From positions 107,848 to 171,847 of the forward strand of contig NW_004798120.1 in the NCBI RefSeq assembly GCF_000002075.1: a DNA stretch of 64,000 nucleotides, in the 5' to 3' direction. The position numbers and the translations under genes were made by a program. How positions within the stretch are numbered: the first letter of the stretch is position 1; each line of letters opens with the position of its first letter. Shown here piece after piece: positions 1 through 64,000 of this stretch. The notes beneath the pieces were generated by a model. It was not told the origin of the DNA, searched no databases, and saw only the letters and a program-made list of their open reading frames with translations. Source of the DNA: Aplysia californica (taxonomy: Eukaryota).

Positions 1-12627: not shown

Positions 12628-12989
12628 TAATAGTAATAGATAATAATAGATAGAATTTGTATAGCGCATATCCCCGCTCAACAGCAGGCTCTATGCGCTT
12701 TACACTATATTACATGTATTACCCCAGCAGACCATAGAACACTAAGAAACATTCTCTGCTTCCCGGGAAGCATAATACAGTGCAAGCAGCTGATTAAGCG
12801 CTCAAACACTAACAAACTGACAAGATCTTTCGTTGTCTATAGCCGGGTATCCATTCCTACCTGGGTGAAGTGAGGAAAATTCGTGTAAAGTGCCTTTCCA
12901 AAGGACACAACGTCGGGCCCTTGACGAGATTCGAACCCACGACCTTACGGTTGCGAGTCAAAGAGCCTAACCACTAGGCCACCGAAGCC
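12628..12989 (-). mobile_element. tRNA-derived SINE family C, full-length copy
   Basis: Closely matches 1915-2271, with an intact B box (GGTTCGAATC on -). Other copies: 26762-26884(-, head), 50133-50502(+, degenerate) and 63360-63650(-, headless). Confidence 0.85.
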
Positions 12990-13454
12990 ATCTGTATCGT
13001 CGTCAAGGATGATACCAACAATAGACACACCCAGGAGAGGGTACAAGTTTTCTACTGTATACTCTAAATGCAAGAGCCGCTGCTTTGATCCGTGTCTGCA
13101 TCCTGCACAAACCGTCATCGATTGGTATTTTACCCTGAAGCCTGAAGACTAATGCGGGCCACACACGAAACAGGTCGTCCTCGGGATCTGTGATCCGAAG
13201 GCGATCCTTGAGTTTTGTCCTGAGGCCCACTGAGGCGACCTGGGCCAAGTGCACAGACAATTTTGCCACAAGAGGGATTGACTGCAACATAAATATTCCT
13301 TGCAACACGCAGATCATACGATGGATCTTTTGTAATGACACTGTTCCGAACGGCATTTGCGTGAAAATGTTTCTCGTAACTATCGAGCTCCTCGTATGCT
13401 TTATGTCTTTGAGGTGTCTGTTGCCGTCCTCTTTGAACATAATTTTCCAAAGGC

Positions 13455-15286
13455 ATTGTATTTTGGGATGGTTTTGGCTCTTCCTCTCAGTCATTAGTTC
13501 TAAAGATTTCCTCAGTGATCCGTGGTTTTTGGGTTGAAGCAAGAAAGGAAAAAAGATCTTTGTACACAAGAAAAGCAATTGTCTTTTCTAATGACTTACG
13601 ACCCAACCGGTACAATTTCCACTGTAAATTGGACATTTAAGATACTTGATGTATCGTCTGAACGGGAATGCACAAAACAAAAACTAAACAAAACACCAAA
13701 ACAGCAGTGTAGATATTACTCAAAAACGCTTTCAAATTCAATCCGATTTATTCAGTATTTTGTAACAAGATAAAACAATTAGACAAACAATTTCTTTTTG
13801 TACCGGGTCTTGTACAAGTTCTTTAATCACGCAGACATGTCAACCGAGATGCTGGGTGAGGCAAAGAGAAATAAGGGTACATTGAAAATGTAAAATCCAA
13901 TAGTGATCAACAAAGAGACTAGAGACCCGTAGCAAGAAGTGGGGCACCATTGGACGAAAATATAAGAAATGGTGGGTTGCGTTACAATTGTCTTTTTTAG
14001 TCTTTTAACCCCCCCCCCCCAACACACACACATTTATCACGCTCACCCAGTCCAAAACTTTAAACTACAGATTTACTTCCCCTCATTAAGCCGGTAGGTT
14101 GTTCTCTTTTCAATCGTCCCCGTGGACCTGCTCCATCTAGTGAGTGTACGTGCTGACCCGAGTGTAGAAAGCCGAGACAACTCCCCTGCCACAGCCGAAG
14201 CCAGTGGAGACAATCCTGCCACAACAGTAGACACCTGGTCTTCCAGCTCGCTCAAACAGCAGGGGGCTCCCAGAATGTTCCTGTACCATACATTGAGGAG
14301 ATGTCAAAGAAGGGTTCAATGGAACATGGAAAAGTCGTTTTGTTCATTTCGATCATTTAGGTTTGTCTTTACTCTTCAATGTGCAGTCAAACTTGTACAA
14401 GACTAACGTCCAATACCGACAATTGGTCTTGGACATATAGTTGTTTTGGACTTTCGTATTGAAAATTCAAAAAGGGGAGGATCTTTTGGGCGAAGCCTTT
14501 TTAATTGGCAGTCGATAGAGCTTTAAAAGGAAATGAATCTGACGATGTTCAATCTAAAATGTGTATATTATTGCGATTGAACTTATTGGAATTTGAAATT
14601 CCCAGATAAATAGATATTTTAAGAAAATGAATCAAGCTTTAAGGGAGGGGGTGGCAATTTTAAATGGACCATTTTGGGTCAATTTACGGTATCAAGACTT
14701 AAAATCGTAATACTTTAACAGTTGTAAATCTAAAAAATGCTTAGTCTTTTGTGTTACAATCATCTTTAAGATTTTCAGTCCAAGAACTATTTTGTCTATT
14801 CTGTAACAAAATGTCAATTTTTCGCAAATCTTCAATTTCATAGCTTTTCTCATCTACATTTTAAAATTTTCTCTTTGATTCCAAAGAAATTTTCAGGGCT
14901 TGTAATTCACACCATAACCTAACTATATAAGGGGAAAATCAAATCGATGCTTTCATAAGCAAGTTGCATGTGTGACTGACAAAGTCACGGGCATGAAGGG
15001 AAGGTCAGTTATCCATCTCTAACAACTTTTCCTTTTCAAAATATCCAAGATCCCAATAGTACCAAAATGTTGTATTCTATCAATCATTTATGTTGGTAAA
15101 CAGAAAATCTGTTGTACTTTTATGAGAAGTTTTTTTAATTTTCATATACTCCCGCCATTACCATGGTAACGGCAGACTTTAAAAAATTCAAAGTTACATT
15201 TTAGAGATATTTTCCTGTTATACCTCCATGTTAAAAGGCTTTATCTGAAAGGTCATAGTTACCGAGATGGGCTTATAAATCTGCCA
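13455..15286. repeat. Left arm of ~1.8-kb inverted duplication (partner 22147-24321); probably a DNA-transposon relic
   Basis: Colinear reverse-complement matches, e.g. 13480-13555 vs 24220-24295, 13690-13830 vs 23300-23450, 14090-14460 vs 22720-23090 and 14935-15270 vs 22160-22490. Confidence 0.9.
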
Positions 15287-15299
15287 TTCCATCTTTTCG

Positions 15300-18200
15300 A
15301 CCTCCCAAGCCCACTACTAGACTGGGCCAAAGAAAGTGGAAGGAGCGGCCTTTTAGACAGCCCGACCGACGACGAACTACAAAAAATAGACTTTAAAAAG
15401 GCACAGAAAAAAAATCCAAAAAGAACAGACGAACGACAACAGCAACGGAAACGACAGTGACGGATAGGAAGAGGACATCAAACGACGTAGTACAACAGAA
15501 CAGATTTCAACTACTCAGCGGAACTGACGACGATAGCGACGGTGACAAGAACAGAAAAAAGAAATTAGCAAGGACAGAAGACAAAGTAGAAAACATGACG
15601 ACTGACAGTGACTCATCTGAATTCTTTTAATGATGTTCCCATTGTTTAATTCTTTTTCCTTGAGCACCACAGGATGAATGAACTGAAAGTAATGACACTG
15701 AACACAAGAGGAACGAATGGTAAGCTGCCCCAACTAACACACCTCATTACCACACACAAGCCAGACTTTTTATTACTACAAGAAACTAACATAGACACCG
15801 AATACAAAGCACAAGCATACACACACTCACTAGGGCTCAGTAAAGGCATTTTCAGTCTAGGTAAATTTTGCAGAGGAACAGCCATACTACAAACATCCAA
15901 CAGATGACACATCACACAACACACAACAAACGAGACAGGTAGAATAACCACCGCAACGATCACCGACAAGACAGACACCTACAAATTGGTCAACATTTAC
16001 GCACCGGCTGTCCCAAACACCCGAACAAGTTTTTACGAAGAGCTACAGAGTACACTCAGCACATCTACACACAAACTCATACTGGCGGGAGATTTCAACG
16101 TCACTTAAGACGACAGAGACATAATGGGGACACAGGTAGGAAAAGGGCGACAAGGCAGAACAACACTACAACAAATAATAGACACACACTATCTGAAAGA
16201 TAGCCACAGAGAAACACACGTAAACAAAAATGATACAACGCACAACAATTCTGGAATAGATAGAGCAACCAGGATAGACAGAATCTACGTACACGACACT
16301 GACAAAATCGCACAGTGCGAACACTTAGACCACACGTTGACATTCACAGACCATAAAGCAGTAGTAACAACAATAAACACAAACAACACGCAGCCGAGAC
16401 GATCACCGCACTGGAAATTTAACAACACACTACTCGACAACGAAGAATACACAACCATGATTACAGAAACGATCAAACGACACACACAAAGACTACAAAC
16501 TAACAATGCTAGAGAGACATGGGACAACTTAAAACGTATCATTAAACTGGACACAATATACAAAGCCAAAGAGATCTGTAGAAGTAGGAGACATAGACAG
16601 CAACAATTAGAATACAGAATAGAACTCGCAAAACAGTTAGGGTTACAAGAAACGCAAAACATAGTGGAATTCAGGGAAGAGTTAGAAGAACTAAATCAAA
16701 TAAAATATAGAGGAGCTCGCATTCGAACTAAATACCCAACAATAAAAGACGAAAAACCAACACCAGTATACCTGGCTTTGGAACAAAACATACAAAAACA
16801 TAGAATGATAACAGCAATTACAGACGCACAAGGCAATACACAAAAAGACACACATAAAATAACAGACGCCTTTCAAAATTTCTACAGCGCACTTTACGCT
16901 GAACAAGATACTGACGAATCAGTACAAGACAATTACATGCAACACGCCGCACAACTCACACACGACCAACAACAAATCCTCGAGACAGATATTTCCATAA
17001 CACACCTGCAAAACGCACTCAACTCGATGAAGAAAAACACCTCGCCCGGCCCTGATGGCTTGACAGTCGAGTTTTACCTCGCTTTCTTCCCCGTTTTGGC
17101 CCCCCTCTTTACAGCGATGGTAAAAGAAAGCTATGAGTTAGAATGTTTGCCGGAGTCACTAAACTTATCGTACATATCCCTCATTCCGAAAAACTCAGGC
17201 TCCCCTCTGGGAATGAAAAACTACCGTCCCATATCTTTATTAAACGTAGACTACAAAATTATCTCCAAGACCCTAACGAACAAGTTGAGACCGTTCATGC
17301 AACACGTAATACACACAGACCAAGCCTGCGCAGTACACGGTATATAGAACAATACAAGATCACAACCACACACTTAGGGACATTATCACATACGCAGAAG
17401 ACAAACAGTTAGACACATGCATACTTTCCCTAGACCAGACTAAGGCATTTGACAGAGTGTCTCATTCGTTTTTACACAAAGTTTTAGAAAGAAGCAATTT
17501 AGGCCCAAAGTTTCAGAAATGGATTCAAATATTATATAAAAAAACACAATCAAAAATTCTAGTTAACCATACCCTGTCAGATGCCTTCAATATAGGAAGA
17601 TCAGTTCGACAAGGAGACTCCCTAAGCCCACTTTTATATGTATTAAGTTTAGAACCTTTACTAAATTCAATCCGAAAAGACCCACAGATTGCAGGTATCA
17701 AACTCCCGGGAGGGGGGGAACAAAAGTTAATAGCGTTCGCGGACGACACACATTTTTCCCCAACTAATTCTAAATCTATACTTCAGATCGTTAATCATTT
17801 TCGTTATTTTGGCAGGGGGAGCGTATCAGAAATTAATGAAACAAAAGGTCAGGCGATAAAGTTAGGAAAATGGAAAGATAGGGCAAACGATCCGATCCGA
17901 TTAAATTGGGTGCAAGAAATAAAAATTTTCGGCAATTACTATAGGAAATCAAGAGACCAAAACTCCCCAACTAAATAGAATGACCTTGTCGAGCAGATCC
18001 AAACCCTCTTACCTAAACTCTATTACAAACAGACATCAATTTCCGGCCGCAGTATTTTAATCAACACACTCGTCATTCCAAAAATTAACTACGTCACACA
18101 AACGATAGACCCACCACCCCAGTTTCTCAAACGAATAAAACGACTCATCAGACAATTTATTTTCAAAGGAACTATCCAACGCATCAGACATACAACCTTA

Positions 18201-19503
18201 ATACAGAGCAAGTTCAACGGAGGGATACAGTTACAAGACATAGAGACAAAAACACAAGCCTATATAGATTACAACACATTAGGAACATTGCGAACAACAA
18301 AAAAGACACCCCTTAGCTCACTACTACATAGGATTACACGTCACAAACCCAACACCGATGGACAACACAATCCCACACTTTTTCGGACGACAACCTACAT
18401 TTTACAAAACATGCCTTCGAGCATACAGACAACACGCCAAATTACTCACTCTCGCACGCACAACGAAAGACATATACACAACGCTAGTAAAACGACAAGC
18501 AACACCATTATACGATCAAATTAAAAGAGGTAGAATATACGCAATCCTAGACTTTTCGGAAACATTTCAAAATTTACACATCAAAGACACAACACCCTTC
18601 CAAAAACAGATCACGTATAGGATACTTTACAACAACACCCCCACAACTCAAGCAAAGAAACACGGAAAAGATAGGTGTAAAATATGTAGACGAAACGAAC
18701 GAGAAACAGAAGAACATATATTCTACACATGCCCGCACATTCAACAGACCAAACACGCACTAGCAAAATTACTCAACACAAACCCAGACACACAGGTAGA
18801 CATATACAAAGCAATCTTTCTAAACATACTCCCACCACAAACAACAGACAACCACAGCATTAGACTTCAAATCTTAGCAGCGTACAGAGAAGTCATTTGG
18901 CAAGTTAGACTACAAACAGCCTTTAACGACACTACCCACACACCCAACACTATTTCGCAATATTTTCAACAGAAAATTACTTACACCTTTAAAACAGAAA
19001 AAAATGGGCAGTATTTGAAAGATATTTGAGCTGTGGCGAGAGTGAGTGAGTAAATGATTTGAAAGCAAGCAAAACAACGAGGACAGAGACCGAACGGACG
19101 AATTGTGTTAGACAAGACGAGACTGCTCTGTGAGCACAGAGTAACAACGACTCGACAACCCAGGGGTCGAAAGGCGACGAGTGGAAGAGAACACAGCTCA
19201 GGAATAAACGAAATAAAATGAATTATTAAATGGAATATGTACATGGAACGAACGAGAATGAATGAAAAATCATTTATGTGTATGCAAGAGGGGGAGGGGG
19301 AAGGGGTACGAAAGAAAAAGCGGACGGGGATGAGCCGCAAGTGTATTTGTCGAATGAATCTGTGTGAGAAAGAAGGGGACACTAATGAGCCCCACAGTGA
19401 ATGACTCTTGTGGTGTTATGTTTTTGTTGTAAAACCCCCCAAAAATAAAATAAAGGCTCAAATGAAGCCCAAGGGGAAGGGAAAAAAAAAAAGAAAAAAA
19501 AAA
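15300..19503 (+). mobile_element. Tx1/L1-clade LINE, decayed: ORF1 3' end, disrupted ORF2 (15674-19029), 3' UTR and poly(A)
   Basis: APE endonuclease motifs LNTRG, LQET, NIYAP, GDFN, RIDRIY, TDH. RT motifs SPGPDGL..EFY, NYRPISLLNVDYKI, DQTKAFDRVSH, VRQGDSLSPLLY, FADD. C-terminal CKIC..ETEEHIFYTC zinc knuckle. Internal stops and frameshifts at ~15905, ~16105, ~17345, ~17976 and ~18260-18350. AATAAA ~19444 and A-tail 19482-19503. Confidence 0.95.
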
Positions 19504-19933
19504 GGTGAGCACTTTGTCTACTTTCCACTTTTCTCCTTTTTATTTATGATGGTCTACAATTTAATAAATGCACACCACTTCAGGAAAGGGAGATGCCTTG
19601 CTATCTGCAGCAAGTTGTGTCTGTGATAATCCAAGTTAAATTTTCTATTTCCGTTACTTTGTTCCCTCTTTCCTAAACTTCTGTCGTCTTTATCTTCTTT
19701 GTCACTCTCCCTCATCTTCGACACTTTTGACCGTAAAACGCTCACTAAAACGCTAGACCTCGTTTTCTGTACTCAGAAAATCATTAGTTCTTTCGTTCTT
19801 GTTTTCTTCAGCCAACATGGCAACGCACACCGTCTCATTCCTGGAAATGTCCCTCTTTTTTCCTTAATGCACTTTGAGAGTACATACTCGTTCCTTCATT
19901 CGTTCATACTTTCTTTTTCAGCACACCGACAAA

Positions 19934-21716
19934 ATGAAAACTTACATGACTGTCGCGCTGTTTGCAATGTCCCTCGTGGTCATTGGCGCACAAGGTGAGT
20001 ATTGTTGACGTAAATATTTATTTTAGGTTTGAGGAAAGAGGCACATACCTACTCGTGGACCCCTCCATAGTAACTTGTAAAATGAAGGTAAACCTTTTTA
20101 GGATTCCGTTACATTTATACTTTAAGGGCACAAGGCCAGCCTCTGTTGCAATGGTTTGGTCTTTCACCTTTGCATTAAAGAAAATGGGAGTTCAGTTCCC
20201 GTATTTTCATATTTCAAATCTCACTTTACAAGCGATTCGGGTTTCTTTTTAGGATTCGGGTGGTTTCTTTTTAGGCTCAATGTTGGTTGTGATGGTGCCA
20301 GTATTTTCTTTTACTGGCAAAGAACATTCGGGAGCAAATTACTTGTGGGTGCTCTGTGGCTCGCTCCTTATCAAACATTTGTCGCCTATTGTCCCTTCAT
20401 TTTTGTTAAGTCAATAAAAGACAAATGCATTTTTTGGAACTCCTGAATAGACATAAAGGTCTTGAACATCTATCTCTCACTGGCAAAATTGAAGGCCAAC
20501 GAGCAAGGGGTAAGCCCAGAGCATATCTTCTTAGGGAACCTAAAAAATTGGAAACGTGGAGAAATCGGGAAATCATAGCTTTAAGAGCACCCAAGTAAAG
20601 GAATAAATATAGAACTATGATCGCCGATGTCTGTCTCAGATCTGGCACTGGATGGTGAGGATGAATCGGTTTCTAAGGTCGCGCCACAAAAAATTATATG
20701 GTTCAAAGAACACTAGAAAGTAAGGAACCTTCCCTTTTGGGAAAGTCGGGTAAAGGTCTAGTTGAGGCCTCCATTCTGAAAATGCTTGACCTACTTCATT
20801 TAGTTCTCCATTGTAGTATTAGGAAGGAAGCTCTCTACTAGACCTTTATCGTGGAGAGCTTATTTTTAAAGTATGCCATAGAAACTATTACTGTCAGCAT
20901 TTTTAGCTTTGAACGTAACCTAAACCTCGAATATAACCGTATCACATTGGTTTTCACCTTTGTCAGTGCCCGAGGAGGCAGAGCAAGAGCAAGGACCAGT
21001 GCCCGAGGTAGAGCAAGGAACAGTGTCCGATGAGGCACGGAGAGGACTACGAGCGTGTTTCTTGTGCAGGGTCGCTATGAAAACTCTGGATGTGGTTCTG
21101 GATAAACTGTTGGAAGAGGGTGTCCCAGAGGTTGGCTTTTTGTATAAAACTACATATATATATTTTTTTAATTACAGGGTTTTCAACTCCCTTTCAGCAA
21201 TGTCTGGTCATTTGACAGTACCTCTGTAAGTGCCTTTCCCAAGGACGACTTCGGATTTTGCAAGAATAATTAACACCAAGAAACTTAAGTATGGCGCCTT
21301 GTGAAAAGTTTTTTTTACTCTCTCTTTTGTACAGTTTAAGCACATGCCTTTCTATCTCTGTGCTTGTAGGCTTTGCTTCGATTTGTTATTTAAACGGAGT
21401 AGCCTAAATGTCTTACGTTATTGACTTGCTTATAGCATACTACATTTTACGTAGATTTTTAAAAAGTAAAGCGCCATAAATACTTGCCTCATTTATTCTC
21501 GTACAGTAACTCAGAAATGTTTGTTCTGAAATTTGACAAATTCCTTTTACCTATCAACAGGAGAAAATTGCTGATGCTCTGTCCAATGGTTGCGGCAAAC
21601 TTCCAAAATTCTTGAGACCTACATGTAGGAAGATTGCCAAACCAGAAAATGTGGGCCTGCTGCTGAGTCTTCCTTCCAAAGGTGTGTGCCGCAAAATCCG
21701 TCTCTGTCGTTTCTAG
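19934..21716 (+). CDS. Secreted saposin-like protein (SAPLIP, NK-lysin/amoebapore type), 126-aa prepropeptide; exons 19934-19994, 20967-21130, 21561-21716
   Basis: Phase-consistent GT-AG splicing (phase 1, then 0) gives MKTYMTVALFAMSLVVIGAQ-VPEEAEQEQGPVPEVEQGTVSDEARR-GLRACFLCRVAMKTLDVVLDKLLEEGVPEEKIADALSNGCGKLPKFLRPTCRKIAKPENVGLLLSLPSKGVCRKIRLCRF*. It has a signal peptide, an acidic propiece, a dibasic site and six Cys in saposin-B spacing (CxxC ... C ... C ... CxxxxxC). Confidence 0.9.
20455..20665 (+). mobile_element. RTE-clade LINE 3' fragment in SAPLIP intron 1
   Basis: Encodes GLEHLSLTGKIEGQRARGKPRAY (RTE C-terminal GKIEG.R.RGRPR motif). A related fragment at ~28600-28920 shares the tail tgatcg.cgatgtctgt..agatctg. 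Confidence 0.7.
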
Positions 21717-22146
21717 AGGTAAATCTGCGGGACATTCAGTTTTGCGGGACATTCAGTTAACTCTTTGGGTTTTTTTTAATTGTCACACTTCTATCATTCA
21801 CATTTACTCCATAAAAAAAAAATGCTGGCGATTAAAAGAATACTCAGCTGGTTACAAGCTAAAAGTACTCAAAGCAGACAGGCCAATAGCATCAAACTTT
21901 TTTCTTGGCGCTTAACAAAATTAAGTGTAAAGTATCTACTCAACCGATCAGCTTCTTAAGGCCCTATGTTACCTAGGATCATGTGTGAAGGGAGGGGGGG
22001 GGCACGTAATCTGATAGTGATAGTAATGAGCAATTTAGTATGCGTATTTTACAACTTTCTGATGCCAATTTTTTTCCCCTGATGCATTGAACAGTTCCCT
22101 TAAACTTAAACTGAGAAAGGTCGGTCCTTACAATTTAGGGAGGGGC

Positions 22147-24321
22147 TGGTTTATAAATCTCGGTAACTAGGACCTTTCAGATAAAGCCTTGTTGTAGCAT
22201 GGAGGGAAAACATGAAAACATCTCTAAAATGTAACGTTAATTTTTTTAAAAGTCTACGGCCACCACGGTAACGGCAGGAATATTGAAAATACAGCTTTCA
22301 TGACAGTACAAAGGATTTTTTAAATTTATCAACCGAAGAATACAATTTGGTACAATTGGGATCTTGGATATCTTGAATAGGAAAAGTTAGAGATGGATAA
22401 CTAACCTACCCCTTCATGCCTGTGAATTCGATTACATAAAATCATCCATGATGCATCTTGCTTATGAAAGCATAGATTTGATTTTCCACCTGTTTAGTTG
22501 GGTAAATACCGTAAATTGACCCACAATCGTCAATCCCCTTTTCATTTATCTGGGAATTTCAAATTCCTGTAAGATTAATCGCTATAATATACACATTTTA
22601 GATTGAACATCGGCAGATTCATTTCCTTTTAAAGCTCTATCGACTGCCAATTAAAAATGCATCGCCCAAAAGATCTTCCACTTTCCATTCCCCTCCCCTC
22701 TCCCCTCTTTAGATTTTAAATACGAAAGTCCAAGAGAACTATATGTCATGTCCAAGACCAATTGTCGGTACTGGACGTTCGTCTTGTACAACTTTGACTA
22801 CATTTGAAGAGTAAAGACACACCTAAATGTACAAAAATGGCTTCTCCATGTTCCATTGAACCCTTCTTTGACATCTCCTCAATGTATGGTACAGGAACAT
22901 TCTGGAGCCCCCTGCTCTGTGAGCGAGCTGGAAGACCAGGTGTCTACTGTTGTGGCAGGAATTGTCTCCACGGGCTTCGGCTGTGGCGGGGAGGTTGTCT
23001 CGGCTGTCTACACTCGGGTCAACAAGTACACTCACTAGATGGAGCAGGTCATTGGGGACGATTGAAAAGAGAACGCCTACCGGCTTAATGAAACTAAATC
23101 TCAAAGTTTTGAACAGAGTGAGCGTTATAAGTGTGTGTGTGTGGGGGGGGGGGATGCTGAGTTTGTCCAATGGTGCCCCACTTTTTGCCACGCACCTCTT
23201 GTCTTTTGTTGATCACTACTGGATTTTACATTTTCAATGTACCCTTATTTCTCTTTGCCTATTTCGCCCAGCATCTCGGTTGACATGTTTGTGTGACTAA
23301 GGAATTTGTACAAGACCCGGTACAAAAAGAAATTGTTTGTCTGCAAATTGTTTTATCTTGTTACAGAATACTGAATAAATCGGATGGAATTTGAAAGCGT
23401 TTGTGAGTAAATATCTACATTCCCGTTTGTTTTGGTGTTTTGTTTGGTTTTTGTTTTGTGGATTCCCGTTACGATGATACATCAAGTGTCTAAGGCGGGC
23501 CCTCCATACACGGCACATGACTTGTCGGCACGTGCCGTGGCTAATACCCCTCCCTCCATGGGCCATAGCACGACATCACAACACATCACAACCATGGATT
23601 CGTCTGATGAAGATACTCTTGATCATGTTAGCAATTCTAAATAATCGAAAAAAGAGGAAAAGGTGGATCATGTGGTGCAGAGAACATTTTCTATTGAGGA
23701 GTAGAGGAGAGTTTCATCGACCTTTCAGCTCCTTGATGAGACGTAGAGATGAGACATTGTTCTTCAACTACCTAAGAATGTCATACAGAACGTATGATGA
23801 ACTAAAGAACCTAGTGCTTCCTCGTCTACAACCAATTGGTTGTAATTTATTGTGAACCAATCGGGTTTTGGGGGTCCCAAAGAAGCGATCGGTCTCTCAC
23901 AAGTTCAATAATTTCTTTCTTGTAGTCATCCATTTTGGCAGCACACGACACAAAAAACGAGCAATGCAGCAAAGCAAGGCACGCAATGTTTCGTCGTGGC
24001 TGTGTCGTGGCGTCAATGGAGTGTACAACTCGAAATGGTTGTGTTTGATTTTATTTCGCACGCTTGCCATGTGCTGTGTGCCGTGTGCCGTGTGCCGTCT
24101 ATGGAGGGTCCGCCTTAAATGTCCAATTTACAGTGGTAAATTGAACCGGTTGGGTTGTAAGTCATTAGGAACGACAATTGCTTTTCTTGTCTTGTCCAAA
24201 GCTCGTCTTTTTCCTTCGTCTTTTTCCTTTCTTGCTTCAACCCAAATCATGGATCACTGAGGAAATCTTCAGAGCTAATGACTGAGAGGAAGAGAGCCAA
24301 AAAACCAATCCAAAATACAAG
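22147..24321. repeat. Right arm of the inverted duplication, interrupted by a Harbinger element
   Basis: Reverse complement of 13455-15286 apart from indels and the 23494-24114 insertion. Confidence 0.9.
23494..24114 (+). mobile_element. PIF/Harbinger internally deleted DNA transposon
   Basis: TIRs GGCGGGCCCTCCATACACGGCAC / GTGCCGTCTATGGAGGGTCCGCC, flanked by TAA and TTA. Internal frame KRWIMWCREHFLLRSRGEFHRPFSSLMRRRDETLFFNYLRMSYRTYDELKNLV matches the Harbinger transposase N-terminus (W...R..GEF..L....F.NY.RMS..FDEL). The empty site is visible in the other arm at ~13625-13650. Confidence 0.9.
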
Positions 24322-24403
24322 ACTAAAAATGCAGAGGCCAAGAAAGCTTGGATCGATATAAAATGTTCAGAAAATATGTATTAGATCTATAGGAAATGGG
24401 TAA

Positions 24404-25039
24404 AGCCCCCCACTCACTACACTGTTCCCGATCTCAAGATGGTCTTAAGATGAACTGACAATCGGATCTGTAAGCGATCTCATTTGTGCCCACACTACCC
24501 ATGCCAGCACATTTATCAAAATGGCTCCCACCCAAAGTAAAGTTGTTGCAACCTGTATATTGTTTCTCTAATTTACTCTATTGTTGTTGTTTTTTAAAAT
24601 GACAATATGCGGTTGAATTGTTTTGAATACTGAGGAAAAATCAACAAAGTACCCTCGTATACGATGATTTTTTCCCTCAGTATTCAACCGCATACGGTCT
24701 TTGAAAAAAAAACTAGCTGCCTGACGCAAAGAATGATTTATTAACGTTGCTACATCAGACGTTTGATAGCACTATTTCGTATCAAATCCCGCTAGCATTT
24801 GATTCTGAAGTAAGATTCGCAAAATTTTGACTTTGACACCCCTTTATTTTTAGCGTCGAGTAACCTGATCTCAGATTCGACTTTCAGGCTCGTTCTGAAT
24901 TCAAGCGATCGCACGGTTTGAGATTTTTAACTAAACAGTCCGGATTTTGGTCTTGAGATCATCTTGAGATCGTGTTCAGTTGGTCTTGAGACCATCTCAA
25001 GACAGGCGCACTTTTTAACTGCGTAGTGAGTGTCGGGCT
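24404..25039. mobile_element. Harbinger/Tourist-like MITE
   Basis: TIRs AGCCCCCCACTCACTAC / GTAGTGAGTGTCGGGCT, with sub-terminal tctcaagatggtcttaaga / tcttgagaccatctcaaga matches and TAA/TTA flanks. Confidence 0.7.
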
Positions 25040-25905
25040 TTACGGTTCTGTGAAGCTGATGTCGCTGCTTTAGTTAAAACAACGCAGTCAAATTTCAGGT
25101 TGATATTGGGTTCATGGAATCAATGAGCTCTGTAAAACATTAATTTACTTTTTACAAATATCGTCATTTTGTGGATAATGCTCCTAGAAATGACGATTAA
25201 AAAAAAAATCTTATCTGAAAATGAAGGCTGTTACAGTCCAACTTCTCTTTGATAATAGCGCGCCCTAGTGCGGCAGGTTTTCTGCTACAGGTTAACCTGC
25301 AGATACCCGCTTTGAGAAGTCTTTTGTTTAGTTCGAAACCGCCCAAAGTTAACGCTTGTTACCAGCGGTTAGTTGCGGGCAACCCGCGCAGCAATTTTAC
25401 CGGAACGGGGTGATTATTCGCACCCGGGTTAAGGATAAACTGGATATTCTCAGCCGGGGTGAGAATGAAATTGATACTATTCTCACCCCGGGTGGGAATA
25501 ACGACAGCCTACTATTCTCATCCGGTTTTCTTTAGTTTCGGGTGTCATAGGACCCCTGTCACCAGACCTGTCACTGAGCACTCCAGGCGACAAAATTCGC
25601 CTCCCTCTGTCACTCTGCTGATCGCGCGAGGCGACTAAAATCGCCAACGGGCGGGCCAGCTCTCGAGTGCGGGAGGCGAGTATTGTCGATTTGGGGGAAA
25701 ACATTATCTTTTGAGCTAACAGTCACCTTTTGTTGCTACAGTATTTATTGGTTCCGTAGACCTAAAGGAAAATTTTACTCTTGAATGGTTTATTAACCAA
25801 TCAAAATTAATTTTTTTAAATAATAAAAAATAAAAAATAAAAAAGCCTAAGGTCAAGGCCCTGCGTGCTTTAAAAATAACTGTGGATTCTGCTAAGGATA
25901 ATGTT

Positions 25906-26300
25906 AACCCCCGGGGGGGGGGGGGGGGGGGGGGGGCAGTGCCACTGATTGTAGTGTCTTTAGGCCATTCCCAAAGGGGGGACATTTATCGTTCAAGCAC
26001 AGTAGAATTATAAATGGGCTGATTCATTGCCCGATCTACAATAGGGAACTGCTGCTTTTTCTTTCTTAATCCTTACTATTGTCATTTTCCCCAACTTCTT
26101 TTGTATGTTTGTCACTCTCTTGTGACCCGCTATTTCCGGGGTGCCTTGGTAGTCGAAGTAGACTTTGTGCTGTTGAAGCTAGACAGGTGAGCAGAATAAG
26201 TCTGATTCCCTGTAAAGACTTCTCTGTTGACACCCACCCCTTGGCGCTCATATGACCTTATGCAGTTGCGATCGCCGTAAAACCCTCTACTATAAAAAAA
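25906..26300 (+). mobile_element. Short retroposon family B copy
   Basis: Homologous to 9934-10328. Confidence 0.85.
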
Positions 26301-27103
26301 AAACAAGCCAAAAAAGCATGTTTTTTGGGTTGTAAACAAATGCCAATTCTAACATTACAAAGACAAACTATTACTAACATCATTTCATTAAACAGCTTTC
26401 AGTTAAGGCTATTATTTTTAAAAACATACTACTCTGGCAAGTGAATTCCTTTCTGAATTTAGAATATACACTTGGGTTTTTGGTGAAGATATGCTTGCAT
26501 ACTCAAGATTTTTAAAAATGAAACTTTAACAATACCCGAGGGAGCCTAGAAAAATCGGCCAGCGCTCTGGGGGCAGTTCACGAACCTCTTACAATTCACA
26601 AATTATTTTGTATCATCTGTTCTCAACACCCAGGTAGGCCTAAGAATAAAATTCCATTGCATTCTCAGACCGGGTGAGAATAACCTCAATCAACAGTAGT
26701 ATGTTATCTAAAAGTTGGACCTCCTAGTTCAACGTCCATCTCCAAAAGGACCGAGCCAAATGGGAATTTCGTGTGAAGTGCCTTTCCCAAGAACACAACG
26801 TCGGACCGAGCTGAGGCTCGAATCCACGAACCCGCAACCTCACGATTACGTGTACGATAGCCTAACCACTGGGCAACTGGCGCCGTTGTAAAGCGCGTGG
26901 AACATTCTAAATTATGGAAATGCGTTAAGAAAATGGTTCGTTTTATTACTACTAGTAGTAGTGGTCGTCGTAACACCGAATGTCTTTAACACTGATTTGA
27001 CCTATTTCCGTTGCAAATACCGTAAAACTCTTACTGAAAGGTCAGCAAAGCGCATAATGTCTTACACAATGTGATGCCGTCATGCTTGCACAAGTCTGTG
27101 TAT

Positions 27104-28165
27104 CTATTTCTCCTCTCGTTTTCCCAGACTTCGTGTTGTGCCAAGTTTCCGCCACAAAGCCGCCACCTGCTGTCTGTAGCTGGAGTTGTAAGTGATGTAC
27201 ACAAAGATGTTGAGAGAGGAGCAGAGAAGAAGCAGAGAGATTCTGACAAGTCCCACAAGGCTATAGATTTCTCCAAGCTGTCTGAAGTCGTTGAACTCTG
27301 GCTCCACATAGGAAGCGTACATGATGAGAACGCTGGGTAGATTGCAGACGACAAACATGGCGGCCACAACCACCACAGATTGCACCGCCCTCAGCTCTTT
27401 TCCCGAGAGTTGTGCCCCCTTGGACGGCTCCTTGCTTCCTGGCAACTCTGAGGACATTCGGAATTTTGTCGCCTGTTTGAGTTTTCCGGTTAGGACAAAA
27501 AGACAGCTGATGACCACGACCTGAGAGATGGTTGGGTCTGCAGCCAAGACCAGGGGGTACAAAATGATCACTATCGTCTGCCGGTAGGGCGAATAATTTG
27601 GAATAACTACCGTTTTGTTCAAACGTGGGATAAATGCCCACCGAAATCCTATACTGAGAAACAAAGGAGCATAACAGGCAAAGCAAACTAGTGTAAGAAC
27701 AAGTAGGGTGGCCAGGACTTTTTTGATTGTGAAAATAAATTTGAACTTGAGCGGGAGCGCCACGCAGCAACACTTTTGAACCGTGAGGTAGACCGTGAAG
27801 AAGGTGGACATTTTGTAGGTCATCTGGAAACTGTAGAGCACCTGGACGTACAGCGTGTAGACAAGAGGGGGTGACGTTCCTATCCGGAAATCGAGAAGTG
27901 GATTCACAATAAAAAGTACAAGGGAAAGCAGATCGGTAACTGTGAGCGCAAAGAGAGTGATTGATGTCGCACTTTCCAGTATACCTGTTCTTCGAAATAT
28001 CTCCACGTTACACAGATTTGTGAGGATGCCAAACACAGCTATACACATGTTGGTGGTGCGGATGACATTTCTGATCATCTCAACACTGTAGACAACCGGG
28101 TGTGACGTCACTGGTGCAGTTACAGTACAGTTTAGCACACACGTTTCTGATACAACAGTTGTCAT
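27104..28165 (-). CDS. Intronless rhodopsin-class (7TM) GPCR, peptide-receptor-related, resembling gastropod chemosensory receptors (~353 aa from the ATG at 28165)
   Basis: Uninterrupted ORF with seven hydrophobic segments: TM1 FGILTN, TM2 LTVTDLL, TM3 end QKCCCVALPLKFK (DRY-position variant), TM6 FVVCNLP, TM7 SSLNIFVYITYNSSYR. N-glycosylation site NCT near the N-terminus. The ORF-track start at 28234 is not an ATG. Confidence 0.9.
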   Translation of the reverse strand: MTTVVSETCVLNCTVTAPVTSHPVVYSVEMIRNVIRTTNMCIAVFGILTNLCNVEIFRRTGILESATSITLFALTVTDLLSLVLFIVNPLLDFRIGTSPPLVYTLYVQVLYSFQMTYKMSTFFTVYLTVQKCCCVALPLKFKFIFTIKKVLATLLVLTLVCFACYAPLFLSIGFRWAFIPRLNKTVVIPNYSPYRQTIVIILYPLVLAADPTISQVVVISCLFVLTGKLKQATKFRMSSELPGSKEPSKGAQLSGKELRAVQSVVVVAAMFVVCNLPSVLIMYASYVEPEFNDFRQLGEIYSLVGLVRISLLLLCSSLNIFVYITYNSSYRQQVAALWRKLGTTRSLGKREEK

Positions 28166-28931
28166 GTTTTCAGTCACTGATTTCGATGTGAAGGAACGTA
28201 AAACGGCGCAAATTTTGTTTTCAAAGTGATACAAACAACCTTAGCTTAGCTCATTGAAGACGTGACATCTGGTCAATGAACAATGATTGAAGACGGGCTG
28301 GTTCGGGCACTTAAAAAAGAAGCAGCACATACAGAGTTTATTTGCTTTATCTGAAACTTTAAAAAAAATACAAGTGACAGTGTGATTACTATGACATGTG
28401 CAATTTCGTGTTTGGTGATAGGAAATGTGCTAAAACATTACCATTGGCCAGCTTCTGGTTGGGGTTGTATGTGCCCTCTATGGTACGTCCTTAGGGTGTT
28501 AAAATGTCCTTGAAGAAATCAACAGTGTTCGTTTCACCCACAGTCATATATTATGTCTTAGCACAAAAACCTCTATTGTATTCGTTTAACTCTGGTTGGA
28601 TGAACAAAGGGATCAAAGGAGGTACTACTTGAAGTAGCTCACGTGGGCTGCTCGCTGATAAAAACAACTATGAAGAGACGAATGTAGTTTCTGGGACACC
28701 TGTAGAGACAGAAAGGCCTTGACATCTAACTTTCACTTGTAAGATTGAAGGCAAGCGAGGCTGAGGTAGACCCAGAGCAAGTTACTTGGAAAGCCTAAAC
28801 AGATGGGCGACGCGGAAAGATCAGGATTACGTAGTTTTGTTGAGAGCATCAGAACAAAGAAACGACTTGCGAGCCTTGATCGACGATGTCTGTCGTAGAT
28901 CTGACAATTTTTTGATGAGAGTGGCCGAACC

Positions 28932-29200
28932 GGCGTCTATGGTGTAGTGGTTTACGTCTGTGCCTCGCATGTGAATGGTGTGAGATATTTCCCTTTCTGA
29001 TTCTGCCCGGATCTGCCCCTCTCAACCCGGGTGACCCTGACAGACAGAACTGAAGCCCTCACACTGGAATCGTGGGTGGTTGGAGGGTGTTGTGATGTGG
29101 TATGTTCCTTCTTTCTTATTATCGAAGGTCCATCGTCTTTATCTCTTCTCTTTCTTGTTTTTATATGTTGCTCTCCAGTGACACTTCTAATTTTCGGAAC
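28932..29200 (+). mobile_element. SINE family A, copy retaining the tRNA-like head
   Basis: GGCGTCTATGGTGTAGTGGTT (A box) runs into ccctctcaacccgggtgaccctgacagac..aatcgtgggtggttgg.. and then the family-A body. Similar heads at ~6636 and ~9449. Confidence 0.65.
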
Positions 29201-30647
29201 TTAGAATCTATATCATTATGATCCAAGTTTGTTGCAAGCGTTGATAAATCTACTAAACCTTAAATACTCTATCATTGAATGTGTAAATTGAACAATTTGA
29301 AAATTTTAAGTCGTCTAATTCTACGATGGATTTACGAACTGACAAAATTTGCCTTTTAACTACAATTATGAATCTATCCGAGCAATAAAATGTTAATTCT
29401 CTCCTCTTTGTCAGTGTGTGAGCCCTTAATCGTGTGTTTGCACTGCAATCATTATGCTTCACGGGAAGCCGAGAATTTTTCTGCGTGTTCTAGGATTGGT
29501 CTCCGGTGGTAATAATGACTGTGTAGCGCACAGAGTACGAATATGCGCTTTATGGATGCAATTATTAGTACTATTATTAAAGATAATGTGTACCATTAGT
29601 TTCACTTTTGCTTGTGTTGCAGTGCGAGATATTAAGATGTGACTGTTTGCCCTTGGCGTAAACCGATAATCTCGAACTTGACGAACGCTGGCCTGTGATA
29701 ACTTCCGCTCTCACAGGTTCTCAGTTCTCAGTGTTCACTTACATCAAAGCTTTGGTTAGACGTGTAATACGTTTATAATAATGTGTCACCATTTTCGTCT
29801 TTGGCGAGGTTAGCATTTGCCTCCTATGGGCAAAATCAAATTTAGATCAATTCACATTATCTGGCACATTAAAGGCTTTATAATTGATGCGGTAATTCTA
29901 TAACTAGGGTTTTTTTAAAACCCACGGTGCTGTTCCTTGAGGGCTTTGTCTTGAACCCACTCAACGGTTGATCATTTAGTAAATAGAGGAAGCGTGCGAA
30001 TCAATCATTTCTTCTAGACCTAGGTGCTGATTGCTTCATTTTTTTAAATTATGTCTTTACCCGGCGGGTCTATTTCGATTGGTTAGGTGGGTGGCTGGTG
30101 GATGCTTTGGTGTGGTTTGCTCTTTAATGCTTCCTTTCTAACGGCTATCATCCTTAAATCTCCTCCTTATTTACTATTTACGAATGTTCCTCTCCAGTAA
30201 CACCTCTAATCTTAGGCACTTATCTGTACTACCGGTATATTATCATTTCGTTGCATTGGTTTTTAGACGAAACCACTCACTTTACTGAGCTCAAAATCTA
30301 CACAAAGATAGCTTTCAAAATTCCCAAGAGCATGATAGAGCCCGATTTTCATGATTTTTAACTAAGAATTTGCAGAATTGTAAATTTCAATCGCTGTTTT
30401 CGTTATGACCAGAACTGAGTTATTATTTTCTTGTCCATTGCGTAAAAGTGTGCTCAGTAAAGGTTCACAGTCTCAAGAGGAAAGGGGGGGGGGGGGGGGT
30501 GAATTCCAAGCGCGCACATGTCTTACTTTTGATTGTGTTGTTAAAACATTTTTGACAGTTAATTTTTTTTAATAAAGCAAATTAACTCTGCTTATCGAGC
30601 TTCTGAAAATTCAGCTGTCAAAATTATCCCTACCTTTATATTTAATC

Positions 30648-33262
30648 TTACTTTTACTTTTACTTTTTTCTTCCGCTTGTACCCTGGGGTGTCGCGGGGA
30701 GACACGGGCGTCTGTCTGCAGCAAGTCGTGTGGCCTGTAGGAGGGACATCCCGTGAGCTCTAAGGGTGTCTGCCACAGATTCACTCCATCGTCGCCTTGG
30801 TCTTCCTCTGGCTCTCCATCCAGAATATTTAGTGTTCTATGCTCTCAGAGCTGGATGGTTTTAGGGCATCCGCGTGAGGTGTCCGAACCACTTGACCTTT
30901 TGTTTTTCAATGTGTGATAGGACTGGTGTTGCTCCCACGGTGTCCCTTATGACTTTATTTTTAATTTGGTCTCTTCTTGTTTTGTTGACCGCTCTTCTTA
31001 AGCATTTCATCTCGCATGTGACCTGTTTCCTCTCTTAGGGCTTTTGATAGGGACCATGTCTGGCACTGGTATGTGAGGGTTGGAAGGAAAATGGCGTTGA
31101 TGAGCTTCGCCTTGGTGCTCATGGGGACATTGGGATGTTTCAGGAGAGGGCCGAGTTGGTAGCTGACTGCGTTGGCTCTCTGGCATCTAGTCTCTATTTC
31201 TCGATCTAATTTTCCATTTTCTGTGAAATTGCTGCCCGAGTATTTTAATTCTCTGCTTTGTTTTAGTTGGGATCCATTGATGTTGATATCCACTTTGCCT
31301 GGTCTCCTGTTAATTGTCATGACTTCTGTCTTGCTAATACTGATCTTCATGCCATATTTTTGGCAGCTCGCATTTAGTTGGTTCATATGCTCCTGTAGCT
31401 GGATCTTGTTGTTAATCATTGCCAGGTCGTCTGCAAACATGAGTTCGTTGAGTGCCTCTGGGTCTGGATTGGCCTCTTTTGTTATCTGGTCTATGTAGAT
31501 CACGAAGAGCAGAGGGGAGAGATTCTGACTCCGGATGTTACTGGAAACCAGTCTGATGTTCCACTGGTAGTTCGGACAGCGCTTCTGCTGTTGGCATAGA
31601 TAGCCCTGATGTTGTCTAGCAGTTGTCCCTTGATGTCGTACTGCTCTAAGATCTTCCATAGCTTGTTTCTATTTACTCGATCAAAGGCTTTTTCTTGATC
31701 CACAAATACGAGATGAAGATCTTTGTCGTGTTCCAAAGCCCTCTCACACAGTTGTCGGAGTGCGAAGATTGCATCAGTGCACCCTCTTCCTTTTCTAAAA
31801 CCAAACTGGGCGTCACTGAGAAGACGTTCGGCTTTTGCGCGAGTGCGTCGCTCTAGGATTTTTGCATACATTTTCCCCGCATGGCTGAGAAGAGATATGC
31901 CCCTATAGGTGTTGCAGTTGCAGTCTTTCTTGCTGCTCTTTTTTTCCATATTAGCACCACTATCGCATTTTGCCAGTCTGCTGGTACTTTTCTTTCTTTC
32001 CATGCTTTCTGGAAGACGATTGTAAGCCAATGTATTCCGGTTTCGCCGCAGGCAAGGATGGCTTCGGTTGTGATGCCATCGTCTCCAGCTGCCTTGTTCT
32101 TTGGACTAGTCTTCAGTGCTTCTCTCACTTCACTCTCCAGGGTGGTAGGTTCTGAGTGCTCAGGGTAGTTGGCGGTGGAGGGGCACTGTGTGTTTTGTGC
32201 CTGTACTCCTGATGGGTTTAGTAGTTCTTGAAAATATTCTTCCCATCTTTTTATTATTCCTTTCTCTTCGTGTAGAGCTTCTCAATTAGTATTGTTGATG
32301 ACAGTGGTGGGTACATAGGGTTCGTCTCTCACTTTCATTGTCTTTACCTTCTTGTAGAACTCTCTTGGTGAGGTCTTGCAGGTTTCACTTAGTTTTTCGC
32401 CATACTGGGTCCATGACTTTTCTTTTGATGTTATAACGACTTTCTTGCTGTGTCTTCTTGCAAGTCTATATTTAATGTAGTCCTCTTCGTTTTTTTACTT
32501 GACCAATACATTATACAGTCTCCTTTTTTCCTTGATAGCATCCCTAACTTGGCTGTTGCTTTTCTGTGTTTTCCTCTTGTTTTCTTGGTACCGCAGACTT
32601 CTTTCATTGTGTCCAGGAGAGTTGCTTTGAAGGTATCCCAAGCTTCCTCTACGGTTAGTATTGTAGAGTTGATAGAGCCTAGCTTTTCATTTAGCGTGCT
32701 TCTGATCTGAGCCTGCACCTGATCATCTCCAAGTTTATGCCTATTTAGTCTCTCTTGCTGTCTTTTATGGTTTTTTGGTTTTCTTTCTTTCTTGGTGGTC
32801 AACTTTGTGATGATTGGCCTGTGGTCTGTGTCCAGATCTGCATTGGAGATGGCTCTTGAGTCTGTGATTGTGATCCGCAGTCGTGATCTCGTTAATATGA
32901 AGTCGATCTGTGATGAGACCATGATGTTGTTCCATCTGTATCAGGTGTAGATCTGAGAGGCCCGGTCCTGGAAGAAGGTGTTGGTGGTGAATAAGTCGTG
33001 CTCTGCACACAGTTCCAATATATGATTGCCGTTATGATTGCATGGTGTTCTGTGGTCACTGTGTGGACCCAGGTGTTTTTTCCACGGTGCTCTTCTCTCT
33101 CCGACTCTTCCGTTGAAGTCTCCCATTACATAAAAGTCTTCCTCGTCTGGAGTGCTGCTAATTAAGTCCGAGAGTTGTTCGAAGAAAGAGTCCTTTTCTT
33201 TGTCTGAGTAGGAGTCGTTGCACGGTGCATACACCTGGATGTAGTTTGTGGTCCTTTTGCCC
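30648..33262 (-). mobile_element. RTE-clade LINE, 5'-truncated and decayed
   Basis: Endonuclease motifs QVYAP, MGDFNGRVG, NTFF, SQIDFIL, TDH. RT motifs KAAGDDGI, YRGISLLSHAGKMYAKIL, QFGFRKGRGCTDAIFALRQL, FVDQEKAFDRV, LSPLLF, LMFADD. Multiple frameshifts; (AAAGTA)n tail at ~30648-30668. Confidence 0.95.
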
Positions 33263-33368
33263 TCTACTCTCTTTTATCTACTCTTCTAAATCTCACTTTT
33301 CTCTTATTGATCTACAATGAAACCTGCCATCAATTCTTGACCAGGTACTGTAGGTTAACAGTATACTC

Positions 33369-33810
33369 TAGGTGAGGCATCGCAATGAAATCAGGCGCTC
33401 GTCAAATTTTGGAAATGTGGAGTTATTGGTGTTGCCTTAGAGCTTGATCAATTACCTTGTATTCGATGAAAGAATTACCCATTTATCTTGAGTACATGTT
33501 CAAATATTTGCTATTGAAAAGGTGGGGGTCACCTGGTTTCAGGGGTAAAATTAGTGATAAAAAGGCCGCCAAAATTTGGACATTTACAAAGCCTCAGAGT
33601 CTTTAGAAATTGACAATTTACATTTGTGTGCCTTTAATCAACCTTCTTTCAATATAGTTCACATTGAAATGGGCTATTAAATAGACATAGAAGGTTTTAT
33701 GCTAAAAAAACAAAATTTGGATTGAAAATTTACAAACCAGCGGGAAAATGTCAGTTTCTTTAATCCCATTATTCTGACGAGCGCCTGCTTTCACCCCGCT
33801 GCCTCACCTA
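33369..33810. mobile_element. MITE family 1 copy with the best-preserved TIRs
   Basis: TAGGTGAGGCATCGCAATGAAATCAGGCGCTCGTCA ... TGACGAGCGCCTGCTTTCACCCCGCTGCCTCACCTA. Confidence 0.85.
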
Positions 33811-36439
33811 TGTCATCGGAGAGAAGACGGAGCCTACAATTGGTCGCTTTTAAGGACAAGCGGGCTCACCCAGATTTTGGGGGTTTCCCGAAATCTTGAC
33901 CTACCTTCCCCAAGTGGGAATTGCCCTCCCGAAGGAGAAGTTTTGTTTCATTGATGTGTATATTTCATTCGTTTGATTCAAGAAAAAACTCGCCTTGTCT
34001 TTTAAAGAAACTGACCGAGGGGCAAAAACTTTACCTTCGATTTTCTCAAAACAGCGATAGGGTGCCCACCTCGTGACACAATTGGAGCAGAAGATTGGAC
34101 TGTCATTGACTTCAAGAAACGCTATTCTGAAGTTAAAATATGTACTACCTACTGACCCAGNNNNNNNNNNNNNNNNNNNNNNNNNNNNNNNNNNNNNNNN
34201 NNNNNNNNNNNNNNNNNNNNNNNNNNNNNNNNNNNNNNNNNNNNNNNNNNNNNNNNNNNNNNNNNNNNNNNNNNNNNNNNNNNNNNNNNNNNNNNNNCAC
34301 ACTAAGCCTAGTATTAGTAGTGGTGTTGGTATGTTTTCCTGCTGCACTACTAGCGGAGATTCAGGGGCGGCTCGTGGGGCTAAAAAGTGGGCGTGCACAT
34401 TTAATTAAGCTATCACACGCTGAAGATAGTGAAGGGCATAGTAAATTGGATGGTGTATTATTTTAGGATCTTTTGGGTTGGTGAAGGATGACCTCGGGCT
34501 ATTAATTTCATTTCTTTTACTTGTCGATTTGATTTCTAGAACGAAATCTGTTTGTTAGCCCTTAACATCATGCATTAGAACTGAACACTCAAGTAATAAC
34601 TTTCATCACTCCACAACAAAACCATTCAAACACACAATTCATAGGACGGTGACTTGAGTATGTCACGTTCACCTCCCTCAGGTTCACGGCCACAGGGTCA
34701 CTTAAAATAGCCTAGTGGCAAGACGATGTACCAATCAGAATTCACTTGAGCACTCTGTTGGATTGCTCCGGGCTCACATCATTTTGGCATAGAACAGTGT
34801 ACTGTCTATCGCGTTTATTTTTAGACTGCCTACTCTGTGGGCTATGTTTCATCACTACTCGGCAGGAGCACATTTGAGATGTGACGACTTATTATTATTA
34901 ATATACCGCCAAACTCGCTACAAGTGTCGTCATCGCTTAGGTTATCCCAAAGAGCGATTTATAGGTTAGGTTACCACTGTTGAATCTCCTATTAGTGTAT
35001 TACGTTTAGCTAAAGCGCGTGGCTTTGGCATGGCATAGTAGATGTTTTACGGCGCTATAGACACAGAAATGACAGCAAGGACCTCGTTTTGATATAATAT
35101 TTGACTAGTTTTTGTTTCTGGTGTCTTTTATTTTATCATTGTGGATTCTATACGTAAAAGAATTTAGCTTTCTGCAGCAAAACTGTCTCAAAACTGAAAA
35201 AACGAAGGGCGTCACGATCTGGAGAATACTATAAAGAATCTTTGGCGAAAACCGCATGTCGATCGATGCAGCCATTAAAAAGCCTTTTGAATAGTAAAAT
35301 TCGGCCACCACAAATAGATAATAGATATACACATACACATAATTATTATAATTATATGCATTACACATACACTTCATACACACAATGCACATGCTCCACA
35401 AACACATANNNNNNNNNNNNNNNNNNNNNNNNNNNNNNNNNNNNNNNNNNNNNNNNNNNNNNNNNNNNNNNNNNNNNNNNNNNNNNNNNNNNNNNNNNNN
35501 NNNNNNNNNNNNNNNNNNNNNNNNNNNNNNNNNNNNNNNNNNNNNNNNNNNNNNNNNNNNNNNNNNNNNNNNNNNNNNNNNNNNNNNNNNNNNNNNNNNN
35601 NNNNNNNNNNNNNNNNNNNNNNNNNNNNNNNNNNNNNNNNNNNNNNNNNNNNNNNNNNNNNNNNNNNNNNNNNNNNNNNANNNNNNNNNNNNNNNNNNNN
35701 NNNNNNNNNNNNNNNNNNNNNNNNNNNNNNNNNNNNNNNNNNNNNNNNNNNNNNNNNNNNNNNNNNNNNNNNNNNNNNNNNNNNNNNNNNNNNNNNNNNN
35801 NNNNNNNNNNNNNNNAAGAACGAAGGCCTATAGCATAACTTTAGAATTTATTCGTTTTGTGTCGTAACAATTTTGTGTAAGATAAGCATCATTATTCCGA
35901 TTTGACGGATTGTTTTTGATAAGTTGTTTCTTCTTTTTTTTTTTTTTTTTAAAGGAAACTGGTAGCGTAGCCTAATTACCGCTACAGTTTGTTTTCTTGG
36001 GAATGTCTGCCCAAACGTTTGCAATAATATATTCGACTTTATCGTTGTGCTTCTGGTCTGTTTTGTCATAAATAAACCTGTAGATTCTACTTGAGGACTT
36101 CTACAATTAGTTTCTGGTCCTCTATAAAATATTTTTCTTTCTTTTTTTCCGTTTTATTTTTGGTCAACCGGTCTCCACACACACAGCCGACAGCGTACTG
36201 TGTGGCAAAATACATGTAACACACTTCACTAGGTAGGCCTGATCGCTCGCGGCGGTCTACGTTCAAAGGTGCAGATTTTTAAAAATACGTTTATCAATAA
36301 GTTACCCCCTCCCCCTTTCCCCAATATGAGAGATTTCCTAAAAGGCACAATACACACCATTCCTCGCCTTACCTAAAGGCCCATCCCCCCCCCCCCAAGG
36401 AGATTAAAAGTAATGATGTTATGTACTATGTAATCTCAA

Positions 36440-36742
36440 AACAGGAAAATACAACCGGCAGTCGGCAGAATGACAGAAAACGGCGCGAGAGCTGTTGTAA
36501 AAGTTGGAATGACATTTCGCCAGCTGATCAGTTTGGCGGGAAGTCAACCTGTTGCTTGCTTCCGCTGCTTGACACTTGACAACTTGACTGACACTGACGC
36601 TTCAGAAGTGCCACTGACTAGGCCTACTCCACGCTTCTCAACCTCGACAACTAGATCTAGATCTAGATCTAATAACATAATTTTACTCCCGGCGGCTTCG
36701 TGCGAAGTGTATTCTCTAGCCTACTCTAGGTTGCCCGTAAGT
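36440..36742 (+). promoter_or_regulatory. Probable promoter and non-coding first exon of the SRA gene (donor GTAAGT at 36737; acceptor before 37511)
   Basis: Locally CpG-richer sequence, a consensus donor, and an acceptor ttcccgtcag 32 nt upstream of the ATG at 37543. The TSS cannot be determined. Confidence 0.55.
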
Positions 36743-37252
36743 TGTCAAGTGACATCATTGTCTTGTAGTTGTAGTCATGTAGCCTCATTGTGACTCATTA
36801 CTCATTGTCATTGTATGTGTAGATCTAGATCTAGATCTAGTCTAGATTCTAGAATTCTAGATTCTAATCTAGATCTAGAAAAATCTATGTATGTAGCCTC
36901 CATACCCCTGTACTACATCTAGAGCTAGATCTAAATATCTAGAATCTGCAGGGTGCTTGCCCCCCCCCCCCCCCCCCCCCCGATACCCCCCATGAGCCCC
37001 ATGTTAGAAACTTGTAAGTCAAATATTACTTCCCACTGGTCCTTGATCTAGATTCTAGATGTCTAGTTCTGTTTTTAAACATCTATAACTCAATAACTAT
37101 TGATTTGCGGCAAAAATGAAGGCCATATTCGTGTTCAGCATGCAAAATACCACTAGAGAAAAAAAGTATATATATAATTATATAGATCTATAAGATCTAG
37201 AATCTAGATCTAGCTATCTAGATCTAGATCTAGATCTAGTTCTAGATCTAGA
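36650..37252. repeat. Clusters of self-complementary (TCTAGA/AGATCT)n repeats
   Basis: Arrays at 36651-36671, 36819-36878, ~36917-36942, ~37046-37066 and 37184-37252; another at 38948-38968. Confidence 0.9.
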
Positions 37253-37542
37253 TATTATATAAACGTGTACATGAGAAGAAACGGGTGCATGACTAAAAAA
37301 AAACATTATTCAGGATTGAACTTACTCACTTTCTGTTTCAACGGCTGCAAAAAAAATTTTGGTTAAAGTTATAATTAACTATTTTTATATTGTCATTTCC
37401 CGATTTTTTAAAGCTCATTTTATAATCTTTTTGTTGTTCTCACAGTGTTTATGTTCCTCTCATCCTACTTGATTGATATAAATTATATTATGTTTTATAA
37501 TTCCCGTCAGGTCTATCTCTGGCACAAAGTGTTGCTGCGAAG

Positions 37543-38565
37543 ATGTCAAGTTACGAATCGATCAGGTTAAAGAACCTGGAAGACAACAAGCGAGTGCTGG
37601 CTTCCTTTGGGCTGCTGGACCCGGTGAGTGAGAATTGTGATCTAATTCTGCTTAAAAAGTCTTAAGGGCTTATTTTTATTATTTATAGTATACATCATTT
37701 TTAACATTAGCGTGTGTTGCAGATAAATTATACGAAGTGACTATTTCTCCGAATGTTCGGAGAAATAGTGCTGATCTTTATTTCTCCGAACGGTTTCCGG
37801 CTTCCGGTCTCGTGATTTTTTGTCTATTTATTTTTTGCTAGAGTTTGGCGCCAACTTTCATTCTGCCTCTGGCCTCTGGTCTGGGAAGGAACACCGCATG
37901 GCAAGCCCGCCTACAGACAACCTTCAGTAACACCCACCACCATCATGCACATGTACACACACTAACTAAACATGACCAGTGGGCAACTTTTGAACGTATG
38001 ACGAGCTGAGCTGTGGACGGAGAGACAGTGTGAGTGAAAGAGCGGGTGAAAGGAAGAATGTGCGAGTGTATCCACAGGCGACAGCAACTACAAGACAAGA
38101 CGACGACACCGACCCCCTGGCCTGGTCCACAGCTCACGAAAGAAAGGAATGCAGCTCAGGCAGTGTTTTGCCTATATTATTGTCCATGGTTCGCAGGGTG
38201 CAAAGGAAAGAATGATATTTTCTTTGTGTGTGCCTGGAGGGAGGGGGTGGGGTATGAAGAAAGTCATGCGGACAGGGATGAGCCGCGGGAGAGAACACGG
38301 GAATTGAATGAGTGAGGGAAACTGAAAGAGACGAACGACTCATGAGCCCTGGAGTGAATGGATCCTGTGTTTCTATTTTTGTATACTTTGAACTGTTACT
38401 GAATACANNNNNNNNNNNNNNNNNNNNNNNNNNNNNNNNNNNNNNNNNNNNNNNNNNNNNNNNNNNNNNNNNNNNNNNNNNNNNNNNNNNNNNNNNNNNN
38501 NNNNNNNNNNNNNNNNNNNNNNNNNNNNNNNNNNNNNNNCCACACACAGACACACTCACACACGC

Positions 38566-38596
<31 letters not shown>

Positions 38597-41500
38597 GGAG
38601 CAAATTTTTGGGTCTATATCTATTTCAATTTTCAAGAGCTAGTCTAGATGAGATTTTTAGATGAGTGTAAAAACGTGAAAAAGAAAGGTTTCACAACAGA
38701 AAGAAATCAAAATTAGAACAGCCCATAAACAACAACAAACATTAACAAATAAGGGCGTGTGTCCACCTGTCCGAAGAAGATGGGCTGTTTTAACCCTAAA
38801 TGTGCGTAATAAAAAAAAAAGGACAGGATATTACATGTAAATTATGGAATCACACACATTAAGGGGCTTTGCCAGTGTCAGTACATTGGTCGCAGCAGTG
38901 ACAAACGCAGATGTCAGTTCTATGTGTCGTTATCAATAACCCTCCGTAGATCTAGATCTAGATCTAGACAGCACACGAGTGAACACAACACATTACGTTT
39001 AAGAGCAGCACCCTTCATAGGCAACACGCCATATCTGTAGCGAAAAACTGTTTGGAATTGTAGCATTTCTTTATATAAATATTTACTGCGGACATTTTTT
39101 GGACCGCTTAAACCATATTGTATACGAACAATCTTTGGTAGGCTTATACTATAATTATAGATCTATATAATATCCTAAATTTGCGAGAAAGGATGTGATT
39201 TCAGAGTGTTCGGAGAAATAGTGCCCAGCTTTATTTTCCCGAACGTTCGGAGAAATAGTGCCCAGCTTTATTTTCCCGAACGTTCGGAGAAATAGTGCCG
39301 GCCTAAATTATACTGGCATGTGTGTGGCATTAGAACCCAACTGCAGGTCACAATCCAGAGGAAATTGTATTAATTTTAACGTGTTTTGGCATGTTTAACG
39401 TTAGAAGTCATGAAATCTGGAAATTCTATTGAGTATAGGTTTTTAACTATTTTCATGTTTTGGTTTAGAAAGAAATTAAATGAGTGTGGGTCAGGTGTTA
39501 TGCACTGGTCCATTTATTGAGTCGTTGACAGTGCTGTAGCTTCCTGTGTACGCTTGATATTATAAGGGAGAACTGAGGCTGTATTTTGTATTGTAGTGTC
39601 ACTGTGCTATAATCAACCTCCTTGCAGTTTGGAATGAAATATTTACTTGTTTGAACATGTGTTTATAACTTGACACAGATCAGAAGAAATCTTTCTTTTG
39701 TGCTAAGTTTAAGACTGTGTGTCTTGTTATTCTGGTTCTTTACTTGAATTAACAAACCATCCCCAGTTCAAGTCCTTGCCCAGCATTGTAAGGCAGAGGA
39801 AGATACCATCAGCAAAACCAGAATCTGCCAAAAGGAAACGAAGCCGGCCCGTTGATAATACAGATTTTGTTGGGGGATCTATCTATGGAAGTAGGAGGAA
39901 GTCGGCTCGGATTCAGGGAAAGGTAATTAAAAATTGACATATATATATGTTCTCCACAGGTTGTGACTATTCTCTCAGTACTTCTCTGACAAATGGTTTA
40001 TATATTTGACATGTCATAATATAGTTAACAGTATGTCAGAAGGCTGGCTGTACTGTATACCATTTTACTGTCAGCTGCGAAAGTAGCTAAATCTCTCTTT
40101 TTTGTACTCACACATCATGGGTGTTTTGTTTTGTCCTTTAGTGAGTGTGTAGGGATGATATTGTAGCCTTCAACATAGCTGGTTGTAAGAGGTCTACAGA
40201 TACTGATGTTGGAAACTCTGAAGAAATGTATGGTTTTGTGACTTTTTGTTAAATTGTGTGCAATATTGGGAGTTTTATTTCCTCTCGCCAGGACGTAGCT
40301 GAGTATGGACTTAACGATTCTGCTTTAGATGAACCCGAGGACGACAGAGAGAACTATACCCCGAGAGTCCCAGCAAACCGACCAAACTTCTATGGAGCTG
40401 TGCCAGGTTAGTATATTATCCCCTTCTTTATTCTATTTATAACAGCTGCTCATATACAGAATTTTGATAGGTGTGGTTTAATGTGAGTAAAATCCCTCTC
40501 AGACAAACACAGATCAGTTTGAAGGCATTCTTGGTCTGAGTGAAAGAACATAAAAAAAATGAGAACAGATTATTCATCGTGTTGTGTTTGAACAAAATAC
40601 TTATAAATGCATTATAATTTTCCTCGGAGATTGATTCCTTATAGGATATTTCTCATTTATAAAGTTTGCTCACACGATTGCATCACCAAAAACTGTTTTA
40701 GTTTTCACTACTTTTGTTATTGTTTTAACTTTTGGTTATATTAAAGAAGAAAAATTAGGATGGATATGTCTAATTGACATAGAGTTGAGAGTCATGCTAT
40801 CACTACAGTTGAAAGAAATCAGAGGTATAGAAACATTTTCTGTGAGAAGAAGAAACTTTTCCTTTTTCGTCTTTCTGGTGGGATATAGTGTCCACACACC
40901 CAGGTTTGACCCTGACTGGCAAGGTCTTGGTTATCAGCTGTACACAGTCTGCCTGATTTTCTTTGGCCATCTAACATTTTAAGAAAAATATTAAAAGAAT
41001 TTTTAAAAGTAAAGACTCTAACAGCAAAACCTCACATCACTCCCCTCCCTGACCCAGCCCCTTCCTTTTCCCCCCTTATGGCTTTTGTAATAGAGCTGAC
41101 AAATGTAACTACTAATGATTTTGTTTCAGATGTGTCCGTGGGTACGGTGTGGTGGACCAGGATTGAGTGTTGTCGAGACGGAGTGCATAGGTATGTACTC
41201 ATAGACTTAATCTGTTTTGTAGATTCTCTTGCTGAACAGATTGTTGATTGTTGCATGTTCTGACTTGTCTTTGTTGACCTTTTTGCCTTTTGTTTGTCTG
41301 TTTTTCCGGAATAAATTTGAAGAATGCAGATAGTTTGTTAAGACATTTTGAGCACTGTTCTGGGATGATGAAAAAGGTGGGTGGGAGGAGGGCAATTTGT
41401 GGTTGCTTTATTATCAGATGGGAACTTTGAGCTTAGAGACAATAAGAGGTCCTTAGAATCTTATGCTTTACTTTTAAAAGTTTTTTCTTACATCTGCATA

Positions 41501-44500
41501 TCATGATATACATGTTGTGGTCTGTTACCAAAGGCACAGTGGTGTCTGTTGTCAGTTGTATTTTTTACATTTTTAGTCTGTTATTCTTTTTTTTTTGGAA
41601 AGAGAATGGTGAAATTCCTAGATGTCCCTTATTAACTCTTGTATGTTGTATTTTATTTTGTACATTTGTTGTGCAAAATTGTTACACCACTTTCTGTAGT
41701 GTACGAGAAGTCATGGTAAGGCTCTTCATCTTTCTCACAATGAAATTTGATTCCCTTGTTTGTTTGAAATATATTTTATTGAGCATCTTTTTTTTTTTTT
41801 TTGCTGCGTCAATTCTTTTCAAGCTCTCCTATGTTCTAAATTTTGTTTACAGAAATGAAGAAAACATGCTCAGTGGTTAAGCTGCACTCCACATTTATTA
41901 ACCCAATCCTTGCTTTTGCGACCCGAAGAGACATGCACCATGCTGTTCCAATACTCTTTAGTGCTATGTCGCTGACTCATTACTAATATAATATGAATAA
42001 GTCCTATTTTGGCAACCCTTAACTCCTGAGCTACATAAGGATTGGTGTTATTATATCATATTCTTTTTATATGATTTTTTTATTTTTGTTGTTTCTTGTG
42101 AACAGACCCACAGTTGCTGGCATTCACGGAGGGGAAGGGGGAGCTTACTCCATCGCTCTGTCTGGAGGATACGAAGACGATGTGGACCTGGGAGAGTGTT
42201 TCACATACACAGGAGAAGGTCAGTCATGTTTCAAAAACTCAAAAGACAGAAATCAGCCTCTCTTTTATTCTGTATATATAAATATTTAGATTATGTGTTA
42301 CAGCTTAGAGAGCCTGTTTGTGTCTTGCACTGATTGTCCTGATCATAGCAATAGATCTGAGATAGTTACTAATTGATAACGTTATATTGTACAAACGCAA
42401 CATTTGGGTTTTTGGTAAGTGGTCTTGTCCGGTATGTGGGACCACTGAGTCAAATGGGTGGCATGAACTTAAAGCCTTGAAAGAGGTGTTGATCCCACAC
42501 CATCCTATGAAGGCCTACACGTCTGTGACCTTGTGAATGCTGTTTAGATGTGCAAGTGGGAAAAGCTATTTGATAAAATTCAACAGCAATACAGTCACTT
42601 TAAGGGGAAAGTGCAAACAAAGGTTATGGCCTAAATAATGCTTTTGTCTTTTTAGCAACCTGTAAGTTCTTTCATCTTTAACTTAAGTTTGCATTTGAGA
42701 TTAGCAATGGTTTATATTTTAAAAAATTGTATTTCCTTTTGTTTGTAAACAAAGGATACTTTCTCTTGTTTGTGCGTTTCAACATTGCATCTTAATGTTT
42801 TTTCCTTATCTTCTTTGACCTCCTGATAATGATTGGTGGGTTTAACTTTCGTATTTATCGTATATTATTGAAATAGAACCAATGGTTTATTTGTTTTGAA
42901 GTGTGGATGTTGATGAAAAAAAAACTTACTAACATGGCATGGAAAAGTTGTACATCTTGTCCAATTAACATATCATGATTTATACCTAAATTTTTTTTTT
43001 GGGGGGGGGTGGCTCTCAAGTTCATCTGCCCTATAGGTGATGTATTACAATACGGTACAGTATGTATCTACTTTTGGTGAAGACGATACTGATCTTGTAT
43101 TTAATCTTTATCTTTTTGTTTGTATTTTTTTACAGGTGGTCGAGACCTCAAAGGCACAAAGACAAATCCCAAGGTATGTGAGATGGTACTCGACTTGTAT
43201 CTCACTAGAGCAAAAGTCAACCTTATGACTTGAGCAAAAGTGAAAATGTCTCGTTATTTCGATTTTTCAGTACGTGAAACAAACCCCTGCTGTTGAGAAT
43301 ACAAAGCTAGTNNNNNNNNNNNNNNNNNNNNNNNNNNNNNNNNNNNNNNNNNNNNNNNNNNNNNNNNNNNNNNNNNNNNNNNNNNNNNNNNNNNNNNNNN
43401 NNNNNNNNNNNNNNNNNNNNNNNNNNNNNNNNNNNNNNNNNNGTGACCGGCTGATGCATGACTGACTGAAAATTACCCTTTTTTCAGAACCTGAGAACGG
43501 CCCCACAGTCCAAGGATCAGACATTGACGCGGGGAAACCTTGCACTCAGTCGGAACGTAGAGACCAAGAACCCTGTACGTGTGATTCGTGGCTACAAGCT
43601 GGACAGTCCGTTCGCCCCAGAGGAGGGTTATCGCTATGATGGCAAGTCGGCATATTTTACTTTGAATTTTACTGTTATCTTCATTTGGGTTGGATAACAC
43701 TTTAGGAAAAATGTGTCACGACGCGGTAGAATCAGGCGCTTGTCAATTTTCGAGCATCTGGAGTTATTGGTATGATCTTAAAGCTTGTTCATTTGACCAT
43801 CTTTTGATGAAAAAAAATACATGCCTTTCGTGAATAAAAGTTGACAGACATATTTGCGATTGAAGGAGGTTGGGATTGCCTGGTTTCAGAGGTAAAATTA
43901 TTGAGAAAATGACCCCCAAAGTTTGGTTATTTCCAAAGCTTGAGAGTCCTTGGAGACTGAAATTTTACATTTGTTGTGCCTTTAGTCAATGTTTTTCAGT
44001 AAAACTCACACAGAAATATGTAAATATTTTTTAATGGACATTAAAGGTGTTGAGCCAAACAGCAAAAATTAGAAAAAAGAATTGTCAAACTGGAGGAACA
44101 ACACCGATACAGTAGAACATGACTACGGTATACAGTAGCGGACCATCCCTACAGCGGGACCTTACCGGTGCCCCTTTTTTTTCCGATGAAAACATAATTA
44201 CCCGTGTTTGGGTTTAACATGACAAGGAAAGGCCTGAACTTGGATATAGCGGGAGAGATCGAGCAAGCTCTAGCTGGGGGATGGGGGGCTGTAGGCGGGC
44301 TCCAAACAGACAGTCAGCGGTGCGGCGTTGTGATTGGCCAGTCCAGTGATGAGTGAGGTGTGGCAGGCAGCAGAAGAGATGGTGTGGAGAGACTCGTTAC
44401 GTGAGCCACTCCAAAAGTGATGTGCCATAGCCCTACTCGCGGCGCACAAGCAGTGGAATTTTAGTTGCTGTAGGAGGTTCCCTGCCGAGCGCCTTCTTAC

Positions 44501-47030
44501 GTTGGGGTCACGGGGGGTCAGCTCCCTATGGCCGCTCTGTCTGGGCTGACTTAAATTTTTGATACTTTTCAACATAACATTTTAGGTGTATCCTTGTATT
44601 TACGGTAATTATCACTTGATGCACCCAAAGCACGCATTTCTGCTCTTGAGACTTAAAAAAGAACGGACATTGTAACTTGTCTGGTTATTTTGTTAGACAC
44701 GCTGAAGTCGGCAATGCTAAATTGTAAAAAATTTGACAAGTGTGAATGAAAAAAAATCTATAAAAATAACGGCCCTACAAAAACTGTCACTCTTTTGGAA
44801 CACGAACGACACAACATTGGTGCAGATACTCAGAAAAGATGGTATCTGCGCATAAAATAGAAAGGAAGGGGGGGCAGAAAGTGGAGACGAAAGCGGACGA
44901 TAGAACATTGTTAGAAAGCAGGAAAGGATGTCGAAATTTTTTTTAGAGAAGATAAATTATTATAATCATCAATATTATTGTTATTATTATTATTATCAAT
45001 ATTATTATTATCAATATTATTATCAGTATATTGTATCAATGGACTGACATTGTTGTTGATACATTACAGTTTGTATGAATAAAGGTCAAAGTTAACCGGT
45101 ACCCCTGTTCCTCCCTGCAGGCCTGTACTCGGTGGAGAAGTGCTGGTTCACCACCGGTCTCTCGGGCCACGGTGTCTGGAAGTTTGCTCTCAAGCGCTGT
45201 GATGACCAGGCACCTCCCTCCTGGCAGTTTGTCTCGGTGAGTGCAACTCCCTCTTTGGTTTCCATAGAAATATCATTGTTAAATACTTAGAATTGCTTGG
45301 ATCCAGAGTATCCTTGCAGGCGGCACATGTCCTTAGCTGCTAATCTCTCCTCTCCAGCGTCCATCCCGGGGTCTTCCTGCTAATTGTCTCCATGAGGAGC
45401 CGGTATGAGACACGCCTGCCCACTCCTCGGAGTGTTAAAATACAAGGTGTCTAAACAAAAGGGGCGGACCCTTTTAAAGGGCAATAAGTTAGTTATCTTT
45501 GCAACAATTTTGAGCAAAACTTTGAGCGAATTTAAAATTCAACCAAGGGGATGTTAAATTTTTCAATATAAAGAAAACTAATGTGCTCAAGAAATATCAA
45601 GTTTTAAACATTTCTACCAAAAGTTGAAAGAAGTAAAACATAGATCTTTAAAAATCAACAAACCACCCTTTAAGTATGGCACTTTTATCATCTTGTTTCA
45701 ACTGTGGTGGCGGATTGTTGGAGGGTGCCACAGATAGGCCATAGGCTTTTTCCATGCAGTGAACGATCATTGTCATGTCCGCCAGTCCATGTACTTCTTT
45801 TTGATCAAACCTTAGAACCCCCCCCCCCCCCCCCCCCCCCCGCGGGGCAGTGCCACTGACTGAAATGTCTTTAGGCCATTCCCAAAGGGGGGGGGGGGCA
45901 TTTCTCATTCTAGTGCACAGTAGTATTGTAAATGGGCTGATCTAACAATGTCATTCTCATAACTGTGCCTGAACTAGAACAGGGAATTGCTGCTTTTTCT
46001 TTCCTATTCCTTACCATCGTCATTTCCTTTACTTCTTTTGTATGTTTGTCACATTCTTGTGACCTGCTATTTCCGGGGTGCCCTGATAGTCGAAGCAGAC
46101 TTTGTGCTGTTGAAGCTAGAGAGGTGAGCAGATTAAGTCTGATTCCCTGTAAGGACTTCTCTGTTGATATCCACCCCTTTGCGCTCATATGACCTTTTAT
46201 GCAGTTGGGAGCGCTGTAAAACCTCTACTAAAACTAAACAAAAACCTTAGAAAATATCAGCTGTCTTGTTTTTGGTTTTAGTAAGAGTTTTACGGCATTT
46301 GCAACACAATAAGTGTCGAAGATTTGAGGTGTTACAAGAGAGTAACAAACACAAAAAAGAAGGAGAGGAGATAAAGACGATAGACGTTTGACAGGAAAGA
46401 AGAAGCAAACCACACCAGAGCTCCCACCCACCAACCACCCACCAACTGTCTTGATGTTACCTGATTTCTATTTGACTCCTGAGGGAAAAGTGAATTGTCT
46501 CAGACTGTGACTTTACTACTAGTGAGTGGTTGAAGGGTGCTATAGTCTTTATCTCACCTCCTTTTTTTTTACATGTTTGTTACTCTCTTGCATCATCTCT
46601 AGTCTTCGACACTTATTTGACCTTATTGTGTTGCAAGTTCCATAAAACACTTACTAAAACAAACAATGTGACTCTACTTTATTTTCCCCATAAACAGGAG
46701 CCAAATTCTCCTGCCAAAGCTACAGATGGAGGTCTGGCTGTTCAGGACAAAACATCTACTACCTCACATGGAAAAGATTCCATCAACGGTACCACAGATG
46801 ACAGGCTTGAGACGCCAGCGAATAAAGACAAAGACGACACGACCACAGAGAAAAATGTGGCTCCTGTTGAAGATAAAGCTCCTCTTCGTGATGAGGAGCC
46901 GGAGGAGGTCGAGGAAACTACTTTGTCGCAGCAGCCAGATGTGTCAACGCTGATGGAAGCGGGTTCGGACCTCGGCAGTTCACAAAGCTCAACAGTCAGT
47001 GAAGTGGCGAAAGGGAGGACAGAAGATTAG
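37543..47030 (+). CDS. Stand-alone SRA/YDG-domain (UHRF1-like methyl-CpG reader) protein, 388 aa; exons 37543-37623, 39767-39922, 40292-40406, 41130-41190, 42106-42218, 43136-43173, 43488-43641, 45121-45236, 46698-47030
   Basis: Nine phase-consistent exons total 1167 nt. The SRA domain reads [163 protein letters not shown]. It is flanked by a ~110-aa N-terminus and an acidic, low-complexity tail. Confidence 0.93.
37733..39303. mobile_element. Mutator (MULE)-like non-autonomous element in an SRA-gene intron
   Basis: Perfect 9-bp TSD TAAATTATA at 37724-37732 and 39304-39312. Inverted sub-terminal arrays of ACTATTTCTCCGAA(C/T)GTTCGG at both ends. Confidence 0.8.
37885..38407 (+). mobile_element. 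Diverged Tx1-family LINE 3' fragment nested in the MULE-like element
   Basis: Shares ordered blocks with 18890-19420: tggcaag..ctaca.ac..cctt, tgagctgtgg, gcggac.gggatgagccgc, atgagccc..agtgaatg. Confidence 0.65.
45816..46240 (+). mobile_element. Short retroposon family B copy, tail-to-tail with a family-A copy (46268-46445, -)
   Basis: Homologous to 9934-10328; ends cctctactaaaactaaa. Confidence 0.85.
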
Positions 47031-47080
47031 TTGAGGCTTCTGTCTTAGGGCTTCCTTTATAATTTTTAGAGAAGTCATTT

Positions 47081-47374
47081 AGGGACCGTTCGCAAATGAC
47101 GTCAGCTAAAATTTTGCCAAAAATGCCCCCCACATCATCTTCTGTTACCTTTCCCAGGACCCCCCCCCCCCCTCCGACCCCCCCGTTGACGTCAACATTT
47201 AGATAGAACTTGTACAGGATGCATTTTGTATTTACACCTTTGATCTTTATTTTAAATAAGAACGTAAAGCTATTGTTGATTAAATAGTACAACAAAGAAA
47301 TACCTGGAGTGTCAAATTATTTATTAACAACTTTAACCAATTTCTTGAGCTGACGTCATTTGTGAATGGTCCCT
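47081..47374. mobile_element. MITE about 50 nt downstream of the SRA stop codon
   Basis: TIRs AGGGACCGTTCGCAAATGACGTCAGC / GCTGACGTCATTTGTGAATGGTCCCT. Confidence 0.85.
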
Positions 47375-48440
47375 TTATATACACATAATGTTGTTTTTTC
47401 TACGGCAGCAATTTGTTCCTAAAGAATGCCCTCAGTTACAGTGGACTTTGCTAAAATGATGTCCAAAGGCCATAGAAAAAGCCCTAATGGAATGATCGAT
47501 TTTGTCTTGTCATTTTCCCACCACTTTCCACTTTGTCTAGAAATATAAAAAAAGGCTCTGTTTAGACTTCATCTTTAACCAAGTCCACTGTAAAATTTTT
47601 ACTTCTTTGGCAGCAGTTTTCTAGAGGGCAAGTTCGCTTACTTTGAAAAAGTATAAACTTCTACATATGTTTTATGATTTTATATGTCTTGCAGCAAATA
47701 TCTCTCTTGTTATTCCGTGTTTTATGAAATAGAGAATGATGCTATGCATATTGTCCACATGTCTCAAATTTTGGGTCAATTTTTTAAAATTTCTTTACAC
47801 TCCACCGTTTTATGGCATTTTTTTTTCTACATCCCTCAGAATATAAGACCACAAGGGACCTACTTAACTTTTAAATTCAGCATTATTTTTACATGCTCAT
47901 GCACCTTTTTTTTACCTACTACTATTGTGTGACTTACTGCCTTTTGAACAGTTTTCTTTTGAATGCTATTTGAGTAACATTATCTTGTAAGTTTATTTGT
48001 GGAGTATCTTTAAATTTCAATGTAAAATCAAGTAACATTTCCTGTGCCTTTTTGTACAGAATAATTCTTATAGTGCGTTGTATATACCAACTTGTTGAAT
48101 TACTTTGTATTTTTTGTTCATTTTTCTTTAATGTTTTGATTTTAGAATTGCCTTAATGAGTTCATCCATTATAGACATTTTTCGAGTTTTGGTGTTATAA
48201 AAAGTATTTAGTACAGGGGTCTTAAATTTTTTATCATTATAAGATGTCTCTTCTCCTCCTCTTCTGAGAGCGTAGCACATTCAGGCACACATGATACCAA
48301 ACATGGAAACTTCGAAGTCATGGACAGCTCGTACAAATTGCCATTCCCCCCCCGACTGACTGATATCTGTTTGATTGTCATTTATCGGTTTACCCAAATT
48401 ATGGATGTGTTGAACAAATTTGTCAATCCCTGACGTGTTT

Positions 48441-48880
48441 TTGTCACGATGTGGTGGAATCAGGCGCTCGTCAATTATTGGGCACATGGAGTTTTTGGTG
48501 TCATTCTAAAGCCTGCTCAGTTATCTTGCTATCTGTGAAAAAAATGTCCATTTATCTTGAATAGAAGTAAAGATATTTGAGATTGAAGAAGGTGGGGTCG
48601 TCTAGTTTCAAATGTAGAAATAGCGAGAAAATGGATTGGCTGCCGAAGTTTGGTTATTTCCATAGCTTGACAGGCTGTTGGAACTGAAAACTTACATTTT
48701 TTGTGCCTTTAATCAACTTTTTTCAGTAACACCCACCCAGAAATGTGTTCTTAATTGGACAACAATGGTGTTGAGCAAAAATATAAAAATTTGATAAAAA
48801 TTGCTGCTCTGGCAGAAATGTACAAGTTTATTCCATTTCATTATTTTGACGTGCGCCTGATTTCACCGCGCTGCCTTACA
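48441..48880. mobile_element. MITE family 1 copy
   Basis: ggtggaatcaggcgctcgtcaa ... ttgacgtgcgcctgatttcacc. Confidence 0.85.
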
Positions 48881-49212
48881 TTTATTAGTTAACATCCACA
48901 ATATCTTGGCAGATTTAGATTTCAACATTACTGATCTTTGTGTAGAAATGAAGTCTTCATTCCTAAAATTAAATCGGCACTTTTTCATGTAAATTTACTC
49001 TTACTCTTAGTCTTCTTCACTATCTGTATTATATCTGTAAAATTTATCTCTACTACTCAGAGCTACAGATATTATCATGCCTCTAAATCTCAGCTATGTT
49101 CCTCAAATACAATTGGTATTATTAAAAAACTTAATGTTGTGGTATCCAATATTAGAATTAAAATGTCTGACTAGAAATAAATTTTTACTTTTATACACAA
49201 ACTAGTTTTGTT

Positions 49213-49598
49213 TTTTTAGTTTTAGTAGAGGTTTTACGGCGTTCATATGAGCGCCAAGGGGTGGATGTCAACAGAGAAGTCTTTACAGGGAATTGGGCTT
49301 ACTCTGTTCACCTCTCAAGCTTCAACTGCACAAAGTCTGCTTCGACTATCAAGGCACGCCGGAAATAGCGGGTCACAAGACAGTGACAAACATACAAAAG
49401 AAGTAGAGAAAAATTGACGATAGTAAGGATGAGGAAAGAAAAAGCAGCAGTTCCCTGTTGCAATTCCGGCACAGTTATGAGCATGACATCGATGAATCGG
49501 CCCATTTACAATTTTACTGTGCAACAGAACATGGAAATGTACCCCCTTTGGGAATGGCCTGAAGACACTTCAGTCAGTAGCACCGCCGTGTGGGGTTA
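49213..49598 (-). mobile_element. Short retroposon family B copy
   Basis: Reverse complement of the family-B consensus, with a small deletion in the tail loop. Confidence 0.85.
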
Positions 49599-49819
49599 AA
49601 CTTTTAAGTTTTGAGTACCTTGTTTTGTAATACTATTATATATGAAACCTTGTTCCATTCTCTCGAAAAACCCTTACTTTTATTTTTTGTACAAGTAGCA
49701 TCCAAGGAACTTTGTAAGTGGTTGGAGGGCAACAACTGTTAGGTCCTATTTCTTTTCTTTCCTTATTGTTGTTTCTGTCTGCATGTCTGGTCTTTTTCCC
49801 TGCACTAGGTGATCATTAA

Positions 49820-50063
49820 CCCTATCCGTACGCCTGGGGTCATTTTGTACCCCAGGGGTTACATTCTTCACATTTTAGAATACTTCTAGTGTGAAGATCT
49901 CTTTGAAACTTTCAGTATTTCTCAAAAAATCATTTTGACAGACTGCTATACAAAGCGTACGGATCGGATTAACGAGTAAATTTCCTCTTTGGAAAGTGGT
50001 GGCACAGAGTTCCCCACTTCGTATGGATACATAGTAAAACACGATGTACGGATAGGGACAGGG
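49820..50063. mobile_element. piggyBac-type MITE
   Basis: TTAA|CCCTATCCGTAC ... GTACGGATAGGG(ACAGGG)|TTAA. Confidence 0.7.
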
Positions 50064-52019
50064 TTAATATGTCGATGTGCTTCGCTTTACTCAGTCGGCC
50101 TCGAACAAAACCAAGCTCTTCCTTTTCTTAATGGCGCTTTGTGCCAGTAATCTAATGATTAGGCTACTAGGCTCGTAATCATGAGGTTGCGGGTTTTGAG
50201 GTTTGAAACCTGGCCCAATATTGTGTCGTTGGGGAAAAGCACCTTACATGAATTTTCCTCCCTTCACTCTGGTGGGAATGGGTACATGTACCCGGCCATT
50301 GACTGTATAAGTATAAGTTGTCAGTATGTTAGTGTTTTAGTGCACATCAGTTTTCACCGTATGTTTCCTAGGAAGTTGAGATTTGTTTCAGAATGCTATC
50401 AGACATGTCTGCTGGGGTAATAATATAGATAGTGAAACACAGAGCATGCTGTTGAGTGGGAATTTGCATTACATGTACTCAAATGCTATCTACTATTATT
50501 ATTCAATGGTGGGTGCTCTGGTGTGGTTTGCTCCTTCTTTCTTACTGAACATCTATCAATATTATCATCCTTATCTCTCCAACTTTTTTGTTTGTTACGT
50601 TACTCTCTTGTAACACCTCTAGTCTTTGGCACATACATGACATATTTGTGTTGCAAGTGTCGTAAAGTGCTTACTATGACAAATTCTTTCTTGTATACCA
50701 GACACCACTTGGTGGGTGCTCTGGTGTGGTCTGCTCATTATTCTTTCCTATCAAACACTTATCGTCCTTATCTCTCCTTCATTTTTGTGTTTGTTTCTCT
50801 CTTGTAACACCTCTAATCTCTTGGCACTTATATGACCTTATTGTGCTGCAAGTGCCGTAAATCACTTAAAAAAAACTTAAGACACCACTTGTATACCTTC
50901 TCGTGTCAGCCATCTCAAACAGTACTCTGTCCTTCTTTCCTGTTTTCTAGTCCTGTTCCGTAATCTGCTTTCCTCTTCATTCCTGTCCCCGTCGTTTTAA
51001 GCACCCCACATAATATAGTAAAATTTGATCATTTTTTGCATAATTTCTGATTATTTTCCTTTATCATTCTTTGTTAAAATTAACAGAATCGCATAATTTC
51101 ACATTTTGGGCTCAGTTTGCATAATTTCAGAATTTTTCTTGCATAAAACCACGGGGACAGTCATTCCTATCCCCTCTATCTCTCTTACACCTTAATCTTT
51201 CTACTGCTACTCCTAGCTCCTTCCTGCTGTCTTTCAGCAAACCCCCTGATCTTAAGGTCAATCGTGGGTGGTTGGTGGATGCTCTGGTGTGGTTCGCTCC
51301 TTCTTTCCTATCAAACATCTATTGTCCTGATCTCTCCTTTTTTGCGTTTGTTACTCTCTTGTAACACCTGTAATCTTCGGCACTTATATGACCTCATTGT
51401 TTTGCAAGTGCCATAAAACTCTTAAGAAAAAAAAAAAAAAGGTCAAACACATAGCTTTCTTGGATAAGGGCAAACATTTTCGGAGGTCCATTGTGCAAGT
51501 TGTGCATGATAAAGATCTTTTGGCAATCTTAAAATCAATACAGTATAGGCTTTGGCTGCCTCTCTGGAAAAATTAAACATTAATTCCTACCAAAACTGAA
51601 AATGCTCTGGACAGTGCCTTTCCAAAATGGAATGTGGCTGCCGTAAGTTAAAACTTGAAGTCAAGAGGCTCTATGAATTGGGAAAAGCCGTCCCGATTTG
51701 TAATAACCAGTTGCACTGCAGGCTGAAGAACCCCCGAGATCTATCTGGGCAACACAAGAGATATGGGTTCGCTATACTTCGCAGTATGTCCATTTATATT
51801 TCTTATTCCAGAAGCTGAACATCTTCGAAATTTGTCATCTATCTCATATTTCACTGTTGTTTGTCCTTCGTTTATGAAGAAGATCATGACTTCACAAATT
51901 GGTCTGTTGACGGTGACTCTGGTACACATAAAATACCTTAAATCATTTTTACTTTCTCAGCAACACAATCACAATATAAACTCAAAATTTGATTTTCAAG
52001 CAAACACAAAATGTGTCCA

Positions 52020-55000
52020 CATATTGAAATAACAATTATACTTTATTGATTCAGAAATGAAAATGTAACAAAACAACCAAGACACAAAAGTACATGTAGT
52101 TACAAGGATGAAAAAATCACAAAGGTCCACATTTCTCCACTGGTACACCAAACATTTGTGAGCCGACGTTCTAAATCTTTCTGTGCTACCAGTAAAGAGA
52201 AAATGTTGGGGACTGCTGCAAGAGGAATATACAATGACCTTTAAATTAAATAAGATCATGGCATGAGTCCTTAGATGGGTCTACTTCGGCTTCTCACACT
52301 CACAGTACAGTAGTGTTGGTTGATTTACTTTTACAAACAAACTTTTAGTCAAACGCCATAAAATCAAAATGTATTATATCGCTGTGGTGTTCATCAAGCT
52401 TGTCTCCAGTTCACGAAACAAGAAAACATTGTCTGCTTTAAATTAAATTTATGCGGCATACCATTTCCGCTTTAAGGGAAAAAAAAACATTCAGCTGAAA
52501 TCAAATATAGGGTCAACTTTCCTTAAATTACACGAAGAGTAAGAAACCTATTTATGTTAAAACAGATGTTTCTTCCCCATATCACATTAAGATCGAAAGA
52601 AAAATCCATTGCTATGTGGACCTATAAAACATTTAAATCAGCCTGTTCAGAGACAAAACATTTCAAATTATTATCACTGATTAACATTAAAACAAGAGGA
52701 AATGCATTTTTTCAACATAAGTAGAGAGAAATTTCTTTCATTCACTCTTTAACTTTTATCAGTACCACACACCAACAAAATCATGCACATCATTCACTTT
52801 CTTTCCAGAAAATAATATGAAGGGTTTATACAAAAAGCAATAATGGAGTCTTCAATACTTGAACTGATGTCTTTTTTAGCTGTAAGAATTTTGAGCAGTA
52901 ACTTTCATCTTGACTGCATAAAAGTAAAGTATTTTGTCAGAAAACTTATTGTAACTACATCTAGTAATTTTTTACAGCTACGATTCAGTTTTATTTTTAT
53001 CTGAATCAGCTCACTGAAGGTGAATGGGATTAACATTGATTTATCAGTTTTTCATTCTTTGGATACAAAGTGTTGCTATAAAGCCCTTCATAGTTGTACT
53101 TGTACAACAGATCACAGATTAAAGACAAAAATAATCAACAAAGACTTATTTAGGTCGTGCATCAATAAATATTTAACAATCAGCACACTATACACAATAC
53201 AGAGAATGACACACTAACCACAAAAATTTACCCGACCATCTTCCACTTTTCATCTATTCACAGTCTCAAAGTGAGCTTCACATCAATAAAGCAGAAGTCT
53301 TGAGATCCACACTTTAAAACAATACATAATGTATGGTACAGTTCCCTTATACACAACTTGTATCTTATATTTTAAAACAAATTTACCCGCCTAACAAGAA
53401 GCAAAAACAAACTTTAAAACAACGAAAGTCATCTATTTTAAAGTCCAAAAACTTCTCCACAAAATAATATTTCGCCAAGTGCTAAGAAATGTGGGTATAC
53501 TTGACGTGACATCAAAGCCAATCACATTAAGATAAGAAAAGGGCATGAATCCGCTACAAAAAGAGAACATGCACATAAACATAAAACAAAAATCAGATTA
53601 TTATTATTATTGCCTGTCGTCTGAATACGTTTATTTACCGATTAATAGTCGATATCGTAAGAAAAAAGTGAAACTCCAATGTTTTTCACTCATCTTGCAC
53701 AGCAGAGCCCAAGCTCAAAAAGATTTCCAAATTTTTCTTACACTAGCGACATAATGATAAATCCGACACTGCAAGATAATGCGACCTTATTCTCTCAGTC
53801 AGTTTCCAAGCATACAAATCACAAAGATCATTGACTTAGTGACACACAAGACTACGCCACACATTTACTTTACACCTCTTTCACACACTGGCTTGTGCTA
53901 CCTGCCTCTGTCTTTCAAGCACAATTTATTATTGCATTCATGTTGATGGTCTCTGACCACATTCCCTCAGTTAGTACCAGTCAGACAACAGCATAATGCA
54001 ATATATATATATATATTCGCTCATTCCAATAATGGATCAGGTCAGAAAAAGAAAAAACTGAATAAATAGTCCCAGATAATTTTTAAAAATGCCAGCTTCT
54101 GTATCAAACGATAATTTGAGAGAAACACAAAATATAGGTAAAGTGATTTTTTTTTTTTTCATGCGTTTTGCGTCAAACAATTGAGCAAATCACTGAATAC
54201 TATACTCCCAACAGGCAAAGTTATCTAACCATAAAACAGATCTTGCCATGAAATTCACGCTACCTTATTCATTTTCTATAAAAAATTTATTCAAAATTCA
54301 GATATTACTCGCGAATGACATTTGTTACCTTCCTTGTCCATTCCGCACATTGAGGGACCAAACAATGGGCATATATATAAATATATCAAATGTCTTCTGA
54401 ACCTTTCGATGTTTGTACAACAGAAAAGACAATAAATTAACGACTATGAGTCCCTCATCTTGCTTACTTCGCAACATTTTCTAGCCCCCCCCCCCCCCCC
54501 CCCCCCAAATCAATAAAAAAAAAAAAAAAAAGCTGAAGCTCAAGCATTTTCTTCCTCTATTGCTCCTACTCATCCCCCTTGCCCACTGAAGTCCGACAAC
54601 TCTACTTATATGACGTCAGAGTATAACATTCTACGTTGAAAGAGCCGATCAAGACAAGAGTAAGCTAACTCATGCAGAGTTCAAATCCCCCCCCCCCCCC
54701 TCGCATAAATAAAACTAACTGCAAAATTACTTATGCAAAGAAGTTAATGTGGAAAAAAAAGTACAATGTATTGCACAGCCACATGTGACAAGAAGAAGAT
54801 TATCGCCCACAAAACACGTCATATACATTATAATTATAGAGCATTTGCCTTTGTTTTGAGAAAATTTCACACATTCATCAAAGCCTTCACCGTAAACTTT
54901 ACGAAGATAATCATAGAAAATGTAGATGATGAAATTTATCCATGAATGAGCTGTCACTTTCATGAATACGGCAGCAGTACAGTTTGACAGTGTCATGAAA

Positions 55001-55519
55001 CCTGAGCCAGCACGTTAGCTTCGGTGAGCACACGGAGAGAGAGAGAGAGAAACATTGTTGGAAACCTTGGGACGAAAAGCTTAAAAAACAAAAACATGGG
55101 CATTTATTTATACAAAAGAAAGAAAACTAATACATCAGAAATTCCAAATAAGTTGCCATTTGTACAGAAATACTTCTCCAGACAACACTATTCCAATCAT
55201 TTGAAAATCTCTCGATTAGAAGAATAAAAAGGACTCTGACAACAATACAACGTGCTCGAAGTATGTAAATCGTGGAAAGACTAAAATCAAATATTAAAGC
55301 ACACATAACCAGTTTTGTTCAAGACTGTCGTTTATAATAGCAAAGTGAGAGTACTAAAAGAAGGGCAAATTTAAACAAATTGATTACATAAATGCAAACA
55401 TACACTTTGATACATTTGCTATGGAATGGTTCACTATCAACTTCTAGGTCTCAAGCCTTCTGTCTGTACTCTCCTTTTGCATGTTCATCTAGTGACTATT
55501 TGTGTGTGCTTCTGTGGGT

Positions 55520-55564
<45 letters not shown>

Positions 55565-56824
55565 TTGACAAGGGTGTTTGCATGATCTACAGTGCTGCAG
55601 CAAATTTGTTTTTGTGGAGCTCAATAAACTGTTATATTATCTCACCCTATCATACTTCCAGTGAAGAGAGAGACTGTGTCAGGGACCACAGAGCATTCTC
55701 ATCTAAGATATCTTATCCTGGCAATAATACTTTCAATATTCCCCTTGCCCATTATGACTTATGGGTCTGCCATTCAGAACTTTAAGACGTCATAGCGTCC
55801 ATCGACCTTTCAGGACAAGAACCCTAATCCAGTTCAGAGGTTCCCCGCGTCTTCTTCCAGTTCTATGCACAGGGTGTGAGGGCGTCACTGATAGATCCTA
55901 CATTTTTGTTTTCTCTGTTAATTAAAAATTCTTTTTACTTTCCATAAAATGACTCTTATCCTGTCTATGTGTTTCTTTATTCACAGCTCTGTGTTAATAT
56001 GACTCCATGGGTTGTAAGCACTACCAAATTATGTTGAAAGAGAATAACGACAACCATTTTGGACACATTCTTCAGAACTGATGTCAGTTTGGCAACAATT
56101 GATTTGAACTTTTCAAGAGAGAAAATAGGCCTCAAGACAGCAGTTTGTAAACCGAAAAGTTGGAAGGCCTATTTTGGCCTCTTTAGTTTTAGTAAGTGTT
56201 TAACAGCACTTGCAACACAATAAAGTCATATAAGTTCCTCCGAAATAACACAATCTATGTGGCTCCGAAAAAATTTGATTCAAAATTTCTTTTCTCACAG
56301 GAAGTTGAGTTAGACAGTACATGTCTTTCACTTTGATCAAGGCCACTGCTAACTGGTGTTAATTCTTCTCCACAAGAGACCAGAGCTCACATTCAAGTGC
56401 ATCACTGACCAGTCTGATGTTCTGCCTAACCTGATCATGCAAAACTGAGTAACTGAAAATCATTTACAAACTCAGTAAAAACATAAAATAATTACCATAT
56501 TTTGACTATCAGTGATCAGTATTCCAATGCAAAAGAATTTGAGAGGCCTACAACAGAGCATTTTGCAAAGTAAAAAAAGTCTGCATACTGTACCAGGAAA
56601 AAAAATACTTCATTTACAAAAGGTACCAAAACCATCCTCCATAGATCTAAAAATGCAATATCTTTTTGTCACAGAAAACTTAGGCAACGTCTGACGGGCC
56701 TAAGTATACAAAGTCAAAGATTCTGACGGATTTCTAGCTCTCTGGACACATGCAGTCAGCAACTGAGAAGGCAGGCGGTTGTTAGAAGGAATCACGAGGG
56801 GAGACGTTGATCATGTCTGGAGAT
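52020..56824 (-). other. Probable terminal exon and long 3' UTR of an unidentified minus-strand gene
   Basis: Strong acceptor on - (tttcttcttgcag, exon starts 56824), with a stop within 15 codons in every phase (e.g. SPDMINVSPRDSF* or ISRHDQRLPS*). About 4.8 kb of U-rich, repeat-poor minus-strand sequence follows, with AATAAA on - at 52042-52047. Confidence 0.5.
55517..55564. repeat. Compound (TG)n(AG)n microsatellite
   Basis: Seen directly. Confidence 0.95.
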
Positions 56825-58180
56825 CTGCAAGAAGAAACACATTTTGTTTGTTTAAGTCAAAACATACATCAGAATATACATGTAAATCAATGTAATTTAT
56901 ACCATAATTAACTTCATTTTGTGCGGGGGAAAAAAAGCATGACAGACAAATAGAAACCATAAAATCAAAGGACAGTTGTAAGACCTACTACTACTGGTGT
57001 ACGCCAACCACCCACTGAAAAAACACATATAAACCATTTAAACATTGAAATGCTGGTACAGAAAAAAAAGAGGGAAAAATGACCAAAAGCTTACACTTCG
57101 TAAACCCCTTTCTGAGTTTTGGAATCCAAGGATTAGTTCCGATGAACGAGAAAAAAGAAAACATTGAAAAACAACACAGAATGAAACATACAAAAACTCA
57201 GTTTTGTAAATAAAGCTTGAAAGTTCAAATGAACTGATTTAAAAACTTTTTAAGTTTTTCAATTGCGTCCATTATCCAACTTCTAAAAACGAATTCTATG
57301 CCACAAGACTTTGGACTGGGAATGTAACCATCTCGCAACTAGATCAAACCAAAGCAAGAAATAACTACTAAAGGATAACATCAACGCACCCCCCCCCCCC
57401 ACCTTCAACACAGGTAACAGTATAATAGTAATACAAATAATGTTACATCAGGCAAAAGTTTGAGTGTCAGCATCAGCCAATAAATGAAACTGATTTAGTA
57501 ACAGCGAGAAGCACCAGGTCTTGTGTTAAGTTCTACACAATTTTGGGGGAAATTTTGGGGGGCAGGGACTATAAATGGTACTTACATAAATATGTATTTA
57601 AAAACAAGTAGTACTCAAGCTTTGTCTGCGTAAATAAATACAGTGAAGCACGTCAATACAATTACAGTCATTAAGTGCTGGGGCAAAGTAAGACAGACAA
57701 AAACCAGAGGAGGGAAGTTAAGAAGTAGAACCTATCAGCGACACCCTCCAACCACCTGCACCTGTACTCCAGAATTCACAGCACATAACACAAAAGCAAA
57801 AGAAGAAAGAACCTTTCCATGTGGAGTATGCAGAACAGATGGTAGGTAACACCCCCCTNNNNNNNNNNNNNNNNNNNNNNNNNNNNNNNNNNNNNNNNNN
57901 NNNNNNNNNNNNNNNNNNNNNNNNNNNNNNNNNNNNNNNNNNNNNNNNNNNNNNNNNNATATCATCATATTGTAGATTTTTACAGTGTTTCATTATGGAG
58001 GGTCTGGGATGATAAAGACATGGGACTCAAAACCAAGTCTAAATTGTACACCTGCTAGCTTGTTTAAATGTTTAGTTTTAGTAAGAGTTTTACGGAATTT
58101 GAAATACACGTCTTGTAAGATTGTTCCAGGTGGAAAAAAATCACATTGACTCCTGGTCACTTAGTGAAGATAAATAAATC

Positions 58181-58673
58181 AACACAGAAACAAAGCAATC
58201 TGATAAAGAAACACACAGAAACAAAGTAACACAGATAAAGAAACACACAGAAACAAAGTAACACAGATAAAGAAACACACAGAAACAAAGTAACACAGAT
58301 AAAGAAACACACAGAAACAAAGTAACACAGATAAAGAAACACACAGAAACAAAGTAACACAGATAAACAAACACACAGAAACAAAGTAACACAGATAAAG
58401 AAACACACAGAAACAAAGTAACACAGATAAAGAAACACACAGAAACAAAGTAACACAGATAAAGAAACACACAGAAACAAAGTAACACAGATAAAGAAAC
58501 ACACAGAAACAAAGTAACACAGATAAAGAAACACACAGAAACAAAGTAACACAGATAAACAAACACACAGAAACAAAGTAACACAGATAAAGAAACAGAT
58601 AGAAACAAAGTAACACAGATAAAGAAACAGATAGAAACAAAGTAACACAGATAAAGAAACAGATAGAAACAAA
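58181..58673. repeat. 32-bp minisatellite, ~15 copies (AAACACACAGAAACAAAGTAACACAGATAAAG)
   Basis: Near-perfect tandem units. Source of the Cys/Val/Phe-rich ORFs at 58141-58799. Confidence 0.97.
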
Positions 58674-60798
58674 TCTGTCACTGTAAAAGAGTTGTTTGTA
58701 AGCTCCAATCTTGAATTCACAGGCATGTGACATTAACAGTACAGTAAAAACATGAAAGGGCAGAAAATTATCACTGATGAAAGTATGTGAGAGTATCAAA
58801 ATGTAAATTATACCAGGTTTTAAAGTAGGGCCTATATTTGTAGGTTAATGTTTAAAACATAAAATATATCGTGAAAAAGCCACATCAATTTAGTGCAGAA
58901 ACTGCGACAATGTCAGTAGCTTGGCACCGGCAGTAAATGAATAAGTCCATTTTGTAGCAACAACAGTACAGTACATGAGAGAAAGCAAAAACGGGATAGC
59001 ACTATTAAAAATACACAACAGAGTCACACTATTCATGACGTTTCAGCACGACAAGGAGCACTCTATGTTAGTAAGTGAACAAGCCAGTGAGTTGCAGAGA
59101 CTGAGGTTTTCAGGACCCTAAAACTACAAACATTTCTCTTCTGAATAAAAGTAAAAAGAAATCATTGGGAGGCACCCTAGCTTAACACCCCAAATCATTA
59201 TAACAGCCACGATCAAAACTACCCAAGTCATTTTTTTCTTCTCATTTTGAGAATATCAAAGTTAACCTTTATGACTTGAGCAAAAGAGAAACTGTTTACC
59301 AAAAGGATTTGTAATACATTCAAATACCCCCCCCCCCCCCACCCAACTGAAGATGTGTACAACTAAGTCACAGGCATTTTTCACAATAGCAATAACTAGA
59401 AACTTGAAAATTACTTTAATGACCGGGACGAGTATGCATGTACAAGCTGCATCAAAGTCAAAGGCAAAACTTTTTGAAGGGGCAAAAATGTGGCTACAAC
59501 ATCAAAGAAAATCTAATTAAAAAAACAAAATAAAACGGCAAGGCAAAACGAGGAACGTTTCAAATTAAATCAACTCATCAACAAGTAGCAAATGCAGAAT
59601 GTATCATAACAAAAAGAAAGAAAACAAAACAAAACAAAAAAAACTGCCCCCCAAAAAGGTGATTCAGCAAGGCCCAATGAACACCGAGTTGAAAGGACAC
59701 AGAGAAATATAGCACTCAACAAAATTCATGGAATACTTGTAGACCCGATGTCATTTTGCTGCATTCGCAGGTGTGAACCCCCCCCCCCCCCCCCCAAAAA
59801 AAAAATATTAAAAAATCAAACAAACAAACAAAAAAACCCGAATCCCCCACCAAAAAAACCCTAACAAAATTTGATAGCATCGAAGAGTAAGTATTTCAGC
59901 GCTAAAGGGAAGGCCTACTCTGCTAGCATTCAGTGGGACACTTATGTCCTTCTGACCCACAAGGCCACAGGATGGGTTTGAGTCAGAGTTCAGAGAAGCA
60001 TAAATCATTACAAAAACAGCCGTTTAGAGCTGACAAAAAGTTAGCAGGCAAATAGATACAAAGGAAGGATAGTAACGAACTTGGAGCATGAGGCCCAAAT
60101 ATTTGAGAAAATCACCAAAAAAAAGATGATTTCCCGAAACTGTGGGTTGGTGGAGGGGATACATCACATACCATTGGTTTGGTGCTCTCCGGCAACCCAA
60201 TGGGGGGGAGGGGGTGGGGGTGGGGGGAATTTGGTGTGTGCNNNNNNNNNNNNNNNNNNNNNNNNNNNNNNNNNNNNNNNNNNNNNNNNNNNNNNNNNNN
60301 NNNNNNNNNNNNNNNNNNNNNNNNNNNNNNNNNNNNNNNNNTGGGGGGGAGGGGGTGGGGGTGGGGGGGAATTTGGTGTGTGCGTGTATGGGAAAGTCAT
60401 CTTTATCAGAATTTTCCCAAATTTTTGGACCTCTTGCAACTAAAATAGTTAATGCATAATACAAGCATGGTATAATGGTATAAAATAACCCCCCCCCAAA
60501 AAACCCCAAAACAACAACAAACAAACAAAACAACAACAAAAACAAACCCATACAAAAAACCCCGACGACCAAACAAAAGACCCCACCCACCCCCGAACAA
60601 GCCACTTTCTTTCAACATAATGGCAAAAGACGAAGAGAAAAATATTATTATTATGATACAAAAAGCTTCAGCATCATTCTACATGACACCCAACAGTATG
60701 GTAAGGAATATATAAAAGTTGCCGAAGCATCGACGCCGCCTCTTGCCAACTAGCAGCAGCAGCAGCAGAGACATTGCAATGACAACGCAGCGACAAAG

Positions 60799-60985
60799 TC
60801 AGTAAGTAGAAGCATGAGAGCCCAAAGGCGTGGCGGCGACAACCGTCGCGTCGACCTCGCTCGTCTCACCGCGTCCCGGGGTGACCACTGCGACCAACAT
60901 GGTGGCCTCCTGCTCGCCGGACAGTGTAGGTGCTAGAGCTAGAGAGTTCTCCGGTCCGTCCAGAAGCAACGGTTCCTTCTTCACC
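60799..60985 (-). CDS. Candidate (alternative) terminal coding exon of the unidentified minus-strand gene
   Basis: GC-rich island preceded on - by acceptor ggtttctcccag. Phase 2 reads xVKKEPLLLDGPENSLALAPTLSGEQEATMLVAVVTPGRGETSEVDATVVAATPLGSHASTY*; phase 0 is also open for 39 codons. Confidence 0.45.
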
Positions 60986-63036
60986 CTGGGAGAAACCAGC
61001 ACAGCACAGCCACGCAGGGACGGCACAAGAGAAGATTTTTATATATAATATATATAAAAGTCTGAGTCTTTGAGGGCTGAGAAGCACACCCACACACACC
61101 AGCAGCAACCGCAGTGTGCTTGTTTTACTGAGAGTTTTATGGCACTGACGACACAAAAAGGAGAGCAAGGACAAAGTATGATAGACACACAGAAACAACA
61201 GAGGGAAGACCAAAAAAGTGTAGGACGTGCACGTGGCACCTTCCAACCACATACATGATGTTCTTAGTTCTCTTTTCCTTAATTATGAGTTTTACGGCAC
61301 TTTCAACACAATAGGTCATACAAGTGCTAAAGGTCCTAAGGTGTGACCAGAGAGTAACAAACGAAGAGAAAAAGAAAACAGGGAGGTTAGATAAGGACGA
61401 TAAATGTATGATAGGAAAGATGAAGTAAACCACACCAGAGCACCCGCCAACCATATACTGAGTATGGGAAAGCACATATCCACAGTAACAGCCATACAGA
61501 GCAGGGGAAAAGCAAGACAAAAAGACAGAAGCAACAGAGGGGAAGCAAATAATTTGTAGAACAATGGTGCCCTCCTGCTACCCATAACATTTTTTCATCA
61601 AGAATCCTAAGTTGTCAGAGTGAGAGGTCTCAGCACTAGATTCTCCGCTACTCACTAGATCTCCTATTCCACATCGTTCAGTTTTAGTAAGTGTTTTACG
61701 GCACTTGCAACACAATAAGGTCATGTAAGTGCTGAAGATTAGAGGTGTTACAAGAGAGTAACTGAAACAAAAAGGAAGGGGAGATAAAGACAATAGATGG
61801 TTGATAGGAAAGAAGAAGCAAAACCACACCAGAACACCCGCCAACCACCCACTTTCCACATCGTTATTATTGTCATTCACTTGTTCAACGTTTCAGTCAT
61901 TTCTAGTTTGAGTAAAGACAAGCACAACAACACAGTAACAGCCTCTAGTCCTATCAAAACAAAACAAAGGCTGCACTGCAAGGACAACACAATAAAGAAA
62001 AATAAAGACTGCCCCGAAAGTAGTGCTGAAAAACCTAAAATAGAAAATACCTGTCTACAAGCAGAAACACGCGAAATTTCAAGATTACAAACGTGAATTG
62101 TGTAATATAGTTGTGTGATAATTAATTTAAAGAAGACTAATAAATTGGGACTATCCAATTCACATAATAAATAATATGCACGCACATTATACAAGTGTGC
62201 ACATACATTATAATAGAACAAAGAGAAGAAAAAAATACACAATTAAAAAATCGTGAACACAAGCTTATTTCAAATGTGATTGACAGAAATCACAATACCC
62301 CCCCCCCCCCCAAAAAAAATATAAAAATTATCCCTAAAACATTAAAAAAAACACCTAAAAATACAAAAAAGAAGAAAGAAGGGCGAGAAAAATCACCTCT
62401 GTGCCCACAGGTCACTACGAGTACCAGTCTGGGCTTACGAACACTCTGCTACAAGGGGGAGGGAGAGATGAGAAGGAAGGAAAACGGTAATCAATCGACA
62501 AAGTATCACGAACAAAGGGGAAAAATTTCTTATAGGAAATCAGCCAAAACAAAGACTAAGAGTTTCGTTTAGTTTTAGTAGAGGTTTTATGGCGCTCGCA
62601 ACTGTGTAAGGTCATATGAGCACCAGAAGATTAGAGGTGTTACAAGAGAGTAACAAACATAAAAAAAGAAGAAGGGGAGATAAGGACGATAGATGTTTGA
62701 TAGGAAAGAAGAAGCAAACCACACCAGAGCACCTGCCAACTACCCACCGATAGATGTTTGATAGGAAAGAAGAAGCAAACCACACCAGAGCACGTATCAC
62801 AAACAAAGGGCGAAAATGTCACCCTGGTAATCAGCCAAAACAAACAACATGTACATGAATCATCAAAACATCACACTTTCTCAGTCAACATTCAACAACA
62901 ACACTATTCTTGCTGCCCAATAGAATAAATACAAAAAAACCCCACGCAGCCATTACGTTTTTTCTACTTTTTTTTGTGACTTTGTATTTTTAAGGAATGG
63001 TTGTTAGCTTCTTCGATTACTAGAGTAAAAGCACCA

Positions 63037-63172
63037 TCTTTTCTCAGAGCTTTGTGTAAGCTAACTTTACACGATCTTTTCTCAGAACTTTGTGTAAGCT
63101 AACTTTACACGATCTTTTCTCAGAACTTTGTGTAAGTTAACAAGTTAACTTTCCACCATCTTTTCTCAGAAG
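63037..63172. repeat. ~38-39-bp tandem repeat, ~3 copies (TCTTTTCTCAGAACTTTGTGTAAGCTAACTTTACACGA)
   Basis: Seen directly. Confidence 0.85.
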
Positions 63173-64000
63173 TTTGCGTCTTAGTCTTCCATCAGAGGTT
63201 TCCTTTACAACATTCACCAAAGAATATGTCAGCCTCTCAGGTCTCTACACGGCTCAGGCAACACTACTTCATTGAGGAGCAGCATTCTGGTCCATCCACA
63301 GATCTTGAGGACGTAATGTTTAGAGGCACTTAAAAAAGAAGAAGAATTTTTTATTTCAATATTAATAATAATAATAGATAATAGACAGGATTTGTATAGC
63401 GCAAATCCTCACTCAACAGCAAGCTCTATGCCCTTCAGTCTATACTGTTACCCCAGTAGAACTGAGAGCATTCTGAAACAAACTCAACTTCCTGGAAAGC
63501 ATACAGTGCAAGCTGTAATTTATGGGTGCTAAATAAAGCACTAACACAAAGACAAGATTTTTCGCTGTCTATGGCCGGGTACCAATTCCCACCTGGGTGA
63601 AGTGAGGAAAATTCGTGTAAAGTGCCTTTCCCAAGGACACAACGTCGGGCTTATAGCTCAGACTCCCCCCCCCCTTCCGCCCCCCAAAAACAAACAAAAA
63701 CAAAAACAACCCTGCCCACATCCAGTACCCATACATCCAGCAGGGCAGGTGCCTAACATCCTGTTGTAACACTGTAATACAAACATTGAAATATTGCACT
63801 GGGAAGGTGAGAAGACATAGCACACTTTGAACGAAAATACAATATTGGAAGTCTACAGACAAAAGAAAACGGACAGTTCTAGGAATTATACCAAAACAGG
63901 ACATTCAAATCTAGGATTTGGTGGTTGAAAAACAACTACGTAGTTTTCCTCCAGCGAAAAAAAAAAATTAAACAATAGCCAAAAACAAACAACCCATCCC

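Follow-up and report, generated by a model that had tools for sequence, protein, structure and literature searches.

A cationic single-domain saposin-like gene in Aplysia californica: candidate for a secreted, membrane-directed effector

Introduction

Mammals, amoebae and nematodes all use cationic single-domain saposin-like proteins (SAPLIPs) as effectors with a proven capacity to attack membranes. Other phyla evolved amoebapores, caenopores and naegleriapores independently, all of them small secreted or granular antimicrobial proteins with a single such domain. The naegleriapores are released from precursors that hold several peptides, and amoebapores rely for their action on low pH and a C-terminal histidine rather than on high net charge. 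Other members of the fold, among them the saposins, MANF/CDNF and the saposin domain of AOAH, serve in lipid carriage or presentation or act as ligands. Saposin-like macro-conotoxins occur in cone snails.

We analyzed a stretch of 64,000 nucleotides of the Aplysia californica genome (NW_004798120.1, positions 107,848 to 171,847; hereafter the window), in which a hidden saposin-like prepropeptide with a charge-balanced propiece had been proposed. NK-lysin (pig, 1nkl) and granulysin (1l9l) are, like the proposed product, single saposin-like domains of ~78-80 residues, cationic, made from a precursor and carrying six cysteines in the same order. They have no sequence-level match to the Aplysia gene, which by its sequence descends from mollusc saposin-domain exons and which, unlike them, places an acidic Pro/Glu piece and an Arg-Arg pair before the domain. 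Saposins A, C and D of prosaposin (2dob, 2gtg, 3bqq) and a giant prosaposin-like gene of this genome at C304:381-446 kb share with the window gene the cysteine spacing, an LP motif after C3, the position and phase of an intron and, in predicted models, a closed five-helix fold. Saposins are acidic (mean charge -4.6) and lysosomal, are mostly glycosylated and are released from precursors with several domains; the window protein has a charge of +8 and no sequon, its one domain follows a signal peptide of its own, and it scores below the Pfam cut-offs.

In the literature searched, supplements aside, we found no cationic single-domain SAPLIP from Aplysia or any other gastropod, and pairing 'Aplysia' with saposin or saposin-like returned only unrelated papers. 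The locus and accession names of the paralogues described below were not mentioned there either; supplementary tables, which lay outside the search, might list them. At the level of that literature, then, the saposin-like family in Aplysia appears undescribed.

Results

The gene lies at 19934-21716 on the forward strand of the window and comprises three exons separated by GT..AG introns, the first in phase 1 and the second in phase 0 (slashes mark splice points):

19934..19994, + strand: coding part of exon 1; ATG, 20 codons and one base, donor G/GTGAGT; encodes a 20-residue signal peptide, the last base being the first of a split Val codon (phase 1)
19995..20966, + strand: intron 1; GT..AG, 972 bases, phase 1
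20967..21130, + strand: exon 2; acceptor ..TGTCAG/, 54 whole codons from 20969, donor GAG/GTTGGC
20967..21037, + strand: first part of exon 2, an acidic Pro/Glu-rich piece; 8 D/E, no K/R
21038..21043, + strand: Arg-Arg codons CGG AGA, proposed dibasic processing site
21044..21130, + strand: second part of exon 2, first half of the saposin-like domain; C1-x2-C2, helix 1, ends in phase 0
21131..21560, + strand: intron 2; GT..AG, 430 bases, phase 0
21561..21716, + strand: exon 3; acceptor ..AACAG/, 51 codons and TAG at 21714-21716, C3-C6

These exons had been described as not recoverable from the open reading frame track. That description is fair: they sit in frames of 44, 89 and 34 aa, each of which extends into intron sequence. 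The splicing proposed for them stands as well, with GT..AG sites, an RNA contig that bridges the first junction, and the same junctions in two annotated paralogues. The bridging contig, 51 letters long and from RNA run X12, matches 19958-19994 exactly and then crosses to the start of exon 2 for 13 letters, while the joint between exons 2 and 3 is based on RNA coverage edges and on the annotated joints of homologous copies. X12 covers the three window exons only, with word depth up to 25000 on exons and 0 on introns, including zero depth across 21179-21526 of intron 2. Within intron 1, ~20396-20743 is occupied by a dispersed repeat, abundant in each of the runs compared; depth in this intron is confined to the repeat and has loose ends on either side. 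Upstream, a conserved ..TTTCAG/ acceptor 13 bases 5' of the ATG suggests an untranslated exon. Nothing disrupts the reading frame, any of the four splice sites, the six cysteines or the signal peptide, and tblastn found no second copy of the gene within the window. Retroelement remains flank the locus. The window locus is a genuine gene that is spliced and encodes a secreted SAPLIP with one domain, and we regard the gene model and the SAPLIP fold, taken jointly, as very probably correct.

A search for paralogues, proposed together with the original prediction, turned up two clear copies as well as further loci with the signal exon. C9:3154508-3156411 repeats the whole set of exons, splice sites and phases included, and C293:800674-801428 does the same for exons 2 and 3. 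Public protein models of both copies use the exon junctions of the window gene:

C293 copy: LOC101863826, XP_005101744.1, P0003; 'uncharacterized protein'; 89-92% identity per exon to the window gene
C9 copy: LOC101858678, XP_005089895.1, P0004; 'uncharacterized protein'; 51-58% identity per exon to the window gene

The window and C293 exons differ at 6/138 and 7/153 aligned bases (~95-96% identity), against an identity of only 83.5-85% in the intron and flank. We considered whether the C293 copy could be an allele of the window copy and rejected this on the divergence of intron and flank and on a differing 5' structure. P0003 is a two-domain fusion with an incomplete start, its 5' part falling in an assembly gap. 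Mere mis-annotation of this protein was rejected in part: its odd junction occurs in an RNA contig, which implies a real fusion transcript. In the fusion, ..RSR precedes the acidic piece and RR follows it, an arrangement resembling that of an excised spacer.

The signal-peptide exon recurs at seven other loci with 77-90% nucleotide identity. At least eight loci in all carry a near-identical signal exon followed by diverged saposin-like exons, whose mature domains are barely alignable. Family dN/dS values are 0.72 and 0.96; the value of 0.72 is that between the window and C293 copies, where it counts 13 changes and is indistinguishable from neutrality. A conserved signal exon joined to a fast-changing mature domain is the pattern of fast-evolving secreted effectors. 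Protein searches found no orthologues outside Aplysia at the level of the family, the other matches being multi-domain saposin proteins, and a protein homologue search with the exon-2 frame gave no match. Judged by sequence, these genes appear to form a lineage-specific family with three exons, a near-invariant signal exon, a VPEEAE.. start and a fast-evolving mature domain.

We next turned to the composition of the product. The domain that follows the Arg-Arg pair has 80 residues and six cysteines, two from exon 2 and four from exon 3, spaced C-x2-C-x31-C-x10-C-x20-C-x5-C by hand count across the exon junction. Exon 2 contributes 4 K/R and 5 D/E to it and exon 3 contributes 12 K/R and 3 D/E, so that the domain totals 16 K/R and 8 D/E (net +8), with the positive charge clustered in the C-terminal half. 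The hand counts of the original prediction, including 8 D/E in the propiece, thus hold. This single domain stands behind a hydrophobic 20-residue leader, and the window showed no further one; the leaders of the paralogues have a mean Kyte-Doolittle hydropathy of 2.65-2.76 over residues 6-18. Across 454 saposin-pattern domains of hit proteins the mean charge is -4.6, and 13/454 reach +6 or more. The window domain is unusually cationic for a saposin fold, within the top 3% of saposin-pattern domains. It has also lost the N-glycosylation sequon typical of lysosomal saposins, which 301 of the 454 other domains retain.

These features bear on the most serious alternative to a membrane-directed effector, namely a non-lytic secreted SAPLIP that binds lipid or signals and from which the acidic N-terminal piece is never detached. 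We think this unlikely. The high charge with its C-terminal cluster and the lost sequon both count against it, and the single-domain secreted format, together with a dN/dS near 1, fits an outward-facing effector better.

The relationship to saposins was sought first with the Pfam models SapB_1 (PF05184; cut-off 25.2 bits) and SapB_2 (PF03489), the check suggested with the prediction, which gave no call. Scanned one by one, the three window exons matched no family at E <= 10. Run across the whole genome, the two models hit 35 and 58 places, none at C850, C293 or C9, and the paralogue proteins scored a sub-threshold 14.5 and 18.3 bits against SapB_1. We then used an HMM of 21 canonical second-half saposin exons from the animal's own genome, with 2000 cysteine-fixed shuffles per sequence as the control. 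Exon 3 of the window gene scored 20.9 bits, a score reached by 0/2000 shuffles, and over the three paralogous copies, this one among them, exon 3 scored 18.8-25.7 bits (scores reached by 0, 1 and 0 of 2000 shuffles each). The first half of the domain, in exon 2, was not significant against canonical first-half exons, the real scores of the three copies being reached by 201, 224 and 21 of 2000 shuffles.

Searched against a library of 1.84 billion proteins, an exon-3 profile matched 55 at E <= 0.001. Nine of these 55 were scanned with Pfam: two belonged to the family itself, and all seven others carry SapB_1 and SapB_2 over the cut-off. Against PDB sequences at E <= 10, 9/11 matches of the same profile were saposin C/D or prosaposin (best E 0.016), and neither NK-lysin nor granulysin was among them. 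All six cysteines align with those of canonical saposin domains in an alignment of the paralogue proteins. Intron 2 lies 10 residues before C3 in phase 0, the position and phase of the intron in canonical saposin domains of the same genome, where 14/18 first-half matches end directly at GT. Before this intron the C9 copy keeps N-x-S-E, and its canonical counterpart is N-x-T-E. In sequence, saposins C and D are closer to the domain than NK-lysin or granulysin are, and the gene is derived from the animal's own saposin-domain exon pair. The label 'amoebapore-type' given to it earlier survives as a likeness of kind but not as common descent, since the exons come from within. That the nearest solved sequence relatives are saposins C and D, and not NK-lysin, favors a lipid-binding or signaling protein.

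To examine the fold we used the database entries for the paralogue proteins: P0003, whose domain is 89-92% identical per exon to that of the window gene, and P0004. AlphaFold models, with pLDDT 82-89 in the P0004 domain and a mean pLDDT of 77.4 for P0003, place five helices in the paralogue proteins. The top Foldseek rows were all SAPLIPs, including saposin C (2gtg, TM 0.63-0.64) and NK-lysin (TM 0.64-0.66). In VIA-align, NK-lysin was the best match to the sister domain (Z 8.4, rmsd 2.2 A, 74/78 residues, 24% identity), tied within ~1 Z with saposin A (7.5), saposin D (7.3) and saposin C (7.1), and granulysin scored 5.3; Z scores in this range are attainable by helical bundles through arrangement alone. 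The saposin fold expected of the gene is thus upheld in the paralogue models, which match SAPLIPs best in both comparisons. From its 89-92% identical sister, the window domain is predicted to be a closed five-helix saposin bundle, and the fold would pair the cysteines as C1-C6, C2-C5 and C3-C4. The comparison also leaves room for a lipid-binding or signaling protein: Na-SLP-1, CDNF and MANF, along with saposins A, C and D, fall within 1-2.5 Z of the NK-lysin match.

The propiece and its processing site vary among relatives. The acidic piece of the window copy is longer by 8 codons (24 bases), an insertion that C293 and C9 lack. The processing site reads RR in both the window gene and its C293 sister; C9 has QR at this place, and the type-A relatives have RGR. 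Hence the proposed Arg-Arg site after an acidic propiece is present where it was described, and in C293, but is absent from C9 and type A, and convertase activation would not be family-wide. With Glu at P4, RR does not fit the furin consensus either. Cleavage at this putative site as the means of activation is a tentative proposal, to which we give distinctly less than even odds. Acidic residues before the site and net charge of the domain run in parallel across relatives, at 8/+8, 6/+7, 5/+3 and 3/0 to +2, which suggests that propiece acidity and domain charge vary together in these four to five related genes. P0004 (C9), which has QR for RR, retains an N-x-S sequon and has a domain charge of about +3. 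Cationicity is not a family trait: in the type-A relatives and C9 the charge is 0 to +3, neutral to weakly positive. These low charges and the unconserved RR site are what a lipid-binding or signaling role has in its favor here.

RNA evidence, the remaining check, came out in part as expected: a spliced contig and exon-only coverage were found, but the letters are mostly those of the C293 copy. The abundant X12 contig for exon 3 (depth 25000) has C293-type letters at 21594, 21600, 21640 and 21677 and window-type letters at none of the four, and run X1 also carries one of the four C293-type letters. A single low-depth contig (54.8) is exact for window exon 1 and is spliced to exon 2, whereas the C9 reference is not exact for it. 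Two polyA RNA runs of ~1.5 billion letters each gave no read on the window exons. Most of the RNA seen carries the letters of the sister C293 copy.

Such a pattern raises the possibility that the family is functional while the window copy is a duplicate on the way to decay, whether redundant, weakly expressed or silent, with the RNA coming from C293 and C9. Besides the C293-type letters in X12 and X1, three points speak for this: the window copy has no protein model in the protein collections searched, whereas four relatives have one; the flanking retroelement remains; and a window-C293 dN/dS that neutrality alone could produce. Against it stand the intact frame, splice sites, cysteines and signal peptide, the higher identity to C293 of exons than of introns, and the spliced contig exact for window exon 1. 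The absence of window letters itself proves nothing, because contigs drop rare variants. On balance we consider a decaying duplicate quite unlikely.

Discussion

The best explanation overall is a secreted prepro-SAPLIP with membrane-directed action, to which we assign a probability of roughly 45%, a figure weighted to the functional part. Its product would start with a signal peptide that can be cleaved off, continue through a disordered acidic piece and end in a single SAPLIP domain of 80 residues, six cysteines and five helices. The domain would have come from the two-exon saposin unit of the animal's own prosaposin-like genes, diverging past the reach of Pfam, losing its sequon and turning cationic. 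In the precursor the acidic piece may mask the charge of the domain until a dibasic-specific convertase removes it at the RR site. After secretion, positive charge, mainly in the C-terminal half, would draw the closed helical bundle to anionic membranes or lipids, which it could then bind or perturb in the manner of NK-lysin and granulysin. By analogy with those proteins the gene is a candidate for a membrane-active role in defense, a possibility that we place somewhat short of even.

Microbes are not the only conceivable target. A toxin-like or deterrent secretion directed against other animals, be they predators or competitors, or against their neurons, would suit an architecture that recalls gastropod toxin superfamilies, in which the signal exon is invariant, the pro-start conserved and the cysteine-framed mature part fast-evolving, as well as the extreme expression in a single RNA run (X12). 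A saposin-like fold is also listed among conotoxin folds in a recent study (10.1101/2025.07.03.662903). Neither the sequence nor the structure searches run here showed any toxin similarity, though, and the six-cysteine framework is that of a canonical SAPLIP; we judge this alternative improbable.

The membrane-directed reading can be drawn more boldly, as a conotoxin-style superfamily built on the saposin fold. It would hold at least nine genes with a near-invariant signal exon and pro-start and a domain dN/dS of ~1, acidic pro-pieces that lengthen as the domain charge rises and act as an antidote, and two-domain polyproteins with excisable acidic spacers, formed when adjacent genes fuse. The window and C293 genes, its most cationic members, would be its NK-lysin-like effectors, antimicrobial or cytolytic, expressed at very high level in one tissue. 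Taken as a whole, this fuller picture seems to us rather unlikely.

Standard immune-gene surveys would miss the family, because its members are 'uncharacterized' or unannotated and unseen by Pfam. Were the protein inert on membranes, it would still represent a new secreted SAPLIP subfamily, of ordinary interest. The related genes form a natural series of linked propiece acidity and domain charge, which makes the charge-masking idea directly testable, and their conserved signal exon with fast-evolving mature domains is an example of this design outside venom. The recent gene fusion at C293 shows how multi-domain saposin precursors can arise, and its product might be cut in the way that naegleriapore precursors are.

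A spliced gene for a leader, an acidic piece and a cationic domain

Reading of the DNA and separate translation of each exon placed the gene at 19934–21716 on the forward strand, in three exons:

19934–19994 (+), exon 1: ATG, a 20-residue hydrophobic leader and one extra base; donor G/GTGAGT
20967–21130 (+), exon 2: acceptor ..TGTCAG/, 54 whole codons; donor GAG/GTTGGC
21561–21716 (+), exon 3: acceptor ..AACAG/, 51 codons and TAG

The stretch before the RR holds eight D/E and no K/R. After the RR, exon 2 adds 4 K/R and 5 D/E, and exon 3 adds 12 K/R and 3 D/E, giving a domain with 16 K/R, 8 D/E and six Cys over 80 residues. This recount reproduced exactly the charges and cysteines of the original prediction, which had described a signal peptide, acidic propiece, RR and cationic saposin domain of NK-lysin/amoebapore type. 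The product was searched exon by exon, unjoined, and its Cys spacing was counted by hand where it crosses the junction. No further saposin-like protein (SAPLIP) exons were found elsewhere in the 64-kb window.

Searching the genome (927,310,431 bases in 4332 contigs) returned two Aplysia californica paralogues with the same layout, as the original prediction had proposed to look for:

C293:800674–801428 (−): paralogue, 89% and 92% identical to window exons 2 and 3
C9:3154508–3156411 (−): paralogue, 85%, 51% and 58% identical to window exons 1–3

Both retain the splice sites and phases of the window gene, and their database proteins, P0004 (XP_005089895.1, LOC101858678, 125 aa) and P0003 (XP_005101744.1, LOC101863826, 162 aa), have junctions exactly homologous to its own. 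The C293 copy is a paralogue and not an allele, since introns and flanks are only 83.5–85% identical; mismatches in the exons number just 6 in 138 and 7 in 153 aligned bases. The dN/dS is 0.72 between window and C293 copies and 0.96 between window and C9 copies, with the leader conserved. Eight codons of window exon 2 (21007–21030), which add two acidic residues, are absent from the acidic pieces of both paralogues and appear to duplicate the Pro-Glu-rich codons just before them.

RNA support for splicing

RNA support comes from one alignment of four runs to the window. In run X12, whose nature is marked "RNA?" by guess only, all of the depth lies on the three exons; it peaks at 25000, a recurring figure that may reflect a ceiling, and is 0 over 21179–21526. 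Together with the database junctions, these data establish splicing of the family. The window copy itself could be a drifting duplicate, with the observed RNA derived from its sisters: the abundant X12 exon-3 contig bears C293-copy letters at 21594, 21600, 21640 and 21677. Against this, a low-depth X12 contig of 51 letters (depth 54.8) matches 19958–19994 of window exon 1 without mismatch and runs on through 13 letters at the start of exon 2, to which it is spliced. The copy's exon 2–3 joint is absent among the joints listed for the aligned runs, and none of the reads aligned from the polyA raw-read runs X4 (20) and X5 (32) falls on the three exons; nearly all lie on a repeat in intron 1, with slight X4 depth in bin 22136–22222. 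Hence, although the family is spliced, transcription of the window copy hangs on that one contig.

The second half of the domain is homologous to canonical saposin exons

The Pfam scan suggested in the original prediction made no call. The window's exons matched 0 families at E ≤ 10, SapB_2 and SapB_1 matched 35 and 58 places across the genome, none of them at the window, C293 or C9 loci, and the paralogue proteins scored 14.5 and 18.3 bits against SapB_1, below its cut-off of 25.2.

Homology emerged from exon 3. Its best genome match outside the family is the exon at C304:436042–436197, which is positive for Pfam SapB_2 and belongs to a giant prosaposin-like gene. Against an HMM built on 21 distinct second-half exons of canonical domains in the same genome, the exon-3 peptides of the three copies scored 20.9, 18.8 and 25.7 bits, values reached by 0 of 2000 free shuffles and by 0, 1 and 0 of 2000 shuffles with cysteines fixed. 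The first domain half was not significant against canonical exons, with 201, 224 and 21 of 2000 shuffles reaching the real score. A profile built from these exon-3 peptides, searched against 1.84 billion representatives, matched 55 proteins at E ≤ 0.001, most with many matched stretches; when nine were run through Pfam, two proved to be the family's own and the other seven all carried SapB_1 and SapB_2 above cut-off. Among solved structures, 9 of 11 sequence matches at E ≤ 10 were saposin C, saposin D or prosaposin chains (best E 0.016), aligning from C3 to C6.

Gene structure matches as well. Intron 2 is in phase 0, 10 residues before C3, the split point of this genome's canonical domains, where 14 of 18 first-half matches end directly at GT. 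The C9 copy retains N-x-S-E before the intron; its canonical counterpart is N-x-T-E.

Sister proteins are predicted to adopt a saposin fold

The saposin fold anticipated by the original prediction was recovered in models of P0003 and P0004, sister copies of the window gene. The P0004 model (mean pLDDT 69.9) has five helices, with the domain at 82–89 and the leader and acidic piece below 50; P0003 averaged 77.4. Foldseek against the PDB returned nothing at E ≤ 0.001, a threshold that domains of 80 residues seldom reach, and SAPLIPs filled its top rows: saposin C (2gtg, TM to target 0.63–0.64), NK-lysin (1nkl, 0.64–0.66), saposins A and D, AOAH and Na-SLP-1. VIA-align of the P0003 model ranked NK-lysin first (Z 8.4, rmsd 2.2 Å, 74 of 78 residues), followed by saposin A (7.5), Na-SLP-1 (7.4), saposin D (7.3) and saposin C (7.1), with granulysin at 5.3. 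The first 22 rows were all saposin-fold proteins, at Z values that the tool warns are modest for helical bundles. The models thus predict an NK-lysin- or saposin-like fold for the sister copies.

A multigene family with a cationic branch

The exon-1 region (19860–20040) has seven further copies in the genome, at 77–90% nucleotide identity, within loci L073–L079:

C9:3156276–3156411, exon-1 copy
C65:162377–162531, exon-1 copy
C658:274147–274299, exon-1 copy
C658:276201–276319, exon-1 copy
C353:681824–681922, exon-1 copy
C37:581292–581412, exon-1 copy
C60:1967163–1967254, exon-1 copy

All encode a nearly identical leader, end in phase 1 at GT and share a ..CAG/ acceptor lying at least 13 bases upstream of the ATG. 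With the saposin-like half-domain exons found downstream, they constitute a multigene family whose members encode secreted SAPLIPs in three exons. Two of these genes have database models, the "uncharacterized" proteins P0056 (LOC101845481, 107 aa) and P0057 (LOC101857550, 108 aa); these share the family leader and VPEEAE start, followed by a short pro-part ending in RGR and a neutral domain (type A). They score 22.8–23.8 bits against SapB_1, below cut-off, and P0004 matches P0056 by BLASTP at E 5e-13. We therefore place the window gene in a type B branch (the C850, C293 and C9 copies), in which the acidic piece lengthened and the domain, in two copies, turned strongly cationic.

The other 53 library-search proteins supplied 454 saposin-pattern domains with six Cys; their mean net charge was −4.6 (s.d. 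4.1), 13 of them reached +6 or more, and 301 carried an N-x-S/T sequon. The window domain, at +8, lacks the sequon; its C293 sister is at +7, and the C9 domain is at about +3 with the sequon retained. The window gene is that of a secreted single-domain SAPLIP and a cationic outlier. Acidity of the pro-piece and charge of the domain run in parallel across the relatives (acidic residues before the site/domain net charge: 8/+8, 6/+7, 5/+3, 3/0 to +2), a hint only, because the genes are few and related. Two multi-domain library proteins, P0047 (2524 aa) and P0038 (476 aa), have saposin-pattern domains nearly all at +6 to +11; they are candidate polyprotein precursors from which cationic SAPLIPs would be released.

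In the C293 sister, a type-A and a type-B gene are fused. Upstream of its type-B exon 2 lies a type-A terminal exon (C293:803100–803279 (−), L070:2101–2280) with one base fewer than the C353 copy just before the stop, so that the frame stays open for a few more codons, up to a GT, where splicing joins it to the type-B exon. This junction is matched exactly by a 44-letter X12 loose end and is present in P0003, a two-domain protein. The acidic piece, between ..RSR and RR, here forms a spacer between the two domains. The 5' part of the fusion gene adjoins an N stretch.

In the mechanism we favor, the cationic domain would be attracted to anionic membranes and perturb them; the acidic piece would mask its charge until removed at the RR. 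That site, at which the original prediction placed convertase cleavage, is RR in the window and C293 copies, QR in C9 and RGR in P0056 and P0057; activation by cleavage may therefore be limited to two copies, or to none. Rival readings make the product a SAPLIP that binds lipid or signals without lysing membranes, or a toxin-like secretion.

Genomic surroundings and novelty

The locus names do not occur in the papers searched, and queries there on Aplysia saposins and on mollusc or gastropod NK-lysin or saposin-like proteins turned up no such family. We conclude that the window gene is real, had no earlier model and belongs to an undescribed Aplysia SAPLIP family. Retroelement remains flank it:

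16124–19029 (+): RVT_1 matches in broken reading frames, on one side
30961–33234 (−): RVT_1 matches in broken reading frames, on the other side

Probably a transcribed SINE-like element, the repeat within intron 1 (20396–20743) is dispersed, very abundant in all four runs including polyA RNA, and bounded on either side by loose ends. Window segments 13446–15285 and 22543–24456 match the same part of C293 (L068, about 6800–9260) in opposite orientations, so an inverted copy of the sequence downstream of the gene lies about 5 kb upstream of it. A single 376-aa open frame at 27104–28234 (−), with several hydrophobic stretches and no Pfam match at E ≤ 0.001, looks receptor-like by eye. Elsewhere, the giant prosaposin-like gene region (C304:381000–446300) has at least 27 SapB_2 exon matches that clear the Pfam cut-off, including several identical ones in recent tandem units of about 0.9–1.8 kb, and the small contig C2961 carries another tandem set.

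Follow-up and report, generated by a model that had tools for sequence, protein, structure and literature searches.

An SRA-only protein of Aplysia californica with a CDCA7-type N-terminal helix, a candidate HELLS adaptor

A 64,000-nucleotide stretch of the Aplysia californica genome (here called the window) contains, at 37543-47030 on the forward strand, a transcribed and spliced gene for a 388-residue protein in which a single SRA domain follows an amphipathic N-terminal helix. The gene model, the splicing and the SRA-only architecture are established. The helix resembles the HELLS-binding helix (HLBH) of CDCA7, and the protein may therefore be a two-part adaptor, an SRA reader of methylated DNA joined to a HELLS-docking helix that would offer HELLS a second route to newly replicated methylated DNA; we give this explanation a probability of about 0.5.

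Gene structure and transcript

The open reading frame is made of nine exons (1167 nt, i.e. 388 codons and the stop) and has no internal stop. The joined translation is identical at every residue to the database protein P0178, labelled "UHRF1 [Aplysia californica]" by NCBI. Intron 7 starts with a GC donor (gcaagt); the other introns are all of the GT-AG type. Features are listed by window position, with the evidence for each in brackets:

37511-37542, forward strand: 5' UTR of the first coding exon, entered from an upstream exon through the acceptor cccgtcag, followed by G (37510/37511) (RNA contig X8)
37543-37623, forward strand: exon 1 coding sequence, residues 1-27, with an amphipathic helix of the CDCA7 HELLS-binding-helix type at 3-21 (translation, AF2, helix profile)
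38408-38539, no strand: assembly gap in intron 1, coding sequence unaffected (X8 joint from 37622 to 39766, GT..AG)
39767-39922, forward strand: exon 2, residues 28-79, with the conserved FKSLPSIV segment, the basic KRKRSRP and a near-invariant motif with R71, S73 and R75 (translation, column counts)
40292-40406, forward strand: exon 3, acidic linker, then the start of the SRA (RPNFYGAVP) (translation; Pfam SAD_SRA from residue 113)
41130-41190, forward strand: exon 4, first SRA strands (translation, Pfam; junctions in the RNA contig)
42106-42218, forward strand: exon 5, SRA thumb (V141) and 5mC pocket (Y160, D163, Y172) (Pfam E 2e-9, UHRF1 SRA alignment, column counts)
43136-43173, forward strand: exon 6, where the finger loop begins (translation, alignment; exon 5-6 joint in X8 and X9)
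43312-43442, no strand: assembly gap in intron 6, coding sequence unaffected (X9 contig; continuous Pfam profile)
43488-43641, forward strand: exon 7, from the finger N189-L190-R191 through YRYDG, with the GC donor (gcaagt) at its end (Pfam E 4e-11)
45121-45236, forward strand: exon 8, C-terminal SRA strands (LYSVEKCW...PPSWQFVS) (Pfam positions 120-148; identical to P0178)
46698-47030, forward strand: exon 9, acidic Ser/Thr-rich disordered tail of 110 residues and the stop, no RING (translation; pLDDT below 50 from residue 290 on)

The RNA contig X8 (1407 nt) contains the joint from 37622 to 39766 and the four junctions that follow, and X9 continues from the end of exon 6 (43173) directly into exon 7, of which it covers the first 30 nt. 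When searched exon by exon, the SAD_SRA profile was unbroken over exons 5, 7 and 8 (positions 28-65, 75-118 and 120-148). Because the RNA bridges both assembly gaps and the profile is continuous, no exon is hidden in either gap. No reads from the polyA RNA runs X21 and X22 fell on the exons. The intact 388-residue spliced frame with an SRA domain, proposed earlier from the letters of the window, was thus confirmed by the exon structure, the identity to P0178 and the RNA contigs. The same sequence-only reading had placed the helix in exon 1: this is the first coding exon but not the first exon of the transcript, since letters 140-251 of X8 correspond to 37511-37622 and are preceded by 139 further 5' letters. 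These had no match within 37250-37510, so the upstream exon is unplaced.

SRA domain and predicted reading of methylated DNA

Residues 113-269 of P0178 were matched by Pfam SAD_SRA (PF02182) over profile positions 2-148 (172 bits, E 7e-51). In the same Pfam searches, neither P0178 nor seven relatives contained UBL, TTD, PHD or RING, the SRA standing alone; zf-4CXXC_R1 (HMZF) was absent from P0178, and the exon 9 tail gave no credible domain (DUF3306 was sub-threshold, E 0.29). Because Pfam finds SAD_SRA only, the NCBI name "UHRF1" is wrong. Canonical UHRF1 (TTD and SRA) is encoded on a separate contig, C269, the sole TTD match in the Aplysia genome; DNMT1, CDCA7 and HELLS are likewise encoded elsewhere. 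The claim that an SRA without UBL, tandem Tudor, PHD or RING distinguishes this protein from UHRF1/2 was accordingly upheld, and the proposed check for a separate full-length UHRF1 turned up the canonical gene on C269.

The domain itself is close to that of UHRF1/UHRF2: it is 43-49% identical to solved UHRF1 SRA chains (structural alignment), with a common fold, 5mC pocket, thumb valine and Asn/Arg finger residues. In alignment with human UHRF1, V141 corresponds to V446 (thumb), Y160, D163 and Y172 correspond to Y466, D469 and Y478 (pocket), and the finger N189-L190-R191 to N489-K490-R491. Column counts in 50 relatives were as follows: Y160 in 50/50, D163 in 42/50 (N in the other 8), Y172 in 38/50 (F in 12), V141 in 48/50 and N189-L190-R191 in 50/50. 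The AF2 model was superposed on 3f8j_B (mouse UHRF1 SRA on hemimethylated CpG) with an rmsd of 2.1 A over 182 columns (48% identity, TM (target) 0.72). The pocket and base-flipping positions are therefore kept, as had been stated, and the motifs quoted for them are all present, YDG included.

Methyl-DNA binding by P0178 is likely, judging from these residues: the SRA would probably flip out 5-methylcytosine and prefer hemimethylated CpG, as the UHRF1 SRA does. That preference is not guaranteed, since the finger loop, with N-L-R in place of the N-K-R of UHRF1, is 6 residues longer. P0178 also lacks a UHRF1 insertion of about 15 residues ahead of the last strands and, unlike UHRF1, has an N-terminal helix. 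Without the UBL, tandem Tudor, PHD and RING of UHRF1/UHRF2, it would neither read histones nor act as a ubiquitin ligase. The UHRF1 SRA is unable to read hemimethylated CpG within the nucleosome core (PMC11343034), so an SRA-HELLS adaptor would see linker or naked DNA only.

The N-terminal helix, its family and HELLS

A helix is predicted by AF2 at residues 3-21 (pLDDT 94-96). All of 50 relatives (alignment A1) share Y4, E5, R8, N15 and L19, and by our geometry the invariant residues 4, 8, 11/12, 15, 19 and 22 lie on one helical face. A profile built from 114 family members was run against 40 kb of the CDCA7 locus of Aplysia. Exactly one ORF was matched, L019:2308-2475 (22.1 bits; next best 5.5 bits), with an E value of 7.7e-6 that is valid only as a targeted test of this locus (rescaled to the whole six-frame genome it is about 0.2 by our arithmetic) and over a length of only 17-20 residues. 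The ORF reads YENLRKRNLEDNKAV-LAKLM and keeps all family-invariant positions (Y, E, R, N, N, L). From its position in the gene, the match is taken to be the published HELLS-binding helix of CDCA7. The profile match bears out the description of the helix as CDCA7-like. A further claim, that CDCA7 has the basic RRSxR linker in common with this protein, failed: the RRRSxRLxGK profile scored at most 8 bits in the CDCA7 locus, on the wrong strand.

Like P0178, CDCA7 is short and without an enzymatic domain, and couples a docking helix to a domain that reads hemimethylated CpG (both functions being predictions for P0178). The two helices are near-identical (Y-E-x-x-R-x-x-N-L-E-D-N-K-x-V-L-A), but in Aplysia CDCA7 the helix is split by an intron, with DDVCHYENLRKRNLEDNKAV on one exon and LAKLMCDIK on the next, whereas in P0178 it is unsplit and at the extreme N-terminus. 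The basic motif that follows the P0178 helix has no match above noise in the CDCA7 locus. The readers also differ: that of CDCA7 is a 4CXXC zinc finger acting in the major groove on the nucleosome core (the sole zf-4CXXC_R1 match in the Aplysia genome is at C748:88944-89078), and that of P0178 is an SRA, a base-flipping domain that uses both grooves.

Other searches with the helix were less productive. No solved chain with it was found by profile search of PDB sequences, and residues 1-80 gave no usable match by features and noise by structure in the protein atlas. With residues 1-40 as query, under a strict word filter, 10 close heterobranch relatives were matched. Across the whole Aplysia genome, alignment A1 retrieved the P0178 gene and UHRF1 only, in a search whose first filter removes helix-only matches. 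Scanning Aplysia DNA for the degenerate pattern Y-E-x-x-R-x-x-N-[ILVMF]-x-x-[NK] gave 167 matches versus 181 in the reversed control; none of 13 inspected candidates extended past the pattern, and the P0178 gene and CDCA7 were the only convincing cases, WDR76 not being located. In WDR76/Cmr1 the N-terminal region has a helix of the form Y-E-x-x-R-x-x-N-I-x-x-N and, after it, an RRSxRL motif, a candidate counterpart of the P0178 N-terminus. The reader or scaffold of WDR76/Cmr1 is a WD40 propeller, as opposed to the SRA of P0178.

With exon 7, 540 relatives were found. The family is present in molluscs, annelids, echinoderms, amphioxus, cnidarians, a sponge, crustaceans and fungi (chytrids, ascomycetes and basidiomycetes). 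P0178 fits a family with the helix Y-E-x-x-R-x-x-N-[IL]-x-x-N-x-x-x-L-x-x-L-G followed by a single SRA. With a score of 20 bits or more inside residues 1-40 as the criterion, the helix was kept at the protein start in 129 of the 162 members of 280-560 residues, so its conservation in orthologues stands; P0178 itself reaches 55 bits, at residue 1. The earlier description of an invertebrate protein holds for many invertebrate phyla and is too narrow in leaving out the fungi. Long fungal relatives are fusions with DUF7923 and CCCH; as they are not fusions with HELLS, they provide no Rosetta-stone evidence.

SRA-only "UHRF1" proteins have already been noted in the literature, in which we found no paper tying them to a HELLS-binding helix. 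The Cryptococcus neoformans protein Uhrf1/Uhf1 (CNAG_00677) is SRA-only like P0178, a likeness of architecture and description. It is selective for hemimethylated DNA, promotes 5mC and supports its maintenance (bioRxiv 10.1101/149385), and is the sole precedent for methyl-DNA binding by an SRA-only protein. Deletion of uhf1 by itself leaves 5mC almost unaffected. The protein works with DNMT5, not DNMT1, with no reported link to a HELLS homologue. Fungal members of the P0178 family, among them one from the tremellomycete Cutaneotrichosporon, carry the N-terminal helix.

In human CDCA7, residues 108-143 are required for HELLS binding (PMC11417364). Deletion of the CDCA7 helix abolishes HELLS binding, and deletion of HELLS aa 63-96 abolishes CDCA7 binding (PMC11343034). 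Aplysia HELLS, at C92, was recognised by its motif-I exon and confirmed by its CC2 exon; the exon of the partner helix (L051:6678-6887, reverse strand) is kept and aligns to human HELLS residues 59-117. P0178 would be a nuclear adaptor of 388 residues with an SRA reader, an HLBH-type helix and no ubiquitin-ligase or histone-reading domain. Its helix would probably dock on the N-terminal CC2/C7BH helix of HELLS, and the protein would bring HELLS to hemimethylated DNA and perhaps activate it, in parallel to CDCA7 with its zinc-finger reader. From sequence, the odds that P0178 binds HELLS are about even: the mapping of HLBH function relied on deletions and did not go down to residues, so likeness of sequence is no proof of the same partner.

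Alternative explanations and significance

The helix might instead be unrelated to HELLS, P0178 being an SRA-only reader of hemimethylated CpG whose helix serves another partner, dimerisation or a fold-back on the SRA as a lid or structural element. We consider this unlikely, though less so than the two readings that follow. The helix is predicted with confidence in the AF2 monomer, where isolated beta-bridges (residues 33 and 277) hint that the segment after it docks beside its own SRA; yet the CDCA7 helix is also predicted confidently alone (PMC11417364) and is nevertheless required for HELLS binding (PMC11343034). The motif also occurs in WDR76. WDR76 has many partners, such as SPIN1, histones and CBX proteins (PMC11331135), but it co-purifies with HELLS homologues (HELLS, MUS-30 and Irc5) in human, Neurospora and yeast (PMC4714748, PMC11331135). 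Against a role tied to the SRA stands the matching helix on the quite different reader domain of CDCA7 in the same genome: one helix type on two unlike readers argues for a portable docking module and not for an SRA-specific structural element.

A role as ligase-free competitor or buffer of UHRF1, in which P0178 occupies hemimethylated CpG without ubiquitylating H3 or PAF15 and so damps or times DNMT1 recruitment, would suit the conserved SRA pocket and finger, the missing RING, TTD and PHD, and the presence of canonical UHRF1 and DNMT1 in the genome. It appears improbable, as it leaves the invariant N-terminal helix and its CDCA7 identity unexplained and as the C. neoformans SRA-only protein promotes 5mC and does not oppose it (10.1101/149385). 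Such buffering is compatible with HELLS recruitment. We rejected, as having very little chance of being right, the reading of the 388-residue model as part of a longer UHRF1-like gene whose UBL, TTD, PHD or RING exons would be in the gaps or beyond the model. An additional, unplaced 5' exon (139 nt or more) does exist, and two assembly gaps lie within the gene, but both are bridged by RNA, and the 1407 nt of the contig are accounted for as 139 + 32 + 1167 + 69, which leaves no space for the extra PHD, TTD or RING exons that had been looked for. Moreover, 129 relatives from many phyla begin a few residues from the helix and stop soon after the SRA, the only TTD of the genome is at C269, and the big upstream ORFs are retrotransposon fragments.

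The adaptor explanation bears on how HELLS is tied to DNA methylation. CDCA7 is currently viewed as the single adaptor that accounts for the link of HELLS, unique among remodellers, to maintenance methylation, and the UHRF1 SRA as the other hemimethyl-CpG reader, acting via ubiquitin. A conserved protein combining an SRA with a HELLS-binding helix of the CDCA7 type would link both halves without a ligase. It would provide a function for the many "UHRF1-like" SRA-only genes, marked by surveys merely as RING-less, and suggest a way in which the SRA-only protein of Cryptococcus supports DNMT5; the helix would be a sequence motif for finding further HELLS clients. More tentatively, and at somewhat worse than even odds, the Y-E-x-x-R-x-x-N-I-x-x-N-x-x-x-L helix could represent a HELLS-docking module that is portable and has been attached to at least two hemimethyl-CpG readers, zf-4CXXC_R1 (CDCA7) and SRA (the P0178 family), with WDR76 maybe a third. 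Most invertebrates and many fungi would then have two parallel sensors for one remodeller, the first reading CpGs at the surface of nucleosomes and the second reading linker or naked DNA by base flipping, and vertebrates would have lost the second.

Gene model and transcript

Exons of the SRA-only gene were found from the three forward frames of 37500-47100, with a check of splice signals.

Coding exons (reading frames and splice signals) and assembly gaps
37543-37623, + strand, exon 1 (coding sequence)
39767-39922, + strand, exon 2
40292-40406, + strand, exon 3
41130-41190, + strand, exon 4
42106-42218, + strand, exon 5
43136-43173, + strand, exon 6
43488-43641, + strand, exon 7
45121-45236, + strand, exon 8
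46698-47030, + strand, exon 9
38408-38539, assembly gap within intron 1
43312-43442, assembly gap within intron 6

The nine exons comprise 1167 nt (388 codons and a stop, no internal stops). Intron 7 (43642-45120) has the donor gcaagt and belongs to the usual GC-AG class; every other intron of the gene is GT-AG. Exons were searched singly, and the joined translation served only for the codon count and for comparison with the database protein P0178 (388 aa), to which it is identical at every residue; whole-protein analyses were carried out on the P0178 record, named 'E3 ubiquitin-protein ligase UHRF1 [Aplysia californica]' by NCBI.

Three independent lines indicate that the gaps hide no exon: the identity with P0178, the RNA joints and the unbroken Pfam SAD_SRA profile (exon 5, positions 28-65; exon 7, 75-118; exon 8, 120-148), of which positions 66-74 are occupied by the 12 residues of exon 6. 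A single 1407-nt contig from RNA run X8 carried the joint 37622->39766 followed by exons 2, 3, 4, 5 and 6, with GT..AG at every joint, and a contig from run X9 ran across the end of exon 6 (43173) and 30 letters into exon 7. The X8 contig enters the first coding exon via the acceptor 37510/37511 and has 139 additional 5' letters, which found no place in 37250-37510; an upstream exon, presumably untranslated, therefore exists. The contig's length is accounted for (139 + 32 + 1167 + 69 = 1407), so the transcript has no room for more coding exons, although only exons 1-6 were placed on it directly. A mis-modelled fragment was excluded by the RNA and the orthologues. No reads from the polyA RNA runs X21 and X22 fell on the exons, and expression is therefore not universal.

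Repeats in intron 1 (37650-39440) showed very high RNA depth on both strands and numerous variant letters, and a poly(A) loose end falls at 38308. Their profile suggests expressed SINE/TE copies located elsewhere in the genome and forming no part of the SRA-only gene. Upstream, the ORFs at 16124-19026 (+) and 30961-32027 (-) match reverse transcriptase (RVT_1, zf-RVT) and are non-LTR retrotransposon fragments.

SRA domain, family and methylation toolkit

SAD_SRA was the only Pfam match in P0178 (residues 113-269, E 7e-51), as it was in seven relatives (mussel, acorn worm, sea urchin, amphioxus, sponge, chytrid, truffle), which bears out the sequence-only reading of an SRA-only protein distinct from canonical UHRF1. 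The closest solved sequences were UHRF1 SRA domains (E 3e-41). The AlphaFold2 model (input alignment of 50 sequences) had pLDDT >90 over most of the SRA domain and ~65 in the finger loop, and superposed best on mouse UHRF1 SRA with hemimethylated CpG (3f8j_B; rmsd 2.1 A, 182 columns, 48% identity). Pocket, thumb and finger residues were mapped by alignment to human UHRF1 and their conservation was counted in 50 relatives; as claimed, they are kept.

P0178 residues, human UHRF1 equivalents and conservation in 50 relatives
Y160, Y466, 50/50
Y172, Y478, Y in 38 and F in 12
D163, D469, D in 42 and N in 8
V141, V446, 48/50
N189 and R191, N489 and R491, 50/50

In human UHRF1, we take Y466 and Y478 to provide stacking, D469 a hydrogen bond to 5mC, V446 the thumb, and N489 and R491 the finger, roles that reportedly come from structures of 2008. 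The UHRF1 finger reads N-K-R, whereas that of P0178 reads N-L-R, with six additional residues (GTKTNPK) just before it; conversely, a ~15-residue insertion before the last SRA strands of UHRF1 is missing from P0178.

With exon 7 as query, phmmer found 540 matches among 1.84 billion representatives; many are proteins of 300-540 aa in which the matched stretch has the same relative position. Taxa were surveyed with one full-length relative as query: its best 120 matches included molluscs (bivalves, gastropods, cephalopods), annelids, a brachiopod, a nemertean, Macrostomum, hemichordates, all echinoderm classes, amphioxus, corals, a jellyfish, the sponge Sycon, Daphnia, a barnacle, thrips, sea spiders and chytrid fungi, and no vertebrates. 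Further members came from Cutaneotrichosporon, Calocera, Tulasnella, Tuber, Peziza and Geoglossum. Three long relatives (P0071, P0116 and P0105, the last from the basidiomycete Cylindrobasidium) combine DUF7923, CCCH zinc fingers and SRA, and P0105 and P0116 also contain an internal helix motif; either genuine fusion or the merging of gene models could account for them.

The Aplysia genome (927,310,431 bases, 4332 contigs) also holds the following genes, among them the separate UHRF1 whose presence was to be confirmed.

Methylation toolkit elsewhere in the genome
C269, - strand, canonical UHRF1 (tandem Tudor 256507-258771; SRA exons 241959-249859)
C748:88944-89078, CDCA7 (zf-4CXXC_R1)
C98:1139592-1141707, DNMT1 (RFD)
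C92, - strand, HELLS (motif-I exon and upstream CC2 exon)

The SRA-only gene thus supplements a complete toolkit, rather than being a degenerate UHRF1. HELLS was first spotted by its motif-I exon and then confirmed by an upstream exon (L051:6678-6887, -), which aligns to human HELLS residues 59-117 (9z04, E 5.6e-4), the region of CC2, the CDCA7-binding helix. In this HELLS stretch (L051; C92:593886-595161, -), long ORFs of 102-158 aa that lie between the CC2 and SNF2 exons look like a mobile element inserted in a HELLS intron.

The N-terminal helix and its counterpart in CDCA7

Conservation of the helix in orthologues, on which the sequence-only reading had staked itself beforehand, was found in 129/162 relatives of 280-560 aa (>=20 bits, within the first 40 residues). 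Y4, E5, R8, N15 and L19 were invariant in the 50-sequence alignment, and N11 (44/50), [IL]12, L22 and G23 (48/50) nearly so; positions 4, 8, 11/12, 15, 19 and 22 would lie on one face, as for helix-on-helix packing. AlphaFold2 placed a helix at 3-21 (pLDDT 94-96), with a disordered linker after it.

A 30-position helix profile from 114 family members was run on all 1713 six-frame ORFs in a 40-kb stretch lying upstream of the zinc-finger exon of Aplysia CDCA7. One ORF matched (22.1 bits, E 7.7e-6; next best 5.5 bits), in agreement with the proposed likeness to CDCA7. The exon with its splice sites is DDVCHYENLRKRNLEDNKAV and the next exon begins LAKLMCDIKDQ; all family-invariant positions except G23 are kept. 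An intron interrupts the CDCA7 helix behind ...NLEDNKAV (L019:2392-2451 and ~2900-2962, contig C748), whereas the SRA-only gene encodes the entire helix in one exon. From gene position and resemblance to published descriptions, we infer that this exon encodes the HELLS-binding helix (HLBH). Deletion of the CDCA7 helix in Xenopus extracts leads to loss of HELLS binding, as does deletion of HELLS aa 63-96 (CC2, 'C7BH') to loss of CDCA7 binding (PMC11343034). In human CDCA7, HELLS binding depends on residues 108-143 and ATPase activation on 108-176 (PMC11417364), and cryo-EM work of 2025 proposed that helix and lobe 1 compete for CC2, which would relieve autoinhibition (PMC12885070).

The layout claimed to be shared with CDCA7 held for the helix and failed for the basic RRSxR linker. 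The basic motif, R-R-[RK]-S-x-R-[LI]-x-G-K (39890-39922, residues 69-79), is real in the SRA family, lying ~35 residues ahead of the SRA domain and near-invariant in animals and fungi (R71 48/50, S73 47/50, R75 48/50, G78 38/50), but its profile gave no match above noise in the Aplysia CDCA7 locus. Pattern scans of the Aplysia genome for the helix motif did not locate WDR76. They did return a multi-copy element encoding Y-E-A-S-R-[IM]-R-N-V-E-A at ~20 loci (e.g. C23:1565449, C95:835784, C129:845880), probably a repeat family, whose similarity to the helix motif is likely due to chance. WDR76 co-purifies with HELLS homologues in human, Neurospora and yeast (PMC4714748, PMC11331135), which would fit a common docking helix.

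A putative HELLS adaptor with a different reader

Residue conservation, fold and fungal precedent make it likely that the SRA domain of P0178 binds hemimethylated CpG via base flipping: the SRA-only Uhrf1 of C. neoformans is selective for hemimethylated DNA and acts alongside H3K9 methylation to support 5mC (10.1101/149385). By analogy with CDCA7, we put at about even odds that HELLS CC2 is the docking site of the N-terminal helix. The helix may instead have another partner or an intramolecular role, and isolated beta-bridges in the model (residues 33 and 277) hint that the post-helix segment packs against the SRA domain. Less probably, the protein acts as a ligase-free UHRF1 competitor.

The gene is already annotated (misnamed), SRA-only 'UHRF1' homologues have been listed in a survey as lacking RING (PMC10538959) and one has been characterised in Cryptococcus. 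Our literature search found no paper tying them, or WDR76, to the HLBH. The SRA-only protein is put forward as a putative HELLS adaptor with a different reader. Nucleosome-core sites are unreadable by the UHRF1 SRA and readable by the CDCA7 finger (PMC11343034), so that an SRA-only adaptor and CDCA7 would cover different substrates.

Follow-up and report, generated by a model that had tools for sequence, protein, structure and literature searches.

The stretch of Aplysia californica DNA analysed here, the window (64,000 nucleotides), contains a gene for an SRA protein without a RING domain that belongs to an old animal-fungal family apart from UHRF1. The gene is real, expressed and annotated in the database, where it is mislabelled as UHRF1. 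Read from its sequence, the protein is likely a hemimethyl-CpG reader whose N-terminal helix is predicted to recruit HELLS, a composite reading that we put forward tentatively and hold at close to even. A textbook case is thereby reassigned: the yeast protein described as a stripped-down UHRF1 homologue falls in this family of its own, kept by many invertebrates beside a real UHRF1, and tables of gene presence and absence in which the two are entered alike as "UHRF1" therefore confound two genes.

Six-frame reading combined with splice signals placed the gene on the forward strand in nine coding exons spanning 37543 to 47030. The open reading frame runs for 388 codons without an internal stop, which rules out a pseudogene, and the spliced model is identical, letter for letter, to a 388-residue database protein (P0001) whose source label is Aplysia californica. 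Eight introns interrupt the coding part, seven of them GT-AG and one GC-AG (43642-45120), and one more lies in the 5' UTR. The exons are as follows.

36606..36736, + strand: non-coding 5' exon, start not defined, joined to the next exon by one contig of run X8
37511..37623, + strand: first coding exon, start codon at 37543, residues 1-27, with the CDCA7-like helix (residues 3-21; pLDDT 93-97); joined to the next exon in contigs
39767..39922, + strand: coding exon 2, residues 28-79, basic stretch and RRKSAR motif (39893-39910); splice model and contigs
40292..40406, + strand: coding exon 3, acidic linker into the SRA; splice model and contigs
41130..41190, + strand: coding exon 4, SRA; splice model and contigs
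42106..42218, + strand: coding exon 5, SRA thumb (V141) and 5mC pocket (Y160, D163, Y172, T173); splice model, PDB alignment and contigs
43136..43173, + strand: coding exon 6, first part of the long finger loop; splice model and contigs
43488..43641, + strand: coding exon 7, NLR end of the finger, PVRV and YDG, followed by the GC-AG intron; spliced to exon 8 in contigs from runs X8 and X18
45121..45236, + strand: coding exon 8, end of the SRA; splice model and contigs
46698..47030, + strand: coding exon 9, acidic low-confidence tail and stop; splice model, AlphaFold2 model and contigs

Contigs of public runs reproduce the splice joints at the expected intron lengths, the joint-bearing runs being guessed RNA or unlabelled and none on record as RNA. 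Five joints were present in two of the four runs examined, two of these also in a third, and the remaining joints and the non-coding exon were likewise seen in run contigs. Spliced contigs back the GC-AG intron, and the joint across the intron within the finger loop (43174-43487, 314 nt) was found in contigs of three of the four runs. The original prediction had described eight introns filled with SINEs and MITEs; the number holds for the coding part, but "filled" is overstated, because very high repeat depth sits in coding introns 1, 7 and 8, while 39307-43316 has single-copy depth in run X4 (probably DNA). Its argument that the gene is not contamination stands, as repeat-bearing introns, spliced contigs and orthologues in other molluscs together rule out that source. 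Elsewhere the window holds an intronless GPCR-like ORF (27104-28240, - strand), two broken LINE-like elements (16109-19029, + strand, and 30961-33273, - strand) and an aminotransferase-like exon at about 1700-1830 (+ strand), none of which showed a connection with the SRA gene.

The SRA profile PF02182 matches two loci in the Aplysia genome, the SRA-only gene and a canonical UHRF1 (G000:C269) with UBL, Tudor, PHD, SRA and RING exons and an NKR finger. Comparison of intron positions, as had been proposed, found none shared between the five SRA introns of the SRA-only gene and the four of UHRF1. Across the SRA region the SRA-only protein is 58% identical to its own genome's UHRF1 (96/166) and 66-67% identical to two chytrid proteins. 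It shares the SRA fold, pocket and thumb residues with UHRF1 and UHRF2 but lacks their UBL, tandem Tudor, PHD and RING domains, has an NLR finger with a six-residue insertion, and has no insert before PVRV. Humans are not known to have any such gene besides UHRF1 and UHRF2. A truncated or broken UHRF1 is ruled out by the separate full NKR-finger UHRF1, the lack of shared introns and the AU rejections given below. The genome also holds CDCA7 (G000:C748), DNMT1 and HELLS (G000:C92), the last recognised by its motifs and with a CC2-like exon. PF00145 gave six matches in this genome (DNMT1-like, DNMT2-like and two bacterial-type, judged by motifs), none of them DNMT5-like, and DNMT3 was also not picked up. 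Two short contigs (G000:C2252 and G000:C4072; L014, L179, L180) carry intronless bacterial-type cytosine methylases and an SNF2 gene, and are probably bacterial contamination of the assembly.

The protein is laid out as an N-terminal helix, an R[RK]SxR motif, the SRA domain and an acidic tail. SAD_SRA is its sole Pfam match (residues 113-269; 172 bits against a cut-off of 30.7; E=7e-51), and Pfam found no UBL, tandem Tudor, PHD, RING or zf-4CXXC_R1 domain in the 388 residues, whose start and stop are fixed by the model and contigs. The AlphaFold2 model has high confidence in the helix (residues 3-21) and in the SRA, lower confidence in the finger and none in the linker and tail; it fits UHRF1 SRA-DNA complexes at 1.8 A rmsd (Foldseek E=2.5e-18). 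Pocket and thumb residues Y160, D163, Y172, T173 and V141 align with human UHRF1. Over 140 aligned members they are conserved in 140, 126 (N in 14), 121 (F in 18), 138 and 135 cases, respectively, and the residue before V141 in the thumb is T in the Aplysia protein versus H in UHRF1. The R[RK]SxR motif lies upstream of the SRA in 126 of the 140 and might, as a guess, serve nuclear import or nucleosome contact.

The long finger motif is split over exons 43136-43173 and 43488-43641. PDB alignments confirm the original prediction that the loop has a six-residue insertion and NLR in place of the NKR of human UHRF1; the same differences separate it from the UHRF1 of its own genome, and N-x-R-T closes the longer loop. 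An insert of about 15 residues found before PVRV in UHRF1 is missing, as had also been noted. Its absence is not the fungal mark it was taken for, since a glaucophyte RING-SRA-RING protein (P0238) and seven NKR-finger proteins lack it too; by this comparison the insert looks like an animal-UHRF1 insertion, and only the finger is diagnostic.

Searches with one Aplysia exon, a chytrid query and a Kwoniella query returned 628, 528 and 809 proteins, of which the best 120 were examined in each case; representatives at 50% identity gave at least 150 matches, and names were looked up for 28. The long finger was found in 111 of 112 listed matches that cover the finger start, and the loop was present in 22/22 named fungi among the matches listed for the chytrid query and in 120/120 rows listed for the Kwoniella query, contrary to the possibility, named in the original prediction as one that would refute it, that fungal proteins lack the loop. 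Since the loop itself served to select members, part of the invariance of N189, L190 and R191 follows from that selection. Named animal members come from Sycon, cnidarians, molluscs, annelids, Lingula, bryozoans, barnacles, Daphnia, an ostracod, thrips, spiders, pycnogonids, Plectus (two copies), echinoderms, hemichordates and Branchiostoma. Named fungal members come from chytrids, Allomyces, Hyaloraphidium, Entomophthora, Acaulospora, Saitoella, Pezizomycetes and Basidiomycota, so that chytrids, Blastocladiomycota, Monoblepharidomycota, Zoopagomycota, Glomeromycota, Ascomycota and Basidiomycota are all represented. Vertebrates, tunicates and holometabolous insects did not appear among the named long-finger matches listed, and no unicellular holozoan member was identified among the matches listed. 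The loop had been called fungal-type and the gene one retained in some invertebrates: the loop does run across fungi, but it extends from sponge to amphioxus and is better termed opisthokont-type, and the invertebrate members cover a broader range (sponge, cnidarians, protostomes and deuterostomes).

The resemblance to the Cryptococcus Uhrf1 class was correctly recognized. The C. neoformans H99 protein UHRF1_CRYN9 (P0417), which we take to be CNAG_00677 (Uhrf1/Uhf1) from species, strain and name, is SRA only, without Tudor or RING, and carries the same long finger. It has the helix (40.6 bits) and an RRxSxR-type motif, shares 100 of 173 SRA residues with the Aplysia protein (58%) and falls on the same branch; its finger differs at one of ten positions, and it has T at the same thumb position. 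The traits of the Aplysia family (finger GTxxx[PR]xN[LR]R, helix, R[RK]SxR, no RING) are those of the Cryptococcus Uhf1 type. The two proteins differ in that the Aplysia one has a longer acidic tail and that Cryptococcus Uhf1 acts alongside DNMT5 in a yeast that has neither canonical UHRF1 nor CDCA7, while the Aplysia gene sits in a genome with DNMT1, UHRF1 and CDCA7. The supplement of PMC10538959 records HELLS in C. neoformans and CDCA7 as absent, and a further member, P0326, corresponds to XP_024511987, the accession scored there as UHRF1. Fungal members have been counted elsewhere as UHRF1 lacking RING, and one has been described as a stripped-down UHRF1 homologue in a 2026 review, which lists as open whether such adaptors work beyond C. 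neoformans (PMC13297926).

The statement that Cryptococcus Uhrf1 binds hemimethylated DNA alongside Dnmt5 is in the published record: that report describes selective binding of hemimethylated DNA, a fall in methylated CG from 31% to 11% of wild type on Uhrf1 loss in clr4 mutants, and almost no 5mC effect of uhf1 deletion alone, the protein acting parallel to H3K9 methylation (10.1101/149385). We consider it probable that the SRA of the family would flip 5mC into the conserved pocket and that N-x-R at the end of the longer finger would read the opposite strand; by analogy, we infer hemimethyl-CpG binding in the animal members. Finger sequence sets SRA specificity, and in UHRF1 the finger carries it, with N489 needed for maintenance (PMC6816099). 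In animals the longer finger might instead read another base or context (symmetric 5mC, 5hmC or damaged bases) outside maintenance, or the protein might not be a reader at all. Such altered specificity would be in keeping with the report that finger swaps change SRA specificity (PMC6816099), and also with the T that replaces the H of UHRF1 in the thumb. An octopus protein, YDG-OCTBM, a short SRA-only mollusc protein beside UHRF1, has moreover been dismissed as lacking key CpG-recognition residues, mouse D474, V451 and R496 being named in that context; the accessible text of the paper drew no fungal or CDCA7 link (PMC9476566). Judging by species and description, this is probably P0089, with 129 of 173 SRA residues identical to the Aplysia protein. 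We nevertheless regard altered specificity as unlikely, given that the pocket is conserved and that the Cryptococcus member, with a near-identical finger and the same T, selects hemimethylated CG (10.1101/149385).

We next turn to descent. The main tree used 67 rows and 164 columns, without those of the finger. In it a branch with support 97/99 and length 0.65, the bootstrap being not fully settled, sets the 57 long-finger rows apart from the others, and 23 named fungi with five unnamed rows form a branch (95/93) with no named animal inside; the animals lack resolution at the family base. This tree supersedes an earlier FastTree of 357 rows (P0247 missing), in which the NKR group fell within the family, close to the animals, and forks stayed open. 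AU tests covered 31 rows, including two animal UHRF1 rows, and left out 36 of the 67 (all nine unnamed long-finger rows, four NKR rows, Plectus and 22 others). The suggestion that the domain might group inside metazoan UHRF1 as a recent truncated duplicate fared badly, with AU rejecting both a recent duplicate of animal UHRF1 (p=0.008) and nesting inside animal UHRF1 (p=0.003). The same tests did not reject animals with Dikarya (p=0.216) or, as a deeper sister relation, animal SRA-only and animal UHRF1 on one side (p=0.356), and forcing the animals together, which raised the likelihood by 1.87, was also not rejected.

Vertical descent from an animal-fungal ancestor is very probably the history of the gene and is the simplest reading because insertion, helix and range are shared. 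Of the two origins first proposed, an ancient opisthokont paralogue fits best; a horizontal transfer is not needed, and although the SRA tree leaves it possible it would have to predate sponges. An old passage from a fungus to a stem animal, or an early offshoot of animal UHRF1 that converged on or was passed to fungi, is compatible with the two groupings that AU does not reject, with the unplaced animals at the family base and with the lack of a unicellular holozoan member among the matches listed. We judge such origins highly improbable in view of the members in sponge, cnidarians, protostomes, deuterostomes and seven fungal groups, the single supported fungal side, the likelihood gained by grouping the animals, and the three holozoan protists of a published panel that lack UHRF1 and DNMT1 altogether.

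Of the 319 members whose sequence extends at least 130 residues upstream of the finger, 285 have the N-terminal helix. A helix profile built solely from SRA-only family members matches an exon 7 kb upstream of the Aplysia zf-4CXXC_R1 exon in the CDCA7 locus, in the same reading frame. The spliced CDCA7 helix scores 25.9 bits (family range 12.4-59.5), as high as none of 2000 shuffles (best 4.6), and its exon is the only non-self match under E 0.1 across 178 loci that together translate to 1.29 million residues and include 50 loci chosen because they carry the motif. Twelve of 17 helix residues are identical between the Aplysia SRA-only protein and CDCA7, or 10 of 15 within one exon, where the CDCA7 side reads YENLRKRNLEDNKAV. 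The CDCA7 helix lies about 170 residues before the zinc finger in an exon chain that omitted one 63-nt exon, leaving the frame unaffected, and whose joints were predicted from sequence. Helix, disordered linker and DNA reader are common to the two proteins; they differ in that the reader of the SRA-only protein is a base-flipping SRA rather than a zinc finger, that the helix-region intron lies elsewhere, and that its HELLS binding is predicted.

In frog and human, the CDCA7 N-terminal helix is needed for HELLS binding and binds the HELLS CC2 helix (PMC11343034; PMC11417364), with human residues 108-143 as the HELLS-binding stretch (PMC11417364), and competition with HELLS lobe 1 has been proposed for it (PMC12885070). 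From its place before the zinc finger, we infer that the mollusc CDCA7 helix would be the HELLS-binding one. The helix of the SRA-only protein could dock on HELLS CC2 as that of CDCA7 does, opening nucleosomal DNA for DNMT1 in animals or for DNMT5 or DNMT1 in fungi, a step to which we give somewhat less than even credence. The protein would be a CDCA7-like adaptor with an SRA in the zinc finger's place, helping to maintain DNA methylation without ubiquitin signalling. It belongs to the SRA superfamily and, within it, to the Cryptococcus Uhf1 type; it is neither UHRF1 nor CDCA7, though it likely works like CDCA7, and it is likely an ancient ligase-free hemimethylation sensor and a HELLS adaptor.

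A competing account keeps the family and its hemimethyl reading but has the helix bind another partner (DNMT1 or DNMT5, another SNF2 remodeler or histones) or pack on the protein itself. CC2-like helices do occur in other SNF2 remodelers, eight of 14 pattern matches looking INO80- or SWR1-like, and weaker similar helices occur in nine of 19 NKR-finger proteins. The helix is also weak, at -1.5 to 15 bits, in arthropods that lack CDCA7 and would be expected to depend on such a helix most (thrips, spiders and a barnacle), but strong in Daphnia, and the Cryptococcus work, in its available part, ties Uhrf1 to Dnmt5 genetically and names no physical route or HELLS link (10.1101/149385). Set against this, the best non-self helix match in the scanned DNA is CDCA7, of the same pathway, and an Allomyces arbusculus member has no helix match while Allomyces macrogynus was scored HELLS-negative in a published panel, a single case across different species in which the sister protein P0251 keeps the helix. 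Another partner is, in our estimation, a doubtful though real possibility.

Other SNF2-family proteins (L060, L061, L066, L068, L069, L097, L098, L101) also have, in front of the ATPase, a helix that fits the HELLS CC2 pattern; because of these matches, HELLS CC2 may be their post-HSA-type helix. A complex prediction of residues 1-45 with the HELLS CC2 exon (60 residues) scored 0.00 and 0.01, with no alignments, an uncertain partner fold and no controls, and so weighs neither for nor against docking. An ESM Atlas search with residues 1-85 gave no usable match once SRA clusters were removed, and an own-genome search with exon 1 as protein found only exon 1 itself. A degenerate helix pattern matched 128 times versus 143 for its control, the level of chance; 50 of the 128 were scored (30 returned as loci and 20 picked by eye from listed 35-mers, not a genome-wide census), with a best score of 12.3 bits. 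WDR76, which may have a similar helix, was not among these 50; it also binds HELLS (PMC4714748, 10.1101/650028). Metagenome scans found nothing with the CC2 exon and 80 loci with the lobe-1 exon, of which six were used as CC2 relatives.

Molluscs and cnidarians have both CDCA7 and the SRA-only gene, and because the Aplysia genome holds CDCA7 as well, the SRA-only gene is no simple CDCA7 replacement. In a published panel, five of 50 ecdysozoans have DNMT1, DNMT3, UHRF1 and HELLS but no CDCA7. Two of the five, Amphibalanus amphitrite and Frankliniella occidentalis, are among our matches, the other three are represented there by related species (Daphnia magna and galeata, two spiders and Megalurothrips), and none of the 23 CDCA7-positive panel species is among the named matches listed; this co-occurrence with CDCA7 loss is a lead only. 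We offer as a conjecture, possible but more venturesome than the docking step itself, that a second sensor of hemimethylation able to recruit HELLS was handed down to both animals and fungi, an "SRA-type CDCA7" to which Cryptococcus "Uhrf1" would belong, which would explain HELLS and methylation without CDCA7 in fungi, Daphnia, thrips, barnacles and spiders and leave vertebrates relying on CDCA7 alone. Through the helix one could test by what route an SRA protein without a ligase might support maintenance methylation, and why HELLS is kept where CDCA7 is lost. We found no publication that treats the animal and fungal genes as a single family or connects an SRA protein with a helix that binds HELLS, though coverage of the subscription literature was thin and earlier comparative-genomics work may exist.

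Several members depart from the common layout. Plectus sambesii has two copies (P0165, P0433) with a divergent finger (NCR) and a helix of 21 bits; a published table lists this species as DNMT1-only (PMC12370710), at odds with the view that DNMT3 alone is retained in Plectus. Five proteins (P0137, P0155, P0157, P0187, P0225) join DUF7923 and CCCH fingers to a family SRA, with the helix mostly mid-protein, and represent either fusions or merged neighbour genes, P0236 adds a bromodomain, and P0161 (Nilaparvata lugens) has tandem, highly degenerate SRA copies without the finger or the YxDD pocket motif. SRA proteins with an NKR finger (P0215, P0305, the P0239 group and P0301 from ENA/JGI, with P0196 from MMETSP) form a separate branch (100/99) and are apparently RING-less, by Pfam on P0235 and P0239 only. 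Nine of 19 NKR-finger proteins show the weaker helix and some also an RRSGR motif; the layout of helix and SRA may be older than opisthokonts.
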